A DNA stretch of 64,000 nucleotides from an uncultured Methanoregulaceae archaeon (lineage in GTDB: Archaea > Halobacteriota > Methanomicrobia > Methanomicrobiales > Methanospirillaceae): positions 1,120,001 through 1,184,000 of the forward strand of contig OY970061.1 of the NCBI GenBank assembly GCA_963705255.1. The letters are read 5' to 3'. The notes below the pieces were generated by a model that had not been told where the DNA came from, made no database searches, and saw nothing but the letters and a program-made list of their open reading frames with translations. The translations under genes and the position numbers were made by a program. Shown here in pieces: positions 1 to 64,000 of the stretch. The number at the start of each line of letters is the position of its first letter. Position 1 is the stretch's first letter.

Positions 1-447
1 GCGCTCATCGGGGACCTGAGGTACGGGAGGACGGCGCACTCCCTCGCCTCGGCCCTCTCGTTCTACAACGCACGCCTCCACACCATCTCCCCGAACGGCC
101 TCGAGCTGCCGGCGAACCTGGTCGCGGAACTCCGGGAGAAAGGGATGGAGATCACCGAACACGACGACATCCGGGAGATCATCGGGCTCGTGGACGTCCT
201 CTACGTCACCCGGATCCAGCGCGAGCGGTTCCCGGACTCCGCGTCCTACTTCAACGTGGCCACGAGTTACCGGATCACCCCGGAACTCCTTGCAGACGCG
301 AGAAAACATCTCATAGTCCTCCACCCCCTTCCCCGGGTCGACGAGATCGACCCGAGGGTCGACGACTCCCCCCATGCCCGGTACTTCGAGCAGTCGAAGA
401 ACGGCGTTCCCGTGCGGATGGCGATGCTCATGAGGGTGCTGCAATGA
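1..447 (+). CDS. pyrB: Aspartate carbamoyltransferase catalytic subunit, C-terminal part (5' end outside window)
   Basis: Frame 1 from base 1 reads ALIGDLRYGRTAHSL...YVTRIQRER...LHPLPRVDEI...YFEQSKNGVPVRMA; directly upstream of pyrI. Confidence 0.96.
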   Translation, partial: ALIGDLRYGRTAHSLASALSFYNARLHTISPNGLELPANLVAELREKGMEITEHDDIREIIGLVDVLYVTRIQRERFPDSASYFNVATSYRITPELLADARKHLIVLHPLPRVDEIDPRVDDSPHARYFEQSKNGVPVRMAMLMRVLQ

Positions 448-917
448 AAAATGCCGATTCTGCAGACAACGAGGGGCTCCTCGTGCGGCGGATCAAGAAC
501 GGGACGGTGATCGACCATATCGACGGGGGCGAGGCGCTCAACGTCGTCAAGATCCTCGGCATCACCGGGACCACGCAGGAAGCGCTCTCGATCGCCACCA
601 ACGTCCAGAGCAGGCATATGGGGCGCAAGGACATCGTCAAGCTCACCAACCGCGAGCTCTCGAAGGAGGAGGTGGACCGCATCGCCCTCATCTCGCCCCG
701 GGCTACCATCAACATCATCCGGAACTTCAGGGTCTTCGAGAAGAAGGGCGTCGAGATCCCGACCCTGATCGAAGGCATCGTCCGCTGCCCGAACCCCGGC
801 TGCATCTCCAACACCAACGAGCCGATCACGAGCAAGTTCGACGTCCTCCCAAAAGGGCTCCACTGCCGCTACTGCGACTGGGTCATCACCAAGGACCTGA
901 CGAGCCATATTCTGTGA
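444..917 (+). CDS. pyrI: Aspartate carbamoyltransferase regulatory subunit
   Basis: IKNGTVIDHI motif and Zn-binding CPNPGC...CRYC; ATGA overlap with pyrB. Confidence 0.96.
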   Translation: MKNADSADNEGLLVRRIKNGTVIDHIDGGEALNVVKILGITGTTQEALSIATNVQSRHMGRKDIVKLTNRELSKEEVDRIALISPRATINIIRNFRVFEKKGVEIPTLIEGIVRCPNPGCISNTNEPITSKFDVLPKGLHCRYCDWVITKDLTSHIL

Positions 918-1103
918 TCGAACGCATGGCAAGAACGAGGGCTTGCTTCCTTATTGGATTTTTTAAAAAACTCAAAGTAAAAGTCACAAAATTTTGTCTT
1001 TTTTACATCAGCGTCAGAAAGAGCGCATATCAATGTTACTTTTCATTTTTAAGAAAGTCCAAGTCTCGCTAGGGCGTACCACTTTTCAAGTCCTAATCTC
1101 TTC

Positions 1104-2061
1104 TCAAGTGTTTTTCATTTCAGGAATCCTGTGTTTAATTCGCGCCACCTCAGCGATTATAAGATACATTTGGATAATCGTTAGGCGCGCCTCCTCTTTA
1201 GTAACATTATCATGAACGCCCTTTTGGGATTCATTATTCAATGCGTCCAATCTCAGCTCTCAAATGTTCAAGATCAGTGGTGATTAAAGACGAGTATGTT
1301 TTTTGTGTTGTATTTTGTTCAATAAAGGCAAGGATACGGTTGATGTAATTATTTGGCCCTACATCTCGTTGTTTTCCATTCACACTAATATATGGTGTTT
1401 TTTGAGCTGGAAAAATCGAATCAGCAACCGATTCGAGAATTCGACGACACGACAGTAGTGCTTGGGAATATGCTTCTTGATTATTCTCCTTTAGTCTGTC
1501 ATTAATAGCCAGTAATTTTTCCGTTGTATCCTTTGAACAAGTTTCATTGATGAAATTATCTACCGTAATTCTTGCTTCTTGAAAAATATCATTTGCAATA
1601 TCCCCAATTGAGAGAGAGATGAAAACACCTGTAACATAATTATGCAATGCGGACTTTTCTAGTTGATAATAATGTATTACTGAACGAAGTAAACTCGATG
1701 CTGCAATAAATTCATTACCAGTTTTATCTGTATGAATAAAAGAGTTAATTGAAAAATCGTTCTTAAAAGATTCAACGAACGGTAGGGAACACGAATATTG
1801 TTTCTTTTCATTTTCGGCAAAGGTGTAAGTGTAACTGTAATACTTTTCGTATTTACCTAATTGTTTTTTATCAAATTTTATAGGATAACCATTTAGTAAA
1901 TAGTAAAGCCATATTTGAGCATCAGTATCATGCAATATTCGGGCCAATCTCGTTGTTTTGAATAATACCTGTGAAATGGGAAGATTATTGATTTCTATGT
2001 CATCAAGAATTTCTTTGGCTAATTGTTTTGCTTGCGCAGTGGTTGATAAATTATTAGTCAT
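1104..2061 (-). CDS. AbiTii-domain protein, putative abortive-infection/defence effector; one frameshift near 1258
   Basis: AT-rich ORF 1234-2061; N-terminus EILDDIE..PISQVLFKTTRLARIL.D...IWL...LNGY resembles the AbiTii domain; a shifted frame continues RLDALNNESQKGVHDNVTKEEARLTIIQMYLIIAEVARIK...KNT to a stop at 1104. Confidence 0.6.
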
Positions 2062-2385
2062 TTAAAAAGTCCTATCAATTAAAAGAAGATAATTCTTTCT
2101 TCATGGTAATTAGAATGTTGAAAATCTTAATTACAAGTCTTTCTCATTTATTAAAACCGGCTTTTTAAAGAAACTCCCCCCATCCCCCCCTTCCCCGGGA
2201 ACGGGTGGCACCGCAACACCCGTTTGACGTGCGGGGGGTTCCATTTTCTCCCCCGCCCGACCGACTGACTGCCGGTGGCGGCAGTCGGGAGGGGAGGGGG
2301 CCGGGGGGGCGTCCCTCTCGCTGAAGACACTTCTATAACGAGAAAAGACAGAAGTCCTGCAAACAGGATGACCCCTGCGGTTTGT

Positions 2386-2856
2386 TCATTTCAGCACATG
2401 CCCGTGCACGTCGATCTCCCCCCGGTAGATGCGGGTGCTCGAGATCCAGCGCCCGTCGTCTGCCAGCACGCAGCTGATCTGGTGGATGTCCACTTTCTTC
2501 CTCCCGTTCTCGCGCCGGTGCCGGTTGATCTCGACCGCGACCGGGAGGGTCTCCTCGGAGACGACGATGGCGTCGAAATCGGCATCGATGGCAGAACCGA
2601 ACCGGTCGTTCAGGGGCTCAATTGTCCAGGGAGCCGCAAATTTTTTCTTGCGAATGTTTTCGCGTATGAACTCCTCGAGTTCTGATTTCCGGGTGGCAAA
2701 CGGGCGGATGGGATGTACTTTGCCGCTCGCAAAGGAGTCCGTAGTCAGGCCGATGACAACCCTGCCGGAGGGCCCGGCGATCTCGAAGGACCGCCCGAGA
2801 AGGCTCTTGTGCCCGTCATGAAGGGGGTCGAAGGTGCCCCCTACCATAACCTTCAT
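2386..2856 (-). CDS. coaD: Phosphopantetheine adenylyltransferase (archaeal type)
   Basis: VGGTFDPLHDGH (HxGH), AIVVSEET, ISSTRI motifs. Confidence 0.92.
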   Translation of the reverse strand: MKVMVGGTFDPLHDGHKSLLGRSFEIAGPSGRVVIGLTTDSFASGKVHPIRPFATRKSELEEFIRENIRKKKFAAPWTIEPLNDRFGSAIDADFDAIVVSEETLPVAVEINRHRRENGRKKVDIHQISCVLADDGRWISSTRIYRGEIDVHGHVLK

Positions 2857-2892
2857 ACTCTTTGGTTCTTAATTTCCTATGTTATTATGCAT

Positions 2893-3384
2893 ATGGATGC
2901 AAAGGTCTCCGGCGAGCCGTTGTTCAGGGCGGGCAATGCGACCGTGATCGGCGACGTCACGCTCGGCAGCCAGGTGGGGATCTGGTTCGGGGCGGTCGTC
3001 CGGGCGGACAAGGACCGGATCGTGATAGGGAACCGTTCGAACATCCAGGACAACTGCGTGGTGCATACGAGCAGAGGCCACCCGGTGCTGATGGGGAGCG
3101 ACGTCTCGGTCGGCCACGGGGCGATCCTCCATGGCTGCACCATCGGCGACCGGGTGCTCGTCGGCATGGGCGCGATCGTCCTCAACGGCGCACGGATCGG
3201 CAGCGGATCGGTGATCGGTGCCGGTGCGGTGGTAACAGAAGGTACGGATGTCCCGGAAGGGTCCGTGGTTGTCGGGGTACCGGGCAAGATCATCAAGAAG
3301 GCAAGCGACGCCCAGCTGCAGCAGATCCTTGCCAATGCCGCTTCCTACATTGAACTTGCTCAGGAGTATGCCCGGCATGGGTGA
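2893..3384 (+). CDS. Gamma-carbonic anhydrase family hexapeptide-repeat protein
   Basis: IWFGAVVRAD, SNIQDNCVVH, VSVGHGAILHGC with His ligands; start ATG 2893 (or 2887). Confidence 0.9.
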   Translation: MDAKVSGEPLFRAGNATVIGDVTLGSQVGIWFGAVVRADKDRIVIGNRSNIQDNCVVHTSRGHPVLMGSDVSVGHGAILHGCTIGDRVLVGMGAIVLNGARIGSGSVIGAGAVVTEGTDVPEGSVVVGVPGKIIKKASDAQLQQILANAASYIELAQEYARHG

Positions 3385-4657
3385 CGTGGTCGTCATCGGG
3401 GCTGGTATTGCCGGGATCCAGGCAGCGCTCGATATCGCGGGCCACGGCATCCGCGTCCACCTCATCGAGCGGGAGCCCAGCATCGGCGGGCACATGGCGC
3501 AGCTGGACAAGACCTTCCCCACCAATGACTGTTCGATGTGCATCCTCTCGCCCAAGATGGTAGACGTGTCCCGCCACCCGCTCATCACCATCCACACCTG
3601 CACGGACGTGGAGAAGATCGAAGGCGAAGCAGGGCATTTCCGGGTCACGGCAAAGAAACACCCGCGCTATGTCGACGAGTCGTCCTGCACCGGCTGCGGC
3701 GACTGTATCGAGGTCTGTCCGGTGGAGGTCTACAACCGGTTCGATGCCGGGATTGGGGTGCGGAAGGCGATCTACAAGCCCCACCCGCAGGCCGTCCCCG
3801 ACATCGTCATCCGGGACAACGAGCACTGCATCGAGTGCGGGCTCTGCTATGACGTATGCGGCCCGGGCTCGATCCGGCACGAGGAGGACGAGAAGGAGAT
3901 CGTCCTCGACGCGGCAAGTATCGTCCTCACGACCGGCTACACCGTCTTCGACGCCCGGGGCAAGCCCCAACTCGGGCACCTCCTCCTGCCGGACGTCATC
4001 ACGAGCCTCGAACTCGAGCGGATGATCAATGCCGGGGGTCCCACGGGGGGAAAGCTGCTGAAACTGTCCGATGGTCAGGCACCGAAGAGCGTCCTCTTCG
4101 TCCAGTGCGTAGGCTCGCGTGACATGACCGCCGCCCGCCCGTACTGTTCCTGCGTCTGCTGCATGCAGGCCATCAAGAACGCCATCCTGATCCGGGAGAA
4201 GCATGCGGATATTGACGTGACCATCTGCTACATGGACATCCGCTCCTATGGCAAAGGCTACGAGGAGTATTACGAGCGGGCAAAAGCGCTCGGGGTGAAG
4301 TTCCTCCGCGGCATGCCCTCGGACATCCTTGCCGACCGGGACGGGATGGTGGTGCAGGTCGAGAACTCCGAGACCTCTGAACTGCTGGTCCTCCATCCCG
4401 GCCTCGTTGTCCTCTCGGTCGGCATGGGCCCTGCGGAGGATATGGGCCGGCTCGCGGAGCGGTGCGGCCTCGTCCTCGAGGATACGGGATTTGTCAGGCC
4501 GGTCCATGATGCGGTGGACACGGTCGCTACCCTGCGCCCGGGTATTTACGTTGCCGGAACTGCCGCAGCGCCCAAAGACATCCCCGACAGCGTAGCTTCA
4601 GGAGGGTCTGCAGCCATGCGGGCCTACATCGATGCGATCAGGACGCGGACGGCATGA
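3377..4657 (+). CDS. hdrA: Short HdrA-like flavoprotein (heterodisulfide reductase subunit A family)
   Basis: VVVIGAGIAG FAD motif, LDKTFPTNDCSMCI, ferredoxin CTGCGDCIEVCP and CIECGLCYDVC, QCVGSRD...YCSCVCCM, PKDIPDSV. Confidence 0.88.
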   Translation: MGDVVVIGAGIAGIQAALDIAGHGIRVHLIEREPSIGGHMAQLDKTFPTNDCSMCILSPKMVDVSRHPLITIHTCTDVEKIEGEAGHFRVTAKKHPRYVDESSCTGCGDCIEVCPVEVYNRFDAGIGVRKAIYKPHPQAVPDIVIRDNEHCIECGLCYDVCGPGSIRHEEDEKEIVLDAASIVLTTGYTVFDARGKPQLGHLLLPDVITSLELERMINAGGPTGGKLLKLSDGQAPKSVLFVQCVGSRDMTAARPYCSCVCCMQAIKNAILIREKHADIDVTICYMDIRSYGKGYEEYYERAKALGVKFLRGMPSDILADRDGMVVQVENSETSELLVLHPGLVVLSVGMGPAEDMGRLAERCGLVLEDTGFVRPVHDAVDTVATLRPGIYVAGTAAAPKDIPDSVASGGSAAMRAYIDAIRTRTA

Positions 4658-5697
4658 ACGATTCAGCCACGCTCTGGTGGGACACCCCCGCCGGCTGCAT
4701 CCGCTATATCGAGCAGACGCTCCTCCCGGGCGAGTACCGGATCATCGAGTGCAGGACCATCGGACGGCTGGCGGAGGCGATCCGCAGGCTGGAGATCCGC
4801 GGGGCGCCCGCCCTCGGCGTCGCGGGGGGCTACGGGGTTGCCCTCGCGGCGGCCACCGCGGATGACGGGACCCGTGAGCGGTTCATGGAAGAGGTCGAAA
4901 GGGCAGCCGGGGTCCTCAGGGCTACCCGCCCGACCGCCATCAACCTCGGGTGGGGGATCGACCGGGTGCTCTCGGCGATCTCCCGGGCGCCGGATACCGC
5001 CTCGGCAAAGGAGATCGCCCTCGCCGAAGCAGAGGCGATCGCCCGCGAAGACACCGCCTGCTGCCACGCCATCGGGGAGCACGGCGCCCGCCTCCTCCCG
5101 GACTCCTGCACGGTCCTCACCCATTGCAATGCCGGGGCATTGGCCTGTTCGTCGTGGGGGACGGCACTCGGCGTGATCCGGTCCGCCGTGAACGCGGGAA
5201 AGGACGTGAAGGTCATCGCCTGCGAGACCCGCCCGCTCCTGCAGGGGGCCCGTCTCACCGCGTGGGAACTCGTGCGGGACGGGATCGACGTGACCGTCAT
5301 CACGGACTCCACAGCCGCGTACCTGATGCAGGCGGGTGCGATCGATGCGGTCATCGTCGGGGCGGACCGGATCACCTGCGACGCGGTCTTCAACAAGATC
5401 GGCACCTACATGCACGCGGTCTGCGCCAGGTACCACAACATCCCGTTCTATGTCGCGGCCCCGTACTCCACCTTCGATCCGGAAAATACCGCCCGTGACG
5501 TCACTATCGAGCAGCGGGGCAGGGAAGAGCTGAGCGTGATGGGCAACCGCACCTTTATCCCGCCGGGCGCACAAGTGAAGAACTATGCCTTCGATGCCAC
5601 CCCCATGGAGCTGGTATCGGCAGTGATCACCGAACAGGGTGTCCTCTACCCGCCCATCGATCCCGGGTCAGTGACAGCCCCGAAGCAGAGACTATAA
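4654..5697 (+). CDS. mtnA: S-methyl-5-thioribose-1-phosphate isomerase (eIF-2B-like family)
   Basis: IRGAPALG, TRPTAINL, LTHCNAGALA, ETRPLLQGARLT, GADRI, NKIGTY motifs. Confidence 0.9.
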   Translation: MNDSATLWWDTPAGCIRYIEQTLLPGEYRIIECRTIGRLAEAIRRLEIRGAPALGVAGGYGVALAAATADDGTRERFMEEVERAAGVLRATRPTAINLGWGIDRVLSAISRAPDTASAKEIALAEAEAIAREDTACCHAIGEHGARLLPDSCTVLTHCNAGALACSSWGTALGVIRSAVNAGKDVKVIACETRPLLQGARLTAWELVRDGIDVTVITDSTAAYLMQAGAIDAVIVGADRITCDAVFNKIGTYMHAVCARYHNIPFYVAAPYSTFDPENTARDVTIEQRGREELSVMGNRTFIPPGAQVKNYAFDATPMELVSAVITEQGVLYPPIDPGSVTAPKQRL

Positions 5698-5720
5698 CCT
5701 GCAGCAGCAGGCCCACGCCA

Positions 5721-6422
5721 ATGGATCTCGATTTCCTGACCTGGAACTCCCTGATGTATGGCATCGGCGAGATGACCCTCATCATCGTACTCGGAGCTCT
5801 GGCTGCAGCGTTCGTGCTCGTGGTCATCTCGATCTACTCCATCCGGAAAGGAAGGCTCTACTTCCCCCGGCTGATCAGGTCGGGGCTTGTCTTCCTCGAA
5901 GGCCTGATGAAGGCGTTCTTCCGGCTCCTCGGGCTTGAGGACCGCGAGATGCTCACCTTCTTAATCAAACTCCACAACACGATGAACTCCTCAGAGTTCG
6001 AGCGCGTCCCGGTCTCGGAGCGGGCGATTTTCATGCCGCAGTGCCTCCGTTCGTCCCGCTGCCCTGCCCACCTCACGCCGGAAGGGCTCAAGTGCCAGGG
6101 CTGCGGGCAGTGCGAGGTCAGCGATGCCCGGGTCCTTCTCGAAAAGATGGGTTACCGGATCTTCCTCGTCCCCGGGTCATCCTTCATCAAGCGGATGGTG
6201 AAGAAGTACCGCCCCAGGGCCATTCTCGGCATCGGGTGCCTTGCCGAGGTGAAGGAGGGCATCGACATGGCCGACAAGATGGGGCTCGTGGTCATGGGGG
6301 TGGTGACGCTGAGAGAGGGATGCGTGGAAACGGTTGCCAACTGGGCGGATATCTACGACGTGGCAGTCCTCGGGATCGACCCCGCCTCAATTCCCGAGGA
6401 CCTTCATATTCTTGCCGGTTAA
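5721..6422 (+). CDS. DUF116 domain membrane protein
   Basis: N-terminal TM; PQCLRSSRCPA...C.GCG.C and VPGSSFIKR, GIGCL.EV.EG motifs. Confidence 0.8.
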   Translation: MDLDFLTWNSLMYGIGEMTLIIVLGALAAAFVLVVISIYSIRKGRLYFPRLIRSGLVFLEGLMKAFFRLLGLEDREMLTFLIKLHNTMNSSEFERVPVSERAIFMPQCLRSSRCPAHLTPEGLKCQGCGQCEVSDARVLLEKMGYRIFLVPGSSFIKRMVKKYRPRAILGIGCLAEVKEGIDMADKMGLVVMGVVTLREGCVETVANWADIYDVAVLGIDPASIPEDLHILAG

Positions 6423-6799
6423 TTTCCCGCTCTTTATCCTGCCGTGGACGAAGATCGTCTCCGCGCTCATCACATCGCCAACGGTCACGCCCGGGCGGAG
6501 GATGACCTTCCCGCCTGCCTGGATGGAATGGACGACCGCGTGGTCCAGGACGGTGACATCCCCGTGGGCGACCAGCGGGCCCTTGACCCTGCACTGGCTG
6601 CCGATGATGGCGCTCCAGCAGGCAATATCGAGGGCTACGCTCGAGCGGGTGCGAGCTCGAGGTTGCCGCTCACGCTCAGCCTCCCCCAGAAATGCGTGTG
6701 GGCGGGGACGATGAAGTCCCCGTCGATCCTGACATTCCCCTCAAAGTAAGAACCTTTTTGTGCAAAATAGGTGTTTCCCTTCTGGAGTATGGTAGGCAT
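6387..6799 (-). CDS. Bactofilin-like / polymer-forming cytoskeletal protein; 1-nt frameshift near 6647; absent from the ORF track
   Basis: Joining two frames gives MPTILQKGNTYFAQKGSYFEGNVRIDGDFIVPAHTHFWGRLSVSGNLELAPRSSVALDIACWSAIIGSQCRVKGPLVAHGDVTVLDHAVVHSIQAGGKVILRPGVTVGDVMSAETIFVHGRIKSGKLTGKNMKVLGN, a beta-helix pattern of repeated V/I-x-G. Confidence 0.72.
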
Positions 6800-6854
6800 T
6801 GCACTCTCAGGGTAACTGTGGTACGATCAGGGGATAAACCTGTTGCTCGGTTTT

Positions 6855-7706
6855 TTAAATCGTCCCCCGGAGGAACACCGCTGAGAGGGTGAAGATGATC
6901 AGCGACGCGAACATCCCCGCCTTCAGGAACGCGGAAGCGCCCGAGGCCTTCACGCAAGCCGGGGTATCGCAGTTAAAGGACAGGTACACTGATCCGATAA
7001 CGATTATATCGACGACGAGTATCCCGGCAAGGTACCAGACCCCCCACCAGAAGGAGGGCACGACACTGGCAGCAACGGCAAGCAGGGCAAATACCAGCGC
7101 AATCCGTGCGGTCTTCCGGACACCGATCCTGATCGGGAGCGTGGATGCCCCGCCCGCAGCGTCGCCTTCCACGTCCTCCGCATCCTTGAGGAGTTCGCGG
7201 GAGGTCATGGCAAGGAATGTCATGATGGCGATGGGCATCATGTGGACGAGCCCGGGAAGCCCGGCCAGTGCTCCCCCGAAGAGGAACATACTGGCGGACA
7301 GGTAGGCGACGGTGAGGTTCCCGGCCAGCGGGGTGCTCTTGAGACGGGCAGCGTACCCGACAAGCAGGAGCGAGTTGAAGACCGCGATCCCAATACAAAG
7401 GGGTGTCGAGAAGAAGCTGACTGCGATGCCGGTAAAGAACAGGACGACGGAAAACCTGAGGGCGGCTCCCCGGGTCACGGTGCCGGAGGGGATGGGCCGG
7501 TCCTGCCGGTTGACCGCATCGATATCCGCATCATAATAGTCGTTGATCACGTTACCGGCAGCCGTGATCAGGGCGACGATGGCAAAGAGGAGGAGTACTG
7601 CAGGGACGACCGTGCCTGTCGCGATGAGGTAAGCGACGATTGCAGCAAGACCCGCAACCAGCGAGTTCGCCGGGCGGCAGATCCGGAAAAATCCTGCAAG
7701 GCTCAT
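6855..7706 (-). CDS. Digeranylgeranylglyceryl phosphate synthase (UbiA prenyltransferase)
   Basis: GNVINDYYDADIDAVNRQDRPIPSG and SRELLKDAEDVEGD Asp-rich motifs; multi-TM. Confidence 0.9.
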   Translation of the reverse strand: MSLAGFFRICRPANSLVAGLAAIVAYLIATGTVVPAVLLLFAIVALITAAGNVINDYYDADIDAVNRQDRPIPSGTVTRGAALRFSVVLFFTGIAVSFFSTPLCIGIAVFNSLLLVGYAARLKSTPLAGNLTVAYLSASMFLFGGALAGLPGLVHMMPIAIMTFLAMTSRELLKDAEDVEGDAAGGASTLPIRIGVRKTARIALVFALLAVAASVVPSFWWGVWYLAGILVVDIIVIGSVYLSFNCDTPACVKASGASAFLKAGMFASLIIFTLSAVFLRGTI

Positions 7707-7771
7707 TGGGTACGGATCTGACCGGATAGGTATTAAACTGCGCGAAGATCCGGTACCGAAAAAACAGACGA

Positions 7772-7846
7772 CGGGCGAGGGGGGATTTGAACCCCCGGCA
7801 TTCAGCTTAGGAGGCTGACGCTATGTCCGGGCTAAGCCACTCGCCC
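7772..7846 (-). tRNA. tRNA-Arg (CCT)
   Basis: Reverse strand GGGCGAG...TCAGC-CT-CCT-AA-GCTGA...GGTTCAAATCC...CTCGCCC-G; cloverleaf, no intron, no encoded CCA. Confidence 0.96.
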
Positions 7847-7907
7847 TGCCCATATCCATTGCGGGGGAATATGTATAAGTTTTGCGCGGTGGAACATCTC
7901 TGGCACC

Positions 7908-9026
7908 ATGGATCTCGTGGAGGTGACGGAGGGGAAGACAACGTTTCTCGTCCCGGTACAGGACGACACGTCCCGGTTCCCTCCCGGTTCGGCCCCGATC
8001 TTTTTCAACCGCCGGATGGAGCTGAACCGCGACGCAACGATACTCCTCCTCCCGTTGCTGGAACCCTCAGACTACCTCGACGCGATGGGGGCTACCGGAG
8101 TCCGGGGCCTGCGGGTGGCACGCGAGTGCGGAATCCCCGTCACGATCAGCGAGCGGGACCCGTCCGCCATCGACCTGATCACCCGCAATGCCACCCGGGC
8201 AGGCCTGCCCGTTACGGTCATCCACCGGGACGCAAACGCCCTGCTCTCGGAGCAGTCGTTCGATGCGGTGGACCTCGACCCGTTTGGCACGCCGGCACCC
8301 TTCATCGACGCCGGGATACGGGGCACCCGCAGGTTCCTCTTCGTCACGGCAACGGATACTGCACCGTTGTGCGGGGCCCACCTGAAAGCAGGTATCCGCA
8401 GGTACGATGCCCTCCCGATGAACACCGAGTACCACAGCGAAGTCGGGCTCCGCGTCCTGCTCGGGTTTGTCGTCCGGGAAACCGCACGCTATGACCGGGG
8501 CGTAGAGCCGCTCTTCTGCTATGCCAAGGAGCATTTTTTCCGGCTCCATCTCCGCCTCCTCCGGGGGACGAAAGCGGCGGATGCAGGCGTACAGAACCTC
8601 GGGTTTGTCCACCAGTGCCGGAAGTGCCCGTACCGCGAGGAGGAGAGATCCATGTTCCCCTCATCCCTGACCTGCCCGCATTGCGGGGCGAGTCTCCAGC
8701 CGATCGGCCCCCTCTGGCTCGGCAGTCTCCGGAACAAGGAAATCGTTGAAGCGATGATCGCGAGGCTCGGAGGCATGGAGCTCGGGTCCGGAAAGGAACT
8801 GGCAAAACTGCTCGAACTCTGCCGGGACGAACTGCCGGCTTCCAGCCACTATGACTACCACGTGCTGGCAAAACTGCTGGGCTGCTCTCCCCCGGATATC
8901 ATGACGGTCCTCGAGCGGATCCGGACGGAAGGCTATCCGGCAACCCGCACGCATTTCTCCGGCTACGGGATAAAGACCGAAGCCCCGCTTTCAATAATCT
9001 ATGACGCTCTCCGCACACGTCAGTGA
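7908..9026 (+). CDS. trm1: tRNA (guanine-26-N2)-dimethyltransferase
   Basis: FFNRRMELNRD, DAMGATGVRGLR, VDLDPFGTP, VTATDTA, Zn ribbon, GPLWLG, RTHF motifs. Confidence 0.94.
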   Translation: MDLVEVTEGKTTFLVPVQDDTSRFPPGSAPIFFNRRMELNRDATILLLPLLEPSDYLDAMGATGVRGLRVARECGIPVTISERDPSAIDLITRNATRAGLPVTVIHRDANALLSEQSFDAVDLDPFGTPAPFIDAGIRGTRRFLFVTATDTAPLCGAHLKAGIRRYDALPMNTEYHSEVGLRVLLGFVVRETARYDRGVEPLFCYAKEHFFRLHLRLLRGTKAADAGVQNLGFVHQCRKCPYREEERSMFPSSLTCPHCGASLQPIGPLWLGSLRNKEIVEAMIARLGGMELGSGKELAKLLELCRDELPASSHYDYHVLAKLLGCSPPDIMTVLERIRTEGYPATRTHFSGYGIKTEAPLSIIYDALRTRQ

Positions 9027-9112
9027 TTTCCTGCCAGCCCGTCCGGTGGACATCGGAGGAGAAAATAGTTTGCCTGCCGGTTTTTAAAAAGGAATAAAAA
9101 TCGCAACGAGAC

Positions 9113-10225
9113 TTAATGCTCGACGATGATCGAGAGCAGGTCGCCGTCAATCAGCTTATGGGTCAACCCGACCCGCTGCCCCGGGTGTTTGACCGACTTG
9201 CCCCAGATCCGGGCGTACCGGAACTTCTGGACGAACTCCCGGTGGAGCTTATTACAGACATCTTCGACCGTGCTCTTTCTCCTGATGATCAGTGGTTCGT
9301 CGAGGTCGGCCTCTTCGCCGACGGGTTTGAGGTAGACCCGCATGAACCCGAGGCAGTCGTAGATGGCATCCTTGAGTTCCTCGGTGTGATAGCCGGCAGC
9401 GGCAGAGATCATGAGCGGCGGGCTGCCGAACCGTCCGGCGATGTCGTGCTCGATCTCCAGGTAACGCTCCTTGTCCACGAGGTCGACTTTGTTGACCGCG
9501 ATAAAAGCCGGCACATAAACGCGGTTTCCCTGAATTGCATCGATGAGGTCGTCCTGCGTGGCATTCCCCCGGATAAGGATCTCGGCGTTCATCATCTTGC
9601 TCTCGGCAAGGATGGAGCGCACTTCCTCGATCCCAAGGTCCAGCGTGCCGACCGCGTTGAGGCGGATACCCCCGTGTGAGGACTTCTTGATGGTGATATC
9701 CGGCTTCGGGACGTTGATCCTGATACCGGCGTCGTGCAGTTCTTTGATGAGGACGTCGAAGTGCCGTTCATTGAAGACGTCGACGAGGATGATGATGATG
9801 TCGGCACCACGGACGACTGCGATGACCTCCTTTCCCCGCCCCTTCCCCATCGCTGCGCCGGCGATGAGCCCGGGAATATCGAGGATCTGGATCTTTGCCC
9901 CCTTGTGTTCGAGCGCACCGGGCACGACCGTGAGGGTGGTAAACGCGTATGCGGCCACGGCGCTCGCTGTGCCGGTAAGCTTGTTGAGGAGGGTACTTTT
10001 ACCCGTTGACGGGAAACCCACGAGGACTGCGGTTGCGTCGCCGGACTTCTTGACCTGGTAGCCTTCGCCGCCCCCTCCGGCTTTCATCGCGCGGTTGACC
10101 GCTTCGTCACGGAGCCGTGCGATCTTTGCCTTTATCCGCCCGATATGTTTGGAAGTAGCCTTGTTATACGGGGTCTTGGTCAGCTCGTCCTCGAGCTCTT
10201 TTATCTGTTCCTCAAGACTACTCAT
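9113..10225 (-). CDS. DRG/Rbg family GTP-binding protein with C-terminal TGS domain
   Basis: TPYNKAT, GFPSTGKST, YAFTTL, DIPGLI, NKVD, ARIWGKSVKHPGQRVG; start MSSLEEQ at 10225. Confidence 0.94.
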   Translation of the reverse strand: MSSLEEQIKELEDELTKTPYNKATSKHIGRIKAKIARLRDEAVNRAMKAGGGGEGYQVKKSGDATAVLVGFPSTGKSTLLNKLTGTASAVAAYAFTTLTVVPGALEHKGAKIQILDIPGLIAGAAMGKGRGKEVIAVVRGADIIIILVDVFNERHFDVLIKELHDAGIRINVPKPDITIKKSSHGGIRLNAVGTLDLGIEEVRSILAESKMMNAEILIRGNATQDDLIDAIQGNRVYVPAFIAVNKVDLVDKERYLEIEHDIAGRFGSPPLMISAAAGYHTEELKDAIYDCLGFMRVYLKPVGEEADLDEPLIIRRKSTVEDVCNKLHREFVQKFRYARIWGKSVKHPGQRVGLTHKLIDGDLLSIIVEH

Positions 10226-10424
10226 TCCTATATTAATCGCCGCATGTCCGAGATATAGTTGTTTGTACCGACCGGCCGTGTCCTGCCGCATGGGTGCAGG
10301 GCCGGATAAAAAACTATACGTAGACCTGGCACAGAATTTTCCGGACAATTTACCTGTGCGTACGGGCGGAACGAGCCGGGATCACCGGGCAGACTGCCGG
10401 GGAACGGGAGGGGAGGACGGGGAC

Positions 10425-10997
10425 TTGCAGGACTACCTGGTGGCTGAAGGGATCATCTGGGCAGCCTTCTGGCTGTACTGGCTGGTCGTCGCATTCCTGA
10501 CCCGATCCGAAGTCGAGCGCCGGCAGCCGGTCTTCTCCCGGTTCTTCTTTCTCATGCTCGCGGTCATCATCCTCGGGACGATCATTTCCGGACAGTTCTG
10601 GGACAGGTTCCTGCTCGGGCAGTTTACTGACGGGAACCCCGTTGCAGTGGGGGCCGGCATCGCCATCACCCTTCTCGGCCTCGGGTTTGCAGTCTGGGCA
10701 CGGGTGCACCTCGGAAAGAACTGGAGCGGGAGTGTCACGATCAAAGTGGACCACCGGCTGGTCCGGACCGGGCCGTACCGTTATGTGAGGAACCCGATCT
10801 ATACCGGGATCCTTGCCGGTTTCGCCGGGACGGCACTCGTCATAGGCAGGGGCTGGGCCGTCTACGGCCTTCTCATCCTGCTTGCCGGGTTCCTTATAAA
10901 GATACAGGAAGAAGAGAAGGTGCTGCTGGAGAAGTTCGGTGAGGAGTATCTCCGGTATAAGAGGGAGGTGAAGGCGCTCATCCCGTTTGTGGTTTGA
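10425..10997 (+). CDS. Isoprenylcysteine carboxyl methyltransferase family membrane protein
   Basis: WARVHLGKNWS...HRLVRTGPYRYVRNPIYTG...EEE.VL...FGEEY..Y motif; start codon uncertain (TTG 10425 or GTG 10440). Confidence 0.85.
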   Translation: MQDYLVAEGIIWAAFWLYWLVVAFLTRSEVERRQPVFSRFFFLMLAVIILGTIISGQFWDRFLLGQFTDGNPVAVGAGIAITLLGLGFAVWARVHLGKNWSGSVTIKVDHRLVRTGPYRYVRNPIYTGILAGFAGTALVIGRGWAVYGLLILLAGFLIKIQEEEKVLLEKFGEEYLRYKREVKALIPFVV

Positions 10998-11038
10998 GCA
11001 CCGGCCCCCTGACGTGTCCCTGTAAAAAACTATCATTC

Positions 11039-11077
11039 GAAGATCCACCTTCGGTGGATCTTCTCTTAATTTTTTCC
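11039..11077 (+). terminator. Perfect inverted repeat followed by a T-rich tract, likely terminator
   Basis: GAAGATCCACC-TTC-GGTGGATCTTC (11039-11063) then TCTTAATTTTTT, downstream of the ICMT gene. Confidence 0.5.
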
Positions 11078-11123
11078 GTGAAGTCCCCCTCGCCAGTCCT
11101 GAAGGACTGCCGGTGTGCCACGT

Positions 11124-11138
11124 AAAAAACTATAAGTA
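11124..11138 (+). promoter_or_regulatory. Archaeal BRE/TATA promoter of tRNA-Glu
   Basis: AAAAAAC-TATAAGTA about 30 nt upstream of the tRNA 5' end. Confidence 0.55.
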
Positions 11139-11166
11139 ACCACATCGCCCATTTTAGTGAGCAACT

Positions 11167-11241
11167 GCTGCTATAGTGTAGTCCGGCCAATCATGCGAGC
11201 CTCTCACGCTCGCGACTGGGGTTCGAATCCCCATAGCAGCA
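11167..11241 (+). tRNA. tRNA-Glu (CTC)
   Basis: GCTGCTA...CGAGC-CT-CTC-AC-GCTCG...GGTTCGAATCC...TAGCAGC-A; cloverleaf. Confidence 0.96.
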
Positions 11242-11679
11242 CTTTCACGCCGATGATCCTGTTCTCCGAATGTTTAAAACCGTGGAACCGATCGGAAAGA
11301 TGGGATTACCTGATAGGGGAATATCCTGTTGAAAAAAGGTACCATTGTTGCCCCTCATGAGTGGTTTGTGATCAGGGGGTACCACTGGGGAAATTGTCGC
11401 CGTTCATGGTTCCTCCCGAACAACCGGTCATGTTCCCTCGCGGGCTACCGTCATGTTTTCTTTTAGAGAGCCGGTCATATTTCCTCTTGGACCACCTTTC
11501 GTGGTTACAGCGGACAGAACCGATAAGAAAAAGGACCGGCTCACCCGGCCCGGTTACAGGACTGGCCGGATCCCCAGCCCGCCATAACCGTGCACTGACA
11601 GAGTATCAGCCTGTATCCGGGAACTCATCGCTGAATATATAGGCAGGGGTGCCAGACTATCCGTAGCAGGAGAGGTGTT

Positions 11680-13296
11680 ATGAAGAGAGACGTTATCCTG
11701 GTTATCCTGACCCTTGTGCTCTGCCTGGTATGCCTGGCCGCCGTGGCAGGAGATACCCGCGTGACGGACAGCAATCCGGCAAACACCGGGGTTACCAGTC
11801 CGGCGGGGCAGATCATCGCCGGAGCCGGCATCCCGGTCATCAGGGCACAGGTGGCAGGGGAGACGACCACAGAACCGACCATGGAGCCGGTTACGTACCC
11901 GACCGAAGAACCAACGCTCATGCCTACCGAGGAACCGGTCACCTACCCGACCGGGGAGCCGACGCTGATGCCTACGGAGGAAGAGACGACGTCGCCGATG
12001 CCCGGCCCGCTCGGGCCCGTTGCCGATTTCACGGCTTCACCTACGTCGGGTTCCGGGCCGCTCACGGTCCGGTTCACGGACACCTCGATCAACACCCCCA
12101 CCATGTGGTACTGGGACTTCGGTGACGGCTCAACCGACTCATCGACAGGGACCCCCTCGCATACCTATGCGGATCCGGGCAGTTATACGGTTACGATGAC
12201 CGCGAGTAACATGTACGGCACCGATACCATGACCAAGACCGATTATGTCACGGTGAACGGCCAGGTGATGAATAACGGTGCGATCTATGCGCAGTCCGTC
12301 CCGGCCGGTGCCACGATCTTCGTGAACGGCAACAGTTACGGGAATTCCCCGGTAACCGTCCAGAGCCTCTTCCCTGGTACCTATTCGGTGATGGCGACCC
12401 TGAACGGCTATTACGCCGATCTGCAGACGATCACCGTATCCCCGGGCCGGACCACGGGCTATTACCCGATACTCCGGTCGTCACCCAACCCGCCGTTGAT
12501 CACCGGGGCGATCTCCGCCCAGTCCACACCTGCCGGTGCGGCCATTTACCTGAACGGCGTCAATTACGGGAACACCCCGCTCACCATCCGGAACCTGATC
12601 CCAAGTACCTATTCTATCATGGCGATGCTGAACGGGTATACATCCAGCACCCAGCTTATCACCGTCAGCCCGGGTCAGACCGCGAGCTATTACCCGGCAC
12701 TCCAGCCCTCGCCCAATCCGGGAACGACGGGCGCGATCTTTGCACAGTCCGATCCGGCCGGTGCGGCCATTTACCTGAACGGTGCCTATTACGGGGTCTC
12801 CCCTGTCGCCATCCCGAACCTGATACCGGCCACCTACTCGATGAAAGCAACCCTGAACGGCTACCCCGCTGATACCCAGCGGATAACAGTCAGCCCGGGC
12901 CGCACCTCGTTCTATACGCCGGCATTCTATCCGTCGCCGCCACCCATAGGATCCGGACAGGGGATCTTTGCCGTGTATAGCAACGTGGACGGGGCGCAGG
13001 TATACTTCGACACCGTCAAGGAAGGGAGCATCACAAACGGCGTGCTCTTCGTGACCGTCGCAACCACGGGGACGCCGTTCCAGACCTACCGGGTGGAGAG
13101 CTCCGGGTATACCACCCTTACCGGCACCATCACCCGGTGGCCGGCAAGCGGCGAGATCGTAAAGATCCAGGCAATGCTCGTTCCCTCACCGGTACCAACG
13201 ACCCACGCCCCGATTCCGGTCGTGGTGACACCGGCTGCGCTGATCGGCGCCGGTATCATCCTTTTCATCGCGGGAGACCGGCGGAGGACCCGGTAA
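11680..13296 (+). CDS. Cell-surface protein: signal peptide, Thr/Glu/Pro repeats, one PKD domain, three PEGA domains, C-terminal TM anchor
   Basis: ADFTASPTSG.PLTVRFTD...WYWDFGDG (PKD); three S.PAGA.IY.NG..YG.SP repeats (PEGA); hydrophobic tail plus RRRTR. Confidence 0.88.
   Translation: MKRDVILVILTLVLCLVCLAAVAGDTRVTDSNPANTGVTSPAGQIIAGAGIPVIRAQVAGETTTEPTMEPVTYPTEEPTLMPTEEPVTYPTGEPTLMPTEEETTSPMPGPLGPVADFTASPTSGSGPLTVRFTDTSINTPTMWYWDFGDGSTDSSTGTPSHTYADPGSYTVTMTASNMYGTDTMTKTDYVTVNGQVMNNGAIYAQSVPAGATIFVNGNSYGNSPVTVQSLFPGTYSVMATLNGYYADLQTITVSPGRTTGYYPILRSSPNPPLITGAISAQSTPAGAAIYLNGVNYGNTPLTIRNLIPSTYSIMAMLNGYTSSTQLITVSPGQTASYYPALQPSPNPGTTGAIFAQSDPAGAAIYLNGAYYGVSPVAIPNLIPATYSMKATLNGYPADTQRITVSPGRTSFYTPAFYPSPPPIGSGQGIFAVYSNVDGAQVYFDTVKEGSITNGVLFVTVATTGTPFQTYRVESSGYTTLTGTITRWPASGEIVKIQAMLVPSPVPTTHAPIPVVVTPAALIGAGIILFIAGDRRRTR
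11884..11979 (+). repeat. Two imperfect 48-bp tandem repeats encoding EPVTYPT(E/G)EPTLMPTE
   Basis: Copies at 11884-11931 and 11932-11979. Confidence 0.8.
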
Positions 13297-13755
13297 CCCG
13301 TCATCATGTTCTGACAGTTTCCCGACCCGGGTAGATACCGTACAGAATCCTTTTTATCATCGCCGATTGGATCAGGCAGGAACTTTTTAAGTAGTCATTG
13401 TCACTTCCGGCGCTTCTGATGCTATGTTCCGGGATAGTCTCTGCGATGCACAGATTTTGCCAATAGCCGAAAAATATAAAAAATGCAGTTCCTATTGAGT
13501 GGTATAACGCCTCACCTCCACGGGATCTCTATTCGAGGGAATCGAAGAACCGGAAGAGGAATAATTTCATTCAGCTGATCCAGGAATGCAAGAGAGCCGC
13601 AAGAAAAATATCCCGTGTATCAACAGGAAGAACGATGGAAGATTATGGCAAGAGAAGGAGCGCCGGTCTCGTAACCCCGGCTTGTTTCCCGGAGAAGATG
13701 GCCGCAACCGGCAGCGGGGACAGGAAATATTCCATGGACGTTCCGGAGTGCCGCT

Positions 13756-14463
13756 ATGGTTGAAGTCTCCTATCTTGTAGCATTTGCGGCGGGTATCGTA
13801 TCGTTTCTCGCACCGTGTGTCCTGCCGCTGGTGCCGGGGTTTCTCGCTTACCTCGCCGGGACAACGGTCAGGGAAGGGGCCGCGAAGCGGTGGGATATCT
13901 TTGTTGCGAGCCTCCTCTTTGTCGCCGGCTTCTCGCTCGTCTTCTCTCTCCTGGGCGTCCTCCTGAATACGGTGCTGAACTCGGTTGCCTACGGTGTGCA
14001 GCTCTGGCTGTCCCGGGCCGGGGGACTCATTATTATCTTCTTCGGCCTCTACCTGACCGGCCTTATCCGGGTGGGGTGGCTCGAGCAGGAGCATAAGATT
14101 GCTGTCACCGGCATAAAATCAAAGTACCTGACCTCGTTCCTGTTCGGCGTTGCGTTTGCGGCAGGATGGACGCCCTGCGTAGGGGCAGCCCTCGGGGCGA
14201 TCATCGGCCTTGCGGCAACCCAGCCGGCGCTCACGTTCAGCCTCCTCCTCGCGTACTCCCTGGGGCTGGGCCTGCCGTTCATCATCGTGGGGCTCTTTGC
14301 CTCGCGGGCAGCGGCGTGGATAACACGGTACTCCCATATCCTCTATTATGTGAATATCATCTTTGGTGTCCTGCTGATCGTCGTAGGAATCCTGATCTTC
14401 ACGCAGACGCTGGCCCTTGTCGCCAACCTGCCCCTGCTCAACAACTTCCTCCTGGGGGGCTGA
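13756..14463 (+). CDS. ccdA: CcdA/DsbD transmembrane electron-transfer protein
   Basis: GIVSFLAPCVLPLVP and FAAGWTPCVG Cys motifs; six TM segments. Confidence 0.92.
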   Translation: MVEVSYLVAFAAGIVSFLAPCVLPLVPGFLAYLAGTTVREGAAKRWDIFVASLLFVAGFSLVFSLLGVLLNTVLNSVAYGVQLWLSRAGGLIIIFFGLYLTGLIRVGWLEQEHKIAVTGIKSKYLTSFLFGVAFAAGWTPCVGAALGAIIGLAATQPALTFSLLLAYSLGLGLPFIIVGLFASRAAAWITRYSHILYYVNIIFGVLLIVVGILIFTQTLALVANLPLLNNFLLGG

Positions 14464-14467
14464 TCCT

Positions 14468-15568
14468 ATGGAAAAAAGGACGATTGCACTGGTGGTAGCA
14501 GTGATCCTGATCGCGGGAGCCATCGTATACCTGGAGCAGTTCAGCCCGAACAGATCCTATGTCGGGACACCGGTGGCACCCGGAAACCGGACGGCGATCA
14601 ACGCCGAGAAGGCAAAGCTCTACCCGTACGCAAAAGAGATAGCCGAGCCCTCGGGGTTCGTGAACGTGGACAACATCACGATCGGCAGCCTGATCGGAAA
14701 GGAGGTTATCCTCGTGGATTTCTGGACATACAGCTGCATCAACTGCGAACGCACGATCCCCTACCTGAACATGTGGTATGCGGAATACCATGACCAGGGC
14801 CTTGAGATCATCGGCGTCCATACCCCGGAGTTCCAGTTCGAGCACGATACCGACAATGTCCAGGCGGCAGTCCGGAAGTTCGGTATCAGGTACCCGGTGG
14901 TGCTCGACAACGATTACGCGACCTGGGATTCGTACGGGAACCAGTACTGGCCGGAGGACTACCTGATTGACATCGACGGTTTTATCGTCGACCGTCACAT
15001 CGGCGAGGGCGATTACAACACGACTGAAATGGAGATCCAGAGCCTCTTACGGGAGCGGGCTGACGCGCTCGGGATCCAGGTTACCATCTCCAACACGACG
15101 ACAACTCCTGCGGACGCGGTCAGCGTTGACTTCTCGAAGGTCGGCAGCCCGGAGACATACTTCGGTGCTGCACGGAACCAGTACCTTGGGAACGGAAACC
15201 AGTCAGTGACCGGCATGCAGACGCTGGCTCTGCCGGGTTCGATCCTCCCCAATACGCTCTACCTCGGGGGGACGTGGAACTTTACCGACCAGTATGCCGA
15301 GACTGCCGGGAATGGCACGATCGTCTTCCAGTACAATGCCAAGAACGTCTACTTTGTCGCGAGCGCCGGGAATTCAACGAATGTGAGCGTCATGGTGGAC
15401 GGCAGGCCGGTTGGCGATAGTGCCGGGCCTGACGTCTCCGGTGGCGTCGCCATGGTAAAAGACGAGCAGCTGTACCAGCTCGTGGCGGGGAAGGATTATG
15501 GTGAGCACACGCTGGAACTGGAGATCCCGCAGCCGGGCCTGCGGGCGTATACGTTTACGTTCGGATGA
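14468..15568 (+). CDS. Membrane-anchored thioredoxin-like protein (DipZ C-terminal type)
   Basis: N-terminal TM; LVDFWTYSCINC, GVHTPEF, YGNQYWP, SPETYFG, YTFTFG. Confidence 0.88.
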   Translation: MEKRTIALVVAVILIAGAIVYLEQFSPNRSYVGTPVAPGNRTAINAEKAKLYPYAKEIAEPSGFVNVDNITIGSLIGKEVILVDFWTYSCINCERTIPYLNMWYAEYHDQGLEIIGVHTPEFQFEHDTDNVQAAVRKFGIRYPVVLDNDYATWDSYGNQYWPEDYLIDIDGFIVDRHIGEGDYNTTEMEIQSLLRERADALGIQVTISNTTTTPADAVSVDFSKVGSPETYFGAARNQYLGNGNQSVTGMQTLALPGSILPNTLYLGGTWNFTDQYAETAGNGTIVFQYNAKNVYFVASAGNSTNVSVMVDGRPVGDSAGPDVSGGVAMVKDEQLYQLVAGKDYGEHTLELEIPQPGLRAYTFTFG

Positions 15569-16363
15569 CGGAAGAAGAGAAGGATACTATGGACAGAAAA
15601 CTGATGAAGGCAACGTTTGCGGGCGGCTGCTTCTGGTGTATGCAGCCACCGTTCCAGCAGATCGAAGGCGTGACGGAAGTGGTGGCCGGGTATGCCGGCG
15701 GGACGAAGGAGAAACCGAGCCTACGAGGAAGTCTCGTCAGGCACTACGGGACACCTCGAATCCGTGCAGGTAACGTACGATCCCGACAAGGTCCCGTATG
15801 AAAAGCTTCTCGACGTCTTCTGGACGCAGATCGATCCGACTGACGATGAGGGCCAGTTCGCGGACAAGGGATCGCAGTACAGGACCGCCATCTTCTATCA
15901 CGATGACGGGCAGAAGCGGATCGCTGAGGCTTCAAAGAAAAAGATCGACGATTCCGGGAAGTTCAAAAAACCTGTAGCAACGGAGATCCGGCCGTCCACG
16001 AATTTTTATCCTGCCGAGGAGTACCACCAGGACTATGCGAAGAAGAAGCCCCGGGAATACACGCAGTACAAGACCTACTCCGGGCGCGAGGCCTTTATCG
16101 AGAAGATGTGGGGCGGGGAAAAACTGGGAGAGGAAAAAAAAGTGACCATCTACTCAACGCCGAGGTGCCACAACTGTCACGAGATCAAGGAGTTCCTCAG
16201 TTCCCGGAATGTTCCGTTCGAGGAGATCGATCTCGCATCCAACGATGAGGCAAGGACCATGATTATCGAGAAGACCGGGCACCTCAGCGCTCCGATTGTC
16301 CGGATCGGAGATGAATTTATCTTCGGGTACGACAGGAAGAAGATGGAGAGCCTGTTGCAATAG
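15565..16363 (+). CDS. msrA: Methionine sulfoxide reductase MsrA fused to a C-terminal glutaredoxin-like domain; 1-nt frameshift near 15720
   Basis: FAGGCFWC and GYAGG in the first frame; YEEVSSGTTGHLE, GQFADKGSQYR, FYPAEEYHQDY, then YSTPRCHNC...APIVRIG in the second frame. Confidence 0.88.
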
Positions 16364-16595
16364 GGGGGTCCCCACCTGAGTAAGGGGGTATCACCCGTGA
16401 TCCATACCATGCCCGCCCCCCACGACCCCCTCACATCCCCAACCTGCGGGGATCAGGAACCACTGCACAGGGAGACGTGGGGCTGACCACCCCGGGAGAG
16501 ATCTGCTGCCGGTACCCAGGCAGGATGAAAAAAGAAATTTCCTGGAGCAGGCAGTCCAAAGGAGCGGGACAGGAAAAAGAAGAGTCTATTCCTGG

Positions 16596-18089
16596 TCAGA
16601 TCATCCCCATCGCGGGCCCTTCTTCCTCGGATCCGGTCCGATAATCCGGATGGACCTCTTCCCTGACGACAAGAGCCAGGACGAGGATGACGATCCCGAG
16701 CACGAACGAGAGCAGGAACGAGAAGTCGAAGCCGGCGGCAAGCACCTGCACCTTGATGTCCGCCGGGGAGGTCATCAGAACATTGTGGCCCGCGGCAATC
16801 GCGAGGACACCCTGGATGAAGATCAGGTTGAATGCGGCGATCCCGAGGGTCAGGGGCGCAAACCGTTCGAGGCTGGTCAGGCTTGAGATCATCCCCTGCT
16901 TTGTCCTAGCTACCGAGTTCATGATCAGGTTCGAGGCAGGGGTTATCATCAGGCCGAGGCCAAAGCCGATCAGCACCAGGCTCAGGACAACGTATCCGGC
17001 CGGGGTATCGGTATGCAGCCGGGTCATGAGGAAGTAGCCTGCCGTCAGGAAGGCACCCGCAGCGATGCAGAGCAGCCGTGGCCCTGCCCGGTTGTAGAGC
17101 ATTCCGGAAAGGATACCGGCCCCCATCATGGCAAAGGAGAGCGAGGTCATGATCAGCCCGGCCGACGAGGTGTCGTAGCTGCGGACGTACTTCAGGTAGA
17201 ACGGCAGGAGGTAGTTGATCCCCGCAAAACTGAAAAAGACCAGCGAGAGGAGGAGGTTGGTGACAAGGAAATTCCGGTTCCTGAAAAGGCCGAGGTCGAG
17301 CAGCGGATCGGCCACCCGCAGTTCGTGCCACACGAACCATGACAGGGAAACGATAGCTACGATTGCGGGTGCGACGATGACCGGGGATGTCCAGCCAAGG
17401 GGTGCACCTTCCGATACTACGAAGAGGAGTGAGGCGAGGCCTACGAATACCAGCCCTGCACCGGCCCGGTCGAAGCCTTCCAGTCTCTCCCTTCCGACCG
17501 CTTCCGGGATGACCTTTACCCCGAGCAGGACAGCGAAGATCCCGACCGGTACGTTGATGAAGAAGATCCAGTGCCACGAGAGGTACTGGGTCAGGACGCC
17601 GCCGATCGTCGGGCCAAGGGCAGTACCGAGCGCCGCCATCGTCATGACGATGCCCATCGCCTTTCCTTTCTGCTCCATCGGGATATAGGCAGTGATCATG
17701 GCGGGAGCGATGGCAGAGATCATCGCCCCGCCGACGGCCTGGAGGATACGCGAACCGACCAGCGAGTACAGCCCGCCGAGGATCTCCGGCAAAAGCCCGC
17801 ATGCAAAGGACCCGAGCGTGAAGATGGCAAAACCCGAGAGGAATACTTTCTTGAACCCGATCATATCGGATATCTTGCCGAAGACCAGCACGCAGCCCGC
17901 CATCACCAGCAGGTATGCCGTCGCTACCCAGCTCACGGTGCTCGATGAGACCTGAAACGCCTCGGAGATGGTCGGGAGGGCGATATTGACAATGGTACCG
18001 TCAAGGCCTGCCATGAACATGGCAAGGGAGATGGAGAGGATCAGGAGGTTGAGACCGGACTCCGTATTCCGGTTAACGGTATTTCCCAT
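16596..18089 (-). CDS. DHA2-family MFS efflux transporter
   Basis: LDGTIVNIALP, GKISDMIGFKK, GPTIGG.LT..SWHWIFFINVPVG; 14 TM. Confidence 0.92.
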   Translation of the reverse strand: MGNTVNRNTESGLNLLILSISLAMFMAGLDGTIVNIALPTISEAFQVSSSTVSWVATAYLLVMAGCVLVFGKISDMIGFKKVFLSGFAIFTLGSFACGLLPEILGGLYSLVGSRILQAVGGAMISAIAPAMITAYIPMEQKGKAMGIVMTMAALGTALGPTIGGVLTQYLSWHWIFFINVPVGIFAVLLGVKVIPEAVGRERLEGFDRAGAGLVFVGLASLLFVVSEGAPLGWTSPVIVAPAIVAIVSLSWFVWHELRVADPLLDLGLFRNRNFLVTNLLLSLVFFSFAGINYLLPFYLKYVRSYDTSSAGLIMTSLSFAMMGAGILSGMLYNRAGPRLLCIAAGAFLTAGYFLMTRLHTDTPAGYVVLSLVLIGFGLGLMITPASNLIMNSVARTKQGMISSLTSLERFAPLTLGIAAFNLIFIQGVLAIAAGHNVLMTSPADIKVQVLAAGFDFSFLLSFVLGIVILVLALVVREEVHPDYRTGSEEEGPAMGMI

Positions 18090-18304
18090 TCATGAATATT
18101 GCGAATAATAGTACATGAGAGTTACGGATTGGCAACAGACGGTTAATAGAGACCGGCAGGCAGTGTTCATCGCAGAGCCATTCTCCGGCGGTGAGCTCCT
18201 CTCCTCAGCAGAGAAGCCCCTGTGGGCTGTGCCAACTGCCGGGTGCCTACGCACCTGTGCACCCGGCCTGAATGACTGATACCCCACGCCTCCCGGGTAT
18301 CAGA

Positions 18305-20026
18305 TTATTTAGGCTTTTGCCTGCGCCGCCGGCCCGTGATCATCACCGATACCGTCCCGGCGATCCCGAGTGCGATAAGCGGGAGATCAGGAGAGAGAGG
18401 AGATGGCGTGGAGGGCTCGCCTACGTTAATGTAACTCGTCAATACCGAGGGAACGCTCCCTTCTGTGTATTTCACCGTGAACGTGACCGTGTACGTCCCC
18501 GGAATGGTGTAGGTATATGAGGGGTTCTGACTCGTGCTCGTGCCCCCGTCACCAAAGTCCCATGCGAAGGATTCAGGCGATCCCGGGGCCGTCTGGGTGA
18601 ACTGAACCGTGAGCGGGGCAGCGCCCGAGATCGGTGTCCCCGCAAAGGAGACCGTAGGCAGTGTGGGCCGGGGTGCTGCAGTCACAACCGGCGCAAACGT
18701 TGCTGCTGCGACCGGGGCACTCACGGTGATCGTATCCTGCTGGACTGAGGTACTGGTGCCTGCGGCGTTCATCACGGTCAGGGTCACGACATAACTGCCG
18801 GGATTTGTGTACGTGTGGGACGGGTTCTCAACGGTTCCGGTCGTACCGTCGCCGAAGTCCCAGGTCCACGATGTTGGTGCATTCGTTGAGGTGTCGGTGA
18901 ACTGGAGGTTGAACGGTGCAGTGCCTGAGGTGGATGATACCGTATAAGAGGCGACCGGCGCCGCAACCCCGACCACGATATACCCCGTCTCGGTTGTTGC
19001 GTTGGTACCAAGCGAGTTCGTTTCCGTCAGCGTCACGGAGTACGTCCCGTTGTTCTCGTAGGTATTGGTGGGATTTTCCAGAGTGCTGGTACCGCCATCC
19101 CCGAAGCTCCAGCTCCATGATGCCGGTGACCCGGTCGACTCGTCCGTGAACGTCACCTCGAGGGGTGCAGCCCCGGATGTCGGTGAGGCGGAAAAGATCG
19201 GTACCGGGATGGTCGTTGCTGCAGAACTCACCGTGATATAGCCCGTCTGCGTATCCATCGCGCTGCTCCCCGCTGAGTTGGAAGCGGTCAGGGAGACGGA
19301 ATACACTCCCGGCGTGGTGTAGGTATACGAGGGGTTCTGGCTCGTGCTCGTGCCCCCGTCACCGAAACTCCAGCTCCATGTGGTCGGGGAGTTGGTAGAG
19401 GCATCGGTGAACTGGACCGCCAAAGGCGCCGTGCCCGATACCGGAGTAGCGCTGAACCCTGCTACGGGAACCTGCGGCTGTGTAGTGGTTGCCATTGTAG
19501 TCACAGCGGTGGTTGCCGTCGCAGCGCTCACCGTGACATAGCCCGTCATGGTATCAACCGCGCTGCTCCCCGCCGAGTTGGAAGCGGTCAGGCTGACGGT
19601 ATACGTTCCCGGCGTGGTGTAGGTATACGAGGGGTTCTGGCTCGTGCTCGTCCCCCCGTCACCGAAACTCCAGCTCCATGTTGTCGGGGAGTTGGAAGAG
19701 GCATCGGTGAACTGGACCGCCAGAGGCGCCGTGCCCGATACCGGAGTAGCGCTGAACCCTGCGACAGGGAGAATCGCGGCAGTCGTAGTTACGGTGGTAG
19801 GTACCGTTGTCGCTATGGTGGTCGGTACCGTTGTCACTATGGTAGTCGGTATGGTAGTCGGTATGGTAGTCGGTATGGTAGTCGGTATGGTAGTCGGTAC
19901 CGTTGTCGTTACCGTCGTCGGTACGGTTGTTGTCGTGTTACTATCATCTGCCGCGACAGGAGAGGAGAGAAGGATGAGAAGAACGATTGTCGAACATAAC
20001 AACAGGAAAAAAAAGGATCGGGACAT
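18305..20026 (-). CDS. Thr-rich cell-surface protein with five PKD domains and a C-terminal TM anchor
   Basis: Signal peptide, TTIP repeats, five F.A.P.SG.APL.V.FT...W.W.FGDG units, tail SPLSPDLPLIALGIAG...GRRRR. Confidence 0.9.
   Translation of the reverse strand: MSRSFFFLLLCSTIVLLILLSSPVAADDSNTTTTVPTTVTTTVPTTIPTTIPTTIPTTIPTTIVTTVPTTIATTVPTTVTTTAAILPVAGFSATPVSGTAPLAVQFTDASSNSPTTWSWSFGDGGTSTSQNPSYTYTTPGTYTVSLTASNSAGSSAVDTMTGYVTVSAATATTAVTTMATTTQPQVPVAGFSATPVSGTAPLAVQFTDASTNSPTTWSWSFGDGGTSTSQNPSYTYTTPGVYSVSLTASNSAGSSAMDTQTGYITVSSAATTIPVPIFSASPTSGAAPLEVTFTDESTGSPASWSWSFGDGGTSTLENPTNTYENNGTYSVTLTETNSLGTNATTETGYIVVGVAAPVASYTVSSTSGTAPFNLQFTDTSTNAPTSWTWDFGDGTTGTVENPSHTYTNPGSYVVTLTVMNAAGTSTSVQQDTITVSAPVAAATFAPVVTAAPRPTLPTVSFAGTPISGAAPLTVQFTQTAPGSPESFAWDFGDGGTSTSQNPSYTYTIPGTYTVTFTVKYTEGSVPSVLTSYINVGEPSTPSPLSPDLPLIALGIAGTVSVMITGRRRRQKPK
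19259..19762. repeat. Near-identical internal duplication of a PKD-coding unit, 300-bp period
   Basis: About 19259-19462 matches about 19559-19762 at high nucleotide identity. Confidence 0.85.
19839..19898. repeat. Five perfect 12-bp tandem repeats (ATGGTAGTCGGT), encoding TTIP on the minus strand
   Basis: Read directly from the sequence. Confidence 0.9.
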
Positions 20027-20042
20027 GGGTCACCGTACCAGG

Positions 20043-20519
20043 TTATTGGCCGGATGCCGGTGTCGCCATGGCAGGGGAACGGTTGCCCCGGTAACCACCG
20101 GCTGGGAAGCCAAACGCGGCCATGAGCTGCTGCTGGGTAACTCCGAGCTGCTGTGCAGCAGCGGCGAGGTTCGGGCGCCCGTTCGTTGTGTTCACGGTGC
20201 TGTTCAGGGCATTCTGGAGATCTGATTCGGACACCCCCAGGGTGGCGGCAGTCGCTGCCAGCCGGGTCTGATTCGTAAGTAAACCCTGCATGCGGGACTG
20301 CTGGCTCCCGCCGGCACTGCCGGAGTTCCCGGCGTAACCGCCGCTTTGGGATCCGGCGTTACCCGATGGAGGGGTGTTTCCCGCGCCGGAGGTCGTATAT
20401 TGCTGGCCGTTTGCCGGGGAACCTGAACTGCTGCCGGTGTCCTGCGTGCATCCCGCGGTAATGATCGCGGCAACGAATATGGCCGCTGCGAGAACTGCAA
20501 TGATACTGATCTTTTCCAT
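20043..20519 (-). CDS. Hypothetical lipoprotein, Gly/Ser/Gln-rich
   Basis: MEKISIIAVL...TAGC lipobox; two AA..LGV....L..A helical repeats. Confidence 0.7.
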   Translation of the reverse strand: MEKISIIAVLAAAIFVAAIITAGCTQDTGSSSGSPANGQQYTTSGAGNTPPSGNAGSQSGGYAGNSGSAGGSQQSRMQGLLTNQTRLAATAATLGVSESDLQNALNSTVNTTNGRPNLAAAAQQLGVTQQQLMAAFGFPAGGYRGNRSPAMATPASGQ

Positions 20520-20860
20520 GATTGGTACCTCATATTGGCATCTTTTGAAGAGATTCGATGAGGGGGATAAACTCCCGCATCTTGTAAAGTTTATTTGACA
20601 TTTTGTAATATAAACCTTATAGTTTATCAAATTTTGCTTACAGGAACGGGGATAGCCTGAGAAGGATGTTTCCGGCTCTATGATGCCTCAACGGTATAGC
20701 CGGCAGCTCGGGAAGTTATTTCAGAGGTGAATATCTTTCGTAGTATCCATCGCAGCACCGTTCACCATCCTTCATCGATCGAAAAGAAGAGGGTGATGCA
20801 CGAAAAAATACCGGGGAAAGGCATAACCCGGTATATGAAAATAGTCTGGCTATGCCAGGA

Positions 20861-21049
20861 TCAGACGGGCCGGAACCGTTTCACCACGATATCGTCGCCC
20901 TTTTTCGTGATCTCGACCTTGATCTTGGTGTCCTTGTAGCGTATCTCGTGGACTCCGAACTTCCGTGCACTGACGATCCGTTGCAGGGCGAGCATGTCCG
21001 TCCGCAGCATCCTCTTGAAATCGTCCCCGTCATAGATGACTTTTCCCAT
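20861..21049 (-). CDS. Small hypothetical protein (62 aa)
   Basis: Host-like codon usage; GGAG upstream of the ATG. Confidence 0.6.
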   Translation of the reverse strand: MGKVIYDGDDFKRMLRTDMLALQRIVSARKFGVHEIRYKDTKIKVEITKKGDDIVVKRFRPV

Positions 21050-21223
21050 GATCTGCTCCTGCTTACGTACTATGAGTGAACGTTGTCAGGAGCGCTTATC
21101 AATCTTGCGCGATGCCTGTTCTGGCCGTTCGGTACAAGCCGTATTACGAATATCCCTTGATTTTGGCGTTTTTTAGGGGAAGCATTAAATATCGTATCCC
21201 TGCATAACCCTATAGGAAGAGTT

Positions 21224-21598
21224 ATGAGCAGGGAGAAGATCAAGGTCCCCGGAAAAGTATATGAAGAGTTAGTCGCTCTCCAGCGAGAGATCCATTTCAC
21301 GCTCGATCACCAGGACACGGTCAAGAAGGCAGAAGACCGAGGGTACATGAACGCCGCCAACTGGATCCGGCAGAACGAAAAGGCCTATAAGGTAGGATTT
21401 TCGTGGGGTTTCGAGCCCATGAACGATGAACCGCAGGGCACCCTCCGCGATATCCCGGCACGGGAAGCTCCTCCGGTACGCCGGACGATCTCCCACGCAC
21501 AGACCATGCAGCCGAGGACGGCGAAGAAGTCATCCGGTTCAGGGAGTTCCGGCGGAATTTTGGCCGGTTTCCGGGACTGGCTGGGCAGATATTTCTGA
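21224..21598 (+). CDS. Hypothetical protein
   Basis: Clean ORF with upstream TATA-like ATTAAATA and downstream T-run. Confidence 0.65.
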   Translation: MSREKIKVPGKVYEELVALQREIHFTLDHQDTVKKAEDRGYMNAANWIRQNEKAYKVGFSWGFEPMNDEPQGTLRDIPAREAPPVRRTISHAQTMQPRTAKKSSGSGSSGGILAGFRDWLGRYF

Positions 21599-21733
21599 TC
21601 TCCTTTTTTCCGGTACCGGGCTGCTTTCACCCACACCGGTAAGCTGATCGACCGACAGTTGCCTGTTTTACCGATTCGTTCGTTTTCGCGGGAACCAAAA
21701 CCATCATTCACTCAGACGAACAGAGAGAATTGT

Positions 21734-21874
21734 ATGCCTACCTGCGTAGATTGCGTAAGTTATACTCCCACGTCAAAGGACCGGGGTGAGTGCCGCATCA
21801 ATGGCGGGACCACGCCGGACCGTGAGAGCGAGCGGTGCCCTTCACGCACGTTTATTCCAAAGCCCGGATCATAA
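21734..21874 (+). CDS. Small four-cysteine protein resembling BssC/HpdC-type Fe-S small subunits
   Basis: MPTCVDCVSYTP...GECRING......CPSRTFIPK; CxxC-x12-C-x14-C. Confidence 0.55.
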   Translation: MPTCVDCVSYTPTSKDRGECRINGGTTPDRESERCPSRTFIPKPGS

Positions 21875-21892
21875 TTGATCAGGAAAGTTACC

Positions 21893-22240
21893 ATGCCACG
21901 GGAACTCGACGAACGGGATATCGCCATCTTAAAAAAACTCGCGCCGGAATGCGGCGACCTGACCTGCTCCGGCTCCGGCCACCTGTTCCATTCCATCCTG
22001 CCTCCGGTCTCCAACCATTTTTCCGAAGACAGCGAGGATTTCATCCGGAGGATCGGCAGGCTCAGCGATGATGAGCTGACCTATATCTCGGATATGATCC
22101 AGAAAGGCGAAGAGAGCATGGGCTGCCTTCCCGTGGAGGACGTGGAAGCACTCGTGCACCTGGTCCACGACCGGCTCTCCCCGGAAGTGGCGAAGAAGAT
22201 CATCTCTGCCTATGAATCCGGATATGAATGTGAACAATGA
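21893..22240 (+). CDS. Hypothetical protein
   Basis: MPRELDERDIAILKKLAPEC...FHSILPPVSNHFS; operon-like spacing. Confidence 0.7.
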   Translation: MPRELDERDIAILKKLAPECGDLTCSGSGHLFHSILPPVSNHFSEDSEDFIRRIGRLSDDELTYISDMIQKGEESMGCLPVEDVEALVHLVHDRLSPEVAKKIISAYESGYECEQ

Positions 22241-22754
22241 GGGAGAAGATCCCGGGACCCCGTTTTTCATGGACGATAATACACCCCTCATCGCCGGATT
22301 GCGTGCAGGTCCGTTAAAAAAACGCCTGGCAGCGGCAACCGGTCTGGGAAAGTCCGGCGACCTCTCCGCCATCCCCCTGCTGGCCGCTGCGCTTGCCGAT
22401 CCCCACCCGTCAGTCCGTTTTGAGATCGCACAGGCGCTTGGGAGGCTCGGGGACTCTTCCGGTGTCGCTGCTCTTATCAGCGCCCTTGGGGATACCGAAC
22501 CGGAAGTCCGTGCAGCCGCCATTGCCGCGCTTGGCCGGATAAAGGACCCGGCCGCTGTCACAGCCCTGATCGGGTGCCTGCAGGACAGGGAGACGGAAGT
22601 CAGGATCGGTGCGGCGGTCGTGCTCGGGAAGCTGGGGGACACACGGGCGATCTGGCGGCTGAAAAAATGTGAGACCGATCGTTCCTCCGATGTGCGGGAA
22701 GCGGCGGCGGAAGCCGTTGTCCGCATTGAGCGGATGCGCAGGACACGGCGGTAA
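22212..22754 (+). CDS. HEAT-repeat (PBS lyase-like) protein
   Basis: Repeated L..AL.D....VR..AA.ALG.IGD units; start uncertain. Confidence 0.85.
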   Translation: MNPDMNVNNEGEDPGTPFFMDDNTPLIAGLRAGPLKKRLAAATGLGKSGDLSAIPLLAAALADPHPSVRFEIAQALGRLGDSSGVAALISALGDTEPEVRAAAIAALGRIKDPAAVTALIGCLQDRETEVRIGAAVVLGKLGDTRAIWRLKKCETDRSSDVREAAAEAVVRIERMRRTRR

Positions 22755-22899
22755 CCGCGTACGAGATCCCATGAGAGACTCCCATTTTCCCACACTATTT
22801 TATCCTCACCGGGCGACACCCCAGCGATAACCAACAGCGAGGGTTACGAAGGGTTAAGAACCGCTCCGTCATGGACATGCTGATCTCTTTTTTTCTCTC

Positions 22900-23271
22900 G
22901 TGCCGATGATCCTGTATACAATCGTGGCGATCCTGCTCACGATCATCGCCGTCTTCTCTGTCTGGGACGCACTCCAGCTGATCGCCCAGATGATCCTGTC
23001 CCGGGATTTCGCGAACGGGCTTGTCAATGTCATCTACGCACTCCTCCTCACCATCACGATCATCGTGCTGTTCGAGACGGTCACCGTCTATTTCAGGACC
23101 AAGCATGTCGAGGTGCGGGCCCTGCTCATCGCGGGGCTCACGGGCATGGTCCGGCATATCCTCATCTATAATGTTGCGTCCGTCGACCCCATGGTGCTCT
23201 TCGGGACCGTTGCCCTGCTCGCCGTCCTCATCGCCGGCATCGTGCTCGTCAGGCCGGAGCCGCTGGGATAA
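22900..23271 (+). CDS. PsiE-family membrane protein
   Basis: Four TM segments; LFETVTVYFR...LLIAGLTGMVRHIL; start uncertain. Confidence 0.72.
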   Translation: MPMILYTIVAILLTIIAVFSVWDALQLIAQMILSRDFANGLVNVIYALLLTITIIVLFETVTVYFRTKHVEVRALLIAGLTGMVRHILIYNVASVDPMVLFGTVALLAVLIAGIVLVRPEPLG

Positions 23272-23369
23272 CATTTTTCCGGCTCCGCCATCCCTGAATC
23301 CAGGCCCGGTAACCCGGCATGAGGGTTTTTATGGACACCCGTCGCATCTCTGGTTGAAAGCGTGAAACC

Positions 23370-24278
23370 GTGCCCGATATCATCGAAGCCCTTGACCTGA
23401 AAAAGACCTACGGGAGCGTCGTTGCAGTCGATGGCATCCGCTTCGCCGTGAAACGCGGGGAGATCTTCGGGTTCCTTGGCCCGAATGGTGCCGGGAAGAC
23501 CACCACCATGAAGATGATCACCTGCGTCTCGCCCCGGACTTCCGGTACCCTCCGGGTACTGGGCATAGACCCGGATGAGTCTCCTGCGGCAATCAAGCAG
23601 CGGCTCGGTGTCGTCCCGCAGGAGACCAACCTTGACCCGGATTTCACTTGTTTTTTGAACCTCTTTTACTACTCCCGGTACTTCGATATCCCTTCCGATG
23701 AGGCGAAAAAGAGAGCCGATGAACTTCTGGAATTTGTCCAGCTGAAAGAGAAGCGGGATGTTTCCATCGAGAAGCTGTCCGGCGGGATGAAACGGCGGCT
23801 GATCCTTGCCCGGGCGCTGGTCAACAACCCGGACCTGCTCATCCTTGACGAGCCCACCATCGGCCTCGACCCGCAGGCACGCCACCTGATCTGGGAGAAG
23901 CTCAAGAACCTGCAGGCGCAGGGAAACACCATCGTCCTCACCACCCACTACCTCGACGAGGCTGCCCGCCTCTGCGACCGGCTGGTGATCATGGACAACG
24001 GGAAGATCCTGGTCGAAGGGGCGCCCGCTGACCTTGTCGAGCAGCACGTGGGCCACGAGATCGTCGAGGTGCAGAAGAGTGCCGATGTGATCGCGTGTCT
24101 CGCCGGGATGAAGGTCCCGTATGAAGAGATCGGCGACACCCTGCAGATTGCGACCGGATCCTCCCGGGACGTGGCCCGCGCCCTGCTCGAGCGGTGCAGC
24201 CCGGAAAAAGTTACCACACGCCCCGCTACCCTTGAAGATGTATTTCTGAAACTGACCGGGAGGACACTCCGGGAGTAA
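23370..24278 (+). CDS. ABC-2 exporter ATP-binding subunit (NodI/DrrA-like)
   Basis: GPNGAGKTT, LSGGMKRR, LILDEPT, TTHYL, TLEDVFL. Confidence 0.93.
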   Translation: MPDIIEALDLKKTYGSVVAVDGIRFAVKRGEIFGFLGPNGAGKTTTMKMITCVSPRTSGTLRVLGIDPDESPAAIKQRLGVVPQETNLDPDFTCFLNLFYYSRYFDIPSDEAKKRADELLEFVQLKEKRDVSIEKLSGGMKRRLILARALVNNPDLLILDEPTIGLDPQARHLIWEKLKNLQAQGNTIVLTTHYLDEAARLCDRLVIMDNGKILVEGAPADLVEQHVGHEIVEVQKSADVIACLAGMKVPYEEIGDTLQIATGSSRDVARALLERCSPEKVTTRPATLEDVFLKLTGRTLRE

Positions 24279-24280
24279 CC

Positions 24281-25066
24281 ATGAAGTCCCTGTTCTCGTT
24301 TCCCCGGATCACCAGGCGTGCCTGGAAGGTCTGGTACCGGAACATGGTGGTCTTTGTCAGGACATGGCAGGTAAACTTCTTCCCGCCGCTCGTAGAGGCA
24401 CTCCTCTACCTCTTCGCCATCGGCCTTGGAATCGGGTCCTACGTGCACGATATCAACGGCATCCCGTACGTGAACTTCATCGCACCGGCCATCCTTGCCA
24501 TCGCCGTCATGAACTCTGCCTTCTTCGAGTGCACGTACGGCTCGTACGTGCGGATGTACTACCAGAAAAGTTTCGATGCCATGATCGCGACACCCCTCTC
24601 GATCGAAGACGTCATCGCAGGCGAGCTGCTCTGGGGGGCGACCCGGAGTGTCATCTACGTGGTCATCATGCTCCCCGTTCTCGCGGCATTCGGCGTGGTC
24701 TCGCTCCCGCTGGCGCTCCTTGCGATCCCGTTCGGGTTCCTCGGCGGCCTGATGTTTGCCGGCATCGCGATGTGCTTTACCGCGGTCAGCCCGGGGATCG
24801 ACACCCTGAACTACCCCTCATTCCTCTTCATCACGCCGATGGCTCTCTTCTCGGGCACCTTCTTCCCGCTCACGCTCATGCCCATCCTCCTCCAGTATAT
24901 CGCCCTCGCCCTGCTCCCGCTCACCCATCTCGTCGCGATCATGCGGATGCTTACGCTGCCGGCGCTGACCTGGACGATCCTGTTCGACTGCGCATGGATT
25001 GCCGTGGTGACTGCATTTTTCTGCATCCTCTCTATCAACCTGATGAGAAGAAGGCTGATTGTCTGA
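24281..25066 (+). CDS. ABC-2 exporter permease (NodJ-like)
   Basis: YVNFIAP, FFECTYGSYVRM, PMALFSGTFFP, PLTH; six TM. Confidence 0.92.
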   Translation: MKSLFSFPRITRRAWKVWYRNMVVFVRTWQVNFFPPLVEALLYLFAIGLGIGSYVHDINGIPYVNFIAPAILAIAVMNSAFFECTYGSYVRMYYQKSFDAMIATPLSIEDVIAGELLWGATRSVIYVVIMLPVLAAFGVVSLPLALLAIPFGFLGGLMFAGIAMCFTAVSPGIDTLNYPSFLFITPMALFSGTFFPLTLMPILLQYIALALLPLTHLVAIMRMLTLPALTWTILFDCAWIAVVTAFFCILSINLMRRRLIV

Positions 25067-25134
25067 TCACGATCCGGCCCGCAGGGACGTTCCTGGTTCG
25101 GCTGCACCATGCCCGGGCCGGTACCGGAAGTACA

Positions 25135-25688
25135 TCACTCCCGCCGGGTTAAACGCAGCACGAACAGCTCCTCGCCCTCAACGGTCTCCTCTGCCACGCG
25201 ATCAGAGAAGAACCCGTGGCCGGCGAATAATTCCTGTACATCACCGGGCCCGGTGAGCGACGAGACCAGCAGCAGGACCCGCCCTCCCGGGGCAAGGACC
25301 CGCCCGACTTCTGCTGCGAACCGCTCGATCACAACACGCCCGCTCTCACCGCCATCGAGAGCATATTCGAGCCAGTCGTCGATCCGTTCTTCCGGCTGCG
25401 TGGGAAGGTAGGGCGGGTTGAAGATCACGAGGTCGAACATACCCCGGACCCGGAAAAAAGGTCGGTCCTGACAACCTCGACCCCGCGACCACGGGCGCAC
25501 CTCACGGCATGCGGGTTGATATCGGTTGCCACCACCCCGGTAATGCGTGCAAGCTCCGATGCGATGAAGCCGGAACCGGTGCCGATCTCCAGCACCCGGT
25601 CACCTGGCTTCACTTCAGCCTGCGCTGCCCTGAGCAGCAGGAAGGTATCGGCTTCAGGCTGGTACACCTGATCCGGGTCGTAGGACAT
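25135..25688 (-). CDS. HemK2/MTQ2-family protein methyltransferase; 1-nt frameshift near 25450
   Basis: VYQPEADTFLL, VLEIGTGSG, ATDINP in one frame; FDLVIFNPPYLP, ALDGG..GR, LLVSSL in the next. Confidence 0.88.
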
Positions 25689-25831
25689 GGATGAAAAACG
25701 GTTGGACGGGGCGGGGGAAAAGGAATTGCCTGCCCGGCAGGAATAAACCTGCCGGCAGTTTATTTGCCGAAAACGGGCATTTTCAGTACTTCCGAAAGTA
25801 ACTTTTATTGTCCGTAATACAAAGGCGTACT

Positions 25832-26026
25832 ATGGAAATAACTGATGATCAATTATTAGAAGTTATAAAAAATGCGCCGTTAGTATCGATCGACATCATT
25901 GTAAAAAATAAGGATGGGAAGATTTTACTTGGCTTCAGAAATAATGAACCTGCTAAAAATACTTGGTTTATCCCAGGGGGGCGTAAAGTTCATATACTAA
26001 TCTTCCAGAGGGAAGTTGTCAATTAG
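25832..26026 (+). pseudogene. Truncated GDP-mannose mannosyl hydrolase-like Nudix fragment
   Basis: PLVSIDIIV.N..GKILLGFRNNEPAKNTWFIPGGR, broken exactly where the Nudix box should begin; AT-rich. Confidence 0.68.
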
Positions 26027-26034
26027 AGGGCATA

Positions 26035-27480
26035 ATGAACAAAGGATTAAAATTAACGTATATCAGCCTTGCCGCTGTCATGTTCATTGTCATTGGCATT
26101 ATTGTTGCCGGTTGCATCTCAACAAATCAAGGAAATCCTACCCCCAACACACTAACCCCGGCAGAAGTCCGTGCCATCGCCAAAGAAGCATATATATACG
26201 GCTTCCCGATGGTGGACAGCTACCGCATCGAGTACTCCTATTTCGTGAATACCACAGACCCCACCCATCAGGCGCCGTGGAACCAGATCAGAAACCTGGC
26301 CCGCGTTTACACGCCGAATGACACGACTGTCCAGACTCCAAACTCGGATACACCTTACTCAATGCTTGGCATGGATTTGCGTACCGAACCCATCGTGCTC
26401 ACCGTGCCTCCGATGGATGATGGGCGTTATTTCAGCGTCCAGCTCATCGATGCCTACACCTTCAACTTTGCATATATCGGGAGCCGCACCACCGGCAATG
26501 ACGGCGGCAGCTTCATGATTGCCGGGCCAAACTGGCAAGGCCCGATTCCTCTAGGGGTGAAGCAGGTGATCCGCTCGGAGACCAATCTGGTACTCGCCGT
26601 CTACCGCACACAGCTCTATAACGCGAGCGATATTGATAATGTGAAGAAGATCCAAGCCGGTTATAAAGTACAGCCACTCTCGACGTTCCTCGGCTACCCG
26701 GCACCCACTGCTGCGCCGGCGATTAATTTTATCCAGCCGCTCACGCGCGATGCAGAGAAAACCGATCCAGAGTTTTTCAACGAGCTGAACTTTGTCCTGC
26801 AGTTCTGCCAGCCGACAAACCCGTCCGAGAAAGACCTTATGGCGAATTTCTCCAGAATCGGCGTCGGTGCTGGGAAGAACTTTGACTTTAACAACCTCTC
26901 GCCGGAAATGCAGACAGCTATCACGCAGGGAATGGCCGACGCTTGGGTCGAATTTGATCATTTTAAAACGACCGAGATCGATACGGGGAATCTTACTGCG
27001 GGCGACTTTTTTGGCACGCGGGAGTATCTGAATGGTAATTACCTCTACCGCATGGCCGGCGCTGTGCTCGGGATCTATGGGAATTCGAAAGAGGAAGCGT
27101 TGTATCCACTCTATAGTGTTGACTCTGACGGGCAGGCACTAACTGGGGTCAACAATTACACCCTCCGATTTGCGCCGGGTCAACTGCCGCCTGCCAACGC
27201 ATTCTGGTCGCTGACAATGTATGAGCTGCCGCAGAGCCTGCTGGTGGCTAATCCCATCAACCGCTACCTGATCAACTCGCCGATGTTGCCGCAGTTGAAA
27301 ACCGACGCCGACGGCGGGATCACGCTGTATATCCAGCACGAATCCCCCGGCGCGGACTTGGAATCGAACTGGCTGCCCGCCCCGAATGGGCCGTTCGTTA
27401 TGTCCATGCGCCTTTACTGGCCGAAACAAGAAGCGCTCAACGGTACGTGGAAACAGCCACCGCTGCAACGGATGTCATAG
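26035..27480 (+). CDS. DUF1254/DUF1214 lipoprotein
   Basis: VAGC lipobox; EAYIYGFP, TPNSDTPYS, RYFSVQLIDAY, PPANAFWSLTMY, SNWLPAP, RLYWP. Confidence 0.9.
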   Translation: MNKGLKLTYISLAAVMFIVIGIIVAGCISTNQGNPTPNTLTPAEVRAIAKEAYIYGFPMVDSYRIEYSYFVNTTDPTHQAPWNQIRNLARVYTPNDTTVQTPNSDTPYSMLGMDLRTEPIVLTVPPMDDGRYFSVQLIDAYTFNFAYIGSRTTGNDGGSFMIAGPNWQGPIPLGVKQVIRSETNLVLAVYRTQLYNASDIDNVKKIQAGYKVQPLSTFLGYPAPTAAPAINFIQPLTRDAEKTDPEFFNELNFVLQFCQPTNPSEKDLMANFSRIGVGAGKNFDFNNLSPEMQTAITQGMADAWVEFDHFKTTEIDTGNLTAGDFFGTREYLNGNYLYRMAGAVLGIYGNSKEEALYPLYSVDSDGQALTGVNNYTLRFAPGQLPPANAFWSLTMYELPQSLLVANPINRYLINSPMLPQLKTDADGGITLYIQHESPGADLESNWLPAPNGPFVMSMRLYWPKQEALNGTWKQPPLQRMS

Positions 27481-27625
27481 GAGAAAAGAAAAATCGGCTC
27501 TGGAGAAACCCTACGTTCTCTAAAAGAAAAATAGTACCAGAAAGATCTAAGGTACGGCGTCTCCTGACCTCGTGGTGAGGGACACGTAAAATTGTGGATA
27601 TAATCGTTCCCCACCCTTCACCGCC

Positions 27626-29077
27626 TCACACGATCTTCCCCGTCTTCCGGATGAACAGACCTGCAATAAACATGCCGATGACCACTAGGGTCATCGCCAC
27701 GAACGCCCATTCCATCCCTTGGTTGACCGCTGCTTCGCTGATCCCGATTGACAACAGGGGCTGGCCGGGAGGGATGTGCAATGGTTGACCGGAAAGCAGC
27801 CCATGGATGAAACCAAGGGCCAGCACGATGCCGATAATTGCCGTCCCGAGAGAGCTTCCCAGCTGCCTGGTGGTGTTATAGATACCTGAGGCATCGGTCT
27901 GGCGCTCGCTCCGGATGGAGGAGAGGGTGAGGTTGGTCACCTGGGAAAGGACGATGCCAAGCCCGATCCCGAACAGGAGACTTCCGGGGAGGATGTCATG
28001 GATGGTGGTGGTGAGGGAAAAGACATCTCTGAGGGCTGCCAGTCCTGCTCCGGTGAGGGCAATGCCACCGAGAAGAACGTATTTTGGTTCGAACCACGAT
28101 GCGAGCCGGGCGCCGAGGATAGAGAACACAACGATGGCAAGGGACATGGGCAGAAGGGCGATGCCGGTTTCATACGCAGTTGCACCCAAGACGATCTCGT
28201 AGAACACAGGAAAGATGAAAATAAAGCCGGCGGTAATAAATTTCTGGCCGATGGCGACAACATTCCCGGCAAGAAAGGTGCGTTCAGGGACGATGGTAAC
28301 ATCCACGAGGATGCCTTTGCCCTTCCTGATCTGTCGCCGCTCCCAGAAGTAAAACCCGGAGAGAAGGACGATCCCTCCGGTGATGAGGAAGGGAACGATC
28401 ACCCATTCTGCCGGCTCTTTGACAAGGAGGAGCGCCAAAACCAGGGCAATGAGGCCGATAACCGAAAGGAGCGCCCCCCCGAGATCAAAGCTCTTCCAGA
28501 ATGCGGTCGGGCGGGTCTCCTTCAGCACATGGTGGAGGGCAAAGATGATGAGAAGGATGACCAGTTCGAGAGCAAAAGCCCACCGCCAGGAGTAGAAGGT
28601 GGTCAGGTATCCGCCGAAAATAAGGCCAAAGATGCTGGCCGCCGCGGCGATCCCGCCCCAGACACCAAAGGCAAATGCCCGATCTTTTCCCTCGTAGGTC
28701 CCGGTAATGAACGTGACCGTTGCCGGGAGCATCAGCACCGTGCCGATCCCTTCAAGTACCGACCAGCCCATAAGGAGCATATCTGCGTTCTGGCTGATTG
28801 CGGCCGTAAAAGTCCCGACGCCATACATCGCAGCACCGGCCAGAAACGTCCTCTTCCTCCCGATGAGGTCCTGGAGCTTTGCCCCGACCAGCATGAAGGC
28901 GGCCTTCACGAGGGTACAGGTGGTGATGATGGTCTGGATGGTTGAGGCACTGGTGTTCAGGTCATGCACCAGTGCGCTGATGGAAACTTCCATGGTCGTG
29001 GTGTCGATGACCATGATGAATACCGCCAGGCTGACGATGAAAAGGACACCCCAGGGAAAAGAGCGGTGCCGTTCCAT
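27626..29077 (-). CDS. DHA2-family MFS transporter
   Basis: GAKLQDLIGRKR, EGIG..LMLPA, AFGVWGGIAA, SWRWAF; 14 TM. Confidence 0.88.
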   Translation of the reverse strand: MERHRSFPWGVLFIVSLAVFIMVIDTTTMEVSISALVHDLNTSASTIQTIITTCTLVKAAFMLVGAKLQDLIGRKRTFLAGAAMYGVGTFTAAISQNADMLLMGWSVLEGIGTVLMLPATVTFITGTYEGKDRAFAFGVWGGIAAAASIFGLIFGGYLTTFYSWRWAFALELVILLIIFALHHVLKETRPTAFWKSFDLGGALLSVIGLIALVLALLLVKEPAEWVIVPFLITGGIVLLSGFYFWERRQIRKGKGILVDVTIVPERTFLAGNVVAIGQKFITAGFIFIFPVFYEIVLGATAYETGIALLPMSLAIVVFSILGARLASWFEPKYVLLGGIALTGAGLAALRDVFSLTTTIHDILPGSLLFGIGLGIVLSQVTNLTLSSIRSERQTDASGIYNTTRQLGSSLGTAIIGIVLALGFIHGLLSGQPLHIPPGQPLLSIGISEAAVNQGMEWAFVAMTLVVIGMFIAGLFIRKTGKIV

Positions 29078-29228
29078 ATATTAGGATGAACAGGGCACCT
29101 GATATGAAGGTATCGAATTGGGGTCGCGAAGTGCTCCGTTACGATAAGGATTACCACAAACGATCTGAGGTGATCACTCAATACGAGGCACTATTATCCA
29201 TGGAGGACATGGCAGATCAAAGATTTGC

Positions 29229-29426
29229 TTGTTCCTGAAAATCTCCATCTTCATTGATACTTCTCACCGGATTATCACCATCGTGAAGATCTCCCGACAC
29301 CCGGTCCATGATATCCCCCACGCTGAAAAACTCCTGAAACAATGCCACAGAACCCGGAAGTCCGACCCCTATGTCATGGACAAAGGATACGATGCCGAAG
29401 AGATCCGCTGCCCGTTGAGGAGCTGA
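29229..29426 (+). mobile_element. DDE transposase remnant (IS5/IS4-like)
   Basis: FLKISIFIDT....I...KISRHPVHDIPHAEKLL...YVMDKGYDAEEIR; truncated at both ends. Confidence 0.7.
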
Positions 29427-29691
29427 ATAAAGGTCGGATAAAGATCAATTTGATGGTATAAAGCTCATGATTTCAGAAGGAGGGGCGTACCGGGGGGGAG
29501 TTAGATAGAGGGGGTAATTAGTACAAAGAGGGGGGGAAAGTGCACGTACAAAGAGCTTTACAAAGAGGTTTAAAATACCGTACTTTCAGGAGGTTTCCGG
29601 TCGGGTGCGAGTGTATATGCATAGGGGAAATATGCAGGAAAAGGACCTTTAAACTGCGGATGGCGCGCTGTTTAAAGCATCTCAGCTCCGG

Positions 29692-30117
29692 TCACAAATT
29701 AAGCGTTGTTTGTATATCCCTGCGTTTTTTGAAATGTGGGGGTGGTATACCATCTTCGATTCTATTTAATATATAAAATGTCAACCAACGGAACAACACT
29801 GCAGTTATTATCGGAATATTTCGAGCGATATTTTTTGATTTGGCCAGAATACTATTGAGTAACTGCCATAGATTGTAAAAACAAACTGAGAACAGGAAAT
29901 AGAATAATCTGATAATATAATTTTTTGACGTTGTTCTTGGTCGAAATTCACTTTCAACTCGGTAAGATGTCTCAATCCCCCATCTCTTTGAATACAACTT
30001 GCTTAATATTCTGGTCCGTAACCTGTCGAGATCCATATTGGTTAAGAAAGCTCGCTTCTCCTTCTCAACATCGAGAACCATAACGAGATTTGCGGTAACC
30101 GACTTGCAGTTATTCAA
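29692..30117 (-). mobile_element. ISH3/IS4-type transposase C-terminal remnant
   Basis: AFLTN...LYSKRWGIETSYR...RPRTTSKNYIIRLFYFLFSVCFYNLW (YREK signature); AT-rich. Confidence 0.8.
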
Positions 30118-30192
30118 GCCCCTTATGGTAATTGGGATAATCTGGGGAGGATAAAGACCGCGCGGCAGACCAATTCACGTTGATCTCCCCCT

Positions 30193-31248
30193 CTATCCGG
30201 CTATCGTATCCCGGAAAACACCCCGTTCCCCGTCCCCGAGGTACTGCAGGTAGTGCCTGCGTACAGCGGCGGGGGACGAGTTTGCATAGCAGTAGGCGCA
30301 CAGGTGCATGCAGGTGGAATACTGTCCGATGTCCTTTGAAACAATACATCCGCAGCAGCTCCGCTGCCCCGGGTCCTTGAGGTACCGGGCCGGGAGGGCG
30401 GAACGGGAAGCAGCCGTGAGCGCCTGCTGCCCGCCGGGCTGCAGGAACTCCATGAGGGCCTGGTCACCGCCAAATTCCTTCGTCATCAGCCCGTAGCTGA
30501 TGCACTGCCCCGGCAGAATGCCGTACATAGAGAGGTCGCGGCACTCCCCGCAGGCCGTAATGGAAAGGCCCCAGCGCCGGTTGAGCGCCTCAAGCCCCCC
30601 GCAGAACTCCGTCACATCACCGGGCGTGAACTCGCGAAGACCGGAAAACCCCTGCACTTTCAGGTTCCGCTGCACTTTTGCATATTTTGCGATATCCACG
30701 AAACTGATGACAAGCCTCTCAGTATAGGGGTGAATCCGGTCCCCGATGCGCCGGATCTTTTCCAGCAGGTCACCGACCGTGATATTCTCCGAGAGGACGA
30801 GCGGGTCGAACCGCCAGACGACCCGCCCCCTGCCGATCCGCTCTGAGAGTTTTGTGAAAGTCGCGATGCGTTCGTCAACAGGCGGGACGCCGGGTTCGAG
30901 CCGTTCCGTATCGTAATCGTTCAGCGTGAAGAGGAAGTAATAGTTATAGCCCATCCGGTCGAGTTCAGAGAGATAAGGGAAGAACGGCGCCGGGTTTTTC
31001 GACCAGAAGACGATGACGCGGGCCTTCGCAAACGATACATAGACCGGGCTTCCCCCGAACGGGCTCTTCCATTTCACGTATCCCTTTCTCAGCCGGGCCA
31101 TGAACCAGTCGCCATAGAACGCCGGGATGTCGGTCGAGCGGCTGGCCGATATGATGACCGGGGCGATCGCCTCCACGCTGCGGGTTCCCGTCGGAGAGGA
31201 CGGATCGGGAATATCGAGCGGGATCTTCTCCCAGCCTTTCCACTTCAT
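30193..31248 (-). CDS. DUF1848 domain protein (radical SAM-like)
   Basis: IISASRSTDIPAFY, VFWSKNP, VVWRFDP, KDPGQRSCCGC..SKDIGQYSTCMHLCAYCYAN. Confidence 0.88.
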   Translation of the reverse strand: MKWKGWEKIPLDIPDPSSPTGTRSVEAIAPVIISASRSTDIPAFYGDWFMARLRKGYVKWKSPFGGSPVYVSFAKARVIVFWSKNPAPFFPYLSELDRMGYNYYFLFTLNDYDTERLEPGVPPVDERIATFTKLSERIGRGRVVWRFDPLVLSENITVGDLLEKIRRIGDRIHPYTERLVISFVDIAKYAKVQRNLKVQGFSGLREFTPGDVTEFCGGLEALNRRWGLSITACGECRDLSMYGILPGQCISYGLMTKEFGGDQALMEFLQPGGQQALTAASRSALPARYLKDPGQRSCCGCIVSKDIGQYSTCMHLCAYCYANSSPAAVRRHYLQYLGDGERGVFRDTIAG

Positions 31249-31538
31249 GGTTGTAAAGAGATCTCCGCTTCAGCGATTATTTGTTTGTGAAGGAGAATTA
31301 TTCCGGACGTTAGAAGATCTTCCAAATTCGTATAATTATTTGGATTGATAGAAGAGAAATCAAGGATAAAGGAGGGGACAGTGCCTGTCCCCCCTAACCG
31401 CCCCTGCGCTCGCTTAGGGATAGTGCCGTATTACCTTTTTAGGTAGTATCACAACCAAAAATGCATCAGTCGACGGAAATACGCATTTGGCCGAGCTCCT
31501 TAATAGGGCTTCAACGAAACATAACCGTCCGGGCGAAC

Positions 31539-31718
31539 CTATTTCGTCTCTTTTTTTATTTGGTCTTGCTTCATTTTTAGGTACACCAACACCGCGAGAA
31601 CTACGAGCCCTACGATTGCGATAACAATTAAACCATAATCCGGATCAGCTGCATATACCGTGCATGTTGGTGGATTGACACATGAATAAGACGTTCTTCG
31701 CACTTCCCATATTCTCAA
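31539..31718 (-). CDS. Possible small single-pass membrane protein (59 aa); absent from the ORF track
   Basis: TTG-start ORF ...SCVNPPTCTVYAADPDYGLIVIAIVGLVVLAVLVYLKMKQDQIKKETK with a strong TM and basic tail. Confidence 0.35.
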   Translation of the reverse strand: MRIWEVRRTSYSCVNPPTCTVYAADPDYGLIVIAIVGLVVLAVLVYLKMKQDQIKKETK

Positions 31719-31773
31719 TCTTATGGTGACATTGAATAAATTTACTTTAACATCTCAAATAAGAGGAAAACGA

Positions 31774-32542
31774 TCACTCGATATTCGCAATCGTCGCAAA
31801 ATCCTCCAGGTACAGCTCTTCCGGCAGGCTCCTGAGGATCTCGTCCGGCAATGCCTGGATCGCCCGCTCAACCCAAATGGGGGAGAGCATGCTGCCGGCC
31901 GATCCCTTCAGGCAGTTGCGCACCGTCTTGCGCCGGTGGGAGAAGAGTGCCCGCACGACATCTGCATACAGGCGTCGGTTGGCAATGTAAAAGATCGGGT
32001 CGCGGGGGACGATCTGCACAACCGTGGAATGCACCTGCGGTTTCGGGGAGAAGCAATGGGGCGGGAGCCTGAAGCACTGCCGGACCGCAGCATAGGTCTG
32101 GACCATGATCGAGAGACCGCCCGCAGTCCTTCGTCCCGGCAGGGGCGACCATCCGTTCCGCGAACTCGCTCTGGTACATCAGGACGGCAACCTCAAACCC
32201 GGTCTCCAGCAGCCGGAAGGTGATCTTGGACGAAACAGAATAGGGGAGGTTGGAGACCGATATCTGGAAAGGAGGGATCTCACAGCGGGTCGCGTCCCCA
32301 TGCTGGAGCTTGAGCCGCCCCTCAGCGATCTCCTGAGAAAACGAGTCTGCGAGTTGCCCGCAGAGCAGTCCGTCCAGTTCTATGGCATGGACAATGGCAC
32401 CCCGGTCGAGCAGGGCACGGGTGAGCGCCCCGTTTCCCGGCCCGATCTCGAGCACCCGCTTCCCCCGCACATCCACAAGGTCCGCTATGCGGTTCACCGC
32501 ATGGGGATCGATGAGGAAGTGCTGGTCGTGGCGCGCTTTCAT
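31774..32542 (-). CDS. rsmA: 16S rRNA m6,2A dimethyltransferase; 1-nt frameshift near 32116
   Basis: DQHFLID, VLEIGPG.G.LT, SNLPYSVSS, MYQSEFAERM, then CFSPKPQVHS, FSHRRKTVRN in the next frame. Confidence 0.92.
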
Positions 32543-33103
32543 TTCGTGGTGAATACGTGGTACTTTACGTCCTTGTCCTGGAGCTCTTCGAGAATCCGGG
32601 CATGGATCATCTTCTCCGGGTGCGGGATGGACTTGATTCTCGCGGATATGTCTGCAAAATTTGCAAATGGCCTTTTATTGCGCTCCTCAAGGATCTCCCA
32701 CATCAGACTTCTTGCCGATGCCCGGGAGCAGGTGGAGCATGTGGAGCTTGGGCGTGATCGAGATCGCCTTGTTGAAGAAGGCGACAAAGTCAGGCTCGCG
32801 GTCTTTTATCACCTTCTCGATGATGAACGGGAGCTCGCCTTTCGCGGTATGCGTCAGCTCGTCGTACCCGATCCTGCGCTTGACACGCTCGATCTTCTCC
32901 CGCTCGGCATCGCCGATATAGACTTTCTCGTGGAGCTCTATCCTGACCGTTGGTTTCGGAACAAGCTCCAGAAGCTTGAACTGTTCGAGGCCCATCGCCT
33001 GCACGATCGGCTCTCTCTTAAAAGGGGGGCGGGGATCATCAGGGTGCCCCTTCATCAGCACATCCAGTACGATCGCGTTGATCTCTTTTTTCTCCGCCTT
33101 CAT
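32539..33103 (-). CDS. DUF655 putative RNA-binding protein; 1-nt frameshift near 32709
   Basis: QAMG...FKLLEL, VYIG..ER.KI, FFNKA.SIT.KLH.LHLLPGIGKK/LMWEILEER..RPF; conserved position between rpo4 and ksgA. Confidence 0.88.
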
Positions 33104-33113
33104 GTGCCACACC

Positions 33114-33473
33114 TCAGAAGTGTGTCGTTACCAGTTCGATGATTGAATCGATCTCTTCAGGAGTCAAGGTGTACCGCTCTTTTGCAAAGATCGCCCGCAC
33201 TTCGTCGCGGGTCTTCGGCATGATATTGGCAATACGGTACGCGATCTCCGGTTTCATCTTCTCCATCTTGGAGAGCCCGGCCACGAGATCCTTTGCCTTT
33301 TCGGGAGTGGTCTTTGCAAGCTGATTGGCATGCTCGATACTGCGCCGGAACTCGTAGGACATCTCCTTCTCGGCAGCGATCCTCTCGGACTCGACGCCTA
33401 AGAGGACGCTGCGCATCTCGGGGAGCGTGACCTTCTCTTCGCTAATAATACCCTTTACTTTGATGCCAATCAC
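33114..33473 (-). CDS. rpoF: RNA polymerase subunit Rpo4 (RpoF)
   Basis: EMSYEFRRSIEHA, IANIMPKTRDEVRAIFAKER; position after rpl21e; start codon non-ATG and uncertain. Confidence 0.88.
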   Translation of the reverse strand: MIGIKVKGIISEEKVTLPEMRSVLLGVESERIAAEKEMSYEFRRSIEHANQLAKTTPEKAKDLVAGLSKMEKMKPEIAYRIANIMPKTRDEVRAIFAKERYTLTPEEIDSIIELVTTHF

Positions 33474-33485
33474 CTGACAGTGAAT

Positions 33486-33776
33486 TTACTTTTGTGCTTT
33501 TAGATGTTGTGGTCTTGCAATGACGACCTTGTCAGCGTCGCCGTCGCGGATCGTCAGCATCCATGCACGCCCGCGCTGGCCGATGACGGTCCCGGTCTTC
33601 CCGTGGAAGCGGCGGTGGGGCATCCCCTTCTGGATGCTCGGCTCAACGACAACGTGGACCCGGTCGCCGACCTCGAACTTCTGGATGACCGACGTTACCG
33701 GCGGCAGGCCGCGCTTTCTCAACTCTTTCTTGAATTTATACCGTGTCTTCTTTCGTGGACCATTGTGGTGTGCCAT
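33486..33776 (-). CDS. rpl21e: 50S ribosomal protein L21e
   Basis: GPRKKTR, FEVGDRVHV, GMPHRRFHGKTG, RPQHL. Confidence 0.96.
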   Translation of the reverse strand: MAHHNGPRKKTRYKFKKELRKRGLPPVTSVIQKFEVGDRVHVVVEPSIQKGMPHRRFHGKTGTVIGQRGRAWMLTIRDGDADKVVIARPQHLKAQK

Positions 33777-33777
33777 C

Positions 33778-35010
33778 TTATTCTCCCTCCTGTGCTCCTT
33801 CGACCTGCGTGACGTCGAGGCTGGTGACGCGGGCTGCTCGTTTCAGGATCTCGGCAAGACTCGGACGGGTTCTGCCTGAGTCCCCGGATACGAGTTCCTT
33901 GATGTAGAGGCCGGCTTCGCCCAGGACTTCGACAACAAATCTGCCGTCCTGCTGCCCCACATACTCGATATCGAGGACTTTCCGCTCACGGACCTTGTCG
34001 GCTCTCCGGTGAGCGACCCTCTCGGGCGTGCGCTGCTGTATTGTGACGCCCTGCAAGGTTTTTGCGGCTTTTGCGAACTCATCCGCTGATAATTCGCCGT
34101 CAACCTCGACCAGGATCCTGTATTTTTTATGCGCTTTGTTTGATTTAAGGGTTTCCACCTCCCCACGGTCGCTCCAGCGTTTTATCGCAACGGAAACCCG
34201 CCCTTCTGCGGTCCGGTTGATCTCCGCTTCGAGGGCAGCAAGGTCCAGCGATCGTTTTTTCGGAGCGACGACCTCAAGGATGAACGGCCTGCCGGTCCCG
34301 ATCATCCGGGCGTCGATATCTTCCCTGCCCGCACCGTGCAGAACCGCGTTCTGCGCATCGAATGCTGCAATGACCGGCCTCCCGATCAGCTCCTCTACAG
34401 AGTCAAGATACTGCGCACCGGTGAAGTTGCACTTCTCGCAGCCGGCACCCTTGCAGGCCCGGCAGTCCCAGTGGGTCTGGGGGATCCCCCGCTCGAACTT
34501 CCGGTACCTGCCGTAGAAGAAGACCGAGTTGACCTGCACTTCAACCGCACCTGAAGCGGGGTCGAGGATCGCGACGACATCGGGTTTCTTGAAGTCCACG
34601 ACTTTTCCGGTCCGGGCCGACACCGCCTTGCCGACTTCCCGGTTCACTTCAGATTTGAACGGCTCGGGCTCGGCAAGCGAGAGGTCGCTCCAGACCATCT
34701 CCTCGTTCTCGGCCACGAGCGGCGGGACGCGGCAGCCGACGAGGAACGTAGAGTATTCAATACCCTTCGTGGCCTCGATCACCCGATCGGCCCAGAGCGG
34801 GACATCGTCGAAGAAGTTCCCGCAGACCCAGCAGGTCCCGCTGAACCTCGCGTAGGGCTGGTTGTCCGCAAGGGCGATGGCGATCTTCAGCCCGCGCCCG
34901 CGTTCGTCGTTCGAGAGCCCGTGCGAGCGTTTGCCGAAGAACCGCCCGAGGCAGTGGTCGCAGCATTCCCCATAGGCAAGGATCGCCTTTGCCTGTTCAT
35001 TTATTTCCAT
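33778..35010 (-). CDS. pus10: tRNA pseudouridine(54/55) synthase
   Basis: CDHCLGR, GRYRK..RGIPQTHW, HGAGREDID.RM.GTGRPF, QRTP.RVAHRRADKVR, GLYIKELVSGD.GRT.PS. Confidence 0.94.
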   Translation of the reverse strand: MEINEQAKAILAYGECCDHCLGRFFGKRSHGLSNDERGRGLKIAIALADNQPYARFSGTCWVCGNFFDDVPLWADRVIEATKGIEYSTFLVGCRVPPLVAENEEMVWSDLSLAEPEPFKSEVNREVGKAVSARTGKVVDFKKPDVVAILDPASGAVEVQVNSVFFYGRYRKFERGIPQTHWDCRACKGAGCEKCNFTGAQYLDSVEELIGRPVIAAFDAQNAVLHGAGREDIDARMIGTGRPFILEVVAPKKRSLDLAALEAEINRTAEGRVSVAIKRWSDRGEVETLKSNKAHKKYRILVEVDGELSADEFAKAAKTLQGVTIQQRTPERVAHRRADKVRERKVLDIEYVGQQDGRFVVEVLGEAGLYIKELVSGDSGRTRPSLAEILKRAARVTSLDVTQVEGAQEGE

Positions 35011-35579
35011 CCGCATCTCCTCCTGTCCAGCTCGTTCTGCAGCACCGTGATCGCGTGATCGGCATGCAGGCACTTCGGCCCTACGGAATACCTCGGGCAG
35101 GCTCCGGTCAGCCCGGTCTCCTGTTCCGTGAAGTTCAGGTGATCCGAGAGGAGGTATGCCGCCGGCAGGTCCTGCACCGTCCTGATATCGGTCCCGTTCT
35201 CGTCCAGCACGGCAAACGCATGTTCGGTCATGAGGCGTTCAAGGCCCCCTTTCCGGATGGAGACGCCATCGGCAGCTTCCCGGAACTCGCTCCCGCACGG
35301 AGTGTCGATCACTTTCCTGATGAGGGCTCCGGCACTCCGCTCGTCCGGGGAGAGCGAACGGACCGAGGCCCCGGAGAATTTCACGGTCTTCGGCCCGGCC
35401 GGCGCCCCGAGGAGCACGAGATAACAGTCAGCATCCCTGCGCAGATCGTGCGAGAGGAAGAGGGAAGCGTTCACGCAGCGGCAGAGCACGTCCATCCTCC
35501 CGCCGCTGCCCGGCAGGTCGTTCAGGGAGAAGCCCCGGTCCGTCCGGGCAAGGTGCCCGATGATGGCGAACGTCGTCAT
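35001..35579 (-). CDS. trmY: tRNA pseudouridine(54)-N1-methyltransferase
   Basis: FSLNDLPGSGGRMDVLCRCV, FLSHDLRRD, PDERS, LSDH, SVGP..LHADHAI. Confidence 0.92.
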   Translation of the reverse strand: MTTFAIIGHLARTDRGFSLNDLPGSGGRMDVLCRCVNASLFLSHDLRRDADCYLVLLGAPAGPKTVKFSGASVRSLSPDERSAGALIRKVIDTPCGSEFREAADGVSIRKGGLERLMTEHAFAVLDENGTDIRTVQDLPAAYLLSDHLNFTEQETGLTGACPRYSVGPKCLHADHAITVLQNELDRRRCGWK

Positions 35580-35580
35580 C

Positions 35581-36902
35581 TCACTGCATTCCGGAGAAGC
35601 GCTTCATCAGGCGCTGCATGTTGAATTTCCCGCCCCCGCCCCGGAGTCCCTTGAGGGTGCGCTGCATCATCTTGTAGTATTTCAGGAGCTCCCGCACCTC
35701 GTCCGGCGTGGCGCCTGCCCCGTGGGCGATCCGCTGCATGCGGGAACTGCTGATGAGGGCAGGGTCGTCAGACTCCGTTGCCGTCATCGAGTCCATGATG
35801 ATCCGGTACCGCACCATCTTGGTGCTCGTGACATCGTAGACGCCTTCGGGAAGCTGCATGTTCCCGAGCGGCAGCATGCCCATGATCTGCTTCAGGGGGC
35901 CCATCTTGTTGAGCGCCTCGAGCTGCTTGTACATGTCGCGGAGAGTGAACTTCCCCTTCATCATGGAGTTGACATCCACGTCATCAGGGTTGATCGCCTC
36001 GCTCGCCCGTTCGACCAGCGCCTTCAGGTCGCCCATGCCGAGGAGACGGGAGATGAACCCGTCGGGATCGAACCGCTCGAGATCCTCGATCGTCTCGCCG
36101 CTCCCGATGAAGGCGATCCCGCTCTTGGTCTCCGCCACTGCGGACATGGCGCCCCCGCCCTTTGCGGTTCCGTCCATCTTGGTGATGATGACCCCGTCGA
36201 TGCCGATCGCCTCGTGGAACCGCCGGGCCTGCTCGCTCGCCTGCTGGCCGAGCGCCGCGTCGATCACGAGCCAGCGGTGGGTGGCCTTCGTGAGCACGTT
36301 CAGCTCGATGATCTCACGGATGAGGTCGGCCTCGAGCGCGTGGCGGCCCTGGGTATCGACGATGATCAGTTCGAGGTCCCCGAAGGCCTCGAGCCCCTCG
36401 CGGGTTATCTTGAGGGCGTCCTTCTCCTGAGGGTTGCCGAAACACGGGACATTGATCCTGCTGCAGAGCGTCGAGATCTGGTCGAAGGCCCCCGGTCGGA
36501 AGGTGTCGGCGCAGATCACGCCGACTTTCATCCCCTTCTTCTGGAAATAGCGGGCGAGCTTTGCCGTGGTCGTGGTCTTGCCGCTCCCCTGCAGGCCGGC
36601 CATGAGGATGGTCTGGGGTTCGAGCCTTACATCGGTAGACGCCCAGACGAGCCGGACGAGTTCCTGGTACACGATGCGGAGCACATGCTCCCGCACGTTC
36701 ATGCCCTTGGGGGGTTCCTCCTCGAGAGACCGGGTCCGGATCGCCTTCGAGACTCCATGACGAGCCTGACGTTGACATCGGCGGAGATCAGCGCCCGCTG
36801 GAGGTCTTTTACCAGCTCGTCGACTGCCGCACGGTCGACCACGGTCCTGCCCGCGAGTTTCTTGAGCGCATCCTTGAGGGACGACGAGAGGCCATCGAGC
36901 AT
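35581..36902 (-). CDS. srp54: Signal recognition particle protein SRP54; 1-nt frameshift near 36753
   Basis: MLDGL...[16 protein letters not shown] then [34 protein letters not shown] and a Met-rich M domain. Confidence 0.95.
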
Positions 36903-37969
36903 CAGGCACCGCCCTCCAGCAGTTCGTCTACCACTTTTGCCGGCTCGAACGGGATGATATCGGTATATGCCTGCCCGGTGCCGATGAACATGAGCGGTTT
37001 TCCGATCGTGTGGGCGATCGAGATGGCTGCACCTCCGCGGGAGTCCATGTCGGCCTTGGTGAGGACCACGGCATCCGCCCCGATGGTCCGGTCGAACTCG
37101 GACGCCCGGGTCACGGCATCGTTCCCCGCCACCGCTTCGTCCACGTATACTACGAGATCGGGCTTCATGACGCGCTTGATCTTGTCCAGCTGGTTCATCA
37201 GGTTTGCCTTGGTATGGAACCTCCCGGCAGTATCGGCCAGCACGACATCGATCTTGTGGGAGGAGGCGTACTGCACGGTATCGAAGAGGACCGCGGAAGG
37301 GTCGGCGCCTTCCTGGTGCTGGATGACCTTGATCCCGAGGCGTCCGGCATGCACGCCGATCTGTTCGATGGCGCCGGCACGGTACGTGTCCCCGGCACCG
37401 ATTACAACCGTGAACCCCTGCCCCTTGAGATATGCCCCGATCTTGGCTACTGTCGTGGTCTTTCCGGTCCCGTTCACACCGGTGAAGAGGATCTTGACCG
37501 GGCGGTCGTGGGTTCTGATGTAGCCGCCGAGGTCGAACCCGCTGCCCAGTACCTCGAGCAGGGCCGATTTGAGGGCGCCGAGCACGAGAGCGTCGACCGA
37601 TTCGCCAATCTTCCGGTGTCTTCCGACCAGGTTCTTCCGGACTCCGGCAATGATTGCGTCGGTGGCCGGCAGGGCCACGTCGCTCTCAAGCAGGGTCATC
37701 TCGAGCTCGGAGAGAGCGTCTGCCACGTCCCTCTCGGAGACTACCAGCTCGCGGTCCCGGATGAGGACCCTGACCTTGTCCACGAAGCCCGTGGATGCGG
37801 AAGCAGGGGCGGGCCTGCCCTCATCAGGCCGATCCTCCTGCACAGGACCCGGGGCAGCAGCCTGCTGCGCTTCCTGACCCTCCGGCTCCTGGGATGCGGC
37901 AGCGGCCTGGAGGCTGCTCCCGAGCCGGTCCCGTGCAGCCTGCAGCTTCTCGCGAAGACCCGCGAACAT
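36902..37969 (-). CDS. ftsY: SRP receptor FtsY
   Basis: [47 protein letters not shown]. Confidence 0.95.
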
Positions 37970-37986
37970 GTTCTTCGGTAACCCCG

Positions 37987-38436
37987 TTATTCCCCGTACT
38001 GCTCTGCCGCTGCCTGCTGGTAGCCCGACTCGATCCTCTTGTTGATCTCATTCATCTGGGACCGCAGCCGGTCAAGAGCATCGGCAACCTTCTTTGCGGA
38101 GGCTTCCATCTCCATGATCCGTTCTTTCAGGAACTCGACGGCGTCCCTGTTCGTCCGCTCGACAACCACTTCAGCGCCGATCGCAATGAGGATTTTCTCC
38201 GGTTCAAGGACTTTTGCCCGGACGCTCGCCCCGCCGCCGATCTGGAGGAGGACGGTGCTGTCCTCAGAAGCGAGCATGGCTTCGAGGGACTCGATGGCCG
38301 CAAGTGCCTCCATCCTCCCGTTTTCCAGCAGCTGAAGCTGGTTGACAAAAATCTCTGCCTGCTGCCCGTATTCCTGAAGATAGTTCTGGAGCGTCAGCAA
38401 TTCGCGCTGGTCCATCGGTTGCATCTTATCTGCCAA
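37987..38436 (-). CDS. pfdA: Prefoldin alpha subunit
   Basis: Coiled coils flanking VLLQIGGG and ILIAIGAEVVVE hairpins; upstream of ftsY. Confidence 0.9.
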   Translation of the reverse strand: MADKMQPMDQRELLTLQNYLQEYGQQAEIFVNQLQLLENGRMEALAAIESLEAMLASEDSTVLLQIGGGASVRAKVLEPEKILIAIGAEVVVERTNRDAVEFLKERIMEMEASAKKVADALDRLRSQMNEINKRIESGYQQAAAEQYGE

Positions 38437-38570
38437 AATCCGCCACTCCCAAAAATCAATGCTGCCTGGATAGTCCTGACTCCTGATATGTATGTTCCAT
38501 CACCATAAATACATCATGATGGAAGTGTGAGGGGAAGGAGGGGCTCCTCCAAAGCCGTCCCCCGCAGGGA

Positions 38571-39665
38571 TCAGGAAGTTTTCCGCGGGTCTTTTCCGGT
38601 AAACCGGTATTTTCCTTTCGGCACGGAGATCTCGAACCTGGCCCCCATGCCGTAGGTGCCCGACTCTTTTATCGAGAACCCTGATATGGTGAGGATCTCC
38701 TGTGAGAGGAAGAGCCCGAGCCCGGTATTTTTCCCGAACCCTCTCTCGAAGATCTTCTGCTTCTCCTCTTCATGGACGCCAACACCGTCGTCATCGTAGA
38801 CAAGTGCGATATCGCCAAGGCCGTACTTGAGGGAGGAGATCGCGATGTGCCGGACCCGTTCACCATGGCGGAGGGAGTTGTCGACAAGGTTCTCGAATAC
38901 TTTCACCAGCAGGGGATCGGCAAACACTTCAAGCCCGGGCAGGTCGATGTGCAGGTCCACCCGTCCTTCGGGTAACAACGAGGACAGCGGCTTCAGAACG
39001 GCGGACAGGTCCTGCCACTCGGGTGCCCGGACGCCGATCTCCTCGTAATTCCTGGTGAACTCGATCTGCCGCCGGATGGTCTGGGCCGCTGCCTCTTCCT
39101 TTTCGATATAGCGCAGGACATCCGGGTCGGTGACCTTCACCTTCGAGAGTTCGAGGAACCCCACGACCGCCTGGAGCTGGTTCTTGATGTCGTGGCGGGT
39201 GACGCTGGAGAGGAGCTGCAGTTTCCGGTTGGCATTCGCAAACGCCTGCTCGGAAAATTTCAGCCGTTCGTTCACCTCTGCAAGGCTGCACATCCTGACC
39301 TCGAGCTCATCCCGGTAACAGTTCATCATCTCCACGACCGATCCGACGATAAATGCGACCAGGATCAGCATCAGGGCCCGGAGGATCGCGTCGGGGGTGA
39401 TGGATCCGGCCAGGACCCACGAGACCGCAATATGGAGGACACCGAAGAACAGTGCCACCCAGATCGCCTTCCGGCCGTACCAGAGCCCTGCGACGACAAT
39501 GATGAGGTAGTAAAAATGGGTATAGACGATGGAGATTTTCAGGAGGTAGTGGATCACCAGCTCGAACCCGAGCCCGGCAAGGATGAGGATTGCAAGCGCG
39601 TACGGTTTCACCGAGTCCAGCGCCTTCCACCACGAACCGGCTCTCGCGCAGAGATCCATCTTCAC
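38571..39665 (-). CDS. Membrane sensor histidine kinase
   Basis: N-terminal TM sensor; SSVTRHDIKNQL H-box, NLVDNSLRHG, DDGVG, TGLGLF. Confidence 0.9.
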   Translation of the reverse strand: MKMDLCARAGSWWKALDSVKPYALAILILAGLGFELVIHYLLKISIVYTHFYYLIIVVAGLWYGRKAIWVALFFGVLHIAVSWVLAGSITPDAILRALMLILVAFIVGSVVEMMNCYRDELEVRMCSLAEVNERLKFSEQAFANANRKLQLLSSVTRHDIKNQLQAVVGFLELSKVKVTDPDVLRYIEKEEAAAQTIRRQIEFTRNYEEIGVRAPEWQDLSAVLKPLSSLLPEGRVDLHIDLPGLEVFADPLLVKVFENLVDNSLRHGERVRHIAISSLKYGLGDIALVYDDDGVGVHEEEKQKIFERGFGKNTGLGLFLSQEILTISGFSIKESGTYGMGARFEISVPKGKYRFTGKDPRKTS

Positions 39666-39900
39666 CTGTCCACCTGTCGTACTGGTATTCTGAGTGGTTT
39701 GGGGGGTATGTACATGTATTTATCGCTCCGGGCCTCCTGCACTGCAATCGGGAACCAGATGGAACAGACGCCGTTTTTTCCTCAGGGGGCCCGGCTCTCA
39801 TCTTCGCCCGGCCCTGCCCGGCTCCCACGTTTATAATACTCCACAGACAAAATTACACAACAGATCCTGCGGTAAACCAATACGCGGTGGGGGATATGAG

Positions 39901-41343
39901 ATGGAATTCAGGAACAAGGTTTTGATCATCGGGTATGGGGCGGTCTCCAAGTGCATGTTCCCCATCCTGCTCCGGCACGTGAACATCCCCCTGGAGAATA
40001 TCACCATCGTCGACTTCAAGGACAAGTCGGCGGACCTCAAGGCCTGGACCACCCGGGGCCTTCAGTTTTTCAAGAAGAGAGTCAGCCCGAAGAACCTGGG
40101 CGAGACCCTCTCCGAGTACCTTGCACCCGGCGGGCTCCTGATCGACCTCGCGTGGAACATCGACTGCTGCGAGATCGTCCAGTGGTGCCACGAGAACAAC
40201 GTGCTGTATGTCAATACCTCGGTCGAGGTCTGGGACCCCGATGCGGAGAAGTTCACGGCGACCCCGTACGAGAAGACGCTCTATTTCCGGCAGATGAAAC
40301 TGATGGAGCTGACCCGGGACTGGAAGGATGCCACCACCTGCGTGGTCGACCACGGCGCCAACCCGGGCCTGATCTCCCATTTTGCCAAGCACGGCCTTGT
40401 CGATATTGCGGGGCGGATGGTCACCGACGGGATCGCGCCGGACCCGGAGCGGATCCTTACCCTTATCAAAAATCAGGACTTTGCCTCGCTTGCCATGGAG
40501 ACCGGGGTCAAAGTCATCCACTGCTCGGAGCACGACACCCAGATCTCCCGCTCCCCCAAGAAAGTGGACGAGTTCGTCGGCACCTGGTGCATCGAAGGGC
40601 TCCGGGAAGAGGGCACCGCTCCCGCAGAGATCGGGTGGGGAACCCACGAGAAGGAACTCCCCGCCCGGGCGATCATCCCCCCCGTAGGCCCGAAGAACGG
40701 GATCCTCCTGCCCCGGATGGGGATCAACACCTGGGTACGGTCCTGGATCCCCTACCAGGAGATTGTCGGCATGGTCATCCGGCATGGCGAGGCGTTCGGC
40801 ATCTCCGACCGCTGGACGGTCTGGAAAGACGGCAAGGCGATCTACCGCCCGACGGTTCATTACGCCTACATGCCCTGCGATGCCACGATTGCATCCATCC
40901 AGGAACTGCGCGCAAGGAACTACGAGCTGCAGCCCAAACTGCGGATCATGAGCGACCGTGAGATCGTCTCGGGTGCCGACATTCTCGGGGCGCTCCTGAT
41001 GGGGCACCCCTACAACTCGTGGTGGACAGGCAGCATCCTTCCGATCGACGAGGCCAAGAAACTCGCGCCCGGCCAGAACGCGACCACGATCCAGGTCGCC
41101 CTTGGCGTGGTAAGTGCGGTGATGTGGATGATCGAGCACCCCCGGGAAGGGTTCTGCCTCCCCGATGACCTGCCGCACGAGTTCGTCCTCGAGATCGCAA
41201 AACCGTATCTCGGCGAGTTCTGGTCCGGGCCGTCCGACTGGACGCCCCTGAAAAACCGCGTGGTCTACTTCAAGGAGAACCCGGAGAACGATTACGACCG
41301 GGAGGATATCTGGCAATTCAAAAACTTCTTATTCGTACAGTAA
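39901..41343 (+). CDS. hss: Homospermidine synthase
   Basis: IIGYGAV NAD motif, YVNTSVEVW, DHGANPGLISHF, KVIHCSEHDTQ, FVGTWCIEG..EEG, YRPTVHYAY, QNATTIQV, WQFKNF. Confidence 0.88.
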   Translation: MEFRNKVLIIGYGAVSKCMFPILLRHVNIPLENITIVDFKDKSADLKAWTTRGLQFFKKRVSPKNLGETLSEYLAPGGLLIDLAWNIDCCEIVQWCHENNVLYVNTSVEVWDPDAEKFTATPYEKTLYFRQMKLMELTRDWKDATTCVVDHGANPGLISHFAKHGLVDIAGRMVTDGIAPDPERILTLIKNQDFASLAMETGVKVIHCSEHDTQISRSPKKVDEFVGTWCIEGLREEGTAPAEIGWGTHEKELPARAIIPPVGPKNGILLPRMGINTWVRSWIPYQEIVGMVIRHGEAFGISDRWTVWKDGKAIYRPTVHYAYMPCDATIASIQELRARNYELQPKLRIMSDREIVSGADILGALLMGHPYNSWWTGSILPIDEAKKLAPGQNATTIQVALGVVSAVMWMIEHPREGFCLPDDLPHEFVLEIAKPYLGEFWSGPSDWTPLKNRVVYFKENPENDYDREDIWQFKNFLFVQ

Positions 41344-41355
41344 ATCAATCATATA

Positions 41356-42573
41356 ATGACAAAAACAGCGGTCGACACGAAAAAGAGGCGGAAGAAGAAA
41401 GGGAATGACGAGACTCCCGTCCACCATATCGGGAAGGCCCGGCTGGAACTCCTCCAGGTCCTTGCCCGCGAGCACGGGACACCCATCTTTGTTATCGATC
41501 ACGAGAAAATCCGGGAAAACTACCGGGAATTCCGGGAACACATGCCCGATGTCCAGATCTATTTTGCCGTCAAGGCCAATTCCAACCCCGAGATCGTCAA
41601 AACTCTCTACGACATGGGGTGCAGTTTCGACGTGGCGTCCATGCCCGAGTTCATGATCGTGTACGAGAACATCAAGACCATGCCCAAGAAGGAGCGCCTG
41701 GACTGGATCTGGGACAAGATCATCTATGCCAATACCATCAAGCCGATCGAGACCCTCGAGGCCCTCGACCAGTACAGGCCTCTCGTCACCTTCGACAACA
41801 TCTACGAGCTCCGGAAGATCAGCGAGCATGCCCCGCACGCCGGCCTCGTACTCAGGATCCGCGTGCCGAATACCGGCTCCATGGTCGAGCTCTCCTCCAA
41901 GTTCGGCGCCCACCCGGGCGAGGCGGTCGACCTGATCGTCTCGGCGTTCGACATGGGCCTCGAAGTAGAGGGGTTGAGTTTCCACGTGGGCAGCCAGTGC
42001 ACCAACTTCGAGAACTACATGCAGGCCCTCCAGCTCTCGGCAAATATCATCAGCGAAGTGGAGACCCGGACCGGGCGGAAGATCCGGATCCTCGATATCG
42101 GCGGCGGTTTCCCGGTGAAGTACCACCCCGGCATCCGCTCCATCCGGACGCTTGCCAGGAAACTGAACACCGAGATCAAACGCCTCTTCCCCAAAGACAT
42201 GCAGATCCTCGCGGAGCCCGGACGGTTCCTCGTGGCCAATACCTGCACGCTCGTCTCAAAGGTGGTCGGCAAGGCATTCCGCGACGGGAAGCCCTGCTAT
42301 TATATCAACGACGGGGTCTACCATACGTATTCAGGGCAGGTCTTCGATCACATCAATTACCCGGTCCTGCCGTTCAGGGATGGCGAGACGCAGATCTCGG
42401 CGGTCTTCGGCCCGACTTGTGACGCGTTCGATACGATAACCCTCTCTGCGGAACTGCCGGACCTCGATATCGGAGACCTTGTCTATTCCGAGAACATCGG
42501 TGCTTATTCCCACGCTTCGTCCACGTACTTCAACGGGTTCCCGCCCGCTAAAGTGGTGCATATCAACAAGTAA
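41356..42573 (+). CDS. Fold-III PLP decarboxylase, likely ornithine decarboxylase
   Basis: YFAVKAN PLP Lys, FDVAS, SFHVGSQ, LDIGGGFP, AEPGRF, FGPTCD, FNGF. Confidence 0.88.
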   Translation: MTKTAVDTKKRRKKKGNDETPVHHIGKARLELLQVLAREHGTPIFVIDHEKIRENYREFREHMPDVQIYFAVKANSNPEIVKTLYDMGCSFDVASMPEFMIVYENIKTMPKKERLDWIWDKIIYANTIKPIETLEALDQYRPLVTFDNIYELRKISEHAPHAGLVLRIRVPNTGSMVELSSKFGAHPGEAVDLIVSAFDMGLEVEGLSFHVGSQCTNFENYMQALQLSANIISEVETRTGRKIRILDIGGGFPVKYHPGIRSIRTLARKLNTEIKRLFPKDMQILAEPGRFLVANTCTLVSKVVGKAFRDGKPCYYINDGVYHTYSGQVFDHINYPVLPFRDGETQISAVFGPTCDAFDTITLSAELPDLDIGDLVYSENIGAYSHASSTYFNGFPPAKVVHINK

Positions 42574-43131
42574 TTTTTTTTTGCGCCGGATAACCAGCAA
42601 AAGTGCTCTAGAAATCATTGGAACGATATTCTGACGCTCTTGGGGGAGACCGATACGAAGTATCGGGCTGGAGAAGAGTCATCAGGCTCTTCGACTCGTA
42701 AATCCGCAGTCGAAGAATTCTGATGAATTCTTCTCCAATTAATCCTCGCTGTGTGACGAAGGAACACGAGAAGAGAGCCATAAGGCTCTCTTCGCTGATG
42801 CGACGATTAATTCCCCACCGCCAGGGCATCCCCCATAATGCGATAGTCACTCAGAAGGTTAGCGAGAAATTCCCGGGAGAACAGGAGGAATTAATAGATG
42901 GGGGTCAAGGGGGTGCACCCCTTGGGCTGATTGAGTAGTCATCAGACTACGAAATCGAGAAGATGCATCCGCATCTTCGCTGCCTCCCCCACTGGGGGAG
43001 AGAGAGGGTCACACTCATAGATTCCTCAGGTGGTTTACAAAAAATGAACACTGACAGGTTTTCTTCAGCGCAGATAAAAGCGATGATCATTTCAGGTTAT
43101 TTTTTTTACCCGGTAACGTCCACTACTCCCA

Positions 43132-44028
43132 ATGACAGGGAAGTGGGAGGGGAACACAGACGGGCTGTCGGCCGGTACTCTCACCCGTGTCCACCTGACC
43201 AACCTTGGCAAAATGATGTTCCCTGCGGCCAGGGTCACCAAGGAAGAGGTCATCACCTACTACATACGGATGGCCCCGCGGATGCTCCCGTTCCTGCAGG
43301 ACCGCCCGCTCACCATGCACCGCTTCCCGGACGGTGTGGGCGGGGAGGATTTCTACGAGAAAGATGCCCCCCGGGGGGCCCCGGACTACGTGGACACCTT
43401 CACCCGCCGGTCGGAGACTGCCGGCCGCGATGTGCACTTCGTGGTCTGCAACAACCTCGACTCGCTCATCTGGCTTGCCAACCTTGCCTCCCTTGAACTT
43501 CACATCGCCCTCTCGACACAGGCTGCCTATGATTCCCCCGACTTCCTGCTCTTCGACATCGACCCGGAACCGCCGCTTACGTTTGATGATGTCCTCATCG
43601 TTGCCCGCGTAGTCCGCCAACATCTGGAGGATGAAGGGATCCATCCGTACGTGAAGACCTCCGGGAAAAAAGGGCTCCATATCGTCGTGCCCCTTTCCTC
43701 CGGCCACAGGTTCGATGAAGTCCGGGCATTCGCCCACAGTACCGGGAAACGGATTGCACGGGACATGCCGTACGTGGTCTCCGAGTTTCCCCGCTCCCGG
43801 GACGCCGGGACCATCTTCATCGACTACCTCCAGAATGCCCGCGGGAAGACCATGGCGGCCCCCTACTCGCTCAGGGCGACTCCCGGTGCGAGCGTATCCG
43901 CACCGCTCGAATGGGACGAGATCCGGGAGGGGACCCGTCCCGAAGATTTTAATATCAGGACAATGATCTTCAGGAAAGAGGATCCATGGAGGGGAATCTT
44001 TGAAGACAGGCAGTCGATCAGAAGATAA
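43132..44028 (+). CDS. ligD: NHEJ primase-polymerase (stand-alone LigD Pol domain)
   Basis: LTNLGK, RPLTMHRFPDG, FYEK, LIWLANLASLELH, FDIDP, KTSGKKGLH, FIDYLQNA.GKT.AAPYS.RA. Confidence 0.92.
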   Translation: MTGKWEGNTDGLSAGTLTRVHLTNLGKMMFPAARVTKEEVITYYIRMAPRMLPFLQDRPLTMHRFPDGVGGEDFYEKDAPRGAPDYVDTFTRRSETAGRDVHFVVCNNLDSLIWLANLASLELHIALSTQAAYDSPDFLLFDIDPEPPLTFDDVLIVARVVRQHLEDEGIHPYVKTSGKKGLHIVVPLSSGHRFDEVRAFAHSTGKRIARDMPYVVSEFPRSRDAGTIFIDYLQNARGKTMAAPYSLRATPGASVSAPLEWDEIREGTRPEDFNIRTMIFRKEDPWRGIFEDRQSIRR

Positions 44029-44071
44029 GCCCGGCAGCCGGTCACGGAAAGACCGGCCCAGGGATGAGAGC

Positions 44072-44968
44072 ATGGTTGCCGGTACAGTACCGCTGATAGC
44101 AGATGGTACGGTGGGCCGGCAGACCGGAAGAACGAAAAAGTCCGTCTCCTCCGTCCCGCCGGAGCCGCGGGCGGAAGGTTCCCCGGCTGGCAGGGCCGGG
44201 CGGTCGTTCTGGAGCGGCACCATCTCCATCGGCCTGATCAACGTACCGGTCAGCCTCCACACGATGACGAGGGACCGGTCCTTCTCCTTCCGGCTGCTCC
44301 ACCGCGGCGACGGGCAGCCGCTCCGGTACGACCGGGTATGCACAAAGGACGGTCGGGTGGTCCCCTGGGCTGAGACCGTGAAGGGGTACGAGGTCAGGAA
44401 AGGGGAGTTCCTCGTCTTTACACCCGATGAGCTGAAAGCGGTGATGCCCGAATCCGACCGGAAGATCCGGATCGAGAAATTCGTGTTCTACCTCTCCCTC
44501 GACCCGATGTACTTCGAGACCAGTTACGTGCTCCTGCCGGACCGGAGCGAGGAGGCGTATGCCCTCCTCGTCACCGCCCTCCATGACCTCGGGCGGGCGG
44601 CGGTCGGGAGCATCACGCTCAGGACGAAGGAGTACCCCGTCGTGGTCCATGCCTATAGCGGGGGGCTCGTACTGACCACCCTCCGGTATGCCGACGAAGT
44701 CACCCCGCCCCGGGCATTCGACGTGATGGCCGCCCTCCCGGCCCCGAAGGAGACCGAACTTGCCCTTGCAAAGCGGATCATCTCGGAACTCTCCGGGGAT
44801 TTTTCCCTTGCCGGCTTCCACGACCGGTACCGGGAAGCCGTCATGGCGCTGATCGAGAAGAAACTCGCCGGGGAGAAACTCGTGTACCAAGAGCCCAGCC
44901 ATCCCGAGGAGGCAAAAGAGCTGATGCAGGCCCTGCAGGAGACGCTTGCCACCCTCTCCGGTAAATAA
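44072..44968 (+). CDS. ku: Ku DNA end-binding protein
   Basis: SFWSGTISIGLINVPVSL, FRLLH, VKGYE, IEKFV, YFETSY, AYALL..AL, L.YADEV, F.DRYREAV..LIE.K, LMQAL..TL; start uncertain. Confidence 0.93.
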   Translation: MVAGTVPLIADGTVGRQTGRTKKSVSSVPPEPRAEGSPAGRAGRSFWSGTISIGLINVPVSLHTMTRDRSFSFRLLHRGDGQPLRYDRVCTKDGRVVPWAETVKGYEVRKGEFLVFTPDELKAVMPESDRKIRIEKFVFYLSLDPMYFETSYVLLPDRSEEAYALLVTALHDLGRAAVGSITLRTKEYPVVVHAYSGGLVLTTLRYADEVTPPRAFDVMAALPAPKETELALAKRIISELSGDFSLAGFHDRYREAVMALIEKKLAGEKLVYQEPSHPEEAKELMQALQETLATLSGK

Positions 44969-44991
44969 CCTGCCATGTATCCTGATCCTCC

Positions 44992-46591
44992 ATGAAACGA
45001 TACCTTCCCATGCTCCCGGAATCCGCTGCCGGCCCGTTCAGCGGCGACGAGTGGCTCTTTGAAGTCAAGTGGGACGGGGTCCGGGCGATCGCCTACGTGA
45101 ACGACACCCTGTCGCTCATGAGCCGGAACGGCAGGGAACTGGCGGGACAGTTCCCGGAACTTGGCGGACTCACCACCCTCGCCCCGGGGACCGTGCTGGA
45201 CGGGGAGATCGTAGCGATGAGCGGCGGGAAGCCCGAAATCCAGGCCCTCCTCCCCCGGGTCCAGGCTGCTCCGGGGGCTCCCTCCACGGGACGGGGAAGT
45301 CCCTGTCACCTATATCGTCTTCGACATCCTTGAAAAGGACGGAAAGGACCTGACCGCCCTCCCCCTCTCCGAGCGGATGAAGGTCCTTGAAGGTTCGGTG
45401 AGGGAGGGGCCCCACGTGGCACTCTCCGTTCCCGTAATCGGTCGGGGGGAGGAGTATTTCCGGGCCGCAGTCGCCCGGGGACTCGAAGGGGTCATGGCAA
45501 AACGGAGGGACAGTCCTTACGAGTCCGGCGTGCGGAGCGGCTCCTGGCTGAAGATCAAGGCTCAGAGGACCTGCGACTGCGTCATCGCCGGGTATACACC
45601 GGGTCAGGGCCGGCGTGGGGCGGCATTCGGTGCCCTCCTCCTCGGCCTGTACAGGAGCGGAGGGGAGGGGGGTTCTCCTGCGGGAAAAAGGGGCTCCCGA
45701 CGCACCTCCCGGACCGTGCCCGACCCGCCGTACGCCCGGAGCCTTGTCTCAGTGGGCAAAGTCGGGACCGGCTTCCGGGACCAGGACTTCGCGGACCTTA
45801 TGGCGATCTTCTCGCGCTACCGCACCCCGGTCCCGCAGCTGGAGGAAGACGGACCCGCAGGGGAGGTTGTCTGGCTGGAGCCGGTCCTCGTCTGCGAGGT
45901 GGCATTCCAGGCAGTGACCCGGGACAGGAAGCTGCGGATCGCCCGGTTCATCCGGCTCCGCCCTGACAAGCAGGCAGAAGAGTGCACCCTGGACCAGTTC
46001 CGGGAAACAGAGGTCCGCAGCGGGCCGGGAAAATATCCACCGGAACTTCCTTCCACTGCCGGAGCGGGGAGTGCCGGGGGCGTCCTTCCCCAAAGAAAAC
46101 CGGTACAAGGGGGCCGGCAGCGGGGACCGGCGCAGGAACAGGCAATGAGGAGTTATCATGAACTACGGAATTTTTCACGGACAACGGAACCGGAGGGAGC
46201 GACGACCATGAGCGGTGAGGGGAGATCTTTTGTCATCCAGGAACACCACTCGCACAAACTGCACTATGACCTGAGACTGGAGCGGGACGGCGTACTCAAA
46301 AGCTGGGCGGTGCCCAAAGGCGTACCGGAGGCCCCGGGAGCAAAGCACCTCGCGGTGGCGGTCGAGGACCACCCGCTGGAGTACAAGAATTTCGAAGGGA
46401 CGATCCCGGCCGGGGAGTACGGGGCCGGTGAGGTCATCATCTGGGACAGCGGCACCTACGATACCCGGGCCTGGCAGGACGACAAGATCGAGGTCACCCT
46501 CCACGGGAAACGGCTGTCGGGGCATTATGTCCTCGTCCGGTTCAAGCGGGCCGGGAAGAGCGAGTGGCTGGTCTTCAAAGCCGGGAGTTGA
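44992..46591 (+). CDS. ligD: ATP-dependent NHEJ ligase with an in-frame C-terminal 3'-phosphoesterase (LigD PE) domain; 1-nt frameshift near 45295
   Basis: EVKWDGVR (I), LDGEIV (III), YIVFDIL (IIIa), EGVMAK (IV), WLKIK (V), OB-fold VGKVGTGF...F.RLRPDK; linker; then YHELRNFSRTTEP, FVIQEH...HYDLRLE, KSWAVPKG, VEDHPLEY. Confidence 0.9.
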
Positions 46592-46715
46592 TCGGGGAGA
46601 CTGCAGGCCGGGGCCTGGTGGCCTGATGGCCTGGCCCGCAAGCGGGTTTCCGGTCCGGACCATATGCCGAATCGCCAATAATTATCATGCCAGACGATGA
46701 GACGTAGTACCAATA

Positions 46716-48162
46716 ATGCCGGATCACGATTCCATATCCGTCCTCTACGTTGACGACGAGATATCGCTGCTGGAAATCACCCAGCTGTTCCTGGGAAAGG
46801 CCAGCGGTTTTTCTGTCAGGACGACCACTTCCGGGGCAGAGGCACTCGATATCCTCTCGTCCGGCAGGTTCGACGCTATCCTCTCCGATTACATGATGCC
46901 GCAGATGGACGGCATAGAATTCTTAAAGCTCGTCCGGCAGCAGGACCCCGAGGTCCCGTTCATCCTCTTTACCGGCAAGGGCAGGGAAGAGATCGTTATC
47001 CAGGCGATCAACAACGGGGCCACGTTTTACGTACAGAAGGGCGGCGACGCGACGGCCCAGTTCACCGAGCTCGCCCACAAGATCCGCCAGGCAGTCTCCG
47101 CCACCCGATCCAAGGAGGCACTCCGCCAGTCCGAGATGCTCCACCGGACCATCTTTGAGACCTCCCCGGATGCCATCACGCTCACCAACGCGGACGGGAT
47201 CCTCAGTTACACATCTCCGGCCGCCATCAGCCTGTTCGGCCTCGCATCGGAGAAGGACGCTCTCGGCACACCCCTCTTTGACTGGATTGTCCCGGAGATG
47301 CGCGAAGAGGTAAAAGAACGTGTCCTCCAGTTCATCCGGAGTAAATCACCGACCTCGTCGTCCGCACTCTTTCTCCTGCAGAGAAAAGACGGGACCCGGT
47401 TCCATGCCGAGATCAGCTCGTCAGTGCTGACCGGCGCCGACGGAAAGGCGGTCGGGATGATCTCAATCCTCCGCAACGTGACCGACCGCATAGCGTCAGA
47501 CGACGCACTCCGGAAGGCCGGCGCCAAGCTGAACCTGCTCTCGTCGGTGACGAGGCACGACATCCTCAACCAGTTGACCGTCCTCATAGGGTACATCGAG
47601 CTCGCACGGCGGGCAAAAGACCCGGCCGCGGTACAGGACTTCCTCCGGAAGATCGACGAGATCGCCGGGATGCTGGGCGACCAGATCGAGTTCACCAGGG
47701 ACTACCAGGAACTCGGCGTGCACAGCCCCAGCTGGCAGTGCGTCGCTGACATCGTCTCCCGGGCAGCATCCGGGCTGGGGACGGGGGATGTGAAGGTTGT
47801 CAACGAGTGCGGGGGGCTCGAGGTCTTTGCCGACCCCCTGTTTGTCAAGGTCGTGTACAACCTGATCGACAATGCCCTGCGGCACGGGGGACCGGTCAGC
47901 ATCATCCGGTTCCGGTACCGAGGAGAGCGGGGATGACCTTGTGCTCTTGGCCGAAGATGACGGGGAAGGGGTCCGGGTGCAGGACAAGCAGAAGATCTTT
48001 TCCAAAGGTTTTGGCAGGAACACCGGCTTTGGCCTCTTTCTCGTGCGGGAGATCCTTGCAATCACCGGCATGAGCGTTGCAGAGACCGGGTTCCCGGGCA
48101 CGGGTGCACGGTTTGAGATCGTGGTGCCCCGGGGGAATTTCCGGTTCCGAAACGCAGAGTAA
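46716..48162 (+). CDS. Hybrid receiver-PAS-histidine kinase; 1-nt frameshift near 47918
   Basis: VLYVDDE, SDYMMP.MDG receiver; PAS; SSVTRHDILNQL, NLIDNALRHG; EDDGEG, TGFGLF in the next frame. Confidence 0.88.
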
Positions 48163-48356
48163 GATAAAACGGCTTTTCGCTGAAAGCAGGCCCCGGAAGC
48201 GTGACACATGAGGGTTCTGTGCCACAGGTCTGTGGGAGACCCGGGGTTGGTCCCGACACCAGAACGGTTGGTTTTCTGTCCCGTATCACTTCACATACCG
48301 GCCCCGCCGCCAGTGACCCCTGACAGATCTCTTTACCGGCTCCCGTGAGAGGGCGG

Positions 48357-49103
48357 TCACTCACCAATCACGACCGTCGCCTTCTCGTCGAACGGGTTCG
48401 TCCGCATCGCAAGGCTGAACAGGTACGGGTAATGGTTCTTCAGGTATTCCATGTACTTCAGCCACTCGGGCACCAGCCGCACATACCCCCGCTCCATGTC
48501 GCCGACGAGGTGGGCGATGTCGGAGGGGGGCAGGTGCAGGAGATCGGCCCGGGCCTTTAACTCCTCATCAAGATGGGTGACCGCGAGGATCAGGTCCGTG
48601 AAGGATTCGTGCTCGAAGACCATCGGGTTCTCCACAATGCGGAGGAGAAAGTCCTCATTCTGCAGGAGAAATGCCCGCAGCGCTTCGCGGTCGACGCGTG
48701 CCGGGTCGATTCTGCATTTCCAGCTCGTCAGGCCCTCGTGTGCTTCACGGAACCGGTCCGCGGTCCAGTCAGTGCCTGCCACCATCTGTGACTGGAGAGG
48801 CCCGGGGCATGGATCGGCCCAGGCGAGCATGGCGAGCAGCGGGGTCCCGATCCGGGAGAAGAAGATCCCGATCACCATGTTCATCTTCTCCAGCCGCTGC
48901 TGCCGCTCCCGGGACTCCAGCATCTGGTCGATGACGAGCGTGACGATCAGGACTTCGATGGGGATGAAAGCCAGATCCGCGAGCAGGTAGGTGAACAGGT
49001 AGCGTGAATCCTGGAATAGGAGGTAGTGAACTGTCATCAGCAGGAGGGTCAGCGTCACCAGACCGATGCCCGCGATCGCTTTCCAGCGGGTCTCTTCCTT
49101 CAT
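48357..49103 (-). CDS. Conserved hypothetical membrane protein
   Basis: Two N-terminal TMs; DLAFIPIEVLIVT, KMNMVIGIFFS.IG, ENP.VFEHESFTDL, YPYLFSLA.RTNPF. Confidence 0.75.
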   Translation of the reverse strand: MKEETRWKAIAGIGLVTLTLLLMTVHYLLFQDSRYLFTYLLADLAFIPIEVLIVTLVIDQMLESRERQQRLEKMNMVIGIFFSRIGTPLLAMLAWADPCPGPLQSQMVAGTDWTADRFREAHEGLTSWKCRIDPARVDREALRAFLLQNEDFLLRIVENPMVFEHESFTDLILAVTHLDEELKARADLLHLPPSDIAHLVGDMERGYVRLVPEWLKYMEYLKNHYPYLFSLAMRTNPFDEKATVVIGE

Positions 49104-49298
49104 GATGTGGTATCTGGTACACGACCAGATAAAAAAGCCGGTGCTGTCCCTCCCTGACAGCGGCACCAGTCCGGCAATGCCCGGTCCATTCTCCGGTCAA
49201 TGAAGGAAAAATATGAATCCGGTACCTTTTCCAGTATAAAAGATGTGATCGGTTCCAGGGTACCGGACTTCAGCAGACAAGCCCGGTTTCGTCCTGTC

Positions 49299-49775
49299 CT
49301 ACCGCTTCCGTGCTACCATCTCGATCTCGACATTTGCCCCTTTCGGCAGCCCTGCCACCTGTATGGTGGCCCGGGCCGGGTAGGTGTCGTTGAAGTATGT
49401 CCCGTAGATCCCGTTCACCGTTGTCCAGTCGCTCATGTTCGTAAGGTATATCCGCGTCTGGATAACATCGGGAAAACCGAGCCCGGATGCCGCAAGGACG
49501 GATTTCAGGTTCTCCATCGCCCGGGTGGTCTGCTCCCCGGCCGTACCGGACAGGTTGCCGGTCGCCGGGTCGATGCCGATCTGTCCCGACAGGAAAACAA
49601 GGTCCCCGGACTGCACGGCCTGGCTGTACGGCCCGATGGGTTTCGGTGCACTTTCCGTGAAGATTGCCCGAAGCCCCGGGCCTGCCGGGTGACTGACAAT
49701 CCCGGTGAGCAGGACGCCGGCCAGGAAACCGGCGGCAAATATCAGTACTATCAGCAATCCGTTTCTGGCATCCAT
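49299..49775 (-). CDS. RidA/YjgF family protein with an N-terminal hydrophobic segment
   Basis: APKPIGPYSQAV, FLSGQIG, N..YGTYF...YPAR, LPKGANVEIE. Confidence 0.88.
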   Translation of the reverse strand: MDARNGLLIVLIFAAGFLAGVLLTGIVSHPAGPGLRAIFTESAPKPIGPYSQAVQSGDLVFLSGQIGIDPATGNLSGTAGEQTTRAMENLKSVLAASGLGFPDVIQTRIYLTNMSDWTTVNGIYGTYFNDTYPARATIQVAGLPKGANVEIEMVARKR

Positions 49776-50123
49776 TCCGATCCATCCTCTTGCTGTACCC
49801 GTCTGCACCCATGCCACCATAAGCGTTCTGAAATGGATCTCCCCTCAAAAGAACCGGAGCGGCTATCAATGCGGGGGCGGGAGAGAACTCCCCCGGAAAC
49901 GGTTCTTGTCAGCCATTCCTGGAATATCCCCGTACCTGGACCGGCGGTGCGTTATCCCGGACCATCCGGGGGATACCCCGCACGGCCCCGGAGCATGAGG
50001 ACAAGGATGAGCCGGCAGCAAATTACCTGCCGAAGGGTCTCTCCTGCACCGGTAATATTCCCGGGACCAGGCGAAATATCCCCTATCCAAACCTTAATCG
50101 ACCCCGGCGCTGAGGATGCCTCC

Positions 50124-50639
50124 ATGTCCAGAATAGCAGTCATCATCACGGACATGTTCCAGGACGTGGAATACGAACGCCCGGCCGAGGTCTTCCGGAA
50201 AGCCGGCCATGAGCTCACCCTCGTCGGCCTCAGGGCCGGCGTCCAGGTAAAAGGCGAGCACGGGGCCGTCGCGAAGATCGGCAGGGCGGCACGAGATGTC
50301 TCGGCAAAGGATTTCGACGCCCTGTTCATCCCCGGCGGATACTCGCCCGACCGGCTCCGGGTCGACGAGGACGCGCTGCGGTTCACCCGGGAGTTCTTCG
50401 AGGATAAAAAACCGGTCTTTGCCATCTGCCACGCTGCCCAGCTCCTCATCACCGCCCAGGTGCTGAAGGGCCGGCGCGTGACGGGATGGAAATCCATTGT
50501 GCAGGATATCAAAAACGCTGGGGCCGAGTACGTGGACGCCGAAGTTGTCGTCGACCGGAATCTCGTCTCGAGCCGTAAGCCGGACGACATCCCCGCATTT
50601 GTCCGGGAATCGCTGAAGATGCTGGAGAAGAAGAAGTGA
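50124..50639 (+). CDS. pfpI: PfpI/DJ-1 family protease/deglycase
   Basis: FQDVEY, DALFIPGGYSPD.LR, AICHAAQ, VDRNLVSSR.PDD. Confidence 0.9.
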   Translation: MSRIAVIITDMFQDVEYERPAEVFRKAGHELTLVGLRAGVQVKGEHGAVAKIGRAARDVSAKDFDALFIPGGYSPDRLRVDEDALRFTREFFEDKKPVFAICHAAQLLITAQVLKGRRVTGWKSIVQDIKNAGAEYVDAEVVVDRNLVSSRKPDDIPAFVRESLKMLEKKK

Positions 50640-51193
50640 AATCCGGAACGGGTAAAAAAACACCAAAAAAAACGTCATCCCCTCACCAGAATCCATCTCA
50701 TGCCAGCCCGGACACTTCCGGCAGGCAGTTTCCGGTATTTTCTGCAAAAATCCTGTTTTTTACCCTTGCACAGGACCCCCTTTAATTTTCGTCCGAAATG
50801 GCACTCCGGTTTGTGCCGGGTTTCCCGACAGCCAAATCATTGTTCATCTTCCGGGTCCTGACAGAACCCCGCTAAATTGCACGGTTTTTTTCTGCGTAAA
50901 AAGGCGATTTTATCAAAATATCGATTTTAACGAAAAATTTTACCGGGCGTTGGCACCATTTCCACTGGAGGTTTATGCCTCCCGATCCGGCCTGAAACCG
51001 CTCCGTCGGAGAATAGATCCTGGGAGACGTACCGTCCGGGCGTTCTTCTTCCGAAGGAGGTACGCCACCTCTCCTGCTTAAATGTGACGAAGTGGATATT
51101 CAAGGTCTCTTATCCATCGATGGTTACGTTGGTATCCGGCATATGCTCCCGCCCGTGGTCTTCCCCGATTTTCAAGCAGTACATCCAAAAAAA

Positions 51194-51219
51194 TATAACT
51201 TATAGCACTATAGGTTATA
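51194..51219. promoter_or_regulatory. Near-perfect palindrome overlapping the promoter of the antitoxin gene, putative autoregulatory operator
   Basis: TATAACTTATAG-CA-CTATAGGTTATA (one mismatch), immediately before ATG 51222. Confidence 0.6.
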
Positions 51220-51221
51220 GC

Positions 51222-51518
51222 ATGCCATTGCAGCAGAAAGTCCCGGCCAGAAAACAATCCGGCCGGATAACAAACAAGAAATCCCCTGTTACTACAAAAC
51301 CCGAAACCCCCCGCACGACTACCATCCAGATATCAGGGGCCACCAAGAGCGACCTGGACCGGGTAAAACGCGAAGCGGAAGCATCGACCTATGAGGACGC
51401 AATCCGGTTCCTGCTGCACGAACGGAAGAAACACCGCCCCTCGACCTTCGGACTGCTCGCGGGCGGGGCATCGTTCGTCCGTGACGAGGAGGAGGATTCC
51501 TATCGGGTACGTCATTGA
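51222..51518 (+). CDS. Putative VapB-type (RHH-like) antitoxin
   Basis: TTTIQIS..TKSDLDRVK....STYEDAIRFLL...STFGLL; overlaps the PIN gene. Confidence 0.7.
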   Translation: MPLQQKVPARKQSGRITNKKSPVTTKPETPRTTTIQISGATKSDLDRVKREAEASTYEDAIRFLLHERKKHRPSTFGLLAGGASFVRDEEEDSYRVRH

Positions 51519-51873
51519 TACGTGGGTCTGGGTGGAATACTGGCTGGGGAACGAAGCGATGAGAGAGTGGATCGAAGGCCAATCTCCCATATTCACCTCC
51601 ACGATCACGCTTGCAGAAACCGTCCGGTATTTTCTGGCCAGCGGAAAGGATGAGGCAACAATCCGTCTCTGTCTCGATGATATCCGGGCACGGAGTACGG
51701 TGGTTCCGGTGGATGAGACCATCGCGATTGCTGCAGGGCAGCTGAAAAAAAGGGAAGTGGCGGGAATCGCGGACTCAATCATTCTCGCCACCGCACGGGC
51801 CGGCGATCACAAAGTCGTGACCGGTGACCCGCATTTCAAGGAGATCCCGGACGCGGTATATCTCGGTCCGTGA
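51481..51873 (+). CDS. vapC: PIN-domain VapC toxin
   Basis: YVIDTWVWVEY, TITLAE, GIADSIILATA, VVTGDPHF acidic PIN motifs; start uncertain (GTG 51481). Confidence 0.88.
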   Translation: MTRRRIPIGYVIDTWVWVEYWLGNEAMREWIEGQSPIFTSTITLAETVRYFLASGKDEATIRLCLDDIRARSTVVPVDETIAIAAGQLKKREVAGIADSIILATARAGDHKVVTGDPHFKEIPDAVYLGP

Positions 51874-51989
51874 CCGGGCCAACCGGTATCTCTGTTTTCC
51901 GGGACCTCCCCGCGATGCTCTGGCGTGTGCATGCGAAAAAGCGGCTAACCGCGCCATTCTGCTTTTCCGGGCGGGGGTTGGTCCCAGCT

Positions 51990-52262
51990 GAGGGGGGTAG
52001 GGGATACAACCCCCCCTCCATTATTTTTTCCGGAGGGGGGTAACCCCCCCATCGTTTTATTTTCAAATCGCGTCGACCCCCCCCCCCCTTACCAGAATTG
52101 GGAACCCCCGAAAATCTGCGGCTTTATCTGTAACTCCATGCGCAATACTGCCCGGTCACTTGCGCAAAAGAGGGGCTTACTCAAATCCGGGGAGGGGGGT
52201 CAGCGGTCGACCCCCCCCCTCCGTTTTATTTTCAAGAGGGGGTGACCCCCCCCCATCCCCTA
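51990..52262. repeat. Composite G/C-run palindromic element with duplicated motifs
   Basis: CGTTTTATTTTCAA twice (~52053, ~52223), GTCGACCCCCCCCCC twice, GAGGGGGG-T(A/G)A-CCCCCCC hairpins twice. Confidence 0.6.
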
Positions 52263-52444
52263 CTGGTTTTTTAGAATGGACGAATGGATAATTCCGGAAA
52301 GTATTGAGTTATGATTTTTTAAGATTGTTTGATGATCAAAAAGAAATCTTGAAGAAGAGCAATACGTAATATGGAGTTAATGATAAATAATTGAATATTG
52401 GTATAACTATCTGATATTGAATTTGGAAAAATTTACTGATAAAA

Positions 52445-53569
52445 ATGGCTAATCCAGTAAAGAAATTAAAAATTGAAGATTTGATTACAAATTTGTACGA
52501 AAATTCCAACTCTGATACTTTACTTTTTAAAAATATTGATAATATTTTAAGTCGTGATAAGGGAGTGAAAATTAATGGTCTATTACTTACTTCGAAAGAG
52601 GATATTATCAAAATTTTTGATTCATATAAATTCTTTGATTTTAGTTGGAAATACAAATCGCTTGGAAGCGATATCTATCACTTCACCTTGACAAAAAAAG
52701 TAAAAAAAGACAATTCATTAATCCAAGGGGATTTCCTTCTATTCAAATATAAACCTCAAAATAACATTTATCTCGTGATAACCCACGGAAATTATCATTT
52801 CTTTAAAAATGGACTTATTCGTTTATTGAATAAATTCTACCCATTAATTTCTAGACCTTATATTGATACAGCATTTATGCGGTTGTTGTTGGAAACCTAC
52901 GAATCAAAATTAAAAAATGAAAAAATTTGGATAACTCGGTGCGTTACAAAAAAAATAATTGGCTCCGACATTCATTACACAGATTTGCCTTTTCGTGATG
53001 TATTTGATAAAGTTTTAGAGAATGAAGAATGGGTTAAAAGTATTGATTTTAACTTAGTATTTCAGTCTTCTAAAGACACCATTTATTCAGAACAACCTTT
53101 AATGGATCATAAATTCTTCAAATTATTCCGAGATACACGTTTTCAATGCAATTACGATTTCACAATTTTCTACCAAAGATTAATTGAAGGAATGGCAAAT
53201 AAGGCTGCTGAGTCATTCGAATTATTTGATAAACGAGAAAGAATTAAAGAAGAAAATTTTACCACAAAACCGCTCGCTATTGTTTATGACATTAGTGTCT
53301 TTAAAGATAAAAATCAAAATAAAATATTAATCAATGCTCTGAAAAAAATTAAAAATTCTTCGGTTTCTGTTCTTCACGCGAATCCCTATCTCCATGTTTC
53401 TTATGTTGATTATAACGATGGCTCTTCTTGCGATATTTGGGTTCTTTCAGAAAATAAAATTTCAATTATTCCTCAAATTCGTTCAACCCCCGCCGCATTA
53501 GAACGATTATGTGAAAATATTTTCACAGGATTTCGGGAAGGTATCGTAAAGGATGTCAGGAGTCAATGA
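52445..53569 (+). CDS. Hypothetical protein (374 aa), gene A of an AT-rich two-gene unit
   Basis: Long intact AT-rich ORF; C-terminal SVLHANPYLHVSYVDYNDGSSCDIWV...IIPQ...ALERLC..IF..FREG; no family confidently recognised. Confidence 0.8.
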   Translation: MANPVKKLKIEDLITNLYENSNSDTLLFKNIDNILSRDKGVKINGLLLTSKEDIIKIFDSYKFFDFSWKYKSLGSDIYHFTLTKKVKKDNSLIQGDFLLFKYKPQNNIYLVITHGNYHFFKNGLIRLLNKFYPLISRPYIDTAFMRLLLETYESKLKNEKIWITRCVTKKIIGSDIHYTDLPFRDVFDKVLENEEWVKSIDFNLVFQSSKDTIYSEQPLMDHKFFKLFRDTRFQCNYDFTIFYQRLIEGMANKAAESFELFDKRERIKEENFTTKPLAIVYDISVFKDKNQNKILINALKKIKNSSVSVLHANPYLHVSYVDYNDGSSCDIWVLSENKISIIPQIRSTPAALERLCENIFTGFREGIVKDVRSQ

Positions 53570-54609
53570 TGGCAACTGATGGAGTTCAGCGGTTAAAAGA
53601 TGAATCAGATAATTATGAACAAACAGTAATAGCCATAATTTCATTTGCACATCTTTTGCGTTATGATGATTCCCCAAAGAACTATCTTCCAGATTCAGTT
53701 TTTTTCATTGGAAGAAAAATGGACACATCCCCAAATAACCGGATAAATCCAAATTCTTTTGCGACACCTGATCTTATTCTTCAAATAAGTCCGAAATATG
53801 GAATTGTTGGGGAAGTGAAAAAATCCTTGCCCCAAAATAAAGAATTTTGGAAAAAATATTTTAGACAACTCCAAAAATACGATGATGATTTAAAGGGATG
53901 GAAAACCCCAAATGAGAAGATACAAAAAATGGATCTTGTCTTTTTAACGGATTATCTTCTTAAATCTGAAGTACTAGAATACATTAAACTAAAAATTCAA
54001 ACTGGTGAATTTAAAACAAATAATAATTTTTGTGTTGTCACTTTTATGAGATTACATGAATCTGAAGAAAAGTTTACTTTTGAAAATATTAGCGGAAAAT
54101 TCTCCGATATGTACGCCAATGAAATTTTAAAAATTGGTACACCGAGAGCAATGCCTCTTGAAGATGTTATGAATTATAATAAAAATTTCACAGTGAAATT
54201 TTACGATTCTCCCCCTCCTTTGCCGTATATGATGATGGTATTATGGGACAATATTTTTCCCAGTATTAAGACCATTGAACAATACATTGATGAGAAAGGA
54301 AAAAAACGACAAAAATTTGAAGTCAATATTGATTTTTTAACCAATGAGTTAAGGGAGAAATTTTCTCACAATGCGAATCATGATTCTCGACAAAAGAAAA
54401 TTCCAGAAAAAGATTGGGTTAAAAAGGCGATGGATGAATTTGTAAGATTAGGATATGCCGAAACTAAAATTGATGATAAAAACAGTTACATTGTAAAAAA
54501 GCGACTAATAAAAGAACCGTTGGAAAGATTTTGTAAAGACGTTGAAAAAGGACGTTCTTTAAAACTTGGAACAATTCAAAAAACTCTAGAAAAATGGACT
54601 GAAAATTAG
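53566..54609 (+). CDS. Putative PD-(D/E)xK nuclease (347 aa), gene B of the AT-rich two-gene unit
   Basis: TPDLILQ...IVGEVKKS...FRQLQKYD (PD...ExK plus QxxxY); ATGA overlap with gene A. Confidence 0.68.
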   Translation: MMATDGVQRLKDESDNYEQTVIAIISFAHLLRYDDSPKNYLPDSVFFIGRKMDTSPNNRINPNSFATPDLILQISPKYGIVGEVKKSLPQNKEFWKKYFRQLQKYDDDLKGWKTPNEKIQKMDLVFLTDYLLKSEVLEYIKLKIQTGEFKTNNNFCVVTFMRLHESEEKFTFENISGKFSDMYANEILKIGTPRAMPLEDVMNYNKNFTVKFYDSPPPLPYMMMVLWDNIFPSIKTIEQYIDEKGKKRQKFEVNIDFLTNELREKFSHNANHDSRQKKIPEKDWVKKAMDEFVRLGYAETKIDDKNSYIVKKRLIKEPLERFCKDVEKGRSLKLGTIQKTLEKWTEN

Positions 54610-54652
54610 TTGAATTTTTATCACTTCATCACAAAGAGAAGTAATAAAAAGA

Positions 54653-54844
54653 TTACTCACCCTTCACAACCCTGACGCCATCGATCTTGATATAGCGCCG
54701 TTTCAGGTTGTGCTTGCTGCCGATCACGGCAAAGGTGCGCTCCTTCGCCTGGTTCTCGTTGGGTGCCTCGATCACTTTCGTGTACGGCATCCAGTCCTCG
54801 CCCATCCGGAAGGTTCCTTTCACTTCAAACTTCTGATCTGCCAA
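54653..54844 (-). CDS. rplX: 50S ribosomal protein LX (L18Ae/L20A)
   Basis: FEVKGTF, YTKVIEA.NE..AKERTF..IGSKH.LKRRYI.I; TTG start after GGAGTGA. Confidence 0.92.
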   Translation of the reverse strand: MADQKFEVKGTFRMGEDWMPYTKVIEAPNENQAKERTFAVIGSKHNLKRRYIKIDGVRVVKGE

Positions 54845-54849
54845 TGTAA

Positions 54850-55512
54850 TCACTCCAAAAATCCAAATACGTCCTCAATCCTGCCCAGTTCAAATCCGCT
54901 CGTCGCGTTGCCGGCGATGTAGCCTGACTCGTTCACGAGGAGGCCGGTGCCCACGAGCCCGCTGCCCATGTTGACCGAGCCCGTCCCGACCGGGACTTTT
55001 GCTACCTGCTCGAGCCGTGCGATCTGCTGCTCGGTTGCCCGGGGGTGCACGATCACGCCCTTGTTGGTCGCGACTCCTGCCATCCCCACGGTCTTGACGC
55101 CGCCGAGCACGAGCGTGATCACCTCGACCCCGAGGAACTCGCCGATCGCGTGCATCATGTCCGTGGGCATGTCCGGGTGGACTGCGGCAAAGCTGTCGTT
55201 CGCCATGATCACGTTGCCCGCGGCGTTCATCGACTCGTGGAGCAGCAGCACCTCGCGGTGCTCCGCCAGGATATCGACCTCGTCTTCGGTTGCCAGCCCC
55301 GAGACAACGAGGCCCCGGCTGTTGCCGGCAACGAGCGAGCCGATGATGGTGCTTCCCTGGATGGTGGTCTCGACCAGCTCCACGTTGAGAGCCGCCTTCA
55401 CTGCCGCCCTGAAATCATCCGTTGACTCCGGGGGGATGATGGCGATGTCCCCGAGCACCCGGGCAAAGACCCCGATGTTCGGATCGCCGGCGAACGTGAT
55501 CGTCCTGTCCAT
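54850..55512 (-). CDS. eif6: Translation initiation factor 6
   Basis: [58 protein letters not shown]. Confidence 0.95.
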
Positions 55513-55513
55513 C

Positions 55514-55780
55514 TTACGATTCCGGTGCAAGTTCTGCCTGAACCTGCCCGTCCTCCATCTTCATGGCCCGGACCCGGATCTTGGACGGCGGCTTCTGGCT
55601 GCCCCGTGCCCAGACCTTCTCGTTGATGCCCTGGTCGATCTTGACGTCCTCGCTCTTCATGTGCTTGGCGAGGTACTTCCTGATGTCCTTGATAGCGCCG
55701 TTGGACCGCTTCCAGCGGGGCATCCGCCGTGCCTCACGCAGGGGGATGATATAGATGTGCTCTTCCATCTTCTCTGCCAT
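55514..55780 (-). CDS. rpl31e: 50S ribosomal protein L31e
   Basis: IYIIPLR, KR...[28 protein letters not shown]. Confidence 0.95.
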
Positions 55781-55783
55781 AGC

Positions 55784-55936
55784 TCACACCTTCAGCGTGC
55801 TCTTGCGCCAGTTGCGCCTTTTCGGGTGCGCAACTACCGAACGCTTGGTCCTGACCATAACCCACTGGGGCACGCGCCGGTTCTGGTCGCACGCCTTTGC
55901 AAGCCGGATTTTCCTGCCTTTGCTTAGTCTGCTCAT
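55784..55936 (-). CDS. rpl39e: 50S ribosomal protein L39e
   Basis: [17 protein letters not shown]...HPKRRNWR. Confidence 0.95.
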
Positions 55937-55953
55937 CTTCTTCACCTTGGTAA

Positions 55954-56541
55954 TTATCCTTTCCTGCCCACCACGAGCGATTGTTCGTGGTGCTCCGGGA
56001 ACAGGGGGGCATAGTCCAGCCCGCGGGCCCGGAACGCCTCCCTGATCTCTGCTTCGTAGTCGCCGTTCCGGATCGTCCCCGTTTCCCCATACTCTACGAT
56101 GAGAAACCGGTCTGAAAGCCGGTCGACTTCCGCCCTGACATAGCCGAGCAGGGGCCGCACGTACGAACACCCTGTCCTGCTGCCGAGGCTCTGGACCGCA
56201 TCGCGGGTGAGCATCGGGACCCGGTCATCAAACCGTGTGCCGTCCCCGACCACGTCATACTCACCCGCAAGCGTTTCCACGGCGGCCTGGTGCACGCGGT
56301 TGATGGCATCGTTCGGATACCCCTTCTCCATGACCAGGTCCACCATTTTGTTCAGCAATCCTTTCTCAAATACTCGTTTCCTGTGGGGAAACCCCAGCGC
56401 TTCTGCCGCAGCCTCGACCATCGGGATCCGGCGGGACGGGTCGAACACGAACGTGTTGAGTTCGACCTCATAATACGTACCCAGCATGATGGATGCAAGG
56501 GAACTGTCCTTTCCGCCGCTGTACAGCACTCCGGCTTTCAT
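55954..56541 (-). CDS. Conserved archaeal PP-loop (adenine nucleotide alpha hydrolase) protein
   Basis: [35 protein letters not shown]; conserved position between PDCD5 and rpl39e. Confidence 0.85.
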
Positions 56542-56879
56542 TATTTCCGTGTTATGGAGTAATCCCGTTTGGCGGGCGCGAGCTGCCTGAGCAGCTCCTT
56601 GAACTGTGCATCAGTGATCTTCTTCTGCAGCCGTCCGCTCTGTGCGAGCGCGATGAGCTGCTGCTCGACCGCGCTGGCGAAATCCGGCTTGGTGAGCTTG
56701 ATGGTATTCAGGCGTTCCCGTGCATCCGGCTCGAGGATCTGCATGAGTATCATCTGGATCTGGGATTTCTGGCGCTTCTGGCGTTCGAGCTCTTCCTGCA
56801 TCGACTGCTGATCGCCAGCCTGCTGCTGCAGCTGCGCCATCCTGCGTTTGCGGAGTTCGTTAAGCTCGTCGTCTCCCAT
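56541..56879 (-). CDS. PDCD5-family DNA-binding protein
   Basis: [42 protein letters not shown]. Confidence 0.93.
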
Positions 56880-56888
56880 ACTGCTGCC

Positions 56889-57500
56889 TCACTTGGCTGC
56901 TTCAGGTTTTTCAGCTTTCTTGCCTTCAGCCTTCTCTTTCTTGGCTGCCGGCTTCTTCTCTGCCTTGGCACCCTCGGCGCCTTCGGCTGCCTTCTCGCCG
57001 CCCTTCTTCTTGCCTTCCTTCCTGCCGTCGGCCTTCTTGGGCTCCTCGGCAACCGGCTTGGCACGCTTCGGGACGGGCGGTGGCGGGGTCATCTTCACTT
57101 CCTGTGCCATGGCATCGAGGAAGGCCATACCTGCAGGCGAGACTTTCCGGCCGGTCTTGTCGTGGACAAGGAGCCCTGCTGCCTCCAGCTGCTGGACAGA
57201 CTTGCGCAGGATCGACCCGCTGCCCTTGCGGAACGCGTTGGGCCTGGAGCCGCGGTTCTTGTTACCGCCGTAAAAGCTTCGCATCCTCTCGACACCCAGA
57301 GGGCCGTCGACATAGATGCGCCTCAACACTGCTGCTACCCGGATGAACCACCAGTCGGGGTCTTCCGGGGGCATCTCTTTGTGCACCCCGGTCTTTGCAA
57401 AGGCGGCCCAGGCGGGTGGAGTGATCTCCTTCCGCTTCTTGAGCTCCTCGGCAACCCTCCGGATGATGTGGTCAGCGGGGACATCGTATACTGTTGTCAT
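56889..57500 (-). CDS. rps19e: 30S ribosomal protein S19e with a Lys/Ala/Glu-rich C-terminal extension
   Basis: TVYDVPAD, PAWA.FAKTG..KE.PP...DWW..R.AA.LR, GSGSILRK.VQQLE. Confidence 0.95.
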   Translation of the reverse strand: MTTVYDVPADHIIRRVAEELKKRKEITPPAWAAFAKTGVHKEMPPEDPDWWFIRVAAVLRRIYVDGPLGVERMRSFYGGNKNRGSRPNAFRKGSGSILRKSVQQLEAAGLLVHDKTGRKVSPAGMAFLDAMAQEVKMTPPPPVPKRAKPVAEEPKKADGRKEGKKKGGEKAAEGAEGAKAEKKPAAKKEKAEGKKAEKPEAAK

Positions 57501-57735
57501 CTACTACCTCACTGTTGAATAATGAAATAACAGTCTTATGTTATTTGTGAGGAAGGTTCTTATATATTTCCAAGATCCAACCGTCGCGGAAGCGAGGGAT
57601 GGATGGAGAAAAATTCATCAGAATTCTTCGACAGGGATGAGATCGACGGATCGGGGGAAAGGTCAATCATCCTGATTCGAGATCAATTAAATCAGGCTCC
57701 ATCAATAATATCTTCTTTTAAAAATTCTTGTGAGG

Positions 57736-57980
57736 GCCCCCCGCCTCAGGGCCCCTTCGGGGCACGGCGGGGCAGATTACCCAATTTGCCACGAATCAAA
57801 CCGTTAGGGAACGTCTCCACCGGGGATTATTCCCCATGCTCTCATCCGTTGCGAGTGGGGATGTCCTGAGGGACAATGTCCCGAGGGATTGAAGAAATCA
57901 TCGAAGATGATTTCGTATGCTTGCCCATCCCCACGAGCCGTTATCACAATTTGGGGGTATGGGGGCATCAGCCCCCATCA
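57736..57980. repeat. Intergenic cluster of GC-rich hairpin elements
   Basis: CCCCGCC...GCCCC-TTC-GGGGC...GGCGGGG bulged hairpin (57739-57772); ATGGGGGC-ATCA-GCCCCCAT preceded by TATCACAATTTGGGGGT (~57942-57978). Confidence 0.55.
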
Positions 57981-58005
57981 AAATAATTAGCCAATTCAAG
58001 ATATC

Positions 58006-58323
58006 TCACTTCTTCGCTCGTTTTATCATTCCGGTTTCCCGGGGCTTTGCAGTTCCCGTGGCCTTCCCGGTAGTGCCCGGTGCTGCCTTCCCCTTCTCCG
58101 CGAGTATCATTGTCCTTCCCCGCACCTCGACAAGCCGGGCCTTTGCCCGGGAAGCGACAGCCTCCGGGTCGACGTCCGTGTTCTGGAGCCACTTGACTTT
58201 GATCAGCTTCCGCTTCTTGAGCTGGGACACGATTTCGTCAATCATGGTCCCGGTGCATCCCTGTTTGCCGATCCAGACGGTCGGCTTGAGGTCCTGCATG
58301 GAGGTATCAGGTTGTTCCGGCAT
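58006..58323 (-). CDS. YhbY/CRM RNA-binding protein
   Basis: LKPTVWIGKQG, EI..QLKKRKLIKVK, VEVRGRT. Confidence 0.9.
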   Translation of the reverse strand: MPEQPDTSMQDLKPTVWIGKQGCTGTMIDEIVSQLKKRKLIKVKWLQNTDVDPEAVASRAKARLVEVRGRTMILAEKGKAAPGTTGKATGTAKPRETGMIKRAKK

Positions 58324-58633
58324 GAGGTCTCACCACACGATATCTCATCTTCCTGTTGCAGGAGCGGCAGGTCACCACGACATTGCCCCGGTGCACCCGC
58401 ACCCGCATGTTCCGGCCCGGCACGAGAAAGGCATAGCAGTGGTGGCAGAACTGGCGGCGGAACTCGCGGTCGATCCGGACCCGCTGGCGCATGGAGATCT
58501 TCCGGGCGAGCTCGACATAGCGGTTGCTGAGCTCGGGGTGCCCGGAAAACGCCAGCCGTGCCTGTTCGAACAGCACCGCGATGCGTTCCCGTGCAATCTT
58601 CTTGGTGGCGGGGTTTCTGGATCTCTCTTTCAT
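58307..58633 (-). CDS. rnp4: Ribonuclease P protein component 4 (Rpp21)
   Basis: IARERIAVLF, RYVELARKI, FCHHC...LVPG, VTCRSC. Confidence 0.92.
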   Translation of the reverse strand: MKERSRNPATKKIARERIAVLFEQARLAFSGHPELSNRYVELARKISMRQRVRIDREFRRQFCHHCYAFLVPGRNMRVRVHRGNVVVTCRSCNRKMRYRVVRPHAGTT

Positions 58634-58734
58634 GACCCGGTACCGGCTCCCGGTTGTGCTATACTATCACCGTCCCGGATAAAAAAGGCCGCTGTGAAAT
58701 TTCCGTGAATGCCCCGGAACCTGCACCGGTGTAT

Positions 58735-59340
58735 TCAGCGGATGCGGACTCTCCGCCCCTCAATCACCAGCCGCCCTTCGCAGAAGAGCCGTATCGCCTC
58801 GGGGTAGCACTCATGCTCCCGTTCGAGGATCCGGTCTGCCAGAGAGTCCTCGTCGTCATCCTCCACAACCGGGACACACGCCTGGAGGATGATCGGCCCG
58901 CCGTCGAGGCACTCGTCCACGAAATGGACCGTGCAGCCGGCCACCTTGACCCCATGAAGTACAGCCTGCCGCTGGGCGTGCAGCCCGGGGAAACCCGGCA
59001 GGAGAGCGGGGTGGATGTTCATGATCCTGTCAGGAAACGCACGTACAATCCCGGAGCCGAGGATCCGCATGTAGCCGGCGAGCACGAAGAGCTCGGCACC
59101 GCACTCCTGCATGGCGGCAAGGAGCGCCTGTTCGTAACCGGCCCTGTCGGGAAATGAGGTATAGTCGATGATCAGCACCGGGACCTGCGCCTTCTCCGCC
59201 CGCTCAATCGCGTACGCCTCCGGGTTATCGGTGATGAGCGCCACGCAGGCCGCCGGCACCGTTCCGGCCCGGATGGCATCGAGCACCGCCTGGAAATTCG
59301 AACCCCGCCCCGAAGCAAGCACGGCAATACGTTTTTTCAT
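58735..59340 (-). CDS. purN: Phosphoribosylglycinamide formyltransferase
   Basis: ASGRGSNFQA, LAGYMRIL, NIHPALLP.FPG, GCTVHFV...DGGPII. Confidence 0.95.
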   Translation of the reverse strand: MKKRIAVLASGRGSNFQAVLDAIRAGTVPAACVALITDNPEAYAIERAEKAQVPVLIIDYTSFPDRAGYEQALLAAMQECGAELFVLAGYMRILGSGIVRAFPDRIMNIHPALLPGFPGLHAQRQAVLHGVKVAGCTVHFVDECLDGGPIILQACVPVVEDDDEDSLADRILEREHECYPEAIRLFCEGRLVIEGRRVRIR

Positions 59341-59359
59341 CCCCACCATCTCCCGCAAT

Positions 59360-60637
59360 TCAGGGCTGTTCGCTGCCACTCCCATCCGCAGGCCGGGCAA
59401 CGATCTTCACCTTCACGATGCGCCGCCCGTGCATCTGCATGACCACGAGCGTCACGCCGGCAGGCCCGATCTCCACTTTTTCTCCCGGGTGCTGGGGCAG
59501 GTGGCCGAGCCGGTCGATGATGAGGCCCCCGATAGTCTCGTAAGCCTCGTCTGTCGGCAGCTCGAGATCCATCCGCTCGTTGATGTCCTCGACCCACATC
59601 TGGGCGTCGACGACGTGGACGCCGGGAGCGAGTTCCTGCACCCCGGGCTCCTCCTTGTCGTGCTCGTCCATGATGTCGCCAACGAGCTCTTCGAGAATGT
59701 CTTCGACTGTCACGATCCCGACAAAGCTGCTGTACTCGTCGATTACGATCGCCATCAGCACCCGGTGGACCTGAAGCTCTTTCAGGAGGTCATCGATCTT
59801 CATTGTCTCGGGCACGAACATGGGATCGAACATGATCTCTTTTATGGTCGACGTGGTGCGGCGGGAGACCATCGCCGAGAAGACGTCCTTGACGTTCAGG
59901 ATACCGGTGATGTTGTCGATGCGGTCGTGATATACCGGGATCCTTGAAAAACCCGTCTCGTTGAAGATCCGGATCGCTTCCTCGAACGTCACGGTGTCTT
60001 CCATGAGGATGACATCCACCCGCGGCGTCATGATCTCGCGGGCGGTGGTGTCGCCGAACTCGAGCACCGAGTAGAGCATGTCCTGCTCTCCCTGCTCGAT
60101 CGTACCTTCCTCCTTGCCGACATCGATCCATTCCTTGATCTCCTCTTCCGTGACCGCGGGTTCGGAGACTTCCTTGCCGATCCCGAGCGTCGGGCTGACC
60201 CGTTCCACGAGCCAGATGACCGGGGAGAAGATGCGGGAGAGGAAGAGGATGACCGGGGCGACGGTGAGGGCAAACGAGTCCGATGCACGTGCAGCATAGA
60301 TCTTGGGCCCGATCTCGCCAAAGACCAGGAGGACGATGACGACAAAACCGGTGGCGATACCGACCCCGATATCACCGAATGCCTGGATCGCGATTGCCGT
60401 TGCAATAGCGGCAACCGTGATGTTGACGATCGTGTTACCGATGAGGATGGTTATCAGGAGATGTTCAGGCGATTCTTTCAGTGCTGCAACAGCCTGCGAT
60501 CCCGGCTTCCGGTCATTGACCAGTGTCCGCACTTTTGCCCGGGTGATCCCGATGAGTGCGACTTCCGAACTGGAAAAAAACGCGGAGAGAAGGATACAGA
60601 TAATAAAGAGAGGGATTTCAAGGGCGTCCAGGATCAT
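59360..60637 (-). CDS. HlyC/CorC (CNNM) family membrane protein with CBS domains
   Basis: SAFFSSSEVAL, TILIGN, FGEIGPK, IMTPR, FSRIPVY, IDEY..FVGIVT.EDILEELVG, YETIGG. Confidence 0.92.
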   Translation of the reverse strand: MILDALEIPLFIICILLSAFFSSSEVALIGITRAKVRTLVNDRKPGSQAVAALKESPEHLLITILIGNTIVNITVAAIATAIAIQAFGDIGVGIATGFVVIVLLVFGEIGPKIYAARASDSFALTVAPVILFLSRIFSPVIWLVERVSPTLGIGKEVSEPAVTEEEIKEWIDVGKEEGTIEQGEQDMLYSVLEFGDTTAREIMTPRVDVILMEDTVTFEEAIRIFNETGFSRIPVYHDRIDNITGILNVKDVFSAMVSRRTTSTIKEIMFDPMFVPETMKIDDLLKELQVHRVLMAIVIDEYSSFVGIVTVEDILEELVGDIMDEHDKEEPGVQELAPGVHVVDAQMWVEDINERMDLELPTDEAYETIGGLIIDRLGHLPQHPGEKVEIGPAGVTLVVMQMHGRRIVKVKIVARPADGSGSEQP

Positions 60638-60720
60638 TGTATTTCACATCGTGCGGGTGCACGCATAGGTTCAGGAGGATTATTAATCATATTCGGGGGC
60701 GAATTTTATAAAACCAGCGA

Positions 60721-61542
60721 TTAATCCATGCATTCGTGCATAAAGGCGCAATCCTGCGCGAGCACCGCGACCTTCTCTTCGGCTGACAGGGGCCTGCCGA
60801 AGTTCAGATCCTCGATCTCGAGCGTGAGGCTGCCGGTAAAGCCGTTCTCGCGGAGTGCTCCCATCACCTTTGCCGTGACGGGACTCCGGGCAAGGGGCAG
60901 GTGCAGGGTCTTTCCCTCGGCCCTGCTGAGGTGGACGTTGATGAGGCGGTCATGACAGAGCTCGATATACCGCAGCGGCTCGTCCCAGGATTTTGCAAGG
61001 GCATGCGACACGTCGAGCGTGAAGAACATCCACGGCTCTTCATCGAGAAGGGCCCGCACCCGTTCCGGCGTGCAGAGGAGCGAGTTGACGACCGGCTCCA
61101 TGTTCTCCATGCATACCCTGAAGGAATTTCTGGTCGCTGCCTCCCGGAGGGCCGAGATGTAGTGGTCGAACCTTGCGAAGTCTGCATCGCCCGGGGGGCG
61201 CTTGGCCGTCCGCCGCCCGGGGTGGAAGGTGACAACCCCGGCTCCCATTTTTTCTGCAATCTCCAGGGACCGGACAGCGTACTCCACCGACACCCCGGCT
61301 ACCTCAGGATTGATGGAGCAGGGATTCAGGTCAAGGATAGGAGCATGCACGGTAAATGTCCTCAGTTCCGGGTGCTCGTTCCGGCACGCCACCACCTCGC
61401 CGGCCGGGATGTCGCGGAGCCAGAAATGCGGGGTCTCCAGCCAGAACTCGAGCCCGTCGAGCCCGGAGCGGGAGACGAACGAGAAGATTTCGCTGCAGGT
61501 GTATTCGTGGAAGAACATGCTTGCGACGGAGAACGACACCAT
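60721..61542 (-). CDS. Sugar phosphate isomerase/epimerase (AP endonuclease 2 TIM barrel) family protein
   Basis: TVHAPILDLNP, TFHPG, CMENM, TLDVSHA, NVHLS, H.PL, TLEIED. Confidence 0.82.
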   Translation of the reverse strand: MVSFSVASMFFHEYTCSEIFSFVSRSGLDGLEFWLETPHFWLRDIPAGEVVACRNEHPELRTFTVHAPILDLNPCSINPEVAGVSVEYAVRSLEIAEKMGAGVVTFHPGRRTAKRPPGDADFARFDHYISALREAATRNSFRVCMENMEPVVNSLLCTPERVRALLDEEPWMFFTLDVSHALAKSWDEPLRYIELCHDRLINVHLSRAEGKTLHLPLARSPVTAKVMGALRENGFTGSLTLEIEDLNFGRPLSAEEKVAVLAQDCAFMHECMD

Positions 61543-61584
61543 GGTAGTACTATTTGATATGCCGTTTTAGCCTAATAGTTGTTG

Positions 61585-62833
61585 ATGGACTGGTTCAGCA
61601 CCCCGGAAGAACCGGTTGGGGGGAGGACCGCCCCGCTGAAAGTATCGGAACTCTCGGCAATCATAGAAGGGCTCCTCGACGACCCCCGCCTGCAGGACGT
61701 GTGGGTGCGGGGCGAGGTGACAAACTACACCCACCACGGGAGGGGGCACCGCTACTTCTCGCTCTCGGAAAAAGGCGGGGGGAGTACGGCCGCCGTGATA
61801 AAATGCGTGATGTGGCGCTCCGATGCGGAACGGCTCGCGTTCAGCCCTGCCGAGGGGATGGACGTGATCGTTGCCGGCACGGTCCGGCTCTACGCCCCCC
61901 ACGGGGCCTACCAGCTGCAGGTAAGGGTGATGAAGAGAGCCGGTGCCGGCGAGAAATACCTCCTCGTGGAGCAGTGGAAACGCGAACTCGCAGCCGAAGG
62001 CTGTTTTGCCCCCGAAAGGAAACGGGGCCTCCCGGAGTTCCCTTCGGTCATCGGCGTGGTAACATCCGAGAGCGGTGCCGTCATCCACGATATCAGGACC
62101 GTCATTGAACGGCGGTACCCGCTCGGGATCGTCATCTCGCCTACGGCCGTGCAGGGGGAGGAGGCCCACCGGGAGATCGCCCGTGCGATCCGGCGCCTTG
62201 CCGGGGGTGTCGACATCATCATCGTTGCCCGGGGCGGGGGAAGTTTCGAGGACCTCTTCGCCTTCAACCACCCCGATGTCGTGCGGGCGATCGCGGCAAG
62301 CCCGGTGCCGGTCGTCAGTGCAATCGGGCACGAAGTGGACGTGACGCTGGCGGATCTCGCGGCCGATATCCGGGCTCCCACCCCGTCTGCTGCTGCCGAA
62401 CTGGTCGTCCCCGACCGGAATGTCCTCATCGCCCGGGTACGGGAGCTCAGGTGCCGGATGGGGTCGGCGCTCCAGGCCCGGCTGGTGCGGGCACAGGAGG
62501 AGGTCGCAGAACTCCGGGACAGGCTCCGCCCCCTCCGCTTTGCCCGGAAACTCGAGGAGCGGAAGACTGCGACTGCCGACCTGGCCGACCGCCTCGGCAG
62601 GGCATCCGGCACGAGGATCGAGCGCGAACGCCTGGTCCTGGCAGAACTGAAGACAGCCCTCTCCGGCGGAGCCCCTTGCGGTCCTGTCCCGGGGGTACTG
62701 CGTGGCGGAGAAGGACGGGATGGTCGTACGGGGCGTGGACAAGGTGGATGAGGGTGACCGCATGAAGGTCAGATTTTACGACGGGAACAGCCAGGTGATC
62801 GTGGAGCGTGTAGACCATGACAGAAACCTATGA
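61585..62833 (+). CDS. xseA: Exodeoxyribonuclease VII large subunit; frameshift near 62670
   Basis: VWVRGEVTN, GHRYFSL, IGVVTS..GAVI.D, IIVARGGGSFEDL, SAIGHE.D, APTPSAAAE; shifted frame PLAVLSRGY...VRFYDG to a stop at 62833. Confidence 0.92.
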
Positions 62834-63002
62834 GACAAAGATCGAGCAGCTCAGGAAGATCATCGAGAAGATCGATGACGGGACAACAAGTCTTGACGAG
62901 AGCATACGGCTCTACGAGCAGGGGGCGGCGCTGGTGAAACAGTGCGAGGATATGCTGAACGAGGCGGAAGTGAAGATCACGACCCTCAGCCGGGACGCGT
63001 GA
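62817..63002 (+). CDS. xseB: Exodeoxyribonuclease VII small subunit
   Basis: YE..IEQL..II.KID.G..SLDESIRLYEQG..LVKQC...L..AE.KI. Confidence 0.92.
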   Translation: MTETYETKIEQLRKIIEKIDDGTTSLDESIRLYEQGAALVKQCEDMLNEAEVKITTLSRDA

Positions 63003-63414
63003 CCGTCAGGGTAATAACCATCTCTTTTCCGGCCGCAAGGTTCCCGATCAGGGCTTCCGGGAGTGTTGCCGCTACGCAGTCCGAGAGGATCCCGATCGTG
63101 CGCCCGCAGACGAACGGGCTCCGGCGCCAGACCATGTCGGCCGGGTGGTCGAGCGCGAACCGCGAAGAGCCGCGTGACTTCACGACTGCCATGCTCCCGC
63201 CGCACTCGAGCCGCGTCACCAGGACCGCGTCGTCGTGGGCCAGCACTTCCTTAAAGACCGCCGACAGCCCGGCACACCCCTTGTCGGCAGCAACCCCGAT
63301 GATGCAGTTGCCGTTCTCTGTCAGGTGCTCCCCGCGGGTCACCTCAAACGTCGTTAAGTGGGTGCCGAGGACGAGCGGGTGCCCCCGGCAGTAAACGGTC
63401 TCCTGCGCCTCCAT
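62986..63414 (-). CDS. DUF371 domain protein
   Basis: GHPLV.GTH.TTFEVT...HLT..G.CIIGV.AD, DMVWRRS.F...RT. Confidence 0.85.
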   Translation of the reverse strand: MEAQETVYCRGHPLVLGTHLTTFEVTRGEHLTENGNCIIGVAADKGCAGLSAVFKEVLAHDDAVLVTRLECGGSMAVVKSRGSSRFALDHPADMVWRRSPFVCGRTIGILSDCVAATLPEALIGNLAAGKEMVITLTVTRPG

Positions 63415-63447
63415 GCTTTATCATGTGAGGGTTGCCATGCATATTCA

Positions 63448-64000
63448 ATGTTTATCACCGTCAACTGCCCGGACTGCAATGATGAGACCGAGCACGAGAT
63501 CGTCTCCGAATCACGCGACCTGCTCGTCCGCTGCACGGTCTGCGGCCACCACCAGAGAGTACAAAAAGAGCGCGAACCACCGGCCCTTTTGATCAAGGCC
63601 ATTGTCTCGAAAGAGGGGACGTCCCGCGTCTGCGGGATCGAGTTTGCCGAGGAAGACGAGTGCAACGTCGACGACCACCTTGTGGCTGAGTGCGGCGACG
63701 ACGCGTTTGGAGTTGAGGTCACGGCGATCGAGTGCGGGGACAAACGGGTGAAACGGGCGAAAGCACCTGAGATCACAACGCTCTGGACCCGGGCGATCGA
63801 GCAGGTTGTCGTGAAAATTTCGATCCACGACGGCCGGAAGACGATTCCGGTCTATATGGAATGCGACGGGGAACAGCCGTTTGTTGTCGGGGAGATGTAT
63901 GTCGTCTCCGGCAAACGGTTCAGGATCTCCCACCTCAAGCTCCGCGACGGTCCCCTGATGAGAAAGGAGGGGTGGAAGACCGTCGCCCACCGGGTCAGGC
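63448..64000 (+). CDS. HVO_0476-family archaeal zinc-finger protein (runs off the window end; absent from the ORF track)
   Basis: MFITVNCPDCNDETEHEIV....LVRCTVCGHH...IKAIVS..G.S...GVEVTAIE...ITTLWTR. Confidence 0.78.
   Translation, partial: MFITVNCPDCNDETEHEIVSESRDLLVRCTVCGHHQRVQKEREPPALLIKAIVSKEGTSRVCGIEFAEEDECNVDDHLVAECGDDAFGVEVTAIECGDKRVKRAKAPEITTLWTRAIEQVVVKISIHDGRKTIPVYMECDGEQPFVVGEMYVVSGKRFRISHLKLRDGPLMRKEGWKTVAHRVR

Follow-up and report, generated by a model that had tools for sequence, protein, structure and literature searches.

An AT-rich two-gene islet beside archaeal ribosomal protein genes encodes a predicted RdgC-like protein and a putative PD-(D/E)xK nuclease

Genes A and B, which together make up a foreign AT-rich islet in the archaeal DNA analysed here (the window, 64 kb in total; Table 1), on balance probably constitute one mobile two-subunit nuclease module that is most likely directed against invading DNA and operates without a cognate methylase. 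The invading DNA would be a virus or a plasmid, either of which the module would exclude. If this reading is true, the pair represents a compact, methylase-free nuclease system of 2.2 kb that is common to archaea and bacteria.

Table 1. Positions of the A-B pair, its sub-regions and its neighbours in the window.
Feature	Coordinates	Strand	Details
PIN-domain VapC-type gene (context only, upstream of islet)	51391..51873	+	PF01850, E 1.7e-17
Foreign AT-rich islet, genes A and B only	52270..54632	.	GC, synteny
Gene A	52445..53569	+	374 aa; ORF list
A C-terminal domain, HANPY...DxxDGS...DIW...PQ...EG block, predicted B-docking surface	53240..53566	+	Residues 266-374
Gene B	53566..54609	+	347 aa; database copy is 346 aa, from second ATG
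Putative catalytic stretch of B, P67 D68...E82-V-K84...Q100-L-Q-K-Y104	53767..53880	+	Numbering from second ATG
Winged-helix-like region of B, including WVKKAMDEFVRLGYAE	54328..54504	+	Residues 254-312
rplX (Ribosomal_L18A/LX)	54653-54853	-	E 1.5e-18

Both reading frames are intact and meet at the junction CAATGATGGCA, where the stop of A and the first ATG of B share ATGA, and their AT-richness, also asserted in the preliminary description, is borne out by base composition: GC content of the pair is 0.30 versus 0.59 for the remainder of the window, with 500-base windows across 52500-54499 at 0.28-0.33 and both flanks at 0.58-0.65. Two ORFs of over 340 aa in DNA of 30% GC, each with full-length homologues, are more than chance would produce. 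On the 3′ side of the pair, rplX, eIF-6, L31e and L39e all lie on the minus strand, thus the pair is convergent with rplX, as had been described, and the host is archaeal. The right edge of the islet was placed where homology with the closest relative restarts (54633), and the left edge at the GC shift that follows G/C-run repeats. This relative is 96% identical over rplX-eIF6 and syntenic to 49215 and again from 54633 on; between the two synteny blocks, at the same site, it harbours other AT-rich cargo in the form of a 2.66-kb filler. The site, formerly viewed as the edge of an accessory block, is therefore better described as a variable hot spot. As for the VapBC-like module reported next to the pair, the VapC half stands, whereas the ORF preceding VapC gave only a weak VapB-type match (E 0.11) that was under the cut-off.

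The tRNA genes closest to the islet are far from it, at 7772 and 11167, and no flanking direct repeats that would be convincing as attachment sites were found; the region 51800-54900 returned no Rfam match at E ≤ 0.1. Hits in a sigma-70-type promoter scan, a consensus that is not meaningful for an archaeon, were below shuffle expectation. A prophage origin of the pair was considered and rejected, as the 2.4-kb islet carries no phage genes and a pattern scan of viral contigs yielded no relatives. Among the sequencing runs, one of eight DNA/metagenome rows contains 0.86 of the sampled words, and no RNA run is listed.

The nuclease assignment of B is supported by conservation of its signature and by the predicted fold. 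Homologues of B form 22 clusters at E ≤ 1e-3. Among 23 diverse homologues, P67 is invariant, whereas D68, E82, K84, Q100 and Y104 each show at least 90% conservation; the signature is likewise invariant or at least 90% conserved in the 22-homologue set, and the sole departure from it is the copy on plasmid pHMA33, which is without the catalytic residues. The AF2 model of B (pLDDT 87.8) features a helix at 5-31, strands at 44-46, 69-74 and 77-84, a helix at 91-104 and a strand at 120-128. This is an alpha-beta-beta-beta-alpha-beta core, with P67-D68 positioned right before strand 2 and E82-x-K84 ending strand 3. Both the order of the fold and the placement of the motifs in the model are thus those expected of a PD-(D/E)xK core, and the TPDL...GEVKK...QLQKY motifs that had been read from the letters correspond to a conserved PD-(D/E)xK plus QxxxY signature on the expected secondary structure. 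As modelled, B would have a nuclease core of PD-(D/E)xK type, then a middle region, and would end in a winged-helix-like part; in this last part, helices 254-265 and 281-293 are followed by a beta-hairpin (297-312), and W283, A287, A297 and Y307 are conserved.

Structural searches of B against PDB yielded weak matches. None reached E ≤ 1e-3 in Foldseek; the best nuclease match had an E of 0.03 and a probability of about 0.5, and the PD-(D/E)xK matches as a group (E 0.03-0.14, probability 0.2-0.54) include BsmI, BspD6I, SduA, SfsA, R2 endonuclease, Bax1, Cap4, McrC, PaqCI and NucC. One weak match to the winged-helix regulator 3r0a (probability 0.51) was also found. Searches of Pfam, NCBIfam and PADLOC with B returned no match to a PD-(D/E)xK family HMM, and PHROGs gave nothing significant. 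In PADLOC-DB 2.0.0, B matched solely ZorA (E 0.019, over a short stretch) and A matched no family, which agrees with the earlier view that the pair does not correspond to a named system.

For A, no significant match was found in the local Pfam, NCBIfam, PADLOC and PHROGs libraries, with no Pfam family at E ≤ 1. Homologues are nonetheless numerous: a word search recovered 18 clusters (E ≤ 1e-3), and the profile 723 clusters at 50% identity under the same E cut-off, 337 of them at E ≤ 1e-30. Conservation of A is highest in the C-terminal domain (mean column identity 0.39, versus 0.17 in the N-terminal and 0.21 in the middle domain). H311, N313, P314, Y315, D322, D325, G326, S327, D330, P343, Q344, E365 and G366 do not vary among 16 homologues, with D322, D325 and S327 still invariant across 65 diverse ones; the C-terminal block noted earlier as motif-like is thus present and conserved.

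The AF2 model of A (pLDDT 89.2) comprises three alpha/beta domains, and its top Foldseek match is Escherichia coli RdgC (2owl; E 1.5e-4, probability 1.00, 311 columns), although TM-scores between A and RdgC are low (0.25-0.35). Also matched were 2owy (probability 0.97), Iml3/CENP-L (0.72-0.96), RnlA and phage RdgC-like proteins (E 1e-5 to 1e-3, probability about 1.00). Lambda RexA is absent among the 43 PDB fold matches listed for A (ranks to 50). At the sequence level, none of 65 diverse A-family members matched the RdgC family HMM (PF04381) at E ≤ 0.01, a Pfam scan of these members gave six single chance matches only, and a PDB sequence search with the A and B profiles returned nothing below E 0.7 and no RdgC for A. 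A published structural study (PMC11077077) groups RexA, RdgC and Iml3 in one fold class of non-specific DNA binding, and describes RexA as the sensor of lambda Rex exclusion with a crystal structure homologous to RdgC and Iml3/Chl4. From its model, A is predicted to belong to this RdgC/CENP-L/Iml3 fold class, the same class assigned to RexA, and it is proposed to be a DNA-binding sensor or adaptor subunit.

Profile comparison uncovered distant kin of A. In a profile-profile alignment by hhalign, A matched the MJECL33 family (PF25924) over nearly its full length (325 columns; probability 85.5%, E 5.7e-6), which supports A as a remote homologue of this function-unknown family. The earlier statement that A belongs to no recognised family thus holds for the local libraries, which are silent, but not for this remote relationship. 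The two groups are separated in the precomputed Pfam annotation (PF25924.1), which labels 23 of 23 MJECL33 relatives and none of 18 A homologues, A itself included. The MJECL33 profile found no match in this genome at E ≤ 1e-5, and the family matches the virus protein family phrog_22469 (E 1.2e-47). For B, profiles of the MJECL32-like partners (PF27326) gave E values of 0.053 and 0.041, which are not significant and cover the C-terminal part only, and comparing A and B to the Methanocaldococcus jannaschii pair with single-sequence profiles gave no significant result either (E 0.0072 and 0.16). In a language-model atlas, PF25924 is found in 19-42% of the members of clusters that rank among the nearest to A, and PF27326 in 30% of those of a cluster among the nearest to B, which scores 0.93.

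The M. jannaschii pair resembles A-B in organization. On the large plasmid of that species, MJ_RS09135 (405 aa), which from its PF25924 label would be MJECL33, is followed with a 20-nt overlap by MJ_RS09130 (438 aa), the adjacent gene that we take to be MJECL32, and this pair adjoins a VapBC pair. Downstream partners in the MJECL33 family have an invariant PD, in the majority an ExK/DxK-like triplet, and a conserved Tyr, placed similarly to the motifs of B. A search of the full-text literature for functional studies of the A family, including the terms MJECL32/MJECL33, AF_0896, PF25924/PF27326/PF27341 and RdgC-like anti-phage/defense/KwaB, found none.

A and B occur as a unit. In 14 of 15 loci (13 distinct sequences), A lies immediately 5′ of B on the same strand, and the 15th is interrupted by a contig end; the co-occurrence anticipated for the two genes is therefore strict. 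The hosts include Methanoregula, Nitrospirota, Chloroflexota, Verrucomicrobiota/Planctomycetota bins, Marinimicrobia, Clostridia, Aenigmatarchaeota and Nanoarchaeia, among others, and the A-then-B order recurs on two haloarchaeal plasmids. In the 10 intact loci that were checked, the stop of A and the start of B overlap by 1-41 nt or are separated by a 4-nt gap. Pairwise identities of A and of B are correlated (Mantel r 0.74; equalled in none of 5,000 permutations). Across the loci, the pair lacks any conserved companion gene, recombinase, integrase and replication genes included.

Modelling the two proteins together, as the preliminary description had suggested, predicts a complex. Its ipSAE was 0.79 (0.78-0.80 in three runs) and that of the best control 0.07; the mark used was reached by 58 of 80 solved complexes and by 2 of 110 mismatched pairs, a calibration that applies only roughly here because own alignments were used. 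The runs share at least 93% of contacts, and pLDDT of the partner is at least 83. All interface residues on A fall within 266-372, that is, in the C-terminal domain, and those listed on B are 13-18, 161-167, 196-208, 223-232, 263-264 and 313-319, none of which is catalytic. The conserved C-terminal block of A is thus most simply predicted to be a docking surface for B, located away from the catalytic residues. A catalytic site at this motif was also considered and rejected, as the motif coincides with the predicted interface and no enzyme fold was matched. With its RdgC-like fold and the modelled interface, the proposal of A as a ‘sensor/scaffold' gains support. In the mechanism we propose, the variable N-terminal and middle domains of A would bind or encircle DNA and recognise some feature of foreign or replicating DNA, and A would then position or license B, which would cut the DNA. 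Since dimers are usual for both fold classes, the assembly might be A2B2.

A tightly bound two-gene unit could also serve addiction, with B as a toxic nuclease and A as its inhibitor, such that loss of the pair kills the cell and any defence is secondary. The order of the genes (the putative inhibitor first), their translational coupling, the tight binding predicted between A and B, the cassette of 2.4 kb that stands alone on plasmids and in islets, and the VapC/PIN or HicB-type genes that adjoin the pair in the window and in one other locus (L002) are all in line with such a role. However, type II antitoxins are small, whereas A spans 374 aa, is built of three domains and is predicted to fold like RdgC; in the complex model, moreover, the catalytic residues of B are left uncovered and make no contact with A. 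A toxin-antitoxin-like function is thus considered unlikely. At three distinct loci, L004 (L005 is the same DNA), L013 and L014, B is interrupted while A is intact. Loss of a costly effector in this way fits addiction and defence equally. Together with the pHMA33 copy that is without catalytic residues, these broken genes suggest that the module is often decaying or being repurposed.

Whether the nuclease module works with a methylase bears on its distinction from restriction-modification. The islet contains no methyltransferase, thus the pair is unlike a classical type II system, in which a methylase is encoded with the nuclease. Homologous N6/N4 DNA methylases do adjoin the pair in 2 of the 13 distinct loci, L001 (same genome as G008) and L009; the two methylases share 23% identity (E 1e-17) and their loci are very distant. 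This family does not occur at the remaining 11 distinct pair loci or in the 64-kb window, and in the own genome a search for methylases of the L001/L009 type gave matches of merely 45-64 residues (best E 2.9e-5) and no full-length homologue. The earlier assertion that the pair has no cognate methyltransferase is accordingly retained in that none is conserved with it and none close to the L001/L009 type is present in the genome, yet it requires qualification, as the 2 of 13 loci with an adjoining methylase indicate that a restriction-modification-like variant exists.

It is conceivable in this light, if quite improbable, that the pair is generally a restriction component in which A recognises and B cleaves, with the methylase unlinked, lost or replaced, or with cutting of modified DNA as in type IV systems. 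The weak fold matches of B, being mostly type IIS or nicking enzymes (BsmI, BspD6I and PaqCI) and McrC, and the type I or Mrr-type restriction genes that adjoin the pair in L007 and L013, would agree with this role, as would the methylases of L001 and L009. Against it, the methylase family is missing from the remaining loci, the window and, as a full-length homologue, the genome; the pair has no further conserved neighbour; and a classical restriction enzyme left unprotected would be lethal. A methylase-independent module directed at invading DNA therefore remains our preferred reading.

The distribution of the module is patchy and points to horizontal mobility. Of 41 related genomes, 2 were found to carry the pair, and its own genome has one copy of it. 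GC content is at least 0.07 lower in the pair than in its flanks at 10 of 15 other loci, and the pair is present on haloarchaeal and actinobacterial plasmids. In 9 of 14 distinct loci, the nearest ORFs include genes of restriction-modification or toxin-antitoxin systems, defence-associated genes or mobile-element genes; in the remaining 5, the neighbours are housekeeping genes only. It is from context that a defence role is proposed for the pair. A pattern scan of 2.9 million viral contigs with the A profile returned one stretch and no relatives of A, so viral contigs provide no direct tie between the pair and phage biology.

These data also bear on a role outside immunity, in which an RdgC-like modulator and a nuclease would assist recombination, repair or replication of mobile elements. 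By fold, A is matched best by RdgC and by phage entries annotated as ‘recombination-associated protein RdgC' or ‘exonuclease', and phage RdgC-like genes sit among recombination genes; the presence of the pair on plasmids and the match of the distant MJECL33 family to phrog_22469 would fit such a helper as well. The scan of viral contigs argues against it, however, as do the lack of significant PHROGs matches for A and B, the solitary cassette without conserved recombinase, integrase or replication neighbours, and the limitation of the pair to so few related genomes. This function is thus regarded as very unlikely, and a nuclease module acting against invading DNA as the better account.

A wider proposal, which is possible though doubtful, is that A-B represents a branch of a large and ancient immune class, in which a sensor of the RdgC/RexA fold would clamp invader DNA or intermediates of replication or recombination and license a docked nuclease; MJECL33/MJECL32 would then form a sister branch, and RexAB would be a variant whose effector is a membrane protein. 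Rex is among the oldest known exclusion systems, and to our knowledge lambda RexA is the only known instance of the RdgC-type fold class in immunity. If the proposal is true, Rex would belong to a sensor family that spans domains. If A-B is the module proposed here, it would offer a model of how a DNA clamp of the RdgC type may control an effector, and would bear on the mechanism of Rex. Moreover, knowledge of archaeal antiviral systems is sparse, and the cassette, which can be cloned in one piece, would provide a practical entry into them.

Some of the closest known systems concern B. Restriction and nicking enzymes such as BspD6I (with its large and small subunits), BsmI and PaqCI, and nuclease-based defence effectors such as Shedu SduA, are its commonest weak fold matches; all share the PD-(D/E)xK chemistry predicted for B, and BspD6I is likewise of two subunits. 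However, none of them is better than E 0.03 or probability 0.54, and the pair is matched by no PADLOC model of a named system. On the side of A, RdgC is the best fold match (2owl and 2owy), together with the phage RdgC-like proteins, with no match in sequence; RdgC, a recombination-associated DNA-binding ring of E. coli, differs from A in being a housekeeping protein of the chromosome that works without a nuclease partner. Lambda Rex differs from the pair in its effector: RexB is a membrane protein, whereas B is a confidently folded protein of nuclease type. The fold class of the first subunit is the only feature that Rex and A-B have in common, apart from the two-gene layout, and even there RexA is not among the PDB matches listed for A. 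As described in PMC11077077, RexA is nevertheless a DNA-binding sensor of RdgC fold within a two-gene module, which provides a precedent for such a sensor controlling a separate effector, as A is proposed to control B.

Genes A and B, which make up the pair, are joined at CAATGATGGCA, where the TGA of A overlaps the first ATG of B. The database entry for B begins at the second ATG instead and is 346 aa long; residue numbers of B follow that entry here. GC content is 0.28–0.33 over 52500–54499 versus ~0.6 in both flanks (0.30 for the pair versus 0.59 for the remaining window). The host is an archaeon, and 3′ of the pair the minus strand carries ribosomal protein LX (rplX), eIF-6, L31e and L39e. 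On the upstream side is a VapC gene with a PIN domain (E 1.7e-17), preceded by an ORF with a sub-threshold VapB-type match (E 0.11). The ORF list, GC content and family matches thus confirm the layout of the preliminary description: two ORFs with an ATGA-type overlap in AT-rich DNA, convergent to rplX and alongside a VapC-type gene. A hairpin unit made of a G-run and a C-run is repeated three times in the interval from VapC to gene A. Similar copies turn up at six or more further sites of this genome, frequently paired ~170–200 nt apart; the unit is without a match in Rfam and resembles a small dispersed intergenic repeat, or possibly a miniature mobile element. A 479-aa ORF further upstream, only part of which matches a family, is probably over-extended.

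Coordinates of the features discussed, in the window or in the compared loci of other genomes and plasmids (L numbers)
Feature	Location	Strand	Remarks
Gene A	window 52445–53569	+	374 aa, ORF list
Gene B	window 53566–54609	+	347 aa, ORF list
Hairpin units	window 51980–52270		three copies, each a hairpin followed by CGTTTTATTTTCAA
Over-extended ORF (probable)	window 49200–50639		last 169 residues (50130–50636) match DJ-1/PfpI, E 1.6e-50
Different DNA in closest relative, G041	L034 4150–6811		equivalent to window 49216–54632
Interrupted B homologue	L004/L005 3845–4954		upstream A open
Interrupted B homologue	L013 9968–10985		upstream A open
Interrupted B homologue	L014 9965–11004		upstream A open
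Partner of A-like gene	L018 8128–9267		Haloarcula marismortui plasmid pHMA33
N6/N4-type DNA methylase	L001 7399–8703		directly beside pair
N6/N4-type DNA methylase	L009 6873–8066		directly beside pair
MJECL33-type gene	L016 20123–21340		M. jannaschii plasmid
MJECL33-family gene	L038 (G041:C3:201497–202624)		E 7.3e-111

The islet that holds the pair is foreign. By A-profile search, A was found in 2 of 41 related genomes (own genome counted) and in 1 of the 28 of high quality, and B occurs once in its own genome. The closest relative, 96% identical over rplX–eIF6, is collinear with the window at 44000–49215 and 54633–57574 and carries 2.66 kb of different DNA between these blocks; this cargo includes an AT-rich gene (GC 0.29–0.35) whose 238-aa product resembles a multi-pass membrane protein on inspection by eye and matched nothing in Pfam or PHROGs. 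Since collinearity resumes at 54633, the right edge of the islet is placed 23 nt past the B stop and ~20 nt from the end of rplX. The site beside rplX appears to be an insertion hot spot, with no tRNA near the islet and no convincing flanking repeats at it.

Scanning one genome per species with a B profile returned 15 loci, from Methanoregula, Nitrospirota, Anaerolineales, Chloroflexia, Limisphaerales and Gemmataceae bins, Marinimicrobia, Clostridia, Thermodesulfobacteriota, Aenigmatarchaeota, Nanoarchaeia and others. The expected co-occurrence was borne out: a homologue of A lies directly upstream of B on the same strand in 14 of them, and the fifteenth ends at the contig end. One and the same DNA was recovered from two bins, as L004 and L005, and therefore 13 distinct sequences carry both genes. 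In these two bins, labelled Limisphaerales and Gemmataceae (different phyla), the A and B matches and every clustered flanking ORF share coordinates and scores, which could be a binning artefact or a very recent transfer. Across 10 intact loci checked, two haloarchaeal plasmids among them, the end of A and the start of B either overlap by 1–41 nt or are separated by 4 nt, and all-against-all clustering of flanking ORFs yielded no third conserved gene beside the pair. Pairwise identities of A and of B are correlated over 13 pairs (Mantel r 0.74, reached by 0 of 5,000 permutations). By these computations, the two genes are coupled, co-inherited and co-diverging.

Relationships of the pair cut across taxonomy, with the Clostridia and Tritonobacter copies 54–56% identical and the window copy equally close to those of Nitrospirota (32–35%) and Aenigmatarchaeota (33–34%). 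In 10 of 15 other loci the GC of the pair is at least 0.07 under its flanks; the pair is present on plasmids of Halosegnis and Haloarcula, and A-like genes alone were matched on Natrinema, Halosimplex and Arthrobacter plasmids. The pair is horizontally mobile. A pattern scan of 2.9 million viral contigs found no relative. Separately, B homologues broken by a stop or frameshift (see table) could represent effector decay or assembly error.

Neither library HMMs (Pfam, NCBIfam, PADLOC, PHROGs) nor a PDB sequence search matched B. Its confident AlphaFold2 model (pLDDT 87.8) comprises helix 5–31, strands 44–46, 69–74 and 77–84, helix 91–104 and strand 120–128, and follows the alpha-beta-beta-beta-alpha-beta order of the PD-(D/E)xK core. 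In the model P67-D68 lies ahead of strand 2, E82-V-K84 closes strand 3, and Q100…Y104 falls within the next helix. P67 never varies among 23 diverse homologues, and D68, E82, K84, Q100 and Y104 are each kept in 90% or more of them; the sole departure from the catalytic residues is the Haloarcula pHMA33 copy. That protein, the partner of an A-like gene, aligns to B over 234 columns (hhalign E 8e-5); as it has other residues at D68, E82 and K84, it may be catalytically dead or repurposed. Foldseek against the PDB gave nothing significant (best E 8.5e-3, an unrelated protein), with weak matches (E 0.03–0.14) to many PD-(D/E)xK enzymes: BsmI, the BspD6I large and small subunits, R2 endonuclease, SduA, SfsA, Bax1, Cap4, McrC, PaqCI and NucC. 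The nuclease assignment proposed earlier is therefore treated as well supported by motif and topology, without backing from structural statistics. Towards its C-terminus, B (modelled helices 254–265 and 281–293, then hairpin 297–312) has a winged-helix-like part, to which a single weak Foldseek match points (3r0a, probability 0.51).

Gene A likewise had no library HMM match, nor did 65 diverse relatives. When 1.84 billion representatives were searched by full HMM, 723 clusters fell in its family at E ≤ 1e-3 (594 at ≤ 1e-10 and 337 at ≤ 1e-30), the best 150 of the 723 being mostly 350–390 aa. The model, a confident one (pLDDT 89.2), has three alpha/beta domains, and computed comparison assigns it a predicted RdgC-class fold. 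Its top Foldseek match is E. coli RdgC (E 1.5e-4, probability 1.00, 311 columns), ahead of P. aeruginosa RdgC, Iml3/CENP-L chains and RnlA N-terminal domains; lambda RexA is absent among the 43 PDB fold matches listed (ranks to 50). TM-scores are low (0.25–0.35), as a different arrangement of the domains would lead one to expect. The top viral models are phage entries named 'recombination-associated protein RdgC' or 'exonuclease' (E 1e-5 to 1e-3, probability ~1.00). These names, together with the plasmid copies, would suit a pair that helps mobile elements with recombination or maintenance, a role that we consider improbable.

Mean column identity in A is 0.17 for residues 1–135, 0.21 for 136–265 and 0.39 for 266–374. 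Models of the A–B complex gave ipSAE of 0.80, 0.79 and 0.78 in three runs, versus 0.00, 0.00 and 0.07 for controls; the mark was reached by 58 of 80 solved complexes and 2 of 110 mismatched pairs in calibration, counts that are only rough here because the alignments were made for this analysis. At least 93% of contacts are shared among the runs, with partner pLDDT of at least 83. Binding of A to B is supported, not proven, by the models. All A interface residues listed fall within 266–372 and include the invariant HANPY…DGS…PQ block; those listed for B (13–18, 161–167, 196–208, 223–232, 263–264 and 313–319) include none that is catalytic. The block previously called 'motif-like' is indeed invariant and in the most conserved domain, and its role is most simply read as a predicted docking surface for B. 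An addiction or toxin–antitoxin-like module could also consist of two coupled genes with interacting products, and a VapC gene adjoins the islet; with the catalytic site of B confidently predicted to be left free by the interface, we regard this reading as unlikely.

Within 7 kb of the pair, 129 ORFs from 14 distinct loci were collected. The commonest families were housekeeping (histidine biosynthesis, transport, catalase) and restriction or defence (type I specificity subunits, type II methylases, UvrD/GajB-like helicases, ResIII, PDDEXK_3, M78-HTH). The 34 ORFs nearest on either side were scanned singly, and in 9 of the 14 loci these include a restriction-modification, toxin–antitoxin, defence-associated or mobile-element gene: DNA methylase (L001, L009), PIN and HicB-like (L002), HEPN-DUF499 (L003), HTH-M78 (L006), Mrr-type nuclease, RAMA and a helicase-PLD protein (L007), KAP NTPase (L010), IS110 transposase and RHS protein (L011) and HsdR-like (L013). 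The other five (L004, L008, L012, L014 and L015) have housekeeping neighbours. Several of the neighbouring families are defence-associated; as an uncontrolled count rather than an enrichment test, this is suggestive. The methylases in L001 and L009, very distant loci, are homologous (23% identity, E 1e-17), and may mark a methylase-linked sub-variant of the module. Their family is absent from every other locus with the pair, and the window's genome has no close homologue (best E 2.9e-5 over 64 residues). The earlier statement that a cognate methyltransferase is lacking therefore holds for the pair in general, in that no methylase is conserved with it, but not for these two loci. The pair could instead be a restriction enzyme whose methylase lies elsewhere, or one whose cutting depends on modification; this reading, to which the two linked methylases point, is judged quite unlikely.

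The reading that we favour, at somewhat better than even, is a DNA-binding A that licenses nuclease B against viruses or plasmids. A would bind DNA via its variable domains, sense some feature of foreign or replicating DNA, and position or license B for cutting, so that the biological role would be exclusion of viruses or plasmids. The pair may accordingly be described as a nuclease-based two-gene exclusion module with a putative RdgC/RexA-class sensor, its proposed function being read from context. In any case the cassette, uncharacterised so far, is widespread and well supported, and the model proposed for it is concrete enough to test. As proposed, it matches none of the named defence systems in PADLOC-DB 2.0.0; full-text literature searches yielded no functional study of the pair or of the MJECL33/MJECL32 families, nor one on an RdgC-based defence system of this kind.

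Among known gene pairs, MJECL33/MJECL32 of Methanocaldococcus jannaschii is comparable. In a language-model atlas A lies near clusters with 19–42% of members in PF25924 (MJECL33) or 11–15% in PF27341, and B near a cluster with 30% in PF27326 (MJECL32). The M. jannaschii plasmid genes are adjacent and hypothetical (405 and 438 aa, 20-nt overlap) and adjoin a VapBC pair. Genes for type I restriction, an OLD-type endonuclease, EVE and PIN proteins occur in the same region. The MJECL33-type protein there matches a function-unknown virus family (phrog_22469, E 1.2e-47), and A and B had no significant PHROGs match. The two cassettes thus share the adjacent, overlapping two-gene arrangement and a neighbouring VapC-type gene, but differ in that PF25924.1 is found in 23 of 23 homologues of the 405-aa protein and in 0 of 18 A homologues. 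As the A family (65 sequences) and the 405-aa-protein family (23) match significantly profile to profile over nearly full length (probability 85.5%, E 5.7e-6, 325 columns), A is a remote homologue of MJECL33 below the Pfam threshold for membership. The MJECL33 profile found 22 loci in 19 of 401 genomes of the phylum, the window's genome not among them, and 12 of the 22 have a same-strand ORF at most 60 nt downstream or overlapping. Ten such partners, when aligned, share an invariant PD, an ExK- or DxK-like triplet in most and an invariant Tyr in the next segment; compared by profile, they show no significant similarity to B (E 0.053 and 0.041). G041 has no A–B at its rplX site and carries a strong MJECL33-family gene elsewhere, so both cassettes, putative sisters, are represented within this genus. 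For lambda Rex, the crystal structure of RexA is reported to be structurally homologous to RdgC and Iml3/Chl4, a fold class described as DNA-binding (PMC11077077). The predicted fold of A falls in this class; the putative effector of the A–B pair is the nuclease-type B.
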